Assembly: GCA_951406725.2 (NCBI GenBank)
Contig: OX597823.1
Location: 48,794,001 to 48,858,000, forward strand
Length of the DNA: 64,000 nucleotides
From: Octopus vulgaris
Lineage: Eukaryota
Direction of reading: 5' to 3'
The position numbers and the translations under genes were made by a program. Positions 1 to 64,000 of the stretch are shown here, one piece after another (position 1 is the stretch's first letter; each line of letters begins with the position of its first letter). The notes under the pieces were generated by a model, which was not told where the DNA came from, made no database searches, and saw nothing but the letters and a program-made list of their open reading frames with translations.

Positions 1-615
1 GACATCAAATATACATGTGTATATGTGTGTGTACACACACACGCACACACACACACACGCACACACACACACACACATATATATATAATTATATTGCTTT
101 AGCTGTCAAAAGGGAAAAGAAAGGCACGGTCAAGATAGAATTGGATGAGTATTCTGACCAACAGTATATAAGATCATTGGATGGTCTGGTTGATACTGTG
201 ATGTATACACACACGCACTCACACACACACACACACATACAAATATATGTGTAGATTGTATGCTGTAATGAAGGGAGTAAAAAAAATTTTTTAATATTAG
301 ATGCCTTTGTGTATGGTTCTGTTAAAAAGTTTTACCACCTCCTTGATTCACTCAAAAATACCCTAATCTCTTAAACTTTCTCATAGAAATTGATTCATCG
401 TAAAAGTTGGTTATAAAACCAATCTGTCACATACTCCACTGTCCACCTCCATACCCTCCCCCTTCCCTCCACTCTCTCTCTCTGCTTTTGTTTCTCTCTT
501 TTTATCATAAACAAAAGATAAAGAACAGCTCATGTTATCTGCATTCTATTGTTCATTTTCTCTAAGGTATGACAAGAGGACAATTCAGAGATATAATATT
601 TATCTTTTAAATTAT

Positions 616-658
<43 letters not shown>

Positions 659-1257
659 CCTTTCCAAGTGGCTATTGTAAATCCTGCTACTATCAAGGTT
701 ATTATGTCACATTTTTGTTGATGCACCTGCTTGTCACTGGTAGTGGTGATGAATTTTATATCTGGTCCTTAAACATTGCTGATGGTCTTCTTGTGCTACT
801 CATTGTTCACATACACTCAATCTGCAATCAATTATATCTTTCCTTTCCTTATTTTTATCAAGTTCATTTCAAAATTCATTTCTGCTAAATTTATCTTTTG
901 TCTGCTTTCAATAAACAAAAGTATCTCTGTGTACTTGAAACCTACAAACAAACATGATAGATAAAAGGTTTCAAAATTGCAATTTAATAATTATTTATTC
1001 ACAGAAGAATGATAATCCAGCATTAAATATCAGTTCTCTATTCATTCATTTGCATTATGATATCAAATCCCACCGGTGTTAATTTATATTCTATCCTTCT
1101 GAGGGCAACTAAATAGATACCAGGCTATATAAAGAATAAAGAATGTATGTATGTATCCATCTGTCCATCCATCCGTCCGTCCGTCCGTCCGTCCATCCAT
1201 CCATCCATCCATCTCTCTCTCTCTCTCTCTCCATATATATATATATATATATATATA

Positions 1258-1462
1258 TCATCATCATCATTTAGCGTCCGCTTTCCATGCTAGCATGGGT
1301 TGGACGGTTCAACAGGGGTCTGTGAAGCCAGAAGGCTGCATCAGGCCCAGTCTAATCTAGCAGTGTTTCTACGGCTGGATGCCCTTCCTAACGTCAACCA
1401 CTCCGTAAGTGTAGTGGGTGCTTTTTACGTGCCACCTGCACAGGAGCCAGACGGAGCTGGCA
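1258..1462 (-). mobile_element. RTE-type LINE 3' UTR fragment ending in (TGA)n tail
   Basis: (CAT)n followed by ttagcgtccgctttccatgctagcatgggttgg...ctggatgcccttcctaac. The same sequence recurs at ~13240, 22530, 37725, 52370, 55790, 56420 and 57330. The copy at 22.5-22.9 kb runs into sequence like the RTE ORF end at 43.7 kb. Confidence 0.7.
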
Positions 1463-1807
1463 AAGAAAATTATTTCAATGCCAATATGCTGATTACAGAC
1501 TATTCAATCATCAATTTCCACATATTATTTACTCACTACAGAAAAAACATGAAGAACTGAAATCGGGGAAGCTGGCCGATAGAATCTTTTTAAAAAGTTC
1601 GTTATTTCTATATTGAATCAATTTCGGAATTAATCTCATAAAAGATTCTTTCCTATTCAGTAGAACATATGAAAGGATATAAATAAGATACTTACATACA
1701 CCATATAAATATATATATACACTGTATAAGAGGAAAAATCAGAACAAAGGCAGAATGAGTATCTCAAGTCACTTAGTATAATTCAATTAGGGTAAGTTGA
1801 ATTTGAA

Positions 1808-1883
1808 GTCTTACAGCCATTTCTGGGATGACCCAAGTGATTGGCTAGCATGTCCATGCACTGGGTATTCCATCATCAGAGAC
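1808..1883 (-). ncRNA. Type I minimal hammerhead ribozyme in a PLE terminal-repeat fragment (~1715-2140)
   Basis: Minus strand reads gtct-CTGATGA-tggaatacccagtg...cacttgggtcatccca-GAAA-tggctg-TA-agac. Stem I is gtct/agac, stem II is long, and stem III is short and mutated (cagctg in the sister copy at 27.27 kb). Confidence 0.75.
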
Positions 1884-2182
1884 AAAGTATGAATATTTTA
1901 GACAGGGAAAATTTACAGTTTACAAGGAGTAAAATTCACAATTTATTGGGAATAAAATAGAAGAATAATGAGTAAAAGTAGTTTTTTTCCAGAGGATATG
2001 GATATTGGTTGATACTTCCATGAGGCAACAGGTTTTTAGTTAAAATCCCAGGTAAATCATTATTGTAGCAATAATAAGATTATTTGAAGAAAAATCTAAT
2101 CAAGTGAAGTATTTAGTGATGATGTAGCCAAAAATCATGGTAGTGTATCCCTCCTCCCTCACTAAAAAAACAACACTGCTTA

Positions 2183-2616
2183 GCACCTTGGGCAAGTGTC
2201 TTCAACTGTAGACTTGGATTGACTAAAGCCTTGAGAGTGGATTTGCTAGATGGAAACTGAAAGAAGACTGTTGTATATATTCTTTTTATTTTTTTTACTT
2301 GTTTCAGTCATTTGACTGTGGCTATGCTGGAGCACCACCTTTAGTCGAACAAATCGACTCCAGGTCTTATTCTATTGGTCTCTTTTGCCAAACAGCTAAG
2401 CTACAGGGATGTAAAAACACCAACATCGGTGTTAAGCAATGTGGTGGGAGGGCAAACATACATACATATATACATACATACATAAATATGTACGTACGAT
2501 GGGTGTCTTTCAGTTTCTGTCTACCAAATCCACTCACAAGTTTTGGTTGGCCTGAGACTATAGTAGAAGACACTTGCCCAAGGTGCCACACAGTGGGACT
2601 GAACCCAGAACAGCCA

Positions 2617-2662
<46 letters not shown>

Positions 2663-2831
2663 TAGGGAGAATTCGCAAAATAAATGACGAAGAAAGTTGG
2701 TGTAGAGAACAAACAGATGTATTAGTATAACACTCGGGAAGTGAAAATGTCTTTAACTATTCGAGCCTGCACTCTTCCACTGAAAGGAACACAGAAAGAA
2801 ACAAGGAGTGAAAATAAAGAATGTGTAGTGG

Positions 2832-2869
<38 letters not shown>

Positions 2870-3100
2870 GTGTGTGTCTTTGTGTCTTTGTTTGTCCTTC
2901 ACCATCACATGACAACTGATGTTGGTGTGTTTATGTCCCCATAATCTAGCAGTTTGGCCAAAGAGACTGACAGAATAAGTACTAGGCTTACAAAGAATAA
3001 GTCCTGGGGTAGATTTCTTCGACTAAAAAAAATGGTCTTTAAGGTGGTGCTCCAACATGGTCACAGTAAAATGACTGAAACAAGTAAAAAAATAAGAGAA
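2183..3100 (+). mobile_element. Nested SINEs: plus-strand CORE-type tRNA SINE (family A) interrupted by a minus-strand copy (~2290-2620) and a PLE-end fragment (~2660-2835)
   Basis: gcaccttgggcaagtgtc CORE-like block, tail gactgaaacaagtaaaa, and a reverse copy in between. Confidence 0.7.
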
Positions 3101-3524
3101 TAAACCCATGTTGTTTTTGTTGTTGTTTAGCTCGACATTAACTCTGACTGAGCAAACACACAATGAATGGTATTCCTTCCATGACAGTTGATATTTAGTT
3201 GCCACAGATAACCTATCTAGTTCCATATCATCTGATGTTTTGTCTCTTTTTAAAATAGTAGGGATTTGAAAGGGTACAAGCTGACCAAATTGTTGGCATG
3301 GTAGACAAAATGCTTAGTGGCATTTCTTCTGGTTTTACATTTTGAATTCTAATTTCATCCTTTCAGGTTGATAAAATAAGTACCATTGTGCAGTGGGGTG
3401 ATTGTAATCGACTTACCCCACCAAAGAAAAAAAAAATAAGGAAAAATTTAAGCATTGTTCTTATAGAAAAATAAAGAGTTTGGTGAGATTTAGAAGAGAT
3501 TTGCCAGGTCAAACAATTATATAA

Positions 3525-4092
3525 CGAAGAAGTTTTCAAACTGTGTTATTACAATTTTAGTATACCACTGTTGATCTCTAGGTGTGTCATGAAATTAAGT
3601 CAAATCTTAAGAATTTTTATGAATTCTTATATAGCTTTCTTCTATATACATTTGTCAAGTTGGATTTTTCAACAATGACATATTGTTTGGGCTGAATATG
3701 AAGATGTTCTTAATGTCTTCTTTTTTCAGGAACAACTTGATGTACTATATTGTATTGGTGAACAATCAATAGCTTTGGGGAGCGTAACGATTAAAGTTGT
3801 AGTTGAGAAAAAGTCACCTGCCATTATGGAATGAAGACCATCTGAATATTGGGAAAGAGTTACCTGGAAGTTTTAAAATGTTAAACAACGGAATGAAGAT
3901 GTTTTTATCAAACATTTTAACCAAGAACTGTGTTCTTTACATCATGTTCATGTATCTTACAGAATTATTTATTTTTTGTATATACTTTACAATATATGTT
4001 TGGCTTTTTTAATTTGGTTGATTGATGTGTTGTGAAAATTCTGTTTTTTTAAAAAGAGTGCCATCAGTGCTATTAGTTTGAAAATCTCTAAC
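3525..4092. mobile_element. Possible decayed hAT (Charlie-like) DNA transposon
   Basis: Imperfect terminal inverted repeats agaagttttcaaact / agtttgaaaatctct. The interior is degenerate. Confidence 0.3.
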
Positions 4093-5810
4093 AGAGAGGA
4101 TGGTTGGTTCAAATCCAACAAGTTTTAAAGTGGGACTATAATGAAGACACATTCTCTACCTCACTTGAACTCTTATCTAAATGGTTAATATTAAAGTGAG
4201 AACTCTATTGTAAACTCTCTCATCTAATTATTTATGATACCATAAAAACAATGATAATTGATATGTAGAGAAGTTAGGAAATATTCAAGCTGGATATTAA
4301 AAAAGAATGACTTTTGAGTTATCAGTTTTAACTTCTACTAAAAATGTGGGTTTCTAAAAATGAGGAGAGCTTCTGCATTGTCAACAACCTACCAGAGATA
4401 GCAGACAGACCTCACTCAAATTAAATTCTTCTATCTTTAAAAACAGAATTTAAACCAGCTACACTAGGAATCAAAATCGTGTTAGTGTTATGATTTAGAG
4501 AATAATATAATACTTGGCATAAAAAAGAACCTCTCCAATAAATATATCGGTTGTACATGTTTTATTGAATATAGTAACAGTACACTTATTAGGTTGTTGT
4601 CTCTGTAACAATATAGCTCATACAAACAGGAAGCAAAACCAGACATATGAAATACCCAATAAAGTTGACATCATTTACTTCAAAATTTTGATTGATCAGT
4701 CAAGGGACCTACAAGCTTACCTGTTCAATTAATGCAATGCTAGGGAAAGACTTCTCTGATTAGCTATTTTATAACATGTGACCAAATTTGGGATTTATGC
4801 AATCTTTCAGTTCTTCTTTGAACTCAGTTGCCATTTGTCTTATCCTCCTATTTTCCCAGAAAACTCTCCATTTTGTCTGATACTTTGATTCTTTCTTATT
4901 ACATGTCTCTTGCTAGAACTTTCTTTCAATTTTCTCACAGATCATTCTTTCTTTAACTTTCTTTTGTAAATCAAATCACCCAAGATAATTTCATACAAAA
5001 CTTGATATTACTCGAGCAAGATTTTATGTGATTGATAAATGTGAATGTGGCATGTCTTTAATGAGAATAATGATGATATACCAACAGAATTCTAGATCTG
5101 GAATGAATAGATCAAAAGAAAGATTTTAAATTGCGAAAATTGGATTTCTGCTGTAGTTAAATAAACTACAATACAAATATTAGTTTGCAACAAGGGAGTT
5201 CTTTCATCTAAAGATGAGTGAATAACTGAATATATTTATCATTGGAAATCACGAGGTTTTTGCCCTCAAAGAGAAACTATGATCATCACAATCATCATCT
5301 TCATGTAAAAGTTAATATTTGCTTTCTTAAGCTGCTCTGAATTTGATTTCTCTTCATAACTGGCTCTCAAACTGACCATCCTCTTTTCCATTTCTTCTGT
5401 TAACATTAGCTTCCATTCTCTTGGGCTGATCTCAACTATTTCTTTCTAGCTGTTCTCTGTTGGACTTATATTCATTAACAAGTATTACCTTCCCGAAAGA
5501 TATATGCTGACTCGAGGCATGAGATATATCCACCTACTGGATTAACCCTCCTCTGCTCAACCTCCTAGAAACAGCAGCCAAATTTCCCTCAAATATTATC
5601 TTGCCATCTTGAGAAATGGAAGTGTACAGTGGATAATGTATTTCTATATACTTTTTATTAAAAGTATTATCTTGGCTGGATTGCCTTTGATTATAGGCAT
5701 GCATCATCAGAGCTGACCTGGAGCTAAACAACAACAGCAACACCTCCAGTAGCAGCAGCATCAATAAGATCTCAGTAAAAACCAGGAAGAGTTGAATAAA
5801 TTATTAACGA

Positions 5811-5981
5811 GGTGTAGGAGTAGCTATGAGGTAAGTAGCTTGCTTACCAACCACATGGTTCCGGATTCAGTCCCACTGCGTGGCACCTTGGGCAAGTGTT
5901 TTCTACTATAGCCTTGGGCCAACCAAAGTCTTGTCAGTGGATTTGGTAGACGGAAACTGAAAGAAGCCTGTCGTATATATA

Positions 5982-6028
<47 letters not shown>

Positions 6029-6180
6029 ATATGTTTGTGTGACTGTGTTTGTCCCCCCAACATCGCTTGACAACCGTTGCTGGTGTGTTTATGTCCCTGT
6101 AACTTAGTGGTCATGACTAAAGGCGGTGCTCCAGCATGGCCGCAGCCAAATGACTGAAACAAATAAAAGAGTAAAAGAGT
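5811..6180 (+). mobile_element. tRNA-derived CORE-type SINE (family A)
   Basis: A/B-box-like head (ggttccggattcagtccc), CORE block, internal (TA)n(TG)n and gagtaaaa tail repeats. Confidence 0.85.
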
Positions 6181-6512
6181 ATGCTGATGAAGTCTAATAG
6201 ATTGAAGCATGTCCATAATTGTCCCTTGTCAGCATTGATAAATTTAATTTTTTTCCCCTTGCATAAAAGTTAACTTTGACAAATTAATTCTTAATTACTT
6301 GAAAGTATCTCCTTTGTTCTTTGAGATTTACTAACAATTACTGCTAGGTATTTGTTATTTTCCTTTCTGCAACTAAAAAGGAAATTTCAGTGAATTGAAA
6401 ATGTTCTCACATATGGCATTTAGTACACCAGTCAGTAACATATTTATTCAAATCCTCTTTTAACACTCATTTCACTTTGCCCAAGAATTGACTATATCTG
6501 AAACTTCCTTAG

Positions 6513-6730
6513 CTCTTTAGCATTCAGATTATTCTGTCAAATGCAATGGCTATATATTCACACTATTTTGAATTACTTATGTATTATCTTGTAAATTTCA
6601 AATTTCATCGATGTGATCATTTATGTTTGGAAAGACAATGTTGGGTAGGTGCAAGAGGTCAAATCTGGTCAGTTTGAACTAAAAGCAAGAAGTATATTTA
6701 GGGTGGATATAGCTGGATAATGCTAAAGGG
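6513..6730. mobile_element. piggyBac-type MITE (decayed)
   Basis: Ends ctctttagcatt / aatgctaaaggg. Same family as 25670, 31681 and 48548. Confidence 0.7.
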
Positions 6731-6870
6731 TCAATAATATTAATCACCCTACCAAACAGTAACACAATATTTGAATTTAAACAGTTGCTGTACAATCCTC
6801 ATATGACTCCTTCCAGTTTAGAAAAGAACAGAGATGATCATAGATTGAGCTATTTTACCCCCATGGCTCC

Positions 6871-7039
6871 TCTGATTGCGAAATCCTGTTCACACTGACC
6901 ACTCAATCTAATCTAATAATTTTTCATTTCAAGTTGATCAATTCAACAGAATATCTGATTGCGAAATCCTGTTCACACTGACCACTCAATCTAATCTAAT
7001 AATTTTTCATTTCAAGTTGATCAATTCAACAGAATATCT
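6871..7039. repeat. Perfect 83-bp tandem duplication
   Basis: tctgattgcgaaatcc...caacagaata repeated at 6871 and 6954. Confidence 0.95.
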
Positions 7040-7252
7040 TTTCTAATCTAGGCACAAGGCCTGTAATTTTAGGTGGAGGGGGCCAGTCGATTTGATCGTC
7101 CTCAGTACTCAACTGGTACTTAATTTATCGATCCCGAAAGGAGGAAAGGCAAAGTCGACCTTGGTGGAATTTGAACTCAGAATGCAAAGACAGACAAAAT
7201 ACCACTAAGCATTTTGCCCAGTGTGCTAACACTTCTATCAGCTCACCGCTTC
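7038..7252 (-). mobile_element. tRNA-derived SINE family B (Deu/Nin-like core) with 14-bp TSD
   Basis: Core ctggtacttaatttatcgatcccgaaagg. attcaacagaatat is duplicated on both sides (7024-7037, 7253-7266). Confidence 0.85.
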
Positions 7253-8766
7253 ATTCAACAGAATATTTGTCAGTAAAAGGACTACTGGTACTGTACTCTG
7301 CACAAGACAAGGGTATTTAATTCTCAGTTCAAAAGTACCTAAAAAGGTAACAGGCAGAGAACAAATGTTTTATAATACTTCATTGCTGTCTGCCAGCACA
7401 TCTCAGTCTTAACCCTTAGGAGATGACAGAGCCAATCTATCGGCCAAAAAGTTGAATAATGAAAAAGATTGTATTAGTTCATTCAGTTTCCTATGAGAAT
7501 ATATATAATTTTATGCATGTAAAGTAATTACTTTATTTTTTATAATTTAAAAAAACAATAAGTACATGCCCTCTGTAGGGGGTGTGAAAAGGGTTCTGTC
7601 TTCTTGGCATTGAAACTCCAAATGAAGCACTGTTTCTAAAAGGTTAATAAAAGTGCTCCCACTGTAGCTCTGTTTTAACTAAATTTATTATCTTCCTCCT
7701 ACCAAGATGGTCTCGTATGAGCTATTATTAAAAACAACAAATGATGATAAACTAAGAAGTCATTTTCAATAATCTATCAGCTCTTTCTCTCATAGTATCA
7801 ACCACTCCCTCTTTCCTTCCATCATACAGTATTTACTCTCATCCCTGATTTGATAATAAAATTTGTTTATTTTATAAGGTATTTTAAACAATATATTCTC
7901 TTTCTACCTAACCTAAAACTTTATTTAATTGCATTCACAGAATATAATCTTTCTTTTATTTTTTTTCCGTTTTGGACTTCATCAAGTGCTTGATGATTAT
8001 GTCACAGTTTCTTTATTTTCTTGAGAAATTTTATAAACTTTATTGTTTTACTTTAATGTAGAAAGATACTTGATTCAAACTTTCGCACTGCTTGTGAAGG
8101 TTGAAGTATTGTTCTTTTTGTACTTAAATGCAAAGCTATTCGAAAAATTCTTTGAGATAAAAATCTTCATTTTTCTACTTAATGTAGTCTATCTCATCTT
8201 CATACTTTACATATATTTCTGTTTTTGGTTTTTTTAAACATTCATGCTACATATTTATTTACTTCTCTAATTGTTATTTCTAAGACAGTGATAGTTCTTT
8301 TTAAATCCTTTCTAAGAATTTCAGATTTAATTGAAACCTTTTTTTCATACATTGTCCAATTTTTTCATACTTTTTTCCATACATTTCTCATACTTTTTAT
8401 TCAATTATTTTCAGTTGTAGATTTTATTTATCCACTTTCTTCCCTTTTAAATGTTAATTTTCTCTTATTTGTTAAACTCTACCCGTTTATATCAATGACT
8501 TTTATAATGTTTGCTCAATTTATTTTCAGTTTCCTTTTCTTCTGGCTGTTTATTTTGTTATTAGGTATGGTTTATTTGTTATAAAACTGTATAATTATTA
8601 TAATTATGTTAATTTTCATCTTACACAAGTTTTATAAATTGTTAGTATATATGTGTGTGTGTGTGTGATGTGTGTGTATATGTGTCTGTGTGTTTGAGTG
8701 TGTGTGTGGGGGGTTAATATTGATCAGTGAGAATGAGTGTTCAACACCACATTGTAGATAAATTTT

Positions 8767-8939
8767 CTTTATTCGTAGGTTAATCAGACTTCCATTGAAT
8801 TCATGTTGAGAGAGATGTCTCTCAACAATTATTCAAATACTGCCACATGAGACATTAGTGTTCATCTCCATCTTGATCCAAGATGGAGATATCTCTTTCA
8901 ATATGAAACCAATGGTAATATGATTAACCAATGAATGAG
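8767..8939. mobile_element. Old fold-back palindrome containing the 3' half of a hammerhead
   Basis: Arms 8767-8821 and 8886-8939 are imperfect inverted repeats. The right arm has hairpin atctccatcttg/caagatggagat, then GAAA-ccaatgg-TA (8905-8917). Confidence 0.6.
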
Positions 8940-9414
8940 GTATGTGTGTGTGTTATGCAATAGAAGCAGTGTTAAATTTAAATAGCATCTATCTACCATA
9001 CTTTATGTACAGGGTGTTTTGGCTAAATTTGGTAGTTTACATAAAAGGAAAAGAAAAGACAATATTCCCTCCAAAAATAAAAGTATTCTTAAAAATCAAA
9101 AAATATCAACTAGATTATGGCTAGTTGGAAAGTGATTTTACAGATGAGGAGAAATACAATGGCTTTCACTGGACAATTTTGTTAACCAAGTTTGATACCC
9201 ACAAAGTGCTTATAAAATAATAGGTTGCTCAAAGTAGCAGCCTTCAGCTTTCACCATAACTTCAAGATGGCTCTAGAACCTGGTGCATGTGTTCCCCACT
9301 GTGTCCCAGTGAAGATCTTTGAACACCTCCTTGTTCTTGGCCACCAGCAGGGTGGTTGATGTCTTTCTTAACCATGCACCCCACACAGTAACCCATAGCA
9401 TTATATATATATAT

Positions 9415-9942
9415 AAATGGGGAAGTCTAGTTTATGGGACTACCTTAAGTTTCCTGTCCATAAATGGTTTAGCTTTATGGTGAATCACCAGAACCCAAAA
9501 ATCTGTTAGCCTATGACCTCTTAAAAATATGGTGGATAAATGCCTCACTACTCAAAGGTAACAATTGGGAATTACCTCCCTTTGCTATTGGCTACCAACT
9601 TCTAGCTGTACCACCATCTTGCAGGCTCCAAAAAGCTAGCAGAAACATCCTGAAATGTAAACATGGCCTAAAAATCTCCATTCTGGAGTTAAGTATGTTC
9701 CCTGATTCAAGTGAGTCTTTTAGGATTCTCGTGTGTTCAGCTATGGATAACTTGCAACGCTTTGTCCCGTTGATGTAGAAGCCTGGGTTCTTGAGCATTT
9801 TCCATGAGATTGAGTATGGAATACCGTTGTCTCTTAGTTGCCAAACGTGGCTGGCCAGTGATGTTATGTATCTCCTTTCTGGAACTCTGAAGGAGGAGGA
9901 GTTGTGGTTGGAGAGACATTGCTTGAAAGAGTTCCCGGGACA
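9415..9942 (-). mobile_element. 5'-truncated PLE: GIY-YIG C-terminus + 3' UTR with degenerate hammerhead
   Basis: Minus frame reads FKQCLSNHNSSSFRVPERRYITSLASHVWQLRDNGIPYSISWKMLKNPGFYINGTKRCKLSIAEHTRIL...ILNSRMEIFRPCLHFRMFLL, a PLE endonuclease end with a Naiad-like C-terminal Cys/His pattern. The UTR has ctggtga...GAAA-cttaagg-TA (~9432-9500), homologous to the 32/33-kb palindromes. Flanked by (TA)n. Confidence 0.8.
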
Positions 9943-9971
9943 TCAAATGTATATGTATGTATGTATGTATG

Positions 9972-10021
<50 letters not shown>

Positions 10022-10204
10022 AATAAGCACATAAATGCAGAACAAGGTGGAAAAATATTGTACTTGAATACCAATGGTAGGCTAATATGCAAAATTTTTA
10101 CAGAACTGTTACTCAGAGTTTCATGTTCCCCATTCATCGGACAGATGTGATGACTACTGAATTAAAATTGTGATTGTATATGCAGTATAATTTTATGTGA
10201 CATA

Positions 10205-10364
10205 CACTAGAATAACTGTGGGCTGAGTCTGTCCTCTCCAGGCAACACTTTTATAGGGGCACTACTTATGGATCTGCTGTAGGCAATATGTGGTTTTTTT
10301 AGAGTCCGGGGGGCAACAAACTGAAGGGCTGCTCCAGGCGGCACACACTCTAGCCACGCTAGTA
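10205..10364. mobile_element. hAT-type MITE with perfect 8-bp TSD
   Basis: cactag... / ...ctagta ends. gtgacata at 10197-10204 and 10365-10372. Sister copy at 26743-26852. Confidence 0.8.
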
Positions 10365-10439
10365 GTGACATAATGCAAATTAACAAATAAGCATTTAAAA
10401 TTTAAATGCTTGTTCATCCATGCCTTGTGTTCCCTCATT

Positions 10440-11830
10440 CATATATCTTGTCCAAGTTTTGTTCCAGCTATACCATCGTTAATATCATCTTATTAATGTA
10501 GATATGATTCTCAATGTATTTCTGTTTTTGCATTTTATATAATATAACATCTCTGACTTTATTTTTGCATGCATATTAACAAAGTATTGTTGACAAGGTT
10601 CATGGTAGTAATGAGGATGACCCAACAAATTACTTGGAATCATCAATAAATAAACATAATAATCCATACTGGATAAGGTCTTTTTCTTTCTTTGCAAGTG
10701 ATTCTACCAACTTAAATTGCTGAACTGGTATCCATCTTCTCTGTTAATAAAAGACAAAGGATGTTGTAAATAATCATATGAACAATGAGTTTCATTTATG
10801 AACTTGATGTTACTGTCACATGATACTTTGAACCAATATGTCATTTACCACATTCTCTTCCAGCCATAATAATTGCTACTTCATTACACTCAGGAACATT
10901 AAATTGATAGATATGTTCTCCTGCTGGTCTTTTGTTGACATCAGTGAAGTACATTCTAAACCATATGGAAAGCTTCTGAAATAAAAATTCTTTACCTGAA
11001 ATATTTATTGCCAATTCCCCAAAAAAAGTTCCTATATTGTACTGAGACAGTTCTTGCTGCAACATTGTGCTCCTTTTCGAATGTCACTTATAAAATATTT
11101 CTGTAAAAATTGTGAATCTTTATCCTGTAGATGCTGAAAAGGGCCAGTTCTGGGATTAATTTGTCCTTGCACTTTAAAAGTTGGTATAAACCCACTTTCA
11201 TCAATAAATTTTTCCTCCATATGATGTCATTTAAGAAGCACAATTGAACGCTTGAATGTTTTTTTAAGAAAGAGTTTTGATTCTGAAATGGTACTCAAAA
11301 GAAGTTTTCTTGTAAATTCTTGTGGTTGAATTATAGGGAAATGGACCTTTCTGTAAGAACAATACATACCTAATGATTCCTTGCCCAAACTTCTAGCACC
11401 ACACATGCCACATATTTTGCACTTAGAACCCAGATATACAATTTTTTTTCAGATGCATAATCATGATTACGACCATAAGAACCATATCCAGCCATTGCCT
11501 TCATCCATATGTTTTCTGTAGATAATCTTTGAAAAACTTTTTCTTTTTCAGTTTCATTTTTTGGTCTTTTTCACACTCTTATGCTCTATTTATTCTACAT
11601 TTTATTCTACATTTTTGCCATTTGTTTTCTATCTCTTTTTTCTTTTTTCATTTCTATAATTTTCTTTCTCTCTCTGCAATCTTGAGTCTCCATCTTTATT
11701 ACTTTCATGTTTTCTTGTCCTCCTCTTATATTTCCTCACATTTCCAATCATATTCCTCTACCTTTTTCATTTCCTTCATATATTTTCTTATGATTATGCA
11801 CTGTTATTTTTGCCGTCCTTATTCTTTTTC
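10440..11830 (-). pseudogene. Decayed Helitron RepHel N-terminal coding region
   Basis: Frameshifted motifs in the expected order: Cys-rich segment (~11330-11430), PTFKVQGQI...FLQKYF, RPAGEH..FNVPECNEVA, FINETHCSYDYLQHPL, SMDYYVYLLMI...QQYFVNMHAKIKSE. An E/K/R-rich N-terminal region lies at 11520-11830. Confidence 0.85.
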
Positions 11831-12268
11831 TTTCTTTTTTTCACTTTCTTGTAATGTTTTTTTTTTCCTCTACATTTCTCTTATGCTCATCATTGTGAAT
11901 GGGAAAGAGAGAGAGCATCATAGTGGCTCTTGTCAATTTGACCACTGTATAATACAAACGTCTTTCTTTATATAAATGTTTGACTTCATATGGTGAACAA
12001 AGGATGAATAATCTAATCAACATTTTGGGATGAACCTGAATTTCTATATTGTACGTTTCATTAATAACAGCCAATCCTATATTGATTTCAAATTTTGGTT
12101 TCAAGGCCAGCAATTTTAGGCGAAGGGATGAGTCAATTACATTGAATCCAGTGTTCAGTTGGTACTTATTTTATTGACCCCAAAAGGATGAAAGGCAAAG
12201 TCGACCCTGATAGCATTTGAACTCAGAATGTAAAGACAGATGAAATACTGTTAAGCATTTTCCTGTCC

Positions 12269-12447
12269 GGTAAGTTCACTGTCATCAATTCGTCATTTTG
12301 TTTTTCAATAGAATAGTTGTTAACTTGTAAATGGTGAGCTACTATGGATATATTTTCTTGGTAAACTTTCCTCATGGTGAACTTTCTTCACAGTGAATTG
12401 ATGGTGGTGAACTCTCCTGTGAGGAATTGATGGTGGCAAACTCACCT
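12269..12447. mobile_element. Small TIR element with ~15-bp internal periodicity
   Basis: ggtaagttcactgtcatcaattc ... gaattgatggtggcaaactcacc. A related end is at 28310-28396. Confidence 0.5.
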
Positions 12448-12722
12448 CTTTTTACTCTTTTAATTGTTTCAGTCATTTGACTGTGGCCATGCTGGAGCAC
12501 CGCCTTTAGTCGAGCAAATTGACCCCAGGACTTATTCTTTGTAAGCCTAGTACTTATTCTATCAGTCTCTTTTGCCGAACTGCTAAGTTATGGGTACGTA
12601 AACACACCAGCATTGGTTGTCAAGCAATGTTGGTGGGACAAACACAGACACACACATACACACACACACACATACACACACACACACACATATATATCAT
12701 CATCATCATCATCATCATCATC

Positions 12723-12759
<37 letters not shown>

Positions 12760-12925
12760 TACGATGGGCTTCTTCTAGTTCCCATCTACCAAATCCACTC
12801 ACAAGGCTTTGGTCGGCCTGAGGCTATAGTAGAAGACACTTGCTGAAGGTGTCACACAGTGGGACTGAACCCAGAACCATGTGGTTTGTAGGCAAGCTAC
12901 TCACCACACAGCCATTCCTACACCT
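12448..12925 (-). mobile_element. SINE family A, full length
   Basis: Reverse complement of the family A sequence, with an internal microsatellite. Confidence 0.85.
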
Positions 12926-13664
12926 GTAATCAAACATTTTGCCTGGCATGCTAACAATTCTGCCAACTTACTGCATTACAGCCAGCCACCTTATGTTCCA
13001 TCCCTACACATGTATGTTTGACATTTCTGCGTTGGGCTGTCAGGAATAAAAAAAATTGAAAATTACCCCAGTTATTTCACATATGCTGTACAACTTCTTC
13101 TTGAAGACTTAGTTAATCTGTGCTGTTATTGAGTAAGAGTAAGAGTGAACCCATGCTAAACAGACAATTACTATCACCCATGACTTCTTTTGAACAAGAG
13201 GGTTTGCAATTATTAAAATGGTTCCATTATTAGACATCTAATAAGTATATTTCATGTTGGCATGTGTTGGATGGTTTGATAAATGCTGGCAAGCCAGAGG
13301 ACTGTATTAAGGTCTATTGTCTATTTTGGCATGGTTTCTACAGCTGGATGCCCTTTCTAATGCCAACCACTTTACAGAGTTCATGGGGTATTTTTTGCAT
13401 AGCACCAACACCAATGAGGTCACCAAACAACTTGCAAGACAAACTCCCCTTAACTGGAGGGGAGTAGTACTGAGGGAAGTGGCTTTGTGCCAATTGATGG
13501 AAGACTAAAAAGTAATAGAGGGAAAGAGATAGGTGTCTTGCTGTAAAAGAGATACAAAAATATATACAGGTATATCTTCATCATTTTGATGTTGATCTTC
13601 CATGTTTGCATGGGTCAGACAACACATTTGTTGGGTAAAAGTAATTCCCATAATTTATCCTTTC

Positions 13665-13884
13665 TTTTAGTCTTTTACTTGTTTCAGTCATTTGACTGGG
13701 GCCATGCTGGAGCACCACTTTTAGTCAAAGAAATTTGTAAGCCTAGTACTTATTCTATCGGTCTCTTCTGCTGAACTGCTACTTTACGGGGATGTAAACA
13801 CATCAACATCGGTTGTCAAGCAATGGGTGTGGGGATAAACACAGACACAAGGACACATACATAAATACATAGACACACACACAC

Positions 13885-13915
<31 letters not shown>

Positions 13916-14100
13916 TGATGAGCTTCTTTCAGTTTCTGTTCACTAAATCCACTCACAAGGCTTTGGTCAGCCTGGTGCTATAGTAGAAGACACTTGCCCA
14001 AGGTGCCATGCATTGGGACTGAACCCGGAACCATGTGGTTGTGAAGCAAGCTTCTTATTACACAGCTTCTACCTTCCTCCTACTCCTCCTACTGCGCCTA
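13665..14100 (-). mobile_element. SINE family A, full length
   Basis: Reverse complement of the family A sequence. Confidence 0.85.
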
Positions 14101-14218
14101 TAATTATATGAGAAAGAAATATTCTGTTTTTTTCTATAGCTGTTTGTTGTAAATAAGAAATTAATGTTTTTAGCCCTTTTGTGTTCCTATTACTCTATCA
14201 AATGTAGTGCTCATTCAT

Positions 14219-14839
14219 TTACAAGGAAGGAAGTTATGTTTTCATTGGTATTGGTTTGTCTGTCCGTCTGTGTACAAAATAACTCAAAAAGTTGTGAATA
14301 GTATTTAATGAAACTTAAAGAAAATGTTGGTAACAACACAAGAAACAGACGGTGAAATTTTGGTAGTGATCTGAGAATTTTATGGATTCTTGAAGGATTT
14401 TACATTTGTTATATTTACTTTACATGAAGTATTACAATGTTACGTTCTTTGATTATCTCCCTTGAAAAAACGTTCATCGTTTCCACGTAACCTATGGTGG
14501 CGTTGCTGTTTCCAAAATTTATTTTCGTTTCTTTAGTAATGTTACTCACGTATCTATCTTAACACTCAAGTCTTAAGTAATTGTTATTTCTTTTTAGTTG
14601 TATGGTGAAACTAGCTTGCTGTTGTCATTGATGTATTATAACTGCTTCAGATGATTCCTGTTTTTAAGGGATTCTTTAAAAAAATCATATGGCCTTGTTA
14701 TTTCTTTTTAACCCCACCAAGCAGGTTATGTTTTTGCTGGCGTTGGTTTGGGAAATTGGGCGATTTTCAGCATGTGTTTATATGGGTTGAAATGGGCTGC
14801 TTGGCAGACGTCTGTGCTCTCTGAGTGCTTTTCTAGTTT
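14219..14839 (+). mobile_element. Non-autonomous Helentron/HINE-like element inserted in a piggyBac MITE (~14170-14997)
   Basis: 5' caagga..gttatgttttc..gtctgtccgtctgt and 3' ttggcagacgtctgtgctctctgagtgcttttctagttt with a small hairpin. A second 5'-like end is at ~14708. MITE halves lie on both sides. Confidence 0.65.
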
Positions 14840-15008
14840 TGAATAAATTATGCATTATCTTGTAGCTTTGAGATTTTTATGATGTGATTCTTAGATTGAC
14901 ATTGTAGGGTAGGTGTGACATGCCACATCTGGATAGTTTGGACATAAAACAGATAGAATATTAGGGTTGGATATACCACTTTAAATGCTAAAGAATTAAA
15001 TTCTAAAT

Positions 15009-15262
15009 CAGAGGTGCTCAACTATTTTTTGCCTACAGATCCCTTTGACTCTTGTTTTATTCTTCTGGACCCACATAGCCATTTGTGGTATATAAAAATA
15101 ATTTTACTGTATTTTTGTAATTAAACAATAGTAGGAATTGTATAAAAAATTTTAATATTTTGTGTATTATAGAAGTATAACCAATTTATTGCACATAGAT
15201 ATTAGCATCAAAATTTTGTGTGGGCCCCTAAGGGCTGTATGCACCCCAGTTGAGAACCACTG
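15009..15262. mobile_element. hAT (Charlie-like) MITE
   Basis: TIRs cagaggtgctcaac / gttgagaaccactg. 8-bp TSD ttctaaat / ctctaaat. Confidence 0.85.
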
Positions 15263-15775
15263 CTCTAAATAATCCTATGAAAGTCAATGTTTGGTTCCAG
15301 TTTCCAAACCTTGAATTGGATAAGCGATAAATCCCTTGCAGATTAGACATTAATCTATTTCAGGTAAATATTGTTTTAGTATTTTATCTATTTCAGTTGG
15401 CAAAGTGAACCATAATATGTTGAATAATAGGTTCTGCTCTGTAAATTAACAAGTTCTAACAGTAGACTTGAACTTCCTACTTTACAGATTTGCTACAAGT
15501 AAAATTGTTTTTCATATCAATGTAGCTAACAAAATAGAACACATATTTGGGGCTTTAAACTACTTAGCCCTGAGATTTTCTATATTTAGTTTAGATTGTA
15601 TAGCATGTCATATTTTCTATAATTTACAAAACTGATCTCTTATTTTTACAAAACAAATCATTAGAAATTTTCATGCTACCATTACCTAGTTTAAAAGAAA
15701 TACATTTATATTTGTTTTGGCACCATGCTACAGGATTTGAGCTTCTAAAAATAACTTTTGTGCATAGAATTCACT

Positions 15776-15824
<49 letters not shown>

Positions 15825-15985
15825 ATAATAATTATTTGAGGGAATATTAATTCTTGCTTACAGGCAAAAAAATTCAATTTAGAAATACTAAATCAAATTT
15901 CACACAATATAATATATATATATAAAAATGGTGTTATTTAATTGTTCATTTTGAATTGATAAAAGGTGTTTTTTTTCTAATTTTT

Positions 15986-16026
<41 letters not shown>

Positions 16027-16032
16027 TATATG

Positions 16033-16075
<43 letters not shown>

Positions 16076-18234
16076 ATACACACACACATAATATATATAT
16101 ACATATGTATGTATGTATGTATGGATGGATGGATATATTTACAATAATGGAAATCAGTGTTTAGTCAGGGGGAAAGTGGGAGAGAGTCGAGTTCATAAGT
16201 GAATTAGATAAAATGTCTTGCAATTTGTTCTGGCTATTTATGTTCCAAATCCTGCTAAGGTCAGCTTTGACTTTAATTTTTCAAGGTTCAATAGAATACT
16301 GAGATATAATCAACTATTTCATTACCACAAATGTCAAGTCTTTTGCCTAAGTGAGAAATTATTATTTTCTCAGAGCAGTGACAGCCAACAGCTTGGTTGA
16401 ATTTATGTGATTGATCAGTCAATCCCGTAATACAAGGTGCCAGGCACACAGTATCAGAGTATTTATCTACAAAGGTAAATGTTATGCACTAAAGAGAGAA
16501 GACATTAGACATATCAAACTGTAAAAAGTTATTGAAAAATTAATTAGGAACATGAAATGCATTTCAAGTACATTGTAGAAAGCAGCACAGATGCCATATT
16601 CCTGAGGTGACAACAAAAGAAATATTTATCCCTTTCCAAGACATCATTGTAAGGCTCTGAAGGAATGTTCAACTGTAAATTTCTTATTTTTCACAACTAT
16701 TGGTATAAATAGTTATAACTAAGTTTTTATAAATGTACATTGAAAACGTTTACTAGTCACTTTTCTTTATTTTTTTAAAACTGAATCCTAAAATAATATG
16801 AAGCATATAATGCAGAACATTCTGGGAATAACAATATTAGAAGAAAATTTCATCTCTTGGGAAATAAACAAAAACTTTACCAAAATATTTTGTTTCATGT
16901 TGAAACTTTTTTAAAACTACAAATTTATAATCAATATTTAGTTTATAGACTAGTCTTGTTGATACTAAAGAAAAGCAGACATTCAATGAATAATGATGAT
17001 AATGATGATGATGAGGCTGAAGATGATGTTGGTGATGATGGCAATGGTTCCCATCTCCTATATTAACGATGTCATCATCATCCTCATTACCACCACCATG
17101 ACCTCGTTTATTTTTTTGTTCACTAAAAACGAATTTTTTTATTTAAGCTTTTTTTCATGTTTATCCAAACTTTTGATAAAATTTATTTTTCTTAATGAAT
17201 CCCCCAATGTGATGATCAAACTAATTAGTGTCCTCATTCAATATTTTTCATACTTTTCACCTTAATTATACTTTGGGGATTTAAAATTGTTTAATAGATC
17301 TTTTGCATTAAAAAAACCTCTCCAATTATACCCTTTTTATATTTACTGATGAAGTGTTTATGTATTTACAGTTAACCACAGAAAATGTTTTCCAGTCATT
17401 AATACATCATTCATTATATGCATTTTATTTCAACTAGTTAAGTAGTGTCACTAAAAGACAGATTGCAGGAAATGTCTAATTAAAAAAGTCACAATAAAAT
17501 TTAAATTATAATTAGTTGTTTGTGAAACAAATTCTTATACAGTTTTTATTCAATGGTTAAACAAAATAAAAAGAAAGTTTTGTAAAAATGTAATTTTACC
17601 AACAAAATTAAATGCCTAACTGTTAATGTTTTGTTTGAAGACTGTACACTGGTATCTAGGAAATGGAAAGTATCAAAATTCATCATAACAATGCTCTACT
17701 TTATAAAATTATTCTTTAGATGTTTGAAGAATTGTAAATTATTTTAGCTAATTTTTTAAAAAATTTCAAAAAGTATTTTACATAAACTAAATCAACTTAT
17801 GAGTAAAATCCTAATAATTGGACCAGAATTGAACCTGCTAACTACTATGTTTGATTTCTTTTAAAAAACAAGACAAAAAAAAAAGACAGGAAAATGAAAA
17901 GAAATCAAAGTTGCTAAATCTCATGCCACCAACAGAAATTGGCTAAGGATACAAAATCATGGAATTAAATGGTGCAGAATGGAGTTCTCAATGAAGCTCC
18001 ACCATTCACTGGATCAAGTTTTAATCTCTAACAATACTATAGTATTTATAGATTTTTTTTTTCTTATATTGCTTATCTTGAAGTTTCCCTACCAAAAAGT
18101 AATACATATAAAATAAAGGCATTGAGGAAATATTACCAAACGATTGTTGAATTAGTCTATAGTTTCAGTATTATTATTTTATATTTTTTATTTGTTTATA
18201 TATATACATATACATAATACATACATATATATAT

Positions 18235-18265
<31 letters not shown>

Positions 18266-18269
18266 TATA

Positions 18270-18301
<32 letters not shown>

Positions 18302-19415
18302 AGATATTTATACATTTATTTTATTTTATGTTTATAGCAGCAATCACCTCTTGCTATGATAACCTAATTCCAGGTCAAGATCTATGCTCTTTAAACTCTG
18401 AGAATGAAACATTATAGAATAAAAAAGGATATAAATATCTGTGTGTGTGTGTGTGATGTAGGCTGCAACAAAATTCTGCATTTAGAAATTCCTTCTGATA
18501 ATCTTATCGTTTCAAATCACCTATTAGATTTTTCCATTATAAGGCATTTTTATGCCTATTTACCATATTGATGCCAAGAAAATAGAGAGGTGCATAAACT
18601 TGTTTCTTTCATATTTTTTTCACCCAAACACACTAAAGTTATTTTATTGTTATCTTTTATTACTGTTTCTATGGTATGAATCACCTGGGGGGTTTTAGAT
18701 GAATATAAATATGAAATAGCTGCCAAATTATATGAAATAAAAAAATGCTACATACTGAATCAGCTTTTTGGGAAAATATTCTGGAGCATAACTTTTCAGC
18801 AATGTATCATTCAATTCACATTAAATAACAGAAATAAAACAGCTCAGAGCATATGTTCAGGTTTTAAGCTGTCTATATCTCTAAATTATTTCTTACTCTT
18901 TTTAGATATTTCTATTGGAAACGTTTTTTTTTTCCTTTCAGAAAAAAATGTATAGACTCTACTCAGAATATTCTTAAAAATTATCAAGTATTTGTTAAAT
19001 CAAGCTTACTACAGATCTTTAGGCTATCAATACCTTTCATTACAGACATGTTAGAACTTAAATAGTGAGATAAACGCTATTGAAGCTAAAAACTGATTCA
19101 GAGTGAAGTGTTCTTTATTTCATATAATTTGGCTGCTGTTTAAACAAATATTTGTTGTTGATGAAAAACACAATAGGTAATGATTGCACCACTGAAATGA
19201 TCAATGTTGATTTAAATTGCATGATATTTTCATGAATAGAATCTTAACTGGTTTTTTCAGTCATCATGTAAATTGAAAATTCTTTTTATTTATCATTCAT
19301 TCTCTTTGACCAGTTAGATTTTTTTTTCTTGCATAGTTGCTCATACTGGCAAAAAAATCAGATTTTTTTAAATGGTATGTATAGGAAATTCTAACATTCA
19401 TGTTTAACCAAAGAG

Positions 19416-19688
<273 letters not shown>

Positions 19689-20356
19689 ACATCCCCTCAC
19701 TTCACATTATGGAAAATTCAGTTGTGGAATTCTATACTTAAGGAAATTGTAAGGCACAACTACTAATCTTGGTATATAAACTGTCATTTTGCCCTTATAG
19801 ATACCTGGGAAAACTTTAATTTTACAAGCTGAAATCATGATACATATATATATATGAATAGAAGTATTCTTTGCTATAGAAATAATATATATTTGGTGTG
19901 ATCTTTCAGTAAGCTAGCCATTCCTCTTGTCATTTCTCTGCCTCCATATTCTGTGAACATTTATGTAATGAAGAAGAATTAATAATTACAGCTGAAATCT
20001 CCCAAATGCTCAGTGAAAATATGAAGGGAATGAAGAGGGGGGAAAAAATCATAGAAAAAGAAGACTCAACATAAAACTGGGAAGGAACAATTTCATTCAA
20101 ACCACAGGACATCCTCAAGAAAATAGTGAAGCAAATGAAAAGAACAAAGATGAACTAAGATTCAACATTCTTCAAAATTCAACTGAACAATTAATTTACA
20201 AAATTAAAGCATTTTTGGTGCTATAAGGTTCTTTGAATAAATTAAAATGACACAAATACAGTTTGTTCAGAATAGCTGGTACTCCATTAGTTATGATGAT
20301 GAGTGTTCCAGTTGATCCAAAGAACTGAATAGCTTGCTTGTACAGACACATGTACT

Positions 20357-20590
20357 TATTTCTTTATTACCCACAAGGGGCTAAACATAGAGGGGACAAA
20401 CAAGGACAGACATAGGTATTAAGTTGATTACATCGACCCCAGTGCGTAACTGGTACTTAATTTATCGACCCCGAAAGGATCAAAGGTAAAGTCGACCTCG
20501 GCGGAATTTGAAATCACAACGTAACAACAGACGAAATATAGTTACGCATTTCGCCCGGCGTGCTAACATTTCTGCCAGCTCGCTGCCTTT
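20357..20590 (-). mobile_element. SINE family B with 15-bp TSD, nested in an older SINE (~20270-20830)
   Basis: tacagacacatgtac at 20341-20355 and 20593-20607. Confidence 0.85.
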
Positions 20591-21075
20591 CTTACAGACA
20601 CATGTACCCTTAATGTAGATCTCAGGGAGATTCATCATGATACACTAAATGTGACAAGGCTGGCTCATTGAAAATTTCAGGCACAACTGATTTTTTGCCA
20701 GCTGAGTGGACTGGAGCAATGTGAAATAAAGTGTCTTGCTGAAGGATACAATGTGCCACTAGGAATCGAACTCTCAATATTACAATGGTGAGCTGAATAC
20801 CTTAACCATGATGCCATGTGCCTTAGCAATATTCAGAACATTCAGAATAGGAGAGCGTACAACAGATGAATTATTCTTTAATTCTCTTTTTTCATTCATT
20901 TTGACTGCGGCCATGCAGGAGCACTGCCCTAAAGGGTTTTTAGCTGAAGAAATCAGCCCCAGGACTTATTCTTTGTAAGCCTAATACTTATTCTATTGGT
21001 CTCCTTTGTGGAACCGCTAAGTTACGGGGACATAAACATACCAGTATTGGTTGTCAAGTGATGGCAGGGGAACAA

Positions 21076-21123
<48 letters not shown>

Positions 21124-21566
21124 GACAGGGTTCTTCCAGTTTCTGTCTACCAAATCTGTTGGAGCGATTGCAGAGAAATGTGTTTTGCTCAAGAATATAA
21201 CACACCACCTGGTCTGGGAATTGAAATCATTGTTGCTAGATCATGAGGGCAACACCCTAACCACTAAACCATATGCCCTAATAATAACAACAATCTTTTC
21301 CACCAAAGGCACAAGGTCCAAAATTTTGGGGGCAGGGGCTAGTCAATTGCATCAATCCCAGTACACAAATGGTGCTTATTTCACTGATCCCGAAAGGATG
21401 AAAGACAAAGTTGACCTCAGCAGAATTTTGAACTCAGAACTCAAAGATAGGTGAAATACTGCCAAGTATTTTGTCAGGCATGCTAATGATTCTGCCCGCT
21501 TGCCACCTTGCTAATAATGATATATTTAATAATGATGATAATAATAATAATAATAATAATAATAAT

Positions 21567-22522
21567 CAACCACATAATCTCTTGATGCAGCAGACTGGCC
21601 CCTACAGAATTCTTGCAAAGGTATGACAGGGCAGTTCAGTATATACAGTGATCAATATACTTCTCATACAACTTCGTTCAATAAAACAATTGGTGAAAAC
21701 ACAAACCACCCCAAGTTACCAGAATGCTGAGGTTATCATCCTTTGAAACTAATTGAGAAATACAAGTAAACCAACTTGATCTCAATGTGAAAAATCCTAT
21801 AGGAAAGACTTATCTTCTGATGGATGTTCATAATGTCAATCAATTTAAAGAGTGTACTGGATGCTTTAATGCAGCACTGGTACAGATGATTTTTCTCATG
21901 AGCCCACAAGATTAGGGATGTTCAGCTGGAGAGGTTTACAGGGGATGAGACTGTATGCAAGGGCAACCATGCTTTTACTTAGCTTGACGTGTCTTTTCAT
22001 GCACAGCAAACTGCCATAAATTCCTTTCCATGTAAAATGCAAAGGAATTCACTCTGTGCTTTTTCCTCTCCCACGACATCAGTCTCTGAAAATGTTTGCA
22101 AAACTGAACAAGTATAAAGACCTGGAAATTGAACTCAGAAAAATGTGGCATCTCAAAACAACAACATTACTCTTTATTATTGGGGCACTTGGAAGGCGGC
22201 GAGCTGGCAGAATCGTTAGCATGCCGGGCAAAATGCTTACTGACATTTCGTCTGTCCTTACGTTCTGAGTTCAAATCCTGCTGAGGTCGACTTTGCCTTT
22301 CATCCTTTCGGGGTCAGTAAGTTAAGTAGCAGTGAAACACTGGGGTCGATGGAATCAACTAGTCCCCTCCCCAAAATTTCTGGTCTTGTACCTTCAGTAG
22401 AAAGGATTGTTATTGGGACACTTGGAATGTATGAAGGAGCAAACAAGCATGCAGACAAAATCCCTGGCAGCCCCCAAATAAGTGAATTATGAAAAATCAT
22501 ACTTGTGGGTACCTCACATCCT
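21567..22522 (+). pseudogene. R4/Dong-like non-LTR retrotransposon 3' relic (REL endonuclease), interrupted twice
   Basis: LKMFAKLNKYKDLEIELRKMWHLKTTT..IIGALG, then KIPGSPQISEL.KIILVGTSHIL. It starts right after an (AAT)n tract. Interrupted by an RTE-UTR copy (~21830-22070) and by SINE B (22194-22409, ~18-bp TSD ttattggg(g/a)cacttggaa). Confidence 0.75.
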
Positions 22523-24208
22523 CTTCTTCCTCATCATCATCATTTAACATCTGTTTTCCATGTTGACATGGGTTGAATAGTTTGACAGGAGCTGACCAGC
22601 TGAACGGCGATTCAGGCTCCATGTCTATTTTGGCATGGTTTCATGGTTGGATGTCCTTCATAATGCCAACCACTTTACAGAGTGTACTCGGTGCATTTAT
22701 GCAGCCCTGACACAAGTGCTTTTCTCATGAGCCCACAAGATTAGGGATGCTCAGCTGGAGAGGTTTACAGGGGATGAGACTGTATGCAAGGGCAATTATG
22801 CTTTTACTTAGCTTGACGTGTCTTTTCATGCACAGCAAACTGCCATAAATTCCTTTCCATGTAAATGCAACCTTATTCCCTCTGTGCTTTTTCCTCAGTG
22901 TTTTCATTTGTATGATGCCTCACCTGTTAACATCAGACAGACAGAACTACTGGTCTCAGTATTTGCAGAGAAAGATGAAAAGCGAGTTGCGTGTGGCAGA
23001 ATTTGAATTCTGAAAACAAATACCACAAGGCATTACATCCAAGGTGCTAACAACTCCGTTATTTAATTTTATTAAAGAATAAGACTAATCATTATGAATT
23101 TGATGCAATAACCATTTTTGCAAATTAGTTACGTATTAGCTAATCCTTAATACAAATGTATGTAAAATATATAAATAGCACCTGTTTTGACTGCAGCAAG
23201 GAGCATAACATTTTTATTGTCTTCGCCAAATCACTCATTGTCTCTTTCTCTCTCTATCTTACACACACACACACACACAAACTCCAAATGATGTTTATTA
23301 ATTATGTCCATATGAATGAGAGATGAATGAGAATGGGATCTGTATCACAGTTAATTATAATTTAGCAGCAAATAATTAATTGTAGTATGTATTATTGTAG
23401 TTTTCCCAAATGATATTTGAATTCATATAATCATTTAAGATCTGTATTATAATATACAGTACACTAATCTTGAGCACCTACTATTTCAGATGGTATAGGG
23501 GAAAAGGGGACCAGAAATCTATAAAGTGTATTGAGCCTTATTCCCTGCCATTACTATACTTCTTTATTTCTGGTCAGGCTGGTGCACCACCTTCATATTG
23601 ACTTTCATACTTGTTTCAGTTGAATGCTTGTTTTATTAATCTCTATTTGTCAAATGTCTAAGTAAACTTTTAATGTAAATAGTTGCAACTCAGTGCATCA
23701 CTTTATGCTGGTGTTCAGACACACACACATATGCATGTACACACATGCATGCATACACACACATATGCATGCATGTACACATATGCATGCATGTACACAC
23801 ATGCAAACACATACACACAGTCATGCACACACACATACACACACATGAATGCACACACACACACACACACGCACACATTCAAATACACACATACACACAT
23901 GCATGCATATATGCATTTGCTTATTAAATTACAACTGAATCTGTAACTCCTCTTACACGTTTCACCATCTTTATTCCTTTCTTCTATAATTACATACTGA
24001 TTCTTTTCCAAATTTAGACTGAAATTTTTAATAAATTTCTTTAACTAAAATCATATTTCCTTCTTTCCTATTTTTGCTTATTCTTTCCCTGAATTCACAC
24101 TTATTTTAACTTAAATTTGATTTCCTATAACTATTCTCTTATTATTCAGTTTTATCCAGTCTTCCAGTAAAACTTCATGTTCAGAATTTCATTGGGAATA
24201 TGAGTTCA

Positions 24209-24432
24209 CATGTGGTGCCCAGTCTCATGTGGTGCCCAGTCTCATGAGGTACCCAGTCTCATGTGGTGCCCTGTCTCATGTGGTACCCAGTCTCATGTGG
24301 AGCCCAGTCTCATGTGGTGCCCAGTCTCATGTGGTGCCCAGTCTCATGTGGTTCCCAATCTCATGTGGTACCCAGTCTCATGTGGTACCCAGTCTCATGT
24401 GGTGCCCAGTCTCACGTGGTGCCCAGTCTCAT
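24209..24432. repeat. 17-bp minisatellite, ~13 copies
   Basis: Unit catgtggtgcccagtct with few substitutions and no spacers. Confidence 0.95.
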
Positions 24433-25669
24433 ACAAGTGCATGGCTTAGTTGTTAGGGTGTTGGGCTCATGATTGTAAGATAATAGTTTCCATTTCTGGA
24501 CCAGGCAATGCATTGGGTTCTTGAGCAAAACACTTCATACCATGTTGCTCCAGTCTACTCAGCTGGAAAAAATGAGTAATCTTGTGATGGACTGGCATCC
24601 TGTCCAGGTGGGGAATTTATTCACCATGAAACCAGGAAAGTTGCATTTTTGCGTTGGTATGCCTCGAGAAGGAGATCTTTAGTCTCATGCATACACACTT
24701 TGAGATAGTGTAATCTGTAGCAGCCAATCTTGCTTTCCTTTCAACAGTTCTTGTTTTAAGTCCTGTTGATTTCTAGCAACCCTCCTAGTGGGTGGAGGTG
24801 TTGCTAATGACTCCAAAAGTGAACTAATTAATTGTCAGAACTGGCTTCCCCACTCCCACTCTTGGTGAATACCATTGCAAGTACAAATGAGTAGTTCCGG
24901 TAAAGCTAAAGCAAAACTTTCCAGGCACAATTACATGCTCTCAGAACATTCGTTTTCAAATTTTGACACAAGGCTACCAATTTCAGGTGAAGAGATGAAT
25001 CAACTGTATTGGCCTCAGAGTTCAATTAGTATTTATTTTATTGACTCCAAAAGAATAAAAGGCAAAAGATGATCCTGGCAGTATTTGAATTCAGACAGAT
25101 CGGAAGCTGCTACGCAGCTTGTCTGGAATAGCAACTCTGCCAGCTTGCTGCCTTTATAGTCTCAGAATATCATCAGCTATCTCCACAGGTAATTTTCACT
25201 CTGTTATTACCTTAGAGCATAACGTAGAGGATAAAGGTGTTGGTTAATGCAGTGCTGTTACCTAGAGGTTCTCAGTTCAATCCCAAATGAGGCACTAAGG
25301 GGAATCACCAGATACCCAAAGAAGGTTAAAGCATGCAACAGTTGAAATATAGTGAAAGCAATAATTGAGATGAGGACATAAGTCTGGCTAATGTAAACAT
25401 AAGCCAAATTTAATGTTATTGATAAATGAAAGAAATTTGGTGGGGAGTGGTTTTTGCAACTTCGATAGTGAATAGTTTGGACTAAAAATGACAAATGCTG
25501 ATTTGTATGTTGTTAACCTTGTAAAGTTTTCCTGCTTAGTATCACTTTTACTTTTGAAAACTGGTAAAAGCCAGTTTGGCTCAAAAGGGATGTAAAAATC
25601 AGAATAACCCTTTTGAAGTCAACTCGTTCATGACCATCCTAGTTCTATGCTATAAGTTTCCTGCTTTAA

Positions 25670-25861
25670 CCCTTTAGTATTTAAATCAGTCATATCAGAC
25701 CCAGATATTGCACATGACTTATGTTCAAACTGGCCAGTCATTCTAAAAAATTAACAGTTGCCTCATCAAAATCTTATAGCTATGAGATAAGGCATGATTA
25801 ATTCAAGACAATGTGAATAAATAAGCATTACTTTTGACAGAATAATGTGAATGTTAAAGGG
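25670..25861. mobile_element. piggyBac-type MITE
   Basis: ttaa-ccctttagtatt ... aatgttaaaggg. Confidence 0.7.
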
Positions 25862-25924
25862 ATAAATTGACTTAAACTAAAACCTTACATCAAAGTTTCA
25901 TGCTAATTTACGTCCTAAACATCG

Positions 25925-26148
25925 AGCCGGCAGAAACGTTAGCACGCCGGGCGAAATGCGTAGCCGTATTTCGTCTGCCGTTACGTTCTGAGTTCAAATT
26001 CCGCCGAGGTCGACTTTGCCTTTCATCCTTTCGGGGTCGATTAAATAAGTACCAGTTACGCACTGGAGTCGATATAATCGACTTAATCCGTTTGTCTGTC
26101 CTTGTTTGTCCTCTCTGTGTTTAGCCCCTTGTGGGTAGTAAAGAAATA
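25925..26148 (+). mobile_element. Young SINE family B
   Basis: CpG-rich copy with gcctttcatcctttcggggtcgat..taagtaccag core. Confidence 0.85.
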
Positions 26149-26654
26149 AATAATAACAAAGTTATTTTACCATATTCTTCATTTTATTAAAATTAATTAA
26201 AACAAAGGCAGGCTGTTTCAAAACGGGTTAAAGCTATTTTAGAACAACTGCTTTGACTCCATCCTTTTAACACTTTTGCTACCATATTTCTGTTGAAACA
26301 CACATCTTTGTTCCAATTTATTCTAAAAATAGTGTAGAACTTAGTGAAATCACTTTGTCCTTATTAAACTGATATCTGGAATATAAATTAGCGTTACATT
26401 TTGGTTGAAAGTTTTCATTAACAGGAAGCTTATTTCATAGAATCAGGACGGTTTTGAGCAGGTTGGTTACAAAAGGGTTAACTGGACTTATTTGGCACTG
26501 AATTATTTTGGCATCAGATGTCTTGGACCTAAGACATTTTGGTGTCAAGGAAATTTTGTTTTTATTCTTCATAACATCTAACATCATGAGAAGCCTTGTT
26601 CATAATTAGTAAAGAGGAACTGAATATAGTTATATTTTGGACAAACCCACATAT

Positions 26655-27002
26655 CTTTTATCTTTTACTTGTTCTAGTTTTTAGACTGTGGCCATGCTGG
26701 AGCACCACCTTCAAGAACTCTTTTAATTGGACGTATAAACCCCACTAGCATAGCTAAAGTAGGGAAGAGGGTAGCACCACATTTAGGGCTGCTGTAGGCA
26801 AAATGTATCTTTTGATGGGGCCAGGAGGTGGCAAAGTGAAGTTATGCTAGTGATCAACCCCAGAACATTTTTTTAAAGGCTGGTACTTATCTTATTAGTC
26901 TCTTGCTGACCTGCTAAGTTACAGGGAAGTAAACACGCCAGCACTGGTTGTCAAACAGTGGCAGAAGACAAACACAGAAACAAATACAGACACACATACA
27001 AG

Positions 27003-27048
<46 letters not shown>

Positions 27049-27382
27049 AAGTATGGGAGTTTACTTCACAGGTGATCTAAATGATTAGGTATACTAGGTA
27101 AGTACTGTAACAGATTGCTAGTACTCCAAGGTTATAGCCGAGATGGTAGCTATAGAGCCATTGCAGATTTCTGATATAGTGGATATATAATTGTTAAAGA
27201 GGACAATAAACATTAAGGCAAGGCAAACATCTCAAGTTATATACAATTGGAAAAATTCAGTCTTACAGCTGTTTCTGGGATATCCCAGAAACAACTGTAA
27301 GACATTGAATTTTTTCCAATAATAATAATATATATGACTTGAGATATTTGCCTTGCTTTAACATTTGTTGTCCTCTTTAACA

Positions 27383-27413
<31 letters not shown>

Positions 27414-27570
27414 ACGATGGGTTTCTTTCAGTTTCCATCAACTAAATTCACTCACAAGGCATTGGTCGGTCCAAGGCTATAGTAGATGGCACTTGCCCAA
27501 AGTGCCACGCAGTGGGACTGAACCTGGAACCATGTGGTTTGGAAGCAATCTTCTTGCCACACAGCCACAA
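26655..27570 (-). mobile_element. SINE family A carrying nested insertions (hAT MITE 26743-26852; PLE palindrome ~27050-27392)
   Basis: SINE tail and head flank the inserts. MITE TSD is ataaaccc / atcaaccc. Confidence 0.75.
27183..27392. mobile_element. ~210-bp fold-back palindrome centred in hammerhead stem II
   Basis: Centre gtcttacagctgtttc-tgggat|atccca-gaaacaactgtaagac (axis 27281/27282). The arms are homologous to 1720-1830. Confidence 0.85.
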
Positions 27571-28879
27571 TTACGTATAATGTATGTTTTTCTTATTAAT
27601 AATTTCCATTTAAGTATTTATGTCATAGAAGGGCGTATAAGTCCATTTTAACTACTTTAATAAATTTTATTGTTCCCTCTTTCACTCCCTTTTTTAGTGT
27701 GTGTCTGTGTTAGTGTGTGTGTGGTGTGTGTGTTTGTTTGTGTGTGTGTGTGTTAGTGTGTGTATTTATGTGCATATAGTTGGGTTCATTACAATCTATT
27801 TTAATGTTTTTGTACATGTATGTGTGTGTGTGTGTGCGTTTCTTTATGATTGATTGATTGATTCTAGTTTCAGCTCATGAGCTGTGGCCATGCTGGGGCA
27901 TTATTTGTATTATTATGTGTATTATTTTGTCTTTCTTCCTCCCTTTTCCTCTCTTTCTCTGCATGTGTATATTTTTCTTTATGTGCAATATTTTAATCTC
28001 TCTCCTATCTCTTCCTCTCTGTCTCTCTGTCTCTCTCTCTCTTTCTCTCTGCATGTTTTTGTGCAGTCAGTCAGGTGCATTTCCAATACATTGTAATGTG
28101 TATTTTCCCACCACTCTGTCTCTCCCTGTCTCTCCCTGTCTGTCTGTTTCTCTTTTTCTCTCTCCATATGTGTATGTTTTTGCGTGTCATTCAGTTATTT
28201 TTCCAATATGTTTTAATGTGTGTTTCCCCACCACCCTGTTTCTCCCTATCTTTCTCTGTCTCTCTCTGTCTCTCTCTGTCTGTCGGTCGGTCTGTCTCTC
28301 TCTGTCTTTACAGTGAAGTTCCTTCATGGTGTTCTTTATGATGAATTGATGGTAGTGAACTTTCCCTGTAGTGAATTGATGACGGTGAACTTACCTGTAA
28401 TCACAAGGAACACAGACACCAAAGTATTTGAAAATTATCACCAAAACTTTATGGTTTACTGCTCAACCAAATATAACCCAATGAGAGTAGCAGAATGCTG
28501 CAGTAATTTCAGTGCAGTTTCAATTTTAAATCATGGAAACATGTAGGAACTTCAGTATCTTTGATCTGAAGATATTCCTTAGCTTGAAGAAAAATTGAAA
28601 CATCAGTTGAATGCACGTATGCAGAAGACCATTTTTGCTTTACACACTTTAATTTTTTAAAGTTTTTTTCACTTTTCCACCTTTTCTTGTCTTGCTTTTA
28701 AATACTTTTAACTTCCTTTTACTTCTCTTGACTTAACTTCCCTCCATTTATTCAGTTACAATATTTTGTCCTCCTCCTCTACCTTTCTAACCTTACTTAC
28801 TAATGGCATCACTCTGTTGTCTTTCTTTCTATACTACACCATAACCATGTTGCCTCAGATACACTAGCATATTATTTGT

Positions 28880-30660
28880 TGTCTTACAGGAAATTCTTGA
28901 ATCATGCTCAGAAAGGCTTGGCAAAAGAGTTCTCTCTACTTACCATGTACGTCCTAAATATTGGCTATCTAAGATATGACAGATACTGAAGCACTCCACA
29001 TTGTTAAGAGACTACTCCATAGCTCTGCAACTTTTTAGAGGTCAGCCCCAAATGAACTGCTCTCCTAAAATGCATCACAATCAACAGAGAAAACATTTCA
29101 TAGGCATTTGGATCTCAAAGTGTAACAAAGAGGTTTTGTAAATATTAAGTGACTATTTCCATATTGTAAAGTCGCTTCTTGACTTGACGAATCATCATAA
29201 TCTGGAAACAAATATTGATGGCAATGCTTTATTGAATGTCATGACATGCCATGATTGATTTTGACATTTTTAAATGGGTTGGTTTGTGTTGAAAACAATT
29301 CTTTCTACTTTAAGCACAAGGCTAGCAATATTTGAAGAGTGGAGTATGCTGAATACATCAACCTCCAATATTTGACTGGTACCTTATTTTATCACCACTG
29401 AAAAGATGCAAGGCAAAGGTAACTTCAGTGAATTTGCACTTAGAATGTAAAATGAAAAAAGAGCTGGAAGAAATGTCACAAAGCATTTTGTCTGAGACAC
29501 TAATGATTCTGCCAGCTTGCCACCTAAAGTTTGTGCTGAAAAATATTGCAAACATAAACAGGCGTAGGAGTGGCTGTGTGGTAAGTAGCTTGCTTACGAA
29601 CCACATGGTTCCGGGTTCAGTCCCACTGCGTGGCACCTTGGGCAAGTGTCTTCTACTATAGCCTCGGGCCGACCAAAGCCTTGTGAGTGGATTTGGTAGA
29701 CGGAAACTGAAAGAAGCCCGTCGTATATATGTATATATGTATATATATATATATATATGTATGTATGTGTATATGTATGTGTGTCTGTGTTTGTCCCCCC
29801 AACATCGCTTGACAACTGATGCTGGTGTGTTTATGTCCCTGTAACTTAGAGGTTCGACAAAAGAGACCGATAGAATAAGTACTAGGCTTACAAAGAATAA
29901 GTCCTGGAGTCAATTTGCTCGACTAAAAAGGTGATGCTCTAGCATGGCCACAGTCAAAAGACTGAAACAAGTAAAAGAGTCTCAGAAAATACCTCAAAAC
30001 AGCCAGAAATAATGAATGAAGCAACAAGGAAAGGTTTATGAATTGCAGAAATGAAAGAAGAAATTTTGAAAACATCTGGAAATACACTGGAAAGTTAAAC
30101 AAAACTATCAGAGAAATCGTCCATAGCACATGATTCTCATCAAGCATGGCCATAGTCCAATGAATGGAACACACAAAAGATAAAAAAATAACGACTAATA
30201 TGTACGTTGGGTACTCAGCTATGTTATCCCCACCTGTGATGCTTACCTGGATATTCAGATTTGGAGTTTCTAAAAGGAGAAAAGGTAACATATAGAATGA
30301 TTGTTATGGACCAGGCAACTGCAATAGTTGAAATTGTTTACAAGAATGATCTTCATGACATACTACCATTCTTCAACAGAATTACTAGTATATTGGCACC
30401 CATTACTACTTCATCATGTTCTCTTGAGCACTGCTTCTATAGTTACAGAAGAGTGAAGACATATCCACTGCTGCAATAGGTCAAGCATGAATTCATGGTG
30501 TTGCAGTATGAAGCTTAAGTTAGACATGGCCTGGGCCTGTACTGGCTGAAACCTGAGTTGTCTAAGTTATGTCAACATGTCAGATGGCAAAACTTTAGAT
30601 CAAATAACTAATATTTTTGCTGCTAAAAATAAAGGAAACAAACAATATTTTTGTTTATAA
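28880..30660 (+). pseudogene. hAT transposase relic (ZMYM1/PRKRIR-like) interrupted by SINEs
   Basis: LCNFLEVSPK (cf. SPKR) and SQSVTKRFC (cf. SxTRW). C-terminal dimerisation-like ILAPITTSSCSLEHCFYSYRRVKTY at 30390-30465. Confidence 0.65.
29561..29980 (+). mobile_element. SINE family A, full length, young
   Basis: ggcgtaggagtggctgtgtggtaag head, B box ggttcagtccc, CORE block and tail. Confidence 0.9.
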
Positions 30661-30916
30661 TTTGCATGTTGTGTGTTATGTGATGTGCAGTGCGAAAGGA
30701 TATCTATATAAAATTTCAGACTAATCAATCCCTCTGTTCCTCTTTACTAAAGAACCCTATGCGTTCATAATAAGAAAGACAATAGTTTCCTTTCAAAACT
30801 GAAACATGATGCTACGCTATGTTGGAAAAGAAACGAACACATCAATGAAGTATTAATTTAGTTGCTACTAAACTATCTATCCTGTGATTAGTTGATAATG
30901 ATGTATCTTCCTGTGG

Positions 30917-31008
<92 letters not shown>

Positions 31009-31680
31009 AATATACATATATTAGCAGTGTGGGAAAATGTTAGAATTAAAGACAAAAACACTACAGTCTATTAAAGTATCACTAAAAGATTATATAAGTA
31101 ATTCCTGAAAATACTCTCTAACCAGTTGACTATTGGTCATTAATGCAATTTATTTGTGAATTGTATTTGCTTAATGCATAATGTAATGCATATGCTTGTA
31201 ATTATTGCTTATAACACAATTATATTCAGTTGTCCTTCTCAATTATTAGTTTCCATTGCATTTATAAATTGAAGCTTGTCATTTTGTATTAGTTTCTAGC
31301 AAACTTCCATAAATGATTATCGTTTTTCTGGTTGTATTTATCAGAATGTTTAGTCAATCTTCTGAAAATTGCTGCTGATCTTAGAAGGTTAATGAGGTCA
31401 TGTCTTATCACGAGCGTCAGATTTATTTTTTCTACGGGTACATACGAATGATTAATAAATATTTTATACACAGTGTAATCTTTAATAAATTTAATGTAGC
31501 TAAACGAAATTATGTTTCATTAAAGATTTTAACATGGAATTTAAACAGATGTAAGTAAATCTTGTTATTCTCTTTGTACAGAGAAGATTACCTTTTCAAA
31601 GCTAGTTGGCTACTTTTCTGAGGATAATTAGTTTTCATCCTTCTGTCCATGAGGACAGATTATTACTATCATTGCTTTAA

Positions 31681-31901
31681 CTCCTTAGCATTCAGATTAT
31701 TCTGTCAAATGTAAGAAATATTTGTTCACATTCTTCTGAGTTCATCATACATTATCTCATACCTTCGAGATTTTGATGATGTAATTGCTTATTTTAAGAA
31801 TGACATTGTCAATACAGGCGTGAGAGGCTGGATTTGACCAGTTTGAACATAAAGACGGTAGAATATTTGGGCCAGATATGACCAGTTTAAATGCTAATGG
31901 G
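31681..31901. mobile_element. piggyBac-type MITE
   Basis: TTAA on both sides (31677-80, 31902-05). Imperfect TIRs ctccttagcatt / aatgctaatggg. Confidence 0.8.
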
Positions 31902-32026
31902 TTAAATCAGAACTTAGTTGTAATGAACCCACTAATCTACATGCATGTATTTGTTGTTGGTGATGTGGTTAATTAGTAAATATCAAATATTATATATATA
32001 TATATGTATATATATATTAAAATATG

Positions 32027-32322
32027 GATCGTTAGTAGACATTTCATAAATCTGGAGAAGAAGCACACTCTAAGATGTAGAGCAGTTAATGTTATAGTGG
32101 GGTAGGCTGATTTATGGGGTTACCCTGGACTTTTTCTCATAAGGGCTTTAGCCTTATAGCGTATCTTCAGACCCCAAACACTGCTGGCTTGAGATTTCTT
32201 TAAATATTTTAAAGAGGTCTCAGGCCAGCAGTGATTGAGGTCTGAAGATACGCCATAAGACTAAACCCCTTATGAGCAAGAATACCAAGGTAACCCCATA
32301 AACTGGCCTGCCCCACTATGAA
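32027..32322 (-). mobile_element. Non-autonomous PLE-derived palindrome with two inverted hammerhead motifs and a 15-bp TSD
   Basis: Inverted arms span 32094-32319 around ~32205, each containing ctgaaga...taacccc. A ~65-bp unpaired tail lies on the left. atatattaaaatatg occurs at 32012-32026 and 32323-32337. Confidence 0.85.
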
Positions 32323-32655
32323 ATATATTAAAATATGTATCTTTTTATATCCCCTGTTTTTTACTTATTTCAGTCATTAGACTGTGGTCATGCTGAAGTA
32401 CCACCTTGAAGAATTTTAGTTGAATGAACTGACCCTAATACTTATTTATCTTATTTTATGTCTGATAGTAGAAAACATATGTATGTATATATATATATAA
32501 ATATACTTCATAAATGAGGTCAAAGGAAAAAAATTCTAATGCCAAATATGCCGAAAAATTGGACATATTGTCCATTAACCATATAATTTTTTCACAATAG
32601 GCACGCTACTCGAAAAAAGGTCAACAGAAATTTCTAAAAAAATTCCATCATCACC

Positions 32656-32710
32656 ATATCGGACTGATTTCAGAGTTAGCTACTAAGAGCCCTCTCTTCA
32701 TCAGTGATAC
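32656..32710 (-). ncRNA. Type I minimal hammerhead ribozyme in a PLE-end fragment (~32500-32810)
   Basis: Minus: gtatca-CTGATGA-agag...ctct-GAAA-tcag-TC-cgatat. The segment is flanked by (TA)n. Confidence 0.75.
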
Positions 32711-32805
32711 ATGTGGCAAAAGAAATAAATGAAATACTTACTCATACCCATGGAAAAAGCAAATACTAAGTCATGGGCACAACTAAGTACCCCAAATACA
32801 TCCAA

Positions 32806-32837
<32 letters not shown>

Positions 32838-33437
32838 GGAGTGTAGCATAAGAGTGGCTGTGTGGTAAGTAGCTTGCTTATGAACCACATGGTTCCGGGT
32901 TCAGTTCCACTGCGTGGCACCTTGGGCAAGTGCCTTCTACTATAGCCTTGGGCCAACCAAAGCCTTGTGAGTAAATTTGGTTGATGGAAACTGAAAGAAG
33001 CCCGTTATATATATGTATTTATATGTGTGTGTGTGTGTGTGTGTATCTTTTATTTATGTCTTCTACTTTTGCCCGAGGTTACTCAAAGCCTTGTGAGTGG
33101 ATATGGTAGACAGCAACTGAGAAAAGCCCATTGTAAATATATATACATATATATGTATGTGAGTGTGTGTGTGTATGTATCATATATATTTCATAAATGC
33201 ATACATACGTATAAGCGTGCATGCTCATGTGTCCTTGTCTTCATACAATATTTTACCAGCTAATGCTATTAAGTTAGACATGGCCTGGGCCTATACTGGC
33301 CAAAACCTATCAAAGGTATCAAAGATACTTATTTTATCTGTCTGTTTTGCTGAACTACTAAGTTATGGGGATGTAAACACGCCGACACCAACTGTCAAGA
33401 GGTAGTGTAGGGCAAACATAAATGCACACATGCACAT

Positions 33438-33479
<42 letters not shown>

Positions 33480-33492
33480 ACACACACAGACA

Positions 33493-33726
33493 AATTGTTT
33501 GTAGAAATACATAAATCCAGAGGAGAAGCACACTCTAAGATGTAGAGCAGTTAATATTTTAGTGGGGTGTGCCAGTTTATGGGGTTACCCTGGGTTTCTC
33601 ACTCATAAGGGGTTTAGCCTTACAGTATATCTTCAGACCCCAAACACTGCTGAAGATATGCTATAAGGCTAAACCCCTTATGAGTGAGAAACCCAGGGTA
33701 ACCCCATAAACTGGCCTACCCTACTA
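33493..33726 (-). mobile_element. Second copy of the 32-kb palindromic hammerhead element, with a different turn-around point
   Basis: Same tail (agaagcacactctaagatgtagagcagttaat). Arms 33560-33636 and 33650-33726. Confidence 0.85.
33575..33645 (-). ncRNA. Intact-looking type I minimal hammerhead
   Basis: gtttggggt-CTGAAGA-tatactgtaagg ctaaacc ccttatgagtga-GAAA-cccaggg-TA-accccataaac. Confidence 0.8.
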
Positions 33727-35974
33727 TAATATATATATATATATATATATAAAATTTTTTATGTATTGGATTAAGTCTTTCTTTGTTTGATTTGCATAAT
33801 AGTGGTTTTGTCTCTAATTAATATTATATATATATATGACCGGCTTCTTTCAGTTTCCTATTTCTTTATTGCCCACAAGGGGCTAAATGTAGATGGGATA
33901 AACAAGAACAGACAAGGGGATTAAGTTGATTACATCGACCCCAGTTCATAATTGGTACTTAATTTATCAACCCTGAATGGATGAAAGGCAAAGTTGACCT
34001 CAGCAGAATTTGAACTCAGAATGTAAAGACAGACAAAATATCGCTAAGCATTTTGCCTGGTGTGGTAACGTTTCTGCCAGCTCACTGCCTTTAAGAGTCT
34101 GCCAGTTCGCCGCCTTTAAGTTTCAGTTTCTATCTACCAATCTATTCACAAGGCTTTGGTTGGCCCAAAACTATAGTAGAAGACACTTGCTCAAGGTACC
34201 ATGCAGTGGGACTGGACCTGGAACCACATGGTTGGGAAGCAAATTTCTTACCACACAGTTACACCAAATATATCCTAGAAGAAAAGAGAAAATGTTATAA
34301 CATTACCTTGGGATTCAAACACCATGTTTGCTGTAAATCCTATAGTTGTTTCTCATTCATTTTGATACGATATAGGATTCCCTGTTGCAACCACTTGAAG
34401 CAATCTGTAACTCTTTCATTAGTCTGCAGTTTGAGCTTGAAGTAATATCACAGCTGGTACAAGCCTGCAGTACTCTCAAGTGTCACTATTAAAGGAAATA
34501 ATTATTTCTCATCAACTTATTGTCATAGAATCTGGAAAATCTCTTGTAAAAATTTTCCCACTACATACAGAAATTCCCAGAAAGAAGTAATATATAATGA
34601 TTTATAATAAAGTTCCTGCTCAGATTTGATGCAATCAACTATCTTACATTATGTATTTATTTAATTTTTTCCTTTATATTACAACTGGTGTAGAGTGTTG
34701 GAGTTGTTGGTTACAAATTTCCAGTAACTGATTCACTGCTGCTTTAACAGTGACAACAGCAAAGGAATGTATATAACTGAATAGTTTGTTTGAAAAGAAC
34801 TTTCATTCTTCCTTTTACTGTTTGTTTTTTTTTCCTCTGGTAATTTATATCTTTTACTGATATACACTGGCAAAAGATAAGAGCACACATATACACAAAT
34901 ACTCATGCATACATACATACATACATACATACATACATACATACATACATACATACATTACATGAGCTTGTCTAGATATGTAACTATATGCATGAGAATA
35001 TATACATAAAAATAAAATACAAATCTGCATACATACATACATAGAGACAGACATACATTCATGAAAAATACCCAATTGATGTTGTTAAAATTCCAATGAA
35101 GGAGTCTTGGATCTAGGTTAAAAACTGACTCTTTATTGGCGAGAAATTTTTAAATAAAATTGGATAATGACATACATACAAACATATACATACATACATA
35201 CATACATACATACATACATACATACATAGACATTTATGTTTAGTTATACATACATAGACATTTTATGTTTAGTTATAATCCTTTCTACTATAGGTACAAG
35301 ACCTAAAATTTTGTGAGAGGGGACAAATTAATTACATCGACCCCACTGTTTCACTGGTACTTAATTTATCGATCCTGAAAGGATGAAAGGCAAAGTTGAC
35401 CTCAGAAACAATTTTAAATTAGTCTGATGGGTTACTCTACGCATTTGTAGAGTATAAAATTATCAATCTTATATAAGAAAATATAAATCCACTCACATGT
35501 ATATACATATATATATATATATGTATGTAAATATACATGTGTGTGTGTGTATGTGTGTGTGTGTGTGTGTGTTTGTGTGCGTATGTATGTATCATATAAA
35601 AAAAATGATAAACGTTGCCCTTTTCAAGCCTAGCCAGGTTCATTGGCCCGGTTTCCTGGTTTCTATGGCTAGGAAGAAGACTACCAGGCTTCATTCCCTG
35701 TTTTGTCAGGGATTTTATGGCTGGGTGCTCTTCCTTGCACCAATCACCTTACAGTGTGGACTCAGTGCTTCTTATGTGTATATGTATTTTTGTACATGTT
35801 TTAAAGCAGTGGATCTCAGCTTGCACAAAGCTATAAATAATAGCATGTAAATATTTGGTTGAGAAACCCTTTTGGATAGAAAAAGTTGATGGTTACTCTT
35901 GGGACTTAAACCTACATCTCCTGTAGATATAACAGTAATTCTACCATTAGCAACCAAAGCAATCCTTTGAATTT

Positions 35975-36393
35975 CTTATTTCTTTACTGCCCACAAAGGG
36001 CTACACACAGAAAGGAACAGACAAGGGCAGACAAATGGATTAAGTTGATTATATCGACCCCAGTGCATAACTGGTATTTATTTAATGAACCCCAAAAGGA
36101 TGAAAGGCAAAGTTGACCTTGGAGGAATTTGAACTCAGAACATAGTGGCAGATGAAATACCTATTTCTTTACTACCCACAATGGGCTAAGCACAGAGAGG
36201 ACAAATAAGGACAGACAAACGGATTAAGTCTATTATATCGACCCCAGTGCATAACTGGTATTTATTTAATCGACCCCAAAAGGTTGAAAGGCAAAGTTGA
36301 CGTCAGTGGAATTTGAACTCAGAACGTAGCAGCAGACAAAATACCACTAAGCATTTCACCTGGCAAGCTAATGTTTCTGCCAGCTCGCCACCT
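35975..36393 (-). mobile_element. Tandem pair of SINE family B
   Basis: Two consecutive copies, tatttctttact...gaactcagaac at ~35977 and ~36162. Confidence 0.8.
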
Positions 36394-36914
36394 TTGAATT
36401 TTGCTCTCCATTTTAGTTACTTTATCCTTACCAGCAAGCATTGAATATTATTATTAACTTCATAAGAATTTATAAACATTTTTTTGAGAGTGTGAAACAA
36501 TTCTTTTTAGAATAGTGGATCTCAAAACACACGAAGCTATAACTAATAGCATGTAAATTTTAGATGTAGAATGCCTGTCATGTCTAAAGATGTGAGTTTG
36601 AATCTGACAGACAGTCTTGGCTTTTTTTTTTTTAATCCAAAAGGGTTTTTTCAGTAGAATATTTACAAACCATTACTTGCAGTTTTATGTGCTTTGAAAT
36701 TCACTATTCTCCTAGAATAAGCATTTCATGTTCTCTTGAAAGTTATGACATCAACAGCATATTCTCACACACACACACACACATACACACACACACATTG
36801 TTTTTTGTTCCATTAAGATAAGATCAACAAAAAGTACTCTGTCCAGAGATAAATATCATTTAATGTACACTGTATTGATATAAGAGCTACTGATAGTTTC
36901 TTGCCATTAGATAT

Positions 36915-37565
36915 AAGTGTACCTGTGTGGTAAGAAGCTTGCTTCCCAACCACATGGTTCCAGGTTCAGTGCCACACAGTGGGACATTGGGCAAGTGTCT
37001 TCTACTATAACCTCAGGCCAACCAAAGCCTTGTGGGACAATTTGGTTGGCAGAAACTTGCAGAAACGTTAGCACACCAGGTGAAATGCTTAACGGTATTT
37101 CGTTTGCCGCTATGTTTTGAGTTCAAATTCCGCCGAGGTCGACTTTGCCTTTCATCCTTTTGGTGTCGAGGAAACAAGTACCAGTTATGCACTGGGGTCG
37201 ATATAATCGACTTAATCCATTTGTCTGTCCTTGTTTGTCCCTTCTATGTTTGCCCCTTCTGGGTAATAAAGAAATAAGAAACTGAAAGAAGCCTGTCATG
37301 TATGTATGTACATATGTATGTATGTGTATATGTGTGTGTATGTGTGTCTTTGTGAATGTATTTCTTCCCCAACACTGATTGACAACTGGTGTTGGTTTGC
37401 TTATGCCTCTATAACTTAATGGCTCAGCAAAAGAGACCAATAGAATAAGTATTAGGATTTTTTAAAAAAAAAGTCCAGGGGTTGATTTGTTTGACTGAAA
37501 CCTTTGAAGGTGGTACGCCAGCATGGCCACAATCTGGGGCATTGAAATAAGTAAAAGATAAAAGA
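36915..37565 (+). mobile_element. SINE family A with nested SINE family B (~37045-37277)
   Basis: The A head and tail are separated by a B copy. Confidence 0.8.
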
Positions 37566-37723
37566 CACACATGCATGCACGCGCGCGCACACACACACAC
37601 ACATACACATGCATGCATGCATGCACACACACACACACACACGCACACACAAAGTATATACAATTCTTACTACAATAAAAGGAGATAGAGAAAAATGGAA
37701 TTGGAAAAAGTTCCTATCAGAAT

Positions 37724-40495
37724 ATCATCATCATCATCATCATCATTTAGCGTCCGTTTTCCATGCTAGCATGGGTTGGACGGTTCAACTGGGGTCTGGG
37801 AGCCCGAAGGCTGCACCAGGCCAGTCAGATCTGGCAGTGTTTCTACAGCTGGATGCCCTTCCTAACGCCAACCACTCCGAGAGTGTAGTGGGTGATTTTA
37901 TGTGCCACCGACACAGGTGCCAGACGAGGCTGGCAGACGGCCACGCTCGGATGGTGTTTTTATGTGCCACCGACACAGGTGCCAGATGAGGCTGGCGGAC
38001 GGCCATGCTCGGATGGTGTTTTTATGTGCCACCGACACAGGTGCCAGACGAGGCTGGCAGACGGCCACGCTCGGATGGTGTTTTTATGTGCCACCGACAC
38101 AGGTGCCAGATGGGCTGGCGCCAAAGCACGGAGGCCAGTCTATGCGGTACTGGCTACGGCCACGTTCGGATGATTTTCTTGTGTGCCACCGGCACTGGTA
38201 CCACAAAGATACAAATTCCATTGATGTTCATCTATTTTGATTTGTTTTGATTTGATTTGATTTGATTTGATTTTCACTTGCCTCAACAGGTCTTCACAAG
38301 TGTCACAAGAAGGAAGGTATGCACAGGTGGACTGACTACGTCCCAGGTAGGGGCCACGGGTTATGGCCTGACTAGTCTTGCCGGGTCTTCGGATGGTGTT
38401 TTTATGTGCCACCGACACAGGTGCCAGATGAGGCTGGCGAACGGCCACGATCGGATGGTGTTTGTTGCGTGCCCACAGCACGGAGGCCAGTCGATGCGGT
38501 ACTGGCTACGGCCACGTTCGGATGGTTTTCTTGTGTGCCACCGGCACTGGTACCACAAGATACAAATTCCATTGATGTTCATCTATTTTGATTTGATTTG
38601 ATTTGATTTTCACTTGCCTCAACAGGTCTTCACAGGTCTTCACAAGTGTCACAAGAAGGAAGGAAGGTATGCACAGGTGGACTGACTACGTCCCAAGTAG
38701 GGGCCATGGGTTATGGCCTGACTAGTCTTGCCGGGTCTTCGGTTGGTGTTTTTATGTGCCACCGACACAGGTGCCAGATGAGGCTGGCGGACGGCCACGA
38801 TCGGATGGTGTTTGTTATGTGCCCACATCACAGAGGCCAGTCGATGCGGTACTGGCTACGGCCACGTTCAGATGGTTTTCTTGTGTGCCACCGGTACTGG
38901 TACCACAAAGATACAAATTCCATTGATGTTCATCTATTCTGATTTGGTTTGATTTGATTTGATTTGATTTTGATTTTTGATTTTCACTTGCCTCAACAGG
39001 TCTACACAAGTGTCACACACTTGCCTCAACAGGTCTTCACAAGTGTCATAAGTAGGAAGGTATGCACAGGTGGACTGACTACGTCGCCGGGTCTTCGGAT
39101 GGTGTTTTTATGTGCCACCGACACAGGTGCCAGATGAGGCTGGCGAACGGCCACGATCGGATGGTTTTCTTGTGTGCCACCGGTACTGGAACCACAAGGA
39201 TACAAATTCCATTGATGTTCATCTATTTTGATTTGGTTTGATTTTCACTTGCCTCAATAGGTCTTCACAAGTTTGGTTTGATTTTCACTTTCACTTGCCT
39301 CAACAGGTCTTCACAAGTTTGGTTTGATTTTCACTTGCCTCAACAAGTCTTCACAAGTGTCACACACTTGCCTCTGCCTCAACAGGTCTTCACAAAGTGT
39401 CACACACTTGCCTCTGCCTCAAAAGGTCTTCACAAGTGTCACACACTTGCCTCAACAGGTCTTCACAAGTGTCATAAGAGGGAAGGTATGCACAGGTGGA
39501 CTGACTACGTCGCCGGGTCTTCGGATGTTGTTTTTATGTGCCACCGATACAGGTGCCAGATGAGGCTGGCGAACGGCCACGATCAGATGGTGTTTGTTGT
39601 GCCCACAGCACGGAGGCCAGTCGATGCGGTACTGGCTACGGCCACGTTCGGATGCTTTTCTTGTGTGCCACCGGTACTGGAACCACAAAGATACAAATTC
39701 CATTGATGTTCATCTATTTTGATTTGGTTTGATTTGATTTTCACTTGCCTCAACAGGTCTTCACATGGGTCACACACTTGCCTCAACAGGTCTCCACAAG
39801 TGTCACACACTTGCCTCTGCCTCAACAGGTCTTCACAAGTGTCATAAGAGGGAAGGTATGCACAGGTGGACTGACTACGTCGCCGGGTCTTCGGATGGTG
39901 TCTTTATGTGCCACCGACACAGGTGCCAGATGAGGCTGGCGAACGGCCACGATCGGATGGTTTTCTTGTGTGCCACCGGTACTGGAACCACAAAGATACA
40001 AATTCCATTGATGTTCATCTATTTTGATTTGGTTTGATTTTCACTTGCCTCAACAGGTCTTCACAAGTTTGGTTTGATTTGATTTTGATTTTCACTTGCC
40101 TCAACAGGTCTTCACAAGTGTCACACGTGTCACACACTTGCCTCAACAGGTCTCCACAAGTGTCACACACTTGCCTCTGCCTCAACAGGTCTTCACAAAG
40201 TGTCACACACTTGCCTCTGCCTCAACAGGTCTTCACAAGTGTCACACACTTGCCTCAACAGGTCTTCACAAGTGTCATAAGAGGGAAGGTATGCACAGGT
40301 GGACTGACTACGTCGCCGGGTCTTCGGATGGTGTTTTTATGTGCCACCGACACAGGTGCCAGATGAGGCTGGCGAACGGCCACGATCAGATGGTGTTTGT
40401 TGTGCCCACAGCACGGAGGCCAGTCGATGCGGTACTGGCTACGGCCACGTTCGGATGCTTTTCTTGTGTGCCACCGGTACTGGAACCACAAAGAT
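37724..40495 (-). repeat. RTE 3' end expanded into a GC-rich higher-order tandem array
   Basis: RTE tail at 37724-37880, then ~4 x 59-bp units, then six composite units (~290-490 bp) marked by gatacaaattccattgatgttcatctatt and ggaaggtatgcacaggtggactgactacgtc. Confidence 0.85.
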
Positions 40496-40520
40496 GTATA
40501 TAAATATATATATATATATA

Positions 40521-40945
40521 GGCATAGGAGTGTCTGTGTGGCAAGTAGCTTGCTTATGAACCACATGGTTCCGGGCTCAGTCCCACTGCGTGGCACCTTG
40601 GGCAAGTGTCTTCTACTATAGCCTCAGGATGACCAAAGCCTTGTGAGTAGATTTGTTAGATGGAAACTGAAAGAAGCCCATCGTATATATGTATGTATAT
40701 ATATATATATATACATGTATGTGTGTGTATATGTTTGTGAGTCTGTGTTTGTCCACCATCATCACTTGACAACTGATGCAGGTGTGTTTACGTCCCCGTA
40801 ACTTAGCAGTTCGGCAAAAAAGACCGATAGAATAAGTACTAGGCTTACAAAGAATAAGTCCTGGGATCGATTTGGCTGACTAAAAGTCAGTGCTTCAGCA
40901 TGGCCACAGTCAAATGACTGAAACAAGTAAAAGGGTAAAAGAGAG
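40521..40945 (+). mobile_element. SINE family A, full length
   Basis: Matches the copy at 29561. Confidence 0.85.
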
Positions 40946-41729
40946 AGAGTATATATATATATATATAAGACTAACCAATGTCTTGATGTTGATCAACTGG
41001 AGTAGCCTCATTAGTTTTACAGACAAAGATATTTGTAAGAGTCTCTCACTAGCAACATTTCAGAAATGTTTTCAAATTAATCTGGTAACTTAATCTAGAT
41101 ACCTGTTACTTTACCTCTTTTGTTTTACAGTCAATCCCTTATTGTTCTTTTTATATTCTCTGAAAATGTTTATGAAATGCATGTGTGAAATTTGACTGGT
41201 AACTGTTGGTGCTACCATCTCCGGTTGCTTTCAGAGTAAGAGGTGGAGAGAAAGAGAGTTTGCTAAAAAATAGAAAGGAGGGAAATGTTTTGTGATATTT
41301 GTATGCTTTGATTATTCTGGAGCATGGCTTTCTGAAATGATATATCTGTTTTATTCAAATATGGAAGAAGCAACTGAAAAATCTAACTATTGCTTGACTT
41401 GCTCCTATGTTTGTGACCCTCTTTTCATATTATTCCTTGCCTATACAAAGCTACTAAATCTCACCAATTCTCTTCAGTTAATAAAATATTTATTTACTAA
41501 GAAGGAAATGAAACAGCTTCTTGAATATGGCATTATTGATCCTCCCCTGTTTCCATGGGAAACACAAACAAGTAGTTAGCCAGAAAGAGGGAGGATAACA
41601 TACTGCATATTGACTACTCACAAATGATAAATTACTACTGCTTTCCAGACACCTTTCCACTTCCTAATATTGAAGATTTTGTGTCTTCTATTTCCTACAA
41701 ATAAACTCTGTAGTAAAGTAGATCTGAAA

Positions 41730-43340
41730 GGAGAAACCTTCAGATTCCACTCCAAAATGACAATTAGTTACTTTATTTCAAACTTTTGGACACTTATTTC
41801 AGTTTATTAAGATAACCTTTATTGTTACTAATGCCATCAGTACTCCTCAAAGAATGATGGTTGTATAATTACCAACAATGCCACAGTGTAAGTTCGCATC
41901 TTTCTCTATGGTATTATTGTTTCCAGTAAAAATCTTGAGAATCATGCTGGGAACTTATCTGCATTTATTTCAGTTACAAAGTGATTTCTCATTACACTGA
42001 AAAATGACAAATGCCTTGTTTGGAAAATGTTTGCATCCAAGGACATAAAATAGAGAAAGTTCTATGTTCCTTAATTCAGAAAGAAAGAAACCCCCTAATC
42101 GATTACCCTATCAATGGTACACAACTACAGCAAGTATTTGTTGACTTACTATGACAAATAAGCATCCCTTCATTGGAACAAATTTGACCCCTGCTAAATC
42201 CTATTTTCCATTGCAAAACAGACACCTAGATACAATTTATCTGCTTAAAACTTCAATAGTTAATGCCTTTCTCACTTATCTTAACTGAAGTTCCACTACA
42301 TACTGAAACTGATTTCTCTGGCACTACAATTTCTGCTGTCCTTTCACAGTGCAATAAATCTGTCACTTTCTTTTCCAGAACTCTTTCATCAATTGAAAAG
42401 ACAGTTATAGCTATCATAAAAACTCTTCAGAAACAATGAACCTTTTTTTACACTGATGCTATCTTACATAAAAACGCTGAACAGTGAGCAATTTTATTCA
42501 TATTTAGTCACAAAAGAAGAAAAAGAAGAATTAAGAATAAGATTCTTCCTTGGAGCATGGAATTATTACTCTACAATTATGACAGCTGAAAAATATCTGA
42601 CAAAGAGAACAGAACAGCAGATGATCTGAACAGATGCTCCTCAATAATATCCTTTTGTACAATTACAGACTTACATAAGCTTTAGCATCACACTGGAATG
42701 ACTTAATTATGGCACTATGCAAGATTTAAAATGCCTTTCTTTTTTAGAGGATGTTAAAAATCACTTTGTCGGAATCATCACTGTTCTGAATTGAAACCAT
42801 GATTCTACAATCCTATTCATTCCAAACTTATTAAGTCCATTTGAACATCACAATATTGATTTTAAAGGTGCTTTGTCATAGTCTGGTACTTATTGCTACT
42901 CTAGTTCATTATTATTGAAGAATACTCAAGGTTTTCATTTGCATTTTTATGTTTCAGTAATTCACTGTCATCAAAATTTATTCTTCATGTTTGATGCTCT
43001 AGTGTTAATTCACTCAAAGGGTCCTAATCTATGTCTCAAAATGTTGTGAACTGGAAAATATTAATATTGTTCAGCCTAGAAGGATAAAATATCATGCTAC
43101 TAGAAATAGTTACATAGAATATATAGATAAAATTCTATGGAAAACAATCACATTTGCTCTAGGTTTAAGAGAGCTGCTAAGGAAAAAAAAACAACCCAAA
43201 ACATTGGAGTGTTGTTTCAGAATAGTTTCATATGATTAGATCCCTCCTTTGTCCTGAAAATAACCTAACATCCTCTAATTTCCACTGTTGCTCATCCATA
43301 GGATAATCTTTACCTGGATGGCTTTCAGCATCTGGAGATG
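41730..43340 (+). pseudogene. Highly decayed Ty3/Gypsy pol (RT-RNase H-integrase)
   Basis: VPLHTETDFSGTTISAVLSQCNKSVTFFSRTLSSIEK (RNase H, ~42290-42400), then IDFKGAL and IIEEYSRFSFAF (integrase, ~42850-42950). Confidence 0.75.
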
Positions 43341-43559
43341 TTTTGTTCAACCAGTTTAGTCACCAAAAATGCATTGGCATGTGTTGTAAGAAGCTTGCTT
43401 CCCAACCTCATTGTTCCGGGTTTAATTCCACAGTGTCTCACCTTGGACAAGTGTTTTCTACTATAGCTTCAGTTGATGGAAACTAAAAGAATCCCTTCAT
43501 ACCTACAATTACTATTTTAAAAAATACATGTTTGCTATGGACTTCCAGTAACACATGTG

Positions 43560-45136
43560 CAATGATATGATGGGTGCCAGTCAGGCTACACAGGCATCAG
43601 CCATGACTATGATTTCACTCAGTTCAACAGGTCTTCACAAGCATGCCATATCGCCCAACGATTGAAGGGTGCTTTTAAATGGGCCAATTATGTGACACTG
43701 GCATTGGCCACAACTACATTCTCACTTGGCTTGCCAGGTCTTCTCAAACACAGCATATCTTAAAAGGTCTCGGTTGCTTGTCATTGCCTCTGTGAGGTCC
43801 AATGTTTGAAGGTCATGTTTCACCACCTCATCCCATATCTTCCCAAGTCTACCTCTTCCACAAGTTCCCTCCACTGTTAGGGTGTGACACTTCTTTACAC
43901 AGCTGTCCCTATCCATATGCATCACATGACCATACCAGCACAGTCGTCTCTCTTGCATACCACTTCAAATGCTTCTTATGTCCAACTTTTCTCTCAGGAC
44001 ACTTACACTCTGTTGTGCATGCACACTGACATTACACATCCAGTGGAGCATACTAGCTTCATTTCTTTCAAGCCTACATATGTCTTCAGGTGTCACAGCC
44101 CATATTTCACTGCTGTGTAGCATGGCTGTTTGCACACAGGCATCATACAATCTACCTTTCACTCTGAGTGAGAGGCCCTTTGTTACTAGCAGAAGTAGGA
44201 AGTCTCTACACTTTGCTCAGTCTATTCTTATATTCTAGCAGTTTCGCTCTCAGAGCATCCATCCTGCTACTGACTTGGTCACTGAGGTAATGGAAACTAT
44301 CAACTTCTAGTTTTTTACCCTGGCATGTGAGGGAACCTATTTTCTGTACATTTTCAGTGTTTATTGCACCTGTGCATCTTCCACATACAAAATCTATCTT
44401 CCCAGTTAACCTTCCTTTGATATTGCTGCACCTCTTATGTGTCCATAGCTTACACTGGGTACATCTTACAGAGTTTTTATCTATGCCTTTTCTACAGATC
44501 AAGCAAGGCCATCTACCTGAAAGGATTTGTGATTTGTCTGCCTTCCTACTTACTGAGACTTTGGTTTTTGCTAGGTTAACTCTAAGGCCCTTCGATTCTA
44601 GACCTTGCTTCCACACCTGAAACTTCTTCTCTAGTTCTGGTAGTGACTCAGCTATTAGAGCAAGGTCATCAGCATAGAGGAGCTCTCAAGGGCAGCCTGT
44701 CTTGAATTCCTCTGTTATTGCCTGGAGGACTATAATGAGCAAGAGGTGGCTGAGACTGATCCTTGGTGAACCCCTACCTCTACCTGGGATTACTCGCTTT
44801 ACTCGTTGCCTTACTCACCTTACTGAAAGCATCCCTGTACATGGCTTGTACAGCTCTCATCAACCACTCATCTACCCCTAGTTTCTGCATTGACTACCAG
44901 ATAAGGGATCAGGAGACCCTGTTAAAGGCTTTCTCATGTCAAAAAAAGCCAAGTACGAAGGTTTATCTTTGGCTAGGAATGTCTCCCGCAGCTGTCTTAC
45001 CAGAAATATAGTATCAGTGGTGTTTTTACCTGGCACAAACCCAAACTGCATCTCATCTAAACCAACTCTCCCCCTAATTTGTTGGGATATGACCCTCTCC
45101 ATGATTTTCATCACCTGATCCAGCAATTTGATACCT
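43560..45136 (-). mobile_element. 5'-truncated RTE-clade LINE (RT pseudogene) + proximal 3' UTR
   Basis: QFGFVPGKNTTDTIF, ELLYADDL (44661-44685), GLRVNLAKTK, a Cys/His finger, MLHSSEIW, WYGHVMHM...RGRLGKIW. Several frameshifts. Confidence 0.92.
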
Positions 45137-45137
45137 T

Positions 45138-45188
<51 letters not shown>

Positions 45189-46315
45189 AATATATTATAT
45201 ATATTAATATTAAAATTTATAGGCAGTATTTAAAGGTAGTAATTTTTAATTACTTTATAAGTGCCTGTTTTTTAGCATAACTGGATTTTGTCTTATTTCT
45301 CTACATTATGTTTTCCATTATTGACGTTCAAGATTCATTCATGTTGCATGTCTTGCCAGCATTCTTCCCACATGCATGTCATATGTATACTTATGTATGT
45401 ATGCTAGAGAATATATGATACAATGATATCAAGTCAATGCAAAACATAGTATCTTAAAGATAGTGTGTTTGCACTAGAATGTGTGTGTGTGTGTGCGTGC
45501 ATGTGTGTGTGTATGTATGTGTGCGTGTGTGTGTGTGTGTATCTTTCTGGTTGTGTTTGTCCCCCACCAATGCTTGATAACTGGTTTTGGTGTGTTTACA
45601 TCCCTGTAAATTACTGGTTCAACAGAGATAAAATAAGTATCAGGCCTTTAAAAACACAAAATAAGTATTGAAGTCCAGCCATTTGACTAAAAATTCTTCA
45701 GGGTGGTGCCTCAGTATAACTGGAGTCCAAAGACTGAAACAAATAAAAGAAGACACAAAAAGATTAACCAAGAGTTAGACATTGTTACCTGATTACTGCT
45801 GCTCATTACTAAGCTCATATCAATAACATAGATAGTCAAATTGACATAATCTCAACTAAAGATAAGGCTCCCATTTGGAGGTCCCTTCTCTGTGGGAAAA
45901 TGGGCAAACACTGATTTTACTTGTGACTTCTAAGTTGTTGATACAGTGAAGAATCTAGAAGATGATTGCCACAGAAACATGCTAAGAAGTCAGGCTTATA
46001 AAGCTCATAAGCAGGAAAGGTCCAGTTTATCATGAGATCAAAGCTACAGCACTTGAATTGATTCATCATTTAGCAAGAATCTGAAAAGCACAGGGTCGAC
46101 CCAGTGAATGCAATAAGATGCTTATTGCTACTTCTAGTCCAAGGACATAATTGTATACTTTGGTTGAAAACTGACCCCAGCCATTTATAATAAAAATAGA
46201 CACACACTTGTGTTCAAATATTGAATCTGCATGCTTGATTTAGGTGAAAATATTTGATTCTCAGTAGTTATTTTCTTGTCATAACAATACTGTATGTATA
46301 TCATTGATAATGATC

Positions 46316-46348
<33 letters not shown>

Positions 46349-48547
46349 TGTATATGTGTGCATGTTTGTCTTTGTATTTGTATATGTATGTATTTATGTG
46401 GAATTATATATGTATGTGTGTATGTACGTATGTGTGTGTGTGTGTCTGTGTGTCTGTCTGTCAGTCTGTATGTATGTATGTATGCATGCATGTATGTATG
46501 TGTGCATGCATGTATGTATGTGTATGTATGTAAATTTGTATGTATCTATGTATGAATGTATGTATGTATGTATATATGTAGGAAGGTAGGTGGCTTGGGT
46601 GGTAGGTAGGAAGGTAAGTATGTATGTATGTAAGTAGGTAGGTAGGTAGGTAGGCAGGTAGGTAGGTAGGTAGGCATATATGAATAGCTGAATGGATGGC
46701 TCTATACATGTATGTACTATATATATTGCTGATAATTAATAATTATACGCATATGAGTACATTTTTATGTATGTATGTTTTTGTTATTTATATTGTTGAT
46801 AATGATCATGTGGATGTATGTACATGATGATTATGATATCAATGTCTATATGTACCATAAACATTGGAAACAAGGAAACTAGAACATGCAAAAGACAAAA
46901 GTGGATACCCATCGCTATCAAGATTCTGTAATCATTTAATTTTATATTTCATGCATCAAATAAATGGGGCTACTCAGTGAACTATATTTCTTTTCCCCTA
47001 AGAAAACCTTCATTTAAAATATGATCAATGCTGTTTTCATTATAAATATAGGAATTATTGAATTTTAGTGTTTAGAATTAAAATGATATATGTTTAGATA
47101 TAATTTTTTATATTTTAATCTTTGCCAGATTAAGCCAGATACAAGCAACTTAATGTTTAAGCTTTCAGACATTTTGAAGGCATACAAAGTTTTCAGAAAG
47201 AAACTTATATTGATTTTATGAGAAAGATCAAAAAAGGAAAACACAAGTATTCTGAAACTATTATCAAGATAAAGATGCTTTTGAAAAAATCAATATTTGA
47301 TATTATCTTGCAAATATTTTCAGTGAAAATTCTTCAAGTTGCTGTAATATATGATGTTTTAGCATGGTATTTTAGGATTATTTTCCAAATTCTATGATAT
47401 AGTTTCTTTTATATTTGAAGAAATGCTACAAATATATTGGTAATTTATTGTTGAAAATATCCAATGTGATTGTAGGTTTATAAGTTGAATACTTTTCACT
47501 TAAATTCTCTTTAACAAAATGTTCCCAAAACTAAAAATGAAGAGAACAAGTTATTTTTATTCCATAATCCTTGTACACAAATGATTAGAATTAAATTGAA
47601 ACTAAAAGAAAATACTGTTTTACAAGGATGCATTTGTTTCTTTTACGTAGGAAGTATATTAAATATTATCTGTTGCATGAGTGAATGAGAAATTTTACTA
47701 TTATTAAAAAAAAAAACTAACAAAAGAAAGAAATTAGATTTATTTGCAATTTGTTAATTTACCCATTCTGTAGGATGCTATTCGTAAAATCCCAATATTA
47801 GATTTTGAAAATGAATATATTTATTCAATTTGGCCCACTATTTTACTGGCACATATTTTTAACCTAAAGGAATAAAGCATAAAGCCTAAAATATTTTGAC
47901 CTGAATGAAAAAAGCACAACAAGAATTGAACTCAGAAATATAGAAACAAGACAAAATGCAATAATACATTTTCTCTGTCAAAATTTTAGTGCTGACTCAC
48001 TAAAATTGAAAAGCAAAGCATGCGGAAAAGAAAGGGAACTGAAAGAAAAATGAATAAATATGTTGGAGTAGCCATTGTGTTACAGAGAGTCTATGGTCTG
48101 GTATGATTGATGGCTCCATAGTTTATATGGTAGACTTAGAGGAGCAAATCATTTGTTTAGAATAAGTAAATAAGATTCTATCTCACATAAGTAACTGGTT
48201 TATGTGTTAGGTTGATGGAGAAAACAGTAAATTAAATGTACTGAGTCAATGATAAACTTTAAAGTCATCTAAGTTCAAAGCCGATATAATTTATGATGAT
48301 CCTGAAGTGTTATAAAATAATGTTACATCCTGACAGATATAGATGGCTGGGCTGATAGGCTGCCAATCATGGCCAGTCTGCACCATAAAAATGTGTCTCA
48401 GTGCAAACACAGTGGTTGGTTCATGTGTCCTAGTTATAAATAGCCATGGCAGTATACTACTTGTTGTAATCAGAAAAAAAGGGCATTCATTATATAATTG
48501 ATTAACTGACTGTGAAGGTCTGGTGAAGGCAATGACTTTGTATTTAA

Positions 48548-48768
48548 CCCTTTAGCATTTAAACCGGCCATATCTGACTGAAATGTTCTACTTGTTTTAC
48601 GTTCAAATTGGCCAGCTCCAACCTCTCACACAGACCCTATAATATCATTCTTTCAAATAAACAATTGTATCATCGAAATCTTGAAGCTACATGAAAATGC
48701 ATGTTTAATTCAAAACAATATAAGTTAATAAGCATTACAATTGACAGAATAATCTGAATGCTAAAGGG
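48548..48768. mobile_element. piggyBac-type MITE, best-preserved copy
   Basis: TTAA-ccctttagcatt ... aatgctaaaggg-TTAA. Confidence 0.9.
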
Positions 48769-51700
48769 TTAATGTAGTCAAGACTGCATCCTTAAGTTTT
48801 GGCTTATTCTTTGTCAGCAGTATACATTGACTGACGTACTGAATGGCTTACTGAATGCTGACCGACTTACCAAATCTGTACAATTGTTGACCAAATGTCT
48901 TACTGAACTACTGTACAGTTGCCATTCAAAGCATATATCTTACCCCCTTACTTGATTAATGTTAACATATCTGCAATAATATAGCTTCCACACATACGAA
49001 TCTTTGATTAACAATACACAGCAATACACTGACTCTTTTATAATTATAATACTTTTATTTTTATAATGCTCTTTGCATCTCTATACTGGCAAACTCACAT
49101 AATCATCAACCTTCTCATTTCACTCACCTGATCTCTTTTCAGCTTATTCTTCAGAATGTGGCTCTTAGATCACTATGATTATGATATTGCTAAAGATTTA
49201 ACATTTAGCACTTAACAAAGTTATAAGAAAGAGGGATTGTGGTAGGGTTGTTACAAAGATAAATAAAGCAACAACATAAAACTAATCACATAAATTTCTG
49301 CTGGTGACATTTATGTGTTACATTAGAACAAAGATAGATAAATAGATAGACAGAGAGAGAGAGAGAGTGACAGACAGACAGACAGGGGAATGAAGAAAGA
49401 AGGAGAGAAAGACTATGTTTGATATGAATAGTGAGTTAATGCATTAACTGGGGTTATTGTTGAGTTATACTGTTTGGTGAAATAACAGTTTCTTTTATAG
49501 ATTTTATGTTCTACACTTCTTTCACATTAGAATTCTTGGATTTAGGAGTGGCTGCAACAATAATTGATATGGATACTTAAATTATCAGTGCAATCTACAG
49601 TATCCTGGCATGGCAAAATGGATGTACAAACAAGTATAAGAAAGGACATAGCCGAAAAAAACCAAATAAAAGAAATCAGTTGGCCATAATTTTTCTTTAT
49701 CCTCAAATGGAAAGAGGAAGTATTGCCTCTAACTTGTGAAGGCTCTTTTGGATCAGGGAGAGAAGATTGAATAATACGATTGCGGTTAATACAGAGGTTG
49801 AAAAGAAGAAGAAAATTATGATAATAGAAGAGAAAGAGCCATCGTGTAATGGTTATTGGCATGAATGACTGCAACGCTTCGTTGTGTGGTTTAGGCAGAT
49901 AATTACAGTCTGAATAGCAAGAAGTGGGGTAATTGGTGTGAAGGAGAAGGGGGAAATGTAATGGTTGAAATACAGGCAATAATGATAATATAAAGCCATG
50001 TCTTTAATAAGAGAGACAACATATAGGGAACTACTTTCGCTTTTTCAAATGGCTGCTTTTACAACAAACTCTTGCTAAAATTAAAACATAGATTTTAAAG
50101 CTATTTATCTGGTTAGATATTCAGTAATTAAAACTGTGCAGCTCATTATTGTTGATAAATCAGAGGTAACATATTTTGGGGGAAATATTTAAATTTTAAA
50201 TCTAATAAAATGATGTAAAGAAAGAAAAAAAATCCTGATTTATATTGCATTTCATTTTTATTTAATTTTTTTCTTTTTTTTGCAGTCTTTATGTATGTAA
50301 ACTTCCTCATGATCAGAACTAGGCTAGAATATCTTACATCTGTGTGTAGTATTGTTTTTATTCTCAATTGTGAATTCTTAATGATACTTTTTTCTTTTCT
50401 TTTTTTTTTTTTTGGTGTTTTTGATAAAAATCAAACAAATATAATACAACTAAAAATACTGAGCGAAAAGATGAACTAGAAATATATCACATTATTTTTA
50501 TCATAAAATGAATGAAGTGAAAAGTCTAGATTTTAGGAAAAGATATTGCTGACAGATGTTGCATTTATAGTCATGTTGTGTGAGATTTATTACACTTAAG
50601 AACTATTTAAGATGTGCTATTTTTTTAATCGAAAGGAAATACTTTGAAGATTAATTCAAAAGTCTGGATTGGTTTATTAGGTTCCAATCATAAACAGTTT
50701 ACTGCTTTGCAGATGGATAGGTTGAATTTAATTTGAATTATTATGTTATTTTAAAACTTTTCTTCAAAAACTTGAAGAACTCACTTAACCATTTTAATTG
50801 ATAAGGTTTTGAAACTAAATAAAGAAAAAAAAGATGTCTAGAATTTTAAAACAATATAAATAAATTAACTAAAATAAATATATACTTATATTCAGTTAAG
50901 CTGTATGAAAAAGCATGAATTTAGGGCAGTTTTCATAAAATTTGCTAGAACGATATGAAATGTCAAACATAATTTGAAAAATTAATTGGAAAGTAGTTGT
51001 AAATACATGTAAAGAGGGAAGTACATATGTATGGAGAGCGAGAGAGAGAAAAGGGGTTGCGGGGGAAAAGTCTGGAAAACAGGTGTCTTAAAGGTAATGT
51101 CATGATAATGAGATTGGTGGTGGTAATAGTGGTGGTGATGGGAATAGGAATGATGATGATAATGATGGTCATAATGGTGGTGATGTTGGTGGTGCGGTAG
51201 TAGTTATTGTCATCAACATTGACATTATGATCATGATGGTAATGCAGTGATGGTGGTAATGATGATGATGATGATGATATGCATGATGTAGATACATGAT
51301 GAAGATGATGATGTATAATATACATGATGTATGATATACAAAACAAGTTAAACATAAGGGTTACAAAATGAGTAAGGACAGGTTGCAAAAAAAATTAGCA
51401 CAATATATTGAAGTAAGTTAAAAATTTGAACCAAAATAAATGCAAAAGAGCCACACAGCCTCCCACTGCACCCCCACACACCCACACTCACACACAGACA
51501 CACACACACGTCATTCTTACTGTAACTCTTTAAAATACCTGAAACAAGATTCCTTTTGAAACTTGACATTGGTTTCAAATTTTGACACAAGGTCAGCAAT
51601 TTCGATGGAGAAAGTAAGCCAATTTCTTCAGCCCCACTATTCAATTGGTACTTATTTTATTGCCCCTGAAAGAATGAAAAGCACAATGGAATTTGAGCTC

Positions 51701-51778
51701 AGAATGTAAAGGCTGACAGAATGGTATTAAGCATCTTACCCAGTGTTCTGATTCTGCCAGGTTGTCACCTTAGTAATG

Positions 51779-51850
<72 letters not shown>

Positions 51851-51874
51851 GTAATAATAATAATTATTATTAAG

Positions 51875-52125
51875 ATATAGACAAATAGCTGAAGAATAAG
51901 CCACGATATAGACAAATGGCTGAAGGAGATTGAAATAGAGCTCCTACCGAGAGTTTGTCGCTTAGGAACAGCAAAGGTTACCAGGAGAAGTCTAAGCACT
52001 TGAAAGACTGTTGGAAAACTTGTGGATACCTAAGGTTACAGGTAGCAACCTGCTATCTACATAATTCCTACCAGGAATTAGACCAAACCAAATTAGAGTC
52101 AAACCAAAATAATAATAATAATAAT
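51875..52125 (+). mobile_element. R4/Dong-like 3' end fragment between (AAT)n tracts
   Basis: DKWLKEIEIELLPRVCRLGTAKV resembles the LLQKxxLLGTAxI C-terminus. (AAT)n on both sides. Confidence 0.55.
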
Positions 52126-52369
52126 GGTCTCAAATTTTGGCACAAGGCCAGCAATTTCAGAGAGAGGTAGATTACATTGACTCCAGTGCTTAACTGGTAC
52201 TTATATTAATGATGTAAGGCAAAGTGGACCTCAGCGGAATTTAAACTTAGAATGTAAAGGTAGATGAAATGCTACTAAACATTTTGCCCTGCATGCTAAT
52301 GATTCCACTAGTTCAACACCTTACAGCCTGATATTAATTGCTAGTTGCTGTTGAATAGCTTGATGCTTT

Positions 52370-52717
52370 CATCATCATCATCATCATCATTGTTTAATGT
52401 CCGCTTTCCATGCTAGCATGGGTTGGACGATTTGACTGGGGTCTGGCGAACCAGATGGCTGCACCAGACTACATTCTGATCTGGCAGAGTTTCTACAGCT
52501 GGATACCCTTCCTAATGCCAACCACTCCGAGAGTGTAGTGGGTGCATTTACGTGCCACTGGCACGAGGGCCAGTCAGGCAGTACTGGCAATGGCCATGCT
52601 CAAATGGTGCTTTTTATGTGCCACCTGCACAGGAGCCAGTTCAGTCACCAGCACAAGTGCCAGTAAGGTGACGCAGGTAACGATCATGCTCGAATAGTGT
52701 TTTTTTACATGCCACCG
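52370..52717 (-). mobile_element. RTE 3' UTR fragment
   Basis: Same tail sequence as 1258 and 37724, with internal gtgccacc repeats. Confidence 0.75.
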
Positions 52718-53104
52718 TAGATATAGTTTATTTGTCTCAGGAAAAAATTCACATCTATTGAAAACTCCAGCATCAAATGCAGCAGGCAGGTAACCAAGCC
52801 ATTTATTTCAGTGTTGTTCACAAGCTCTCATTTGAGTTTCAAATATATTATAACAAAACTTGATCATTCTAACAACATTGGTGTGACTATAGGTGCAGGT
52901 GTGGTTATAGACACAAGTATGGCATAGATGCAGGTGTGGCTGTGTAGTTAAGAGGCCTGTTTGCCAACCACATGCTTTTGGGTTCAGTTTTACAGTGCAG
53001 CATGTTTGGCAAGCAATTTCTGCTATAGCCCTGGGCCAAGCAAAGCCTTGTGGTTGGATTTGGAGGATTGTAAAACAGAAACTGAAAGAAACCTTATATA
53101 TGTA

Positions 53105-53498
53105 CAAGCAGTAACGCCTGGCGCTGCTCGGGTTTGTAAGGGAAATAACTATATAAGCATGTTTAGAGATGTAAAGTATAATAGCCATCTCAATATGGCT
53201 AACCACAAAGGGGGGTGTTACTGTAGCTTTTTACGTTCTGAGATTTAATAATAAATCTTTAGAGAGTTACTTCCCTTATATATGCCAAAAATGCATTAAA
53301 ATGGGAATAATTGATGGTAAATTTTTTTTTAAATTGTAGACTCATCGTAGACACACGCTAATACCCAGAAGGGCTCGATATGAATCACGACTATAAGATA
53401 TCCGGTTTTGGTTAAACTGCACTGCAAAATGTGGGAGTAGTTAGGAATCTAAATCGTAGGAGACAGACAGCACACAACCTCACTTTTATATATAAAGA
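53105..53498 (-). mobile_element. Non-autonomous Helitron
   Basis: Reverse complement of 62168-62564: TC start, subterminal hairpin, CTAG mutated to CTTG. Confidence 0.85.
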
Positions 53499-54056
53499 TG
53501 TGTGTGTGTGTGTGTGCTTGTGCTTATTTATCTTTTTTGTTCTATCTTTTACTTGTTTCAGTCAGACTGGCCATGCTGGAGCACAGCCTTCAAGAATTTT
53601 TAGACAAATGAATCAAACTCAGTACTTTCTTTTTAGCATAGTACTTATTCTTTCAGTCTCTTTTGCCAAACTGCTATGTTACAGGAATGTAAACACACCA
53701 ACACTGGTTGTCAAGCACACACACACACACATGCGCGCACACACATACACACACACAAATACACACACACACACATACACGCACACATACACACACATAC
53801 AAACATACACACACACACACACACAAACGCACACACACACACATGATGGGCTTTCACTTCCCACCTACTGAATCAACTCACAAAGCTTTGGAGTGCCCAA
53901 GGCTATTGCAGAAGATGCCCAAATATGAATACGTATATTCATGGAAAGAGAGATAAAGATAATGGTGAACTGCCTGAAATAGATTAGGAAAGAGTGTTGG
54001 AAATATGTATGTCTCAGGGCTTGTGTGTGTGCATGAGTGTGTGTATACACACATGC

Positions 54057-54095
<39 letters not shown>

Positions 54096-54776
54096 TATAT
54101 TTATATATATACACATACACATACACACAAATATATATATATATATATACATACAATATACATATATTTCAGGCACAAAGCCTGAAATTTTGGGTAAGGG
54201 GCCAGTTAATTAGATTGACCTCAATACACAACTGGTACTTAATTTATCGACTTCAAAAGGATGAAAGGTAAAGTCGACCCCAGTGGAATTAGAACTCAGA
54301 ACATAAAGACAGACAAAACACCTTGAAGCATTTTGCCCGGTGTGCTAACATTTCTGCCACCTCACTGCCTTCACAAATATATATATATAGTTGTAGCAAT
54401 GAAGTCACACCAAATAGTGATGTATTGTAATCATTTAATATGTTCATTTCAGGTTTGCATAGTATATAATAAGAAGTGCAGCCATTTTATAAACTTTCCT
54501 CAGTTAAAGCATTATGCAATGGATGCATTTCCTATTATATATTAGGGAAACCTGAAATGTATTTATCAAACGCTTTCAAAATATCACTATTTAGTTTAAC
54601 TCCATTTTTACAACTTATCGACTTGATGAGAGTACAAACGAGTCAGTCTTGTCTCCACTTATGTGGATACTCCAACAACAGTCTGAAGTAATCTGTTATA
54701 TTTAACTCAAGTTGAAAATTCTGGTACTGTGCATCACTTCTTGGTGTAATATGCAATATATACATACACACATACA

Positions 54777-54809
<33 letters not shown>

Positions 54810-54812
<3 letters not shown>

Positions 54813-54885
54813 GCCAGATAACCGAAGAGATGGTGTTGTGGATTTCCACTTCGGCATCTGAAACTCAGAGTTTTATCTTGACTAT
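54810..54885 (+). ncRNA. Variant hammerhead-like motif in a PLE-end fragment (~54810-54982)
   Basis: atagccagataa-CCGAAGA-gatg...catc-t-GAAA-ctcagag-TT-ttatcttgactat. All three stems form, but the core deviates. Confidence 0.6.
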
Positions 54886-54994
54886 CGAGTAATGTAACAT
54901 ATTATTTTATAGATAAATTTCCTCTATTTACATAATATTGAGGTCTCTTTCTTTCTTTTGTTATCTTACCGTTTTTACCAATATATTCTCTTTC

Positions 54995-55355
54995 TCTTTC
55001 TCTTTACTTGTTTCAGTCATTTGACTGCGGCCATGCTGGAGCACCGCCTTTAGTCGAGCAAATCGACCCCGGAACTTATTCTTTGTAAGCCCAGTACTTA
55101 TTCTATCGGTCTCTTTTGCCGAACCGCTAAGTGACGGGGACGTAAACACACCAGCATCGGTCGTCAAGCAATGCTAGGGGGACAAACACACATACATATA
55201 TATATATACATATATACGACAGGCTTCTTTCAGTTTCCGTCTACCAAATCCACTCACAAGGCATTGGTCGGCCCGGAGCTATAGCAGAAGACACTTGCCC
55301 AAGATGCCACGCAGTGGGACTGAACCCAGAACCATGTGGTTGGTTAGCAAGCTAC
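54995..55355 (-). mobile_element. Young SINE family A (5'-clipped)
   Basis: CpG-rich, close to the other young family A copies. Confidence 0.85.
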
Positions 55356-55406
55356 ATTATGGAGATGTACTCGCATAGCAAGTGATTTGATCTGAGATCG
55401 TGTGCT

Positions 55407-55680
55407 GATGCTCTTCAACAGAAAGGAACACAAGGAAATAAACAGAGAATAAAAAGAACTTGTGGAAGTTCAAAGTGTAGGAGGTTAAAGCAGGATAAAA
55501 CTGGTGCGAACATGTGAGTATACAATATATTGTTGAAATTTACAGAAAAATAAAAGACAAAGGCAGGTGTATTAGTTTGATGCTCAAGAAAGTGAGAAAG
55601 TCTTTTGCATTTTGAGCCTATGCTCTTCAACAAAAAGGAACACAAGAAAATAAACATAAACAAAGAGAGAATGTGTGTAT
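55407..55680 (-). mobile_element. Partial tandem PLE-end fragments with a degenerate hammerhead-like motif
   Basis: gctcttcaaca(g/a)aaaggaacacaag at ~55410 and ~55622. Homologous to 2660-2835. Confidence 0.55.
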
Positions 55681-56389
55681 ATATATGTGTGTGTGTGTCC
55701 AACCTATACCAGTATGGAAAGCAGACATTAAACAACGATGATGATGATGATATATATGTATATATATACACATACATACATATGTGTATGTATCATCATC
55801 ATCATCATTAGCATTGTTTAACGTCTGTTTTCCATACTGGCATAGGTTGGATGGTTTGACTGAGGACTGGCAAGCCAGGAAGCTGCTCCAGGCTCCCATA
55901 TGATCTGGCAAGGTTTCTACAGCTGGATGCCCTTCCTAACACCAACCACCCTGAGAGTGTAGTGGGTGCTTTTAATGTGCCACCAGCACATATGTATGTA
56001 TATATATCATGGCACTCTGTCAGTTACAATGATGAGGGTTCCAGTTGATCCAATCAATGGAACAGCCTGCTCGTGAAATTAACATGCAAGTGGCTGAGCA
56101 CACCACATATATGTGTACCCTTAACATAGTCCTCAGAGAGATTCAGTATGACACAGAGTGTGACAAGGCTGGCCCTTTGAAATACAGGTACAATAGAAAC
56201 AGGAAGAAAGAGTGAGAGAAAGTTGTGGTGAAAGAGTACAGCAGGGTTCGCCACCACCTCCTGCCGGAGCCTCATGGAGCTTTAGGTGTTTTCACTCAAT
56301 AAACACTCATGACACCCAGTCTGAAAATCGAAACCGTGATCCTACAACCACAAGTCTGTTGCCCTAACCACTGGGCCTTTGCACCTCCA

Positions 56390-56425
<36 letters not shown>

Positions 56426-56639
56426 TCATCATCATCAGTTAACATCTCTTTCCCATGTTGGCATGGGTTGAACATTGTCTGCTCTAATTGTCTGCTTTGG
56501 CATGGTTTCTAACAGTTGGTTTCTCTTCCTAACACTGACCATTTTAAAGAGCATACTGGGTGCTTTTTTATATGGCACCCTCACCAGTGCTTTTTACATG
56601 ACACCAGCATCATGAAACCCTACCAAAAGCAAGTACATA

Positions 56640-56692
<53 letters not shown>

Positions 56693-56816
56693 TAGAGCAG
56701 TACATAACTGCTTATAATATAGAACACATCAGAATGCTATTGATGGTTTTACTTTAACCACTGCATTTCGCAACACTGATGACTCAACAAACATGGTGGC
56801 TGGAAGTACCATCATG

Positions 56817-56851
<35 letters not shown>

Positions 56852-56900
56852 AATATTTCGCTTAGGCATAGTGAGTCTAATAACTTAGTGTAGAACTCAG

Positions 56901-56944
<44 letters not shown>

Positions 56945-58329
56945 GAGAGAGAGAAAGAGAGAAAGAATTTGTATGTGTGGTTATATAAATACATTATCCT
57001 CACTCCAATTTTATTTTTTTCTTTCCTTTTCCCTTTTTCACCTCGGAAACTGTTTGAAGTGGAAAATGGAAAATTTATGGTTGTCGTATTACCTGAACTA
57101 ATGCCCAGAATGTACTAATCAGATAAGATTTTAAATATGTATTTTAACACTATTTAAACATACTGTTTTTGCAGGTACATAAAGCAAATGTGAAATTAAA
57201 TATAAAAGTGAAAAACCATTTCCCAGTTAGCACATCATTCTGCTAAAAAAAAAAATTTAATGTAAAACACATATTTACCATAAAGTCCTAATTTGTTCAT
57301 AAAGTAAAAAGAAATCATCAACATTGTTATCATCATCCTTTAATATCTGTTTTCCATGCTGGCATGGGTTGGATGGTTTGACCAAACCTGGTAAGCTGGA
57401 GAGCTGCACTAGGTTCTAGACTGATTTGGCTTTGTTTTGATAGCTGGATGCCCTTCCTAATGCCAACCACTTTATGGTGTGTGCTGGGTGTTTTTAATAT
57501 GACACCAGCACAAGCACTTCTTTATGGTATCAGCATAAGTGCTTTTTACATGATACCAGAACAGGATTCCTGCAGGCCAATGCTTTTCATCAGGGAGAGC
57601 AGCCTTATCATTTCTTACCATGGAGAATGGGTCTTGAGTACAGCAAGGTGCCATATATTTCAGTCCTTTGTCATCTCTGATTAATTCAGTCTCCTGAGGT
57701 CATCCTTTAATACTTTGCCCTGGGTCTCCCTCTTCCAAATATAACAAAATAAAATTATATATAAGACATTGTCTCCAGACTCTTCCTTTGTGTGACACAA
57801 TGCTGTTAAGATGAAACTTGCAAAGTTTTGTCCTTATTTTTTTCAATATTTTTCTTTGACAAGAAACCAAATGGCAAATGAAGAGAGGGGGAAGAGAAAT
57901 ATTTTTAAAATACATGTTTTCCTTTTGTTGTATCAGTGACATCTTTATTGTTTTTTTCCTTACTTGTTTCTAAGTTACTGGACTGGGAGCATGAAGGGGC
58001 ATCACCTTGAAGGGCTTTAGTTGAATGAACTGACTCTGGTAAACAGTTTTTTAAAGTCTGATCATTATTCTGTCTCTAATGCTAAATTGATAAATCACAG
58101 TGACATAATCAAACCAACACAAGTTGTCAAAAGGCAGTGGAAGACAAACACAAAGACAAACCCGCAGATACATATACATGCACACATACACATTATACAC
58201 ATATATATATATATATATATATATTTAAAAAAGGAGATGTCGAACACGAGTGGTGATATATAAAAAAGGAAATGAAGAAAATGCTGACAAATAATTGAAG
58301 TAATTTAAGTAATTTAATTAGGTGAAAGT

Positions 58330-58376
58330 TCTTTTTACCGGTTGCGCATTTGTTATGCTTATCAAAATATAAAAGA
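58330..58376 (-). ncRNA. Non-canonical hammerhead-like motif (left arm)
   Basis: TTGATAA-gcat aacaa atgc-GCAA-ccgg-TA-aaaaga. Confidence 0.6.
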
Positions 58377-59087
58377 GAGATTAGAGTCTGTCTCTTATAT
58401 GTGAAAAAAAGAGGCTCCAGAGTTGTTTGGGATTTGCTTGGTTTCGCGCCTAAAATTTTGATTGGTCATTATGAAGGGGTCACGTGAATGTTTGAATGGA
58501 AGTTGGTGTTGGGGTAAGAAAAAAGGCTCCAGAGAAGTTAAAATTTGGCTAGTGTCCCGCCTAAAATTTCTTATTGGCCATAATAAAGAGGTCACGTGAA
58601 TGTTTAGAATTTTCGAAAATAGTGTTGTTGAAAATTCTTATTGTTCAGGCTGGTCAGTAGACGTCATGTGGATATTTTAAATAGCTTTTTTAGCGCGTAG
58701 TTAGGGAGTGTATTTTCCGCTTGACTGGATAAGTAAGTTCGTTTAGAACAGGGAGAGCTGTATGTATGTATGTGTGTGCGCGCGCGCGCGCGCGTGTGTT
58801 TATATGTATGTTGGGGCGCGCGCGCGTGTATATATGTGTGTGTGTGTGGGTAAAATTTTCAATATTTATAGTTCTGCTGGCCTTGTGCCTGTATCGGGAA
58901 GCAACGTATTTGTGTGAAGTCAATATTTACAGCCATTTCCAAAAAATAGTGTTGGATGTTTTGCACCCGTATTCAATTATGTGTATGTGTGGAACCATAT
59001 ATTTGTGTGTGTCATGGTGTTAATATCTGGGTAAAGGTGTGTGTAGGGTGTGTGTGCAGGTGTAAGTGTGTTTGTTGTGGGTTCGTG

Positions 59088-60372
59088 TTAGGGGCATGTG
59101 TTTAGAAGTGGTCTGTATTTATTAATAAGGTTGGATTCCATGGTTATTCGCTGGGTATGAGTGGCATTGTCTTTAAATTTGTAGAGGGGAAAGATTCTAA
59201 AATTGGGATGGAGTTGTGCGGCACAGGTATCAATATGTGCACTAAATGCTATTTTTCTATATTCCTGTATTTTTATTTGGGATCTGTGGACAGTCATGCG
59301 TTGGCGGAGGCTATTTTTTGTTTGGCCTATGTAGTGTTCATTACAGCCCGAGCAAGTTAAGACATATACTAGGTTTTCTGATGCGCATGTGAAGTTGTGT
59401 TTTACTGTGAAACGTTGTCCTTGTTTAAAAAGGAATTCCGGACCTTCTATTAGGTTGATGCATATACCACAGTTGGGTCTATTGCATTTGTTTACTGTGG
59501 GTTTAGTTGTTGTGGTTGGCAGTACTTTGGCATTTGTTAAGATGGTTTTCAATGATTTGGGTTGCCTTTTGCTCTTTATGATTTCGTGTGTTAGGAGGAT
59601 TTGGTTCATTCTATGGTCCTTTTGTAATACAGGAATGTTCTGGAGGATGGTGTCAAAAGCTTCATTGTTGAGGGGGTTGTGTGTAGAGATGTATGGTAGA
59701 GTATGGGGTTTCGATGTAACAGGTTTAGGGCGTCTAAGTTCCTGCGTGCTGAGTTTTAGGGCGCGTTGGATCCCATTGTCAATTAGTGACGTGGGGTAAT
59801 CCCTGCTTGTTAATGTGCCCTTGAGTTCTTGTAGACGTAAGAGACGGGTGTTTTTATTGGAGACTATAGTGCAAATTCTCTTGGCTAAGTTGTAGGGAAT
59901 GTTAATTTTAACGTGTCTAGGGTGGCATGAATTGAAAGGGAGGTATTGCTTGGAGTCTGTGGTCTTGTAGTATATGTCTGTTTCTATTTTTTTGTTGTGA
60001 ATTTTAATGAGGATGTCGAGGAAGGGAATTTGTTGAGGGCTGTATTCCATTGTGAAAATAATGTTTGTGTTGAGCCCATTTATAAGAGTGTGAAATTCGT
60101 TAAGCTTCTCGACGGTTTCGGGCCAAAGGATGAAGCAGTCATCAAGATATCTCTTCCAGTTCTTCTCGATGTGTGTGTGGAGAGAGGTGCCAAATTGGTT
60201 AAGAACGTTATTATAGAGGGTGATTTCCAGGTATCCCATGACTAAGTTGGCGTAAGTGGGAGCTGTTTTCGTTCCCATTGCCGTCCCTGATTTCTGTCTG
60301 TAGAATTTGTTGTTGAAGGTGAAGAAATTATTCTCTAAGATGAATTTGAGTCCTTCTAAAATAAATTCCTTT
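59088..60372 (-). CDS. PLE polyprotein, 5'-truncated: RT core C-half + thumb + Cys linker + GIY-YIG endonuclease
   Basis: YRQKSGTAMGTKTAPTYANLVMG, WKRYLDDCF, IPFLDI, YLPFNSCHP, KCNRPNCGIC, LVYVLTCSGCNEHYIGQT, RMTVH, ESNLINKYRPLLN. The frame is uninterrupted. The ORF-track N-terminus (60373-60434) is junction-derived. Confidence 0.93.
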
Positions 60373-60853
60373 AAGGCAACCCAAATCATTGAAAACCATC
60401 CTAACAAATGCCAAAGTACTGCCAACCACAACAACTAAACCCACAGTAAACAAATGCAATAGACCCAACTGTGGTATATGCATCAACCTAATAGAAGGTC
60501 CGGAATTCCTTTTTAAACAAGGACAACGTTTCACAGTAAAACACAACTTCACATGCGCATCAGAAAACCTAGTATATGTCTTAACTTGCTCGGGCTGTAA
60601 TGAACACTACATAGGCCAAACAAAAAATAGCCTCCGCCAACGCATGACTGTCCACAGATCCCAAATAAAAATACAGGAATATAGAAAAATAGCATTTAGT
60701 GCACATATTGATACCTGTGCCGCACAACTCCATCCCAATTTTAGAATCTTTCCCCTCTACAAATTTAAAGACAATGCCACTCATACCCAGCGAATAACCA
60801 TGGAATCCAACCTTATTAATAAATACAGACCACTTCTAAACACATGCCCCTAA
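60373..60853 (+). CDS. Duplicated GIY-YIG endonuclease domain in the inverted arm (no native start)
   Basis: Identical translation to the C-terminus of the minus-strand ORF. Confidence 0.8.
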
Positions 60854-61269
60854 CACGAACCCACAACAAACACACTTACACCTGCACACACCCTACACAC
60901 ACCTTTACCCAGATATTAACACCATGACACACACAAATATATGGTTCCACACATACACATAATTGAATACGGGTGCAAAACATCCAACACTATTTTTTGG
61001 AAATGGCTGTAAATATTGACTTCACACAAATACGTTGCTTCCCGATACAGGCACAAGGCCAGCAGAACTATAAATATTGAAAATTTTACCCACACACACA
61101 CACATATATACACGCGCGCGCGCCCCAACATACATATAAACACACGCGCGCGCGCGCGCGCGCACACACATACATACATACAGCTCTCCCTGTTCTAAAC
61201 GAACTTACTTATCCAGTCAAGCGGAAAATACACTCCCTAACTACGCGCTAAAAAGCTATTTAAAATATC

Positions 61270-61550
61270 CACATGACGTCTACTGACCAGCCTGAACAAT
61301 AAGAATTTTCAACAACACTATTTTCGAAAATTCTAAACATTCACGTGACCTCTTTATTATGGCCAATAAGAAATTTTAGGCGGGACACTAGCCAAATTTT
61401 AACTTCTCTGGAGCCTTTTTTCTTACCCCAACACCAACTTCCATTCAAACATTCACGTGACCCCTTCATAATGACCAATCAAAATTTTAGGCGCGAAACC
61501 AAGCAAATCCCAAACAACTCTGGAGCCTCTTTTTTTCACATATAAGAGAC
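61270..61550 (+). promoter_or_regulatory. Putative pLTR promoter (mirrored at ~58390-58670 on the minus strand)
   Basis: CRE-like tgacgtc. Two modules 112 bp apart, each with tcacgtgac, ccaat and ttttaggcg(g/c)ga. A TATA-like catataag lies ~30 nt upstream of the hammerhead-like motif. Confidence 0.55.
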
Positions 61551-61563
61551 AGACTCTAATCTC

Positions 61564-61610
61564 TCTTTTATATTTTGATAAGCATAACAAATGCGCAACC
61601 GGTAAAAAGA
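61564..61610 (+). ncRNA. Non-canonical hammerhead-like motif (right arm)
   Basis: TTGATAA (61575-81), stem II gcat/atgc, GCAA (61595-98), palindromic accggt, TA. Confidence 0.6.
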
Positions 61611-61670
61611 ACTTTCACCTAATTAAATTACTTAAATTACTTCAATTATTTGTCAGCATTTTCTTCATTT

Positions 61671-61720
<50 letters not shown>

Positions 61721-61986
61721 TTTTCTTTTATTCTTTTATTTGCTTCAGTCACTTGCTGGAGGGTTTTTAGTTGAACAAATAAACCCCAGGACTTTTCTTT
61801 TTAAATCCTAGCACTTACTTTATCAGTCTCTTTTGCTAAACCACTAAGTTATGAAGACATAAATACACCAACACCTGTTGTCAAGTGATGATGGTGGGGT
61901 GACAAATACAGACACATAAACACACACACACAGATACACACACACGCACGTGCACAAACACACACATGTATATGTATATTTGTATA

Positions 61987-62105
61987 TCTCTTATTATAAA
62001 AGGCAGATTTTATCTGCCTCCCTTTGTCACTTATAGAAATCTACAATATAGGATTTCTTCAATTACAATTTACTTAGCATTTTTAAGAGTAGAATGCATC
62101 GGGTT
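61987..62105 (+). mobile_element. Truncated 5' end of a second Helitron-like family
   Basis: Starts a^TCtcttattataaaaggcag. Near-identical to 62565-62683. Confidence 0.65.
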
Positions 62106-62167
62106 AATAACATTTTTTTAAGAATGTGTATATAACAAAGTATGTGTATATAACTACGTGGCTTATA

Positions 62168-62564
62168 TCTTTATATATAAGAGTGAAGTTGTGTGTCTGT
62201 CTCCTACGATTTAGATTCGTAACTACTCCCACATTTTGCGGTACAGTTTAACCAAAAGCGGGTATCTTATAGTCGTGATTCATATCGAGCCCTTCTGGGT
62301 ATTAGCGCGCGTCTACGATGAGTCTACGATTTAAAAAAATTTACCATCATATTTTTCCATTTTAATGCATATTTTTCGTTATTATATAAGGGAAGTAACT
62401 CTCTAAAAATATCTACGATGTGTCAACGATTTAAAAAAAAAATTACCTTAATTTTTTTTCAATTTTTAATGCATTTTTTTGCTATTTTTTGGCTATAACT
62501 CTCTAAAAATGCTTATATAGTTATTTCCCTTACAAACCCGAGCAACGCCGGGCGATACTGCTAG
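62168..62564 (+). mobile_element. Non-autonomous Helitron, complete
   Basis: a^TC 5' end, cccgagcaacgccggg hairpin, CTAG^t 3' end. Internal ~100-bp duplication. Confidence 0.9.
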
Positions 62565-64000
62565 TCTCTTATTATAAAAGGCAGATTTTATCTGCCTCCC
62601 TTTGTCAGTTATAGAAATCTACAATATAGGATTTCTTCAATTACAATTTACTTAGCATTTTTAAGAGTAGAATGCATCGGGTTTTGCCAGGTCCACTTTT
62701 TAAAATTTAAACTCCAATTAAGCAAAATTTACAGAAAACTCACATTCTGGTGTGTATGTCAAATGTTTTTCTTAATGTGGTTTACACCACACGCACACGC
62801 ACACACACAGTGTGCAACGAATAAAATGAAAGTAATTCACATTTTGTAGTGAGTGACTCTTTCAGTCTGCCACTTCCTCTTTACACACATAGATACGCAA
62901 ATATATAAATAAAATTGTAAGCTAACGTGCGTGTGTGTGAGTGTGTGTGTGCGTGTGTGTGTGTGTGAGGGTGCGTGTGTGTGTGTGTGTGTGTGCGTGA
63001 GTGTGTGACAGGAAAGTTTTTTAGGACGAATATAAGACCTATATCGGCGATGTTTCGCTTGTCGTAGCACAGGTTTCCGTCGATTTCCGTAAAAAACTTT
63101 TATTTTTTTACATAAGTAATGAGAGCGAAAGAGACTAAGAGAAAGCGATTGTATGACGAGGGAAGTTCTTTTGAAGTTACCGTGCATGGGACGCATTGAT
63201 GTACATGTGTGTGTGTGTGTGTGTGTGTTTGATGGAGTGTGGGAGACAGACAGTATGTTGTGTAAGTGAAGTGCTTCTGTTAGTGTGTGTGAAGAGACAG
63301 AGAGAGTAATGTATGAAAGAGAGAGATAACTGAATTTTTTTACTCGGTGTATGTGTATATGTATGTATGCATGTATGTGTGTGTGTGTGTATGTATGTGT
63401 GTGTGTATGTATGTATGTATGGCCGATTCAGTGTTTACATTTTTTACGGAAATCGACGGAAACGTGTGCTACGACAAGCGAAACATCGCCCCTATATCCA
63501 AGTAGCAGAAAGATCGCCCAAAAGTGTATATAGATATTTAAATGTATTTATATATTCATCTATACACAGATGTATGTATAATGTGTGTGTATATATTTCC
63601 ATACACGTAACCATTCACTCCACACAAAGTTTTTTAGGACGAAAATAAGATCTAAAGTTATCTCTAAGTAGCACAGAGATCGCTCAAAAGTGTATATAGA
63701 TATATAAATGTATTTATATATTCATCTATGCACACATGTATGTATAACGTGTGTGTATATATTTCCATAGAGGTAACCATTCACTCCATACAAAGTTTTT
63801 TAGCACGAAAATAAGATCTAAAGTTATCTCTAAGAAACAGAAAGATCGCCCAAAAGTGTATATAGATATTTAAATGTATTTATATATTCATCTATACACA
63901 CATGTATGTATAATGTGCGTGTATATATTTCCATAGAGGTAACCATTCAATCCATACAAAGTTTTTTAGGATGAAAATATTTATATATAAAAGAAAGGTT
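62565..64000 (+). mobile_element. Second Helitron-like element with internal inverted repeat and 166-bp tandem repeats (probably continues past the window end)
   Basis: TC start abuts the preceding CTAG. IR at 63046-63096 / 63440-63490. aaagtgtatatagatat at 63521, 63687 and 63853. Confidence 0.65.

What the first reader, a model, noticed from the sequence alone, without database searches (positions are those of the whole stretch)
32027..33726. Miniature fold-back retroelements with back-to-back hammerhead ribozymes
Seen: two ~230-300-bp non-coding insertions share a one-sided ~65-bp tail plus a palindrome whose arms each carry a type I hammerhead (CUGAAGA, stem II, GAAA, CCCAGGG, UA). The 32-kb copy has a 15-bp direct flanking repeat, so tail + palindrome inserted as one unit. 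The copies turn around at different points, one ~35 nt upstream of the core and one right at CUGAAGA, so the palindrome was probably made anew at each insertion. Known: PLEs carry minimal HHRs with palindromic stem III and can have inverted pLTRs with a tail. Inference: these are minimal PLE insertions in which cDNA self-primes by folding back, giving MITE-like dual-strand ribozyme cassettes that repeat annotators would likely mislabel as DNA transposons.
Basis: partly seen in the sequence, partly recalled or inferred. Interest (0 to 1): 0.82.

Follow-up and report, generated by a model that had tools for sequence, protein, structure and literature searches.

The report
Head-to-head stubs of Penelope retrotransposon
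The two hairpin-shaped inserts are real and are short, truncated tail ends of a Penelope-like jumping gene in the "inverted copy plus tail" layout already described for this class; only one of their four ribozyme motifs is intact, and it is predicted to be buried in the hairpin, so they are likely inert leftovers rather than two-strand ribozyme cassettes.

Summary
Confirmed: two inserts (32027-32322, 33493-33732), each a palindrome plus a one-sided 62-nt tail. Copy 1 has a 15-bp flanking direct repeat and the two copies turn at different points. A third, 72%-identical arm at 9405-9530 lies 62 nt behind a GIY-YIG-type endonuclease C-terminus whose long relatives are Neptune-type Penelope ORFs, so the arms are Penelope-like (PLE) 3' ends. 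Overstated: only 1 of 4 arms has an intact hammerhead, and it is predicted to be buried in the hairpin (about -137 versus -14 kcal/mol). In contigs of four related genomes the family is abundant, majority letters restore the hammerhead, and copy 1's axis is not the family's end, although two paralogues share it. Inverted pLTR + tail + TSD, self-priming as its explanation, and opposite-strand hammerhead pairs are all in print (Arkhipova 2013; Cervera 2014; Craig 2021). This scan reported the same pattern before in two other genomes. One open point: the spacer does not always belong to the tail-bearing arm, which fits two separately primed cDNAs better than fold-back; the evidence is thin. New family member of a known kind.

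The parts
32012..32026 (+). left copy of 15-bp direct repeat (likely target-site duplication of copy 1; 19 bp with one mismatch)
32027..32088 (-). one-sided 62-nt tail of copy 1 (3' extension of the PLE end)
   Evidence: 53 of 62 columns identical to copy 2 tail
32089..32204 (-). copy 1 left (tail-bearing) arm
32116..32175 (-). decayed hammerhead: CUGAAGA and stem I present, GAAA box broken
32204..32322 (+). copy 1 right (tail-less) arm; family sequence aligns from 32204, so the 3-nt spacer 32205-32207 most simply belongs to this arm
   Evidence: (table 8)
32237..32297 (+). decayed hammerhead: GAAA box, stem I and stem III each carry a change; family majority letters at 32238, 32283, 32284, 32288 are the intact ones
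   Evidence: table 3
32323..32337 (+). right copy of 15-bp direct repeat
33493..33553 (-). one-sided tail of copy 2, next to a (CA)n run
33554..33652 (-). copy 2 left (tail-bearing, longer) arm including the 13-nt spacer 33637-33649 and the shared CTG at 33650-33652
33581..33641 (-). the only intact type I hammerhead: 5-bp stem I, CUGAAGA, bulged 10-bp stem II, GAAA, 7-nt palindromic stem III, predicted cut after GUA between 33586 and 33585; no G10.1-C11.1 pair
33650..33732 (+). copy 2 right (tail-less) arm, starts at CUGAAGA, lacks the 5' strand of stem I, ends in a (TA)n run
9405..9530 (-). 72%-identical single arm of a related subfamily, decayed hammerhead, tail-less end in (TA)n
   Evidence: (E 2e-13 within the window)
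9592..9942 (-). ORF remnant: C-terminal half of a GIY-YIG-type endonuclease of a Neptune-type PLE, 62 nt upstream of the homologous arm

Best explanation
Both inserts are short, 5'-truncated 3' ends of a Neptune-type Penelope-like retrotransposon joined head to head, likely formed during insertion and likely inert since. Shown: arm and tail anatomy, the flanking repeat of copy 1, homology of the arm to the 3' region of an endonuclease-coding PLE remnant, an abundant family whose sequence runs on past copy 1's axis, and 1 of 4 hammerheads intact. Inferred mechanism: the element's RT/GIY-YIG protein, supplied in trans, nicked both strands of an AT-rich target. One strand primed cDNA at the distal start site (arm with tail) and the other at the proximal start site (arm without tail). 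Both cDNAs stopped after 80-180 nt, still in the 3' UTR, and were joined through 1-3 nt of microhomology; the staggered nicks gave the 15-bp duplication. The hammerhead is a passenger of the PLE end. Odds: PLE origin about 0.95; palindrome made at insertion about 0.8; within that, two primed cDNAs about 55:45 over single-strand fold-back.
For: Homologous arm at 9405-9530 (72%) lies behind ORF 9592-9942. That ORF hits 1690 library proteins at E<=0.001 (best 71%, named Octopus bimaculoides), and long hits are 720-950-aa ORFs with RT-like motifs, a Cys-rich linker and a GIY-YIG end. The ESM Atlas nearest cluster is GIY-YIG, score 0.96. In 4 of 16 related metagenome loci a strict scan finds a type I hammerhead with the same GAAA-(7-nt palindrome)-UA stem III, 122 nt behind the ORF end in 3 of them versus 144 nt here; 3 of 16 carry head-to-head inverted pieces. 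In one search, 7 of the 10 listed pieces that begin at 32203-32207 go on for 48-200 letters unlike copy 1's left arm; a further turn appears inside stem III (joint 32128 to 32285, one contig each in X1 and X4); majority letters restore the core in all four runs (82-99% of depth). An RT+GIY-YIG element at 58222-61684 has the same layout with a 33-nt tail. For two primers: the tail-less arms end at one fixed place (c1R, c2R, 9.4-kb copy; 6 listed pieces end at 32319-32328 without counting orthologues); the spacer is on the tail arm in copy 2 and the 58-62 kb element but most simply on the tail-less arm in copy 1; a PLE protein cuts and extends both strands and starts at two sites that bound the tail (PMC11167929).
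Against: Only 32 of about 56,600 contig pieces and 15 of 116 joints were shown, so turn points could not be tabulated. Three listed pieces cross copy 1's axis colinearly, two of them clearly paralogous (16-22% other letters), so that axis recurs. Copy 2's junction equals a CTG-to-CTG deletion from a copy-1-type palindrome. The polarity call for copy 1 rests on one A in an A-run of a copy with 12-15% divergence. Copy 2's arms share four CpG-to-TpG changes, which suits one template. No empty site was seen; copy 2 has no TSD. No full-length element of this exact family was found, Pfam gave no RT or GIY-YIG hit for the 8 relatives scanned, and the tail (62 nt) is longer than the 30-40 nt in print.
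Confidence: 0.8

Rival explanations
1. First reader's junction step, a variant inside the best explanation: one tail-primed cDNA stops, folds back on itself through microhomology and copies itself to make the second arm.
For: Copy 2: 3-nt CTG microhomology, 13-nt loop, spacer on the tail-bearing arm, and arms closer to each other (72 of 78) than to copy 1 arms (63-68 of 78), sharing four CpG-to-TpG changes. The 58-62 kb element has the same polarity and 99.4% arms. Self-priming was proposed for such junctions in PMC3846280.
Against: It does not by itself explain why the second arm stops at one fixed site short of the tail. Copy 1, and perhaps 54389-54615, have the spacer on the arm without tail. 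PMC8557442 says the tail is found at either end.
Confidence: 0.35
2. A non-autonomous palindromic PLE derivative with a preferred axis is copied as a unit, and copies such as copy 2 arose by later asymmetric deletion of the hairpin centre.
For: X4 record 14 and X8 record 19 cross copy 1's axis colinearly as paralogues. Copy 2's junction matches a deletion between CTG at 32184 and CTG at 32242. Both copies share the same tail end.
Against: 7 of 10 listed pieces starting at the axis continue with unlike sequence. A single-arm homologue runs straight into the ORF at 9.5 kb. An AT-rich, nearly self-complementary stretch at the axis could be a turn hot spot. A 180-300-nt hairpin RNA is a poor template (inference).
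Confidence: 0.13
3. A MITE or other DNA transposon with long terminal inverted repeats.
For: Short, non-coding, palindromic, abundant.
Against: One-sided tail inside the duplication, 15-bp duplication in one copy and none in the other, variable axis, homology to the 3' region of an endonuclease-coding PLE remnant.
Confidence: 0.02
4. Functional two-strand ribozyme cassette that cuts transcripts from either direction.
For: One arm keeps every core base and stem I; its stem III can form a -11.6 kcal/mol homodimer.
Against: 3 of 4 arms are defective. The hammerhead fold costs over 120 kcal/mol against the fold-back hairpin, and has probability 0.008 even in the isolated 61-nt motif. Opposite-strand motifs cannot pair as a dimer in one RNA. 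No G10.1-C11.1 pair. Metazoan PLE hammerheads cleave weakly or need protein (PMC4209133, PMC11167929).
Confidence: 0.04

Closest known systems
Inverted-pLTR + tail insertions of endonuclease-positive Penelope-like elements (Arkhipova et al. 2013, PMC3846280; Craig et al. 2021, PMC8557442)
   Same: Head-to-head inverted 5'-truncated copy, short overlap or palindrome at the junction, tail on one end only, variable or absent TSD, microsatellite/AT-rich targets, self-priming already offered as explanation.
   Different: Here both arms are truncated inside the 3' UTR, so no ORF is left between them; the tail is 62 nt rather than 30-40; the TSD is 15 bp versus 8-10 bp in the rotifer examples.
PLE type I hammerheads with palindromic stem III (Cervera and de la Pena 2014, PMC4209133)
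   Same: Long stem II, 5-bp stem I, palindromic stem III suited to dimers; that paper already reports pairs of minimal hammerheads 100-700 bp apart on opposite strands in Schistosoma.
   Different: No G10.1-C11.1 pair in any of the five arms in this window; stem III has a 7-nt insert, so it is not the strictly minimal form.
Neptune-type PLE ORFs (P0086, P0098, P0168; loci L002, L005, L007, L008)
   Same: Endonuclease C-terminus 34-38% identical to the 9.6-9.9 kb ORF; hammerhead about 120-145 nt behind the ORF; same GAAA-(7-nt palindrome)-UA layout.
   Different: No DNA-level similarity to the arms (best E 0.11); their stem II opens with G-C. The Neptune label rests on the Cys-rich linker; Nematis was not excluded by a tree.
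Poseidon element of Anolis (Frangieh et al. 2024, PMC11167929)
   Same: Tail equals the stretch between two reverse-transcription start sites; both strands are cut and extended; AT-rich targets; hammerhead dispensable for insertion in vitro.
   Different: Different PLE clade; the main text does not address inverted copies.
Non-LTR retrozymes (Li et al. 2026, bioRxiv 10.64898/2026.07.22.740005)
   Same: Short non-coding PLE-derived units with type I hammerheads.
   Different: Defined as direct tandem repeats with an intact hammerhead in each unit; these inserts are inverted pairs with 1 of 4 intact.
L1 twin priming (recalled, not from a call)
   Same: Second target strand primes a second cDNA; inversion joined by microhomology.
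   Different: In L1 the two cDNAs copy non-overlapping parts of one RNA; here both arms copy the same 3' stretch.

Membership tests
Endonuclease-positive Penelope-like element (Neptune type) | End sequence is the 3' region of an RT + C-terminal GIY-YIG ORF | tested here: met
   72% homologue lies 62 nt behind an endonuclease C-terminus whose long relatives are RT-EN ORFs. Met through a related subfamily; the exact family's ORF was not found and RT motifs were read by eye (Pfam silent).
Endonuclease-positive Penelope-like element (Neptune type) | Type I hammerhead with palindromic stem III in the pLTR | tested here: met
   Intact in copy 2 left arm; majority letters intact in four runs.
Endonuclease-positive Penelope-like element (Neptune type) | Conserved G10.1-C11.1 pair of PLE hammerheads | tested here: not met
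   Absent in all five arms in the window; family-wide state unknown because 220 rows table 3 were not shown.
Endonuclease-positive Penelope-like element (Neptune type) | 5' truncation with inverted copy joined head to head | tested here: met
Endonuclease-positive Penelope-like element (Neptune type) | One-sided 3' tail (30-40 nt in print) | tested here: met
   Present on one side in both copies, but 62 nt long.
Endonuclease-positive Penelope-like element (Neptune type) | Variable TSD, AT-rich or microsatellite target | tested here: inconclusive
   15-bp repeat in copy 1, none in copy 2, both beside microsatellites; no empty site seen.
Neptune clade specifically | Phylogenetic placement and Cys-rich linker between RT and EN | tested here: inconclusive
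   Linker seen in relatives; no tree with reference elements; the window remnant does not reach the linker.
MITE | Fixed ends, symmetric terminal inverted repeats, fixed short TSD | tested here: not met
   One-sided tail, unequal TSD, variable axis.
Non-LTR retrozyme | Direct tandem units each with an intact type I hammerhead | tested here: not met
   Inverted pairs, 1 of 4 intact.
Active hammerhead ribozyme | Self-cleavage at GUA | not testable with these tools
   Folding only.

The most novel reading that the evidence does not exclude
The head-to-head 'inverted copy plus one-sided tail' of Penelope-like elements is the product of twin priming: both nicked target strands prime separate cDNAs at the two start sites that bound the tail, and the truncated ends are joined by microhomology. 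This would settle why PLE palindromes are head to head with a sense template. Minimal stubs like these (at least four short ones, from three families, plus one long one in this 64-kb window) would let it be tested by counting spacer polarity in one genome. My searches found no paper stating this, but most subscription journals are not covered.
Probability: 0.4. Interest if true: 0.5.

Novelty: new member of a known kind. Interest (0 to 1): 0.25.

Why it matters
As elements they are ordinary PLE debris. Their value is practical and mechanistic. They are dense in this genome, look like MITEs or miRNA hairpins to automated tools (most of the top Rfam E-value matches are miRNA models, all below gathering score), and they record both cDNA ends and the junction in 250 bp. 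A genome-wide count could therefore decide between fold-back and two-primer models for PLE inversion, which the papers read describe as unresolved. That annotators mislabel them was not tested.

Tried and rejected
No whole genome is held for this window, so no per-copy table of axis, tail and TSD could be made. Exact-pattern scans for the arm found 0 loci in viral contigs and 0 in metagenome contigs. A word-index search for long homologues of the 9.6-kb ORF found none among 42 candidates; the full HMMER search then found them. Direct BLASTP of that ORF with the 59-kb ORF was not significant (E 0.05): different PLE clades. Pfam was silent on the remnant and on 8 relatives; P0086 has no PDB hit. 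Rfam found no hammerhead; its miRNA matches reflect only the long hairpin and were rejected. Isolated arms do not fold better than shuffles (z from -1.3 to +0.5, 6 stretches). No RNA holder was listed, which is no evidence on expression. No empty site appeared among the 15 joints shown, and rows near 31980-32025 were skipped as repeats. 'Opposite strands' joints such as 32125-32282 and 32086-32309 were set aside as effects of a palindromic reference. The depth drop left of 32059 was not read as a shorter tail, because copy 1 has private changes at 32053-32057 that would clip alignments. No ORF start was found in the tail; in relatives the ORF starts about 150 nt behind the hammerhead. A sequence look-up in earlier findings found nothing. 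Lunse et al. (PMC5785218) is not held.

Full report
OBSERVATION. The region holds two related inserts. Copy 1 is a palindrome with arms 32094-32204 and 32208-32319 (84% complementary); copy 2 has arms 33554-33636 and 33650-33732 (93%) around a 13-nt spacer. Both carry on the left a tail that matches at 53 of 62 columns and stops matching at 32027/33493. Copy 1 is bounded by an exact 15-bp direct repeat (32012-32026, 32323-32337) found nowhere else in the window; controls gave such a repeat in 30 of 3000 and 2 of 260 pairs. Copy 2 lies between a (CA)n and a (TA)n run with no recognisable duplication.

HAMMERHEADS. A strict type I descriptor finds the left arm of copy 2 (minus strand, 33581-33641) and one unrelated site at 1879; 100 shuffled windows gave 3 hits. 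The right arm of copy 2 begins at CUGAAGA and so has lost the 5' strand of stem I. Both arms of copy 1 have a broken GAAA box. So 1 of 4 arms is intact. It has a 5-bp stem I, a bulged 10-bp stem II, a 7-nt palindromic stem III (homodimer -11.6 kcal/mol) and a GUA site, but no G10.1-C11.1 pair. Inside the palindrome the hammerhead fold scores -13.8 kcal/mol against -136.8 for the hairpin. Rfam gives no hammerhead match.

ORIGIN. A third arm, 72% identical, lies at 9405-9530. It starts 62 nt behind the stop of ORF 9592-9942 on the same strand. That ORF has 1690 relatives at E<=0.001; the best (71%) is a protein named from Octopus bimaculoides, so the host is likely an octopus. Long relatives (720-950 aa) show RT-like motifs read by eye, a Cys-rich linker and a GIY-YIG end; one aligns to the window's Pfam-confirmed RT+GIY-YIG ORF at 59 kb with E 3e-9. 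Pfam itself was silent on 8 relatives. The ESM Atlas names the nearest cluster GIY-YIG (0.96). The Cys-rich linker marks Neptune and Nematis elements (PMC8557442, PMC3846280); I built no tree. Of 16 related metagenome loci, 4 have a type I hammerhead with the same GAAA-(7-nt palindrome)-UA layout, in 3 of them 122 nt behind the ORF, and 3 have head-to-head inverted pieces. They share no DNA similarity with the arms.

FAMILY-WIDE VIEW. No assembly is held. I laid contigs of four runs from four organisms on 31800-32560 at 80% likeness. Summed depth over the insert is about two to three orders above a unique flank bin, which is not a copy number; 54-95 distinct contigs per run carry one variant letter at 32091, so the family has at least dozens of copies in each. 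Majority letters at 32238, 32283, 32284 and 32288 (82-99% of depth) are those of the intact hammerhead, so copy 1 decayed in place. Of 32 pieces shown (of about 56,600), 10 begin at 32203-32207, and 7 of these run on for 48-200 letters unlike copy 1's left arm: the axis is not the family's end. One joint (32128 to 32285, X1 and X4) marks a turn inside the stem III palindrome. Against a purely random axis, 3 pieces cross copy 1's axis colinearly, two of them with 16-22% other letters and so paralogous. No empty site was among the 15 of 116 joints shown.

SAME LAYOUT ELSEWHERE IN THE WINDOW. An RT+GIY-YIG element at 58222-61684 is a 3.5-kb head-to-head repeat with 99.4% arms and a 33-nt tail on the longer arm. 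Palindromes at 27183-27391 and 54389-54615 carry hammerhead parts of two other families. The layout is thus a generic outcome of PLE insertion here.

MECHANISM. Shown: junction microhomology of CTG in copy 2 and of 1 nt (or 4 nt, if one A was lost later) in copy 1; a fixed tail-less end in an AT-rich stretch that resembles the target. Inferred: three routes give the same junction. (a) Fold-back of one tail-primed cDNA predicts that the spacer always belongs to the tail arm. (b) Two cDNAs primed from the two nicked strands at two start sites allow either polarity and explain the fixed tail-less end. (c) Later deletion from a longer palindrome: copy 2's junction is exactly a CTG-to-CTG deletion of copy 1's centre. 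The spacer is on the tail arm in copy 2 and the 58-62 kb element, most simply on the tail-less arm in copy 1, on the (TA)n-ending arm at 54.5 kb (tail unproven), and absent at 27.3 kb. Copy 2's arms share four CpG-to-TpG changes, which suits one template, one subfamily or later conversion. In vitro, a PLE protein cuts and extends both strands and starts at two sites that bound the tail (PMC11167929). I favour (b) over (a) by about 55:45 and give unit copying with later deletion 0.13.

PRIOR WORK. PMC3846280 (read parts 1-4 of 5) describes inverted pLTR, overlap at the junction, optional tail and TSD, and interprets junction palindromes as self-priming. PMC4209133 (parts 1-2 of 4) defines PLE hammerheads, reports opposite-strand pairs 100-700 bp apart, and finds low activity. 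PMC8557442 (passages) calls the inverted 5'-truncated copy and a tail at either end typical. PMC11167929 (parts 1-2 of 4) explains the tail and finds the hammerhead dispensable for insertion. The retrozyme preprint (part 1 of 5 and passages) treats direct tandems. PMC8969392 and PMC6765202 were seen as passages. Figures and supplements of these papers were not seen and may show ORF-less inverted stubs or insertion models. L1 twin priming is recalled. Ten searches found no description of this family or of a two-primer model for PLE inversion; subscription journals, Repbase and Dfam are not covered. Two earlier reports of this scan reached the same verdict on other genomes; I saw them after forming my reading.

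VERDICT. Real, PLE-derived, known architecture, ribozyme claim overstated. New member of a known kind; interest 0.25.

Noticed in passing
window 58222-61684: Young RT+GIY-YIG Penelope-like insertion as a 3.5-kb head-to-head repeat in (TA)n; arms 99.4% identical, 33-nt tail on the longer arm, two 96-bp direct repeats in the 3' region, no canonical hammerhead found.
   Followed up: partly
window 27183-27391 and 1703-1884: Perfect-centre palindrome holding only the 3' half of a hammerhead; the full hammerhead of a 69%-similar single-arm copy lies at 1879 (minus).
   Followed up: partly
window 54389-54615: Older palindrome (76%) with a hammerhead-like core at 54503 (minus); the spacer belongs to the arm that ends in (TA)n; whether the other arm's extension is a tail is unproven.
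   Followed up: partly
window 9405-9945: Single-arm, tail-less, 5'-truncated Neptune-type insertion between two microsatellites.
   Followed up: yes
window 32060-32085 (table 2): The inner tail has higher summed depth than both arms together, 1.5-fold in X1 and about 4-fold in X4 and X9; possibly many very short insertions or a shared 5' UTR of related families.
   Followed up: no
X4 record 16 (32243-32383): Contig identical to the right junction of copy 1 begins matching at CUGAAGA, the same point where copy 2's right arm starts, with 426 unplaced letters before it.
   Followed up: no
L002, L005, L007, L008: Just behind the tail-less end point these distant relatives share a 5-nt motif (GCTCT) with the tail here; L002 ends at that point. 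Could be chance.
   Followed up: no
window 55698-55851: Inverted pair of the ends of an abundant repeat around a microsatellite; not hammerhead-related.
   Followed up: no
window 44206-44685: LINE-type RT C-terminus followed by a PHD-like finger (Pfam RVT_1 and PHD).
   Followed up: no
window 37800-40500: GC-rich composite tandem repeat region.
   Followed up: no

Follow-up and report, generated by a model that had tools for sequence, protein, structure and literature searches.

A cytosine at core position 13 of a hammerhead-like motif is fixed in a young Penelope-like family of Octopus vulgaris, and genomic chimeras mark its predicted cut site

Introduction

Does a hammerhead-like motif that carries C in place of the consensus A at core position 13 still cut its own RNA? 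The question is raised by a Penelope-like element (PLE) in a 64-kb stretch of Octopus vulgaris DNA (64,000 nucleotides, here called the window), and it bears on a wider one, namely whether the weak minimal hammerheads of PLEs cut at all in cells. An earlier note on this DNA had left the motif between a natural variant ribozyme and a catalytically dead fold. Small PLE-associated hammerheads with a reduced stem III are said, in the 2017 work of Lunse, Weinberg and Breaker, to cleave as dimers; that work is reportedly the largest survey of such motifs, and its alignments may include position-13 variants. Hammerhead searches hold A13 to be obligatory: in the account given in PMC3088659, Perreault et al. 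(2011) rejected any core change, and the descriptors for PLE hammerheads given in PMC4209133 use GAAA.

Results

A hammerhead-like motif in both arms of an inverted insertion

The element in the window is a 5'-truncated inverted insertion that retains only the C-terminus of the reverse transcriptase (RT) and the GIY-YIG domain. Its two arms match at 1,309 of 1,310 aligned bases, with five gap positions, and each carries the motif (Table 1). The earlier note was right that CUGAUGA is missing here and that both arms have the same U3/A8/C13 core: CUGANGA is absent from both strands between 58200 and 61750. Rfam yields no hammerhead match in the 64-kb window, and none at E ≤10 within 61400-61700. 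We then used a covariance model made from 17 A13 hammerheads (16 of them distinct) of other families in this genome, with none from the C13 family itself. This model finds exactly two places in the 64-kb window, the motif scoring 29.3 bits (E 3e-4) and the next match 14.8 bits. Its recovery by a model that knows only other families' A13 hammerheads shows that the motif is not a product of chance.

G12, A14, A15.1-U16.1 and H17 are all present in the motif of the C13 family. Letter by letter, position 13 is the sole unusual base of the core. The expression 'rewired core', which had been applied to this motif, is an overstatement; no compensating change for C13 was found.

Table 1. Features of the element and of its hammerhead-like motif, in window coordinates
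Feature	Position	Strand	Remark
5'-truncated Penelope-like element: RT C-terminus, thumb, Cys linker, GIY-YIG, pLTR, tail ending (TA)n	58224..60374	-	
Coding fragment	~59088-60374	-	GIY-YIG PF01541, E 5e-6; compared with full-length L031
Inverted second arm: ORF2 end to 60853, then pLTR	60373..61684	+	ends at internal TA-like site beside (TA)n
Hammerhead-like U3/A8/C13 motif	61575-61604	+	
Second identical motif copy, other arm	58365-58336	-	
Core 5' strand U3-U4-G5-A6-U7-A8-A9	61575..61581	+	from sequence; U3-A8 is the covariant of C3-G8
U3; A8; A9	61575; 61580; 61581	+	hammerhead numbering
Stem II, 4 bp opened by G10.1-C11.1, 5-nt loop	61582..61594	+	arms 61582-85/61591-94
G12; C13 (consensus A); A14	61595; 61596; 61597	+	
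Stem III self-complementary hexamer, then A17	61598..61604	+	hexamer 61598-61603 (A15.1 61598, U16.1 61603); A17 61604
Predicted cut	61604|61605	+	chimera junctions at the base equivalent to 61605
In-register stem I, 2 bp, 5' strand	61573..61574	+	pairs with 61605-61606
Off-register helix	61564..61569 with 61605-61610	+	in that register only in young subfamilies
Tail (would-be 5'-OH cleavage product)	61605..61684	+	young-subfamily tail, as in U6atac chimera L315

The host element and its family

The window copy is itself not autonomous. The earlier description of an apparently active element does not hold for this truncated copy; intact full-length copies exist elsewhere. Three of the four long loci examined are intact, with a 468-472-aa frame overlapping a 784-aa frame. 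Full-length copies carry the motif twice, 4,471-4,478 nt apart, on either side of the two open frames; in the three that we searched with the covariance model there is no further hammerhead, and nothing else scores above 11.4 bits. ORF1 and ORF2 overlap by 70 nt (L031:3285-3354), with a U-rich slippery heptamer at ~3315-3321, and a -1 frameshift is likely. This two-ORF family comprises about 2,000 copies in a genome of 2.8 Gb. It is young, since all 40 candidates scored among 744 are identical to the window over 161 nt.

A module of the pLTR is duplicated (window 61342-61386 and 61454-61498, plus strand), 100-260 nt before the hammerhead. It contains words that we take to be E-box-like, CCAAT and E2F-like, suggesting a possible internal promoter of the cell-cycle type. 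Downstream of the element there are three tandem 166-nt repeats, 87-92% alike (window 63493-63990), and a 119-nt direct duplication with 99% identity (61987-62105 and 62565-62683).

Homologues of the coding fragment are proteins with RT and GIY-YIG domains, at 44-61% identity among the 120 listed, and the named ones come from molluscs. The linker before GIY-YIG reads C-X4-C-X2-C and the insertions end in (TA)n. Both features would fit the Neptune-type elements as PMC8557442 describes them, with a CX2-5CxxC linker, a C-terminal GIY-YIG domain and (TA)n targets.

C13 is fixed in the family and derived from A13

It had been proposed to check whether U3, A8 and C13 are fixed in the family. For an unbiased sample the search was anchored in the tail, outside the core, and its first 100 matches on contig 1 were used. 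The 83 copies with a full core by our filter have C13 in 83/83, U3 in 82/83 and A8 in 82/83, with decay mostly at CpG positions. Two of the remaining 17 have intact cores with a shorter A run; the others are truncated, deleted, chimeric or members of a subfamily with an insert. The tail pattern has 2,063 matches genome-wide, and a pattern for the strand ending in C13 has 2,479 matches against 234 for the reversed control. In contigs from eight public sequencing runs (five organism labels) the core letters never differ.

Position 13 is also C in most copies of an older-looking subfamily with 629 matches (98 C and 2 U among the 100 listed). The same stem II followed by a base other than C at position 13 was matched 27 times genome-wide, eight times in other repeats and 19 times in the family (16 U, 2 G and 1 A). 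The sole A13 copy has a C13 partner arm, which marks it as a later mutation, so that an A13 ancestor within the family was rejected; U13 as the older state was ruled out by the C in the older-type copies. A minor lineage of 16 copies (L035-L061) does have U13, which we read as a sign that position 13 may tolerate, or drift to, either pyrimidine.

Outside the family, the U3-A8 core with a base other than C at position 13 and the same palindrome has 5,183 matches, compared with 11 for the control. Among the 100 listed all have A13, with several unrelated stems II, and many such U3-A8/A13 motifs sit behind PLE ORFs that are 50-73% identical to that of the C13 family. Non-A13 copies in the sister families are sporadic (49 matches, of which nine belong to the C13 family by hand count). 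In a tree of ORF2 from 15 loci and six unnamed homologues, the three C13 rows, two of which fill less than half of the columns, join the A13 family that we call 'GGTC', with support of 100/99, and every other family of this genome in the tree has A13. By these relationships the motif of the C13 family is a hammerhead by descent, and its C13 is derived from A13, because the sister GGTC family and all other sampled families in the genome have A13. The U3-A8 pair is ordinary, both in this genome and in the literature. Its earlier interpretation as a described compensatory variant agrees with passages of PMC4209133 and PMC3088659, the former reporting it from Cercyon of Schistosoma mansoni (Cervera and de la Pena 2014).

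Two other groups of U3-A8 hammerheads were seen in the genome. A second young family (776-aa ORF2, 57% identical; L122-L136) has one with a U10.1-U11.1 mismatch, separated from the ORF by about 2 kb and lying beyond a long 3' region of degenerate microsatellite. Tandem repeats of ~340-360 nt, retrozyme-like, have others with a 6-bp stem I (L195-L198, L203, L204, L209, L210, L214 and L215).

Stems, folding and selection

Stem II folds with a pair probability of 0.96-0.99, and stem III forms a 6-bp intermolecular helix in the cofold. In register, stem I has two contiguous pairs in three C13 subfamilies compared with three to seven in six sister families, and its pair probability in the monomer is 0.00. 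The earlier note had called stem I weak. This is so in register. The 6-bp helix that sets the bounds of that note (Table 1) was rejected as stem I, since it is off register by 5 nt in the young subfamily and is not conserved, shifting in older ones.

Among 17 sister-family motifs, which were picked by core pattern and not by stems and from which the structure itself was drawn, the pairing of stems I-III amounts to 86.9%, and 48 cells are changed on both sides; shuffles reach 60.3% (0/500 as high) and the best slid control 47.5%. Stems I and II thus covary across the sister families, which answers the concern that stem II might be neither conserved nor covarying; within the C13 family stem II shows no covariation. 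The family consensus is non-canonical, and the full-length copies hold no second hammerhead that might have taken its place.

Across eight subfamily classes the 30-nt core is free of indels, while the 40 nt upstream of it differ by about six and the 45 nt downstream by about three. The upstream indels come within 2-4 nt of stem I, all stopping short of its two U's, and the 2-bp stem I is kept in all eight classes. The catalytic strand is identical in seven of the eight, and the eighth differs by CpG decay. That indels spare the core is only suggestive of selection, at a rough P of 0.04 from hand counts, and an unchanged core is weak proof because the subfamilies are young, their ORF2 being 96% identical.

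In the young subfamily, a branch-like sequence and a pyrimidine tract upstream evoke a 3' splice site inside the core. We rejected this candidate, as the tract is not kept in older subfamilies; the contigs from the eight public runs show no splice joint and are uninformative on splicing or expression. A subfamily of at least 40 copies (for example L246:1135-1329 on the minus strand, L222, L238, L244 and L398-L417) has an insert of 195 nt, containing an internal duplication of 112 nt, at the A run that directly follows A17. The insert may itself be a ligation product. A search for its source gave 43 genome matches, all apparently from the same subfamily.

Chimeras joined at the predicted cut

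In six genomic chimeras the C13-family tail begins with the base that directly follows the predicted cut (+1). Its partners are U6 (two), U6atac (one) and the 5' cleavage half of a retrozyme (three). A pattern designed for copies whose first base is the one following A17 has 25 matches, spread over 22 loci, of which 12 are true 5' junctions and ten are deletions, point changes, scrambled or insert-derived. The 12 loci starting at +1 compare with about 3.4 expected, an excess that is no longer significant when the background is set at its upper bound (P 0.11). Three of the 12 junctions are preceded by the 3' end of U6 (L314, L324) or of U6atac (L315), with Rfam scores of 52.5 bits for U6 at L314 and 80.6 bits for U6atac at L315.

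For U6 the position of the joint was confirmed by searches with a free offset. With the anchor at +5 and a free span of at most 30 nt in front of it there were three matches; with the anchor near +50 and a span of at most 60 nt there were four, all of them at +1. Both searches return the same loci, so that 2/2 loci and 4/4 arms lie at +1. The U6atac case came from a pattern that demanded +1 and is not position-blind.

In the unbiased sample described above, the tail of one copy is preceded by a retrozyme hammerhead's 5' half, which ends at that ribozyme's own C17. Retrozyme ends that are not followed by their own intact tail number 18 matches, with the C13-family tail in five, their own decayed tail in ten and unrelated sequence in three. 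The five correspond to three loci: C1 has a duplicated one, C5 an inverted pair and C15 a single one. All are joined at +1 save one arm of the inverted pair, which is short of one A. The retrozyme is a variant with a U3-G8 mismatch and a longer stem III palindrome (L418, L423/L424, L428). Among the PLE partners listed it is joined only to the C13-family tail, never to GGTC or GC tails, and co-expression or a specific partnership with the C13 family is possible.

The six events are independent of one another, because their tails come from at least three subfamilies; the U6atac chimera has the window's own youngest tail. All the subfamilies that supply tails have C13 in their consensus, and none of the six junctions contains extra bases. 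According to PMC6789731, RtcB joins the cyclic phosphate of U6 to 5'-OH ends and requires both, U6atac likewise ends in a cyclic phosphate, and the junctions of L1 chimeras have no preferred site. Hammerhead cleavage products bear a cyclic phosphate and a 5'-OH, as stated in PMC6155905, and retrozyme ends are efficiently ligated by RtcB, as stated in PMC7229834. The simplest reading of the joints is that RNA of the C13 family would have a 5'-OH at +1, and a template jump from a cut end would need that same +1 end.

Reciprocal chimeras, with the 5' half from the C13 family and the tail from another, are found in 0/10 matches of a search that is blind to partners starting with A; these are eight point changes or short deletions, one chance match and one arm ending at A17. 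At L374 an inverted arm stops exactly at A17; 19 foreign bases and then (TA)n come next, which looks as though a 5' cleavage product had been copied. Short deletions at L316, L317, L321, L326 and L327 have the predicted cut as their 3' edge, as trimming and religation would give, in a search that forced this edge and is without a null.

A13 sister families and the frequency of cutting

A survey of U6 3' ends, which serves as a positive control, gave 237 matches, and 50 loci among the 100 listed were inspected (30 taken automatically and 20 by hand). Five continue with the GGTC tail at exactly +1, one with the +1 of a short-stem family and one with that of a third family (L361, L379, L381, L382, L396, L391 and L388, on contigs C1-C6). 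A further inspected locus, L397, has a similar inverted pair of U6 and PLE-like sequence. Among the U6 3' ends listed, more than half are succeeded within a few bases by one of a few common short repeats, beginning at the repeat's start. A tandem array on C1 (139422713-139429795; L346-L352) holds at least seven U6 copies at intervals of ~1.1-1.4 kb and is probably a U6 gene cluster.

In a hand tabulation of 5' junctions into (TA)n, the cut is the joining point at 11 of 32 GGTC loci against one to three of 25 loci of the C13 family (Fisher p 0.007 to 0.07). Four of the GGTC junctions lie exactly at +1 without TA microhomology. We read this pile-up as a second fossil sign of cleavage. U6 chimeras occur at two loci per ~2,000 C13-family copies compared with at least five per ~2,200 GGTC copies, the latter copy number being estimated by hand from ~43 of the first 100 rows of the 5,183 matches. 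Thus the A13 sisters probably show the footprint at the cut more often than the C13 family does, and the C13 motif probably cuts less than that of its sister, on chimera and junction counts that are small and confounded by age and expression. PMC4075628, citing earlier work, gives the cost of A13 changes in a minimal ribozyme as 10-100-fold and not >100-fold.

Discussion

We consider it fairly probable that the motif is a weakened but working C13 hammerhead that acts as a dimer. It is a derived form of the minimal PLE hammerhead, changed from A13 to C and with just two in-register pairs in stem I. Two copies, from two pLTRs or from two RNAs, would pair through the palindromic stem III, and the C13 core would slowly cut its own RNA after A17, the catalytic strand being presumably the family's own. 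Cleavage would leave a 5'-OH on the short pLTR tail, to which RtcB may now and then ligate RNAs with a cyclic phosphate (U6, U6atac or the retrozyme 5' half), and the element's RT could then copy the chimera into (TA)n. Cutting would be rarer than in the A13 sister, which would suit an element whose insertions usually hold uncut hammerheads. The variant ribozyme is favoured over the dead fold, the two options of the earlier note, because the chimeras mark the predicted cut. These joints are a fossil footprint in the genome sequence, and from them it is likely that the motif still cuts in living cells. Six events are a small number, and the chimeras are silent on which strand gave the catalytic core.

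In a rival view the C13 strand is inactive and serves as substrate only: another family would supply an A13 catalytic strand that cuts the RNA in trans, the two molecules pairing as a heterodimer through the stem III palindrome. Most families of this genome, among them six sister families, have that palindrome, and in the established model of the double hammerhead as described in PMC4209133 the entire strand from C3 to A14 comes from the partner. The strand of the 776-aa family would give two contiguous stem I pairs, equal to the family's own strand, but sister strands give only zero to two and none does better than the own strand. Moreover, the retrozyme partner of the chimeras differs from the C13 family in its palindrome and lacks a matching stem I, and the family's own catalytic strand and stem II are undecayed across subfamilies. 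We regard cutting in trans as unlikely. A fold that does not cut at all, in which the +1 ends are left by a protein nuclease, mark a start of transcription or arise when the RT stops and jumps template, and which persists through recent expansion of the family or as a protein-binding signal, is in our judgement less likely again. It would account for the coincidence of two departures (C13 and the 2-bp stem I), for (TA)n junctions that do not pile up at the site in the C13 family, and for a subfamily of at least 40 copies that spread despite the 195-nt insert at the site; Naiad elements, too, spread without canonical hammerheads, as PMC8557442 describes. However, the junction is the exact position predicted downstream of NUH, in A13 families with unrelated post-cut sequences as well, all three identified kinds of donor are cyclic-phosphate RNAs, as ligation to a 5'-OH predicts, and the junctions are clean.

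The least probable alternative, and to us a very improbable one, is that the RNA alone is nearly inactive and that ORF1p or a host chaperone provides what the fold has lost in A13 and stem I. According to PMC4209133, minimal PLE hammerheads show weak activity in vitro and were proposed to depend on factors in vivo, and the rate of U6 chimeras in the C13 family is within a few fold of that in the A13 sister, not 10-100-fold lower; but the numbers of chimeras behind that rate are very small and vary with expression and age. If the working C13 hammerhead is taken further, a hammerhead with a pyrimidine at position 13 and a two-pair stem I would cut in the germ line within a few fold of its A13 sister, and would need alternative core packing or a helper protein. 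We hold this stronger proposition to be rather doubtful. If it is true, some share of the 'hammerhead-less' Penelope-like families hold working ribozymes that descriptors have rejected.

Fixed in a family that is both young and successful, C13 extends the range of natural hammerhead sequences and marks a blind spot of searches; if the motif still cuts, standard ribozyme searches miss working variants. Furthermore, chimeras with cyclic-phosphate RNAs offer a read-out of a cut site from the genome only, and the C13 family with its canonical A13 sister is a natural pair for comparison at the bench.

In the texts covered we found no natural A13 substitution and no report of PLE-U6 snRNA chimeras. 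The passages covered of PMC2553840, PMC11014351 and PMC6155905 do not mention A13, main-text passages of the deep-mutagenesis study PMC9901934 give no value for A13, and PMC11838501 mentions neither Penelope nor ribozymes. The C13 form would be new, the kind of motif and the U3-A8 pair being already known.

Compared with the variants of Perreault et al. 2011 (PMC3088659), the C13 motif shares the natural U3-A8 pair, and the U10.1-U11.1 mismatch that is also found there occurs here in the 776-aa family. The text of that paper names U3-A8, A6C, the insertions A6a and U13a, U15.1-A16.1 and U4C, with no A13 substitution named among them, and it reports that single core changes can leave low activity. 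Its cases are rare single sequences, whereas C13 is fixed in a family of thousands. In the U6/LINE-1 and U6atac/LINE-1 chimeric pseudogenes (Moldovan 2019, PMC6789731), which result from RtcB ligation, the U6 3' end with its U tract is joined to a retroelement RNA and retrotransposed, as in the present chimeras. However, the LINE-1 junctions are described there as variable and the nuclease as unknown, whereas the present junctions keep to a single base, that of the predicted ribozyme cut.

The PLEs of the Neptune clade, as described in PMC8557442, share with the C13 family an optional ORF1 separated by a frameshift, as well as tandem and inverted insertions. In that account canonical hammerheads are universal outside Naiad and Chlamys, whereas the C13 family is without any. 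The closest known system is the minimal type I hammerhead of PLEs described in PMC4209133. It has in common with the C13 motif the place in the pLTR, the type I layout, G10.1-C11.1, a palindromic stem III that favours dimers and the U3-A8 covariation. The consensus in that paper has GAAA and a stem I of 3-5 bp, whereas the present motif has C13 and an in-register stem I of 2 bp, and it is without the extra base found there between A9 and 10.1. Evidence of cutting in cells was called lacking in PMC4209133; the junctions in the octopus genome are a probable sign of it.
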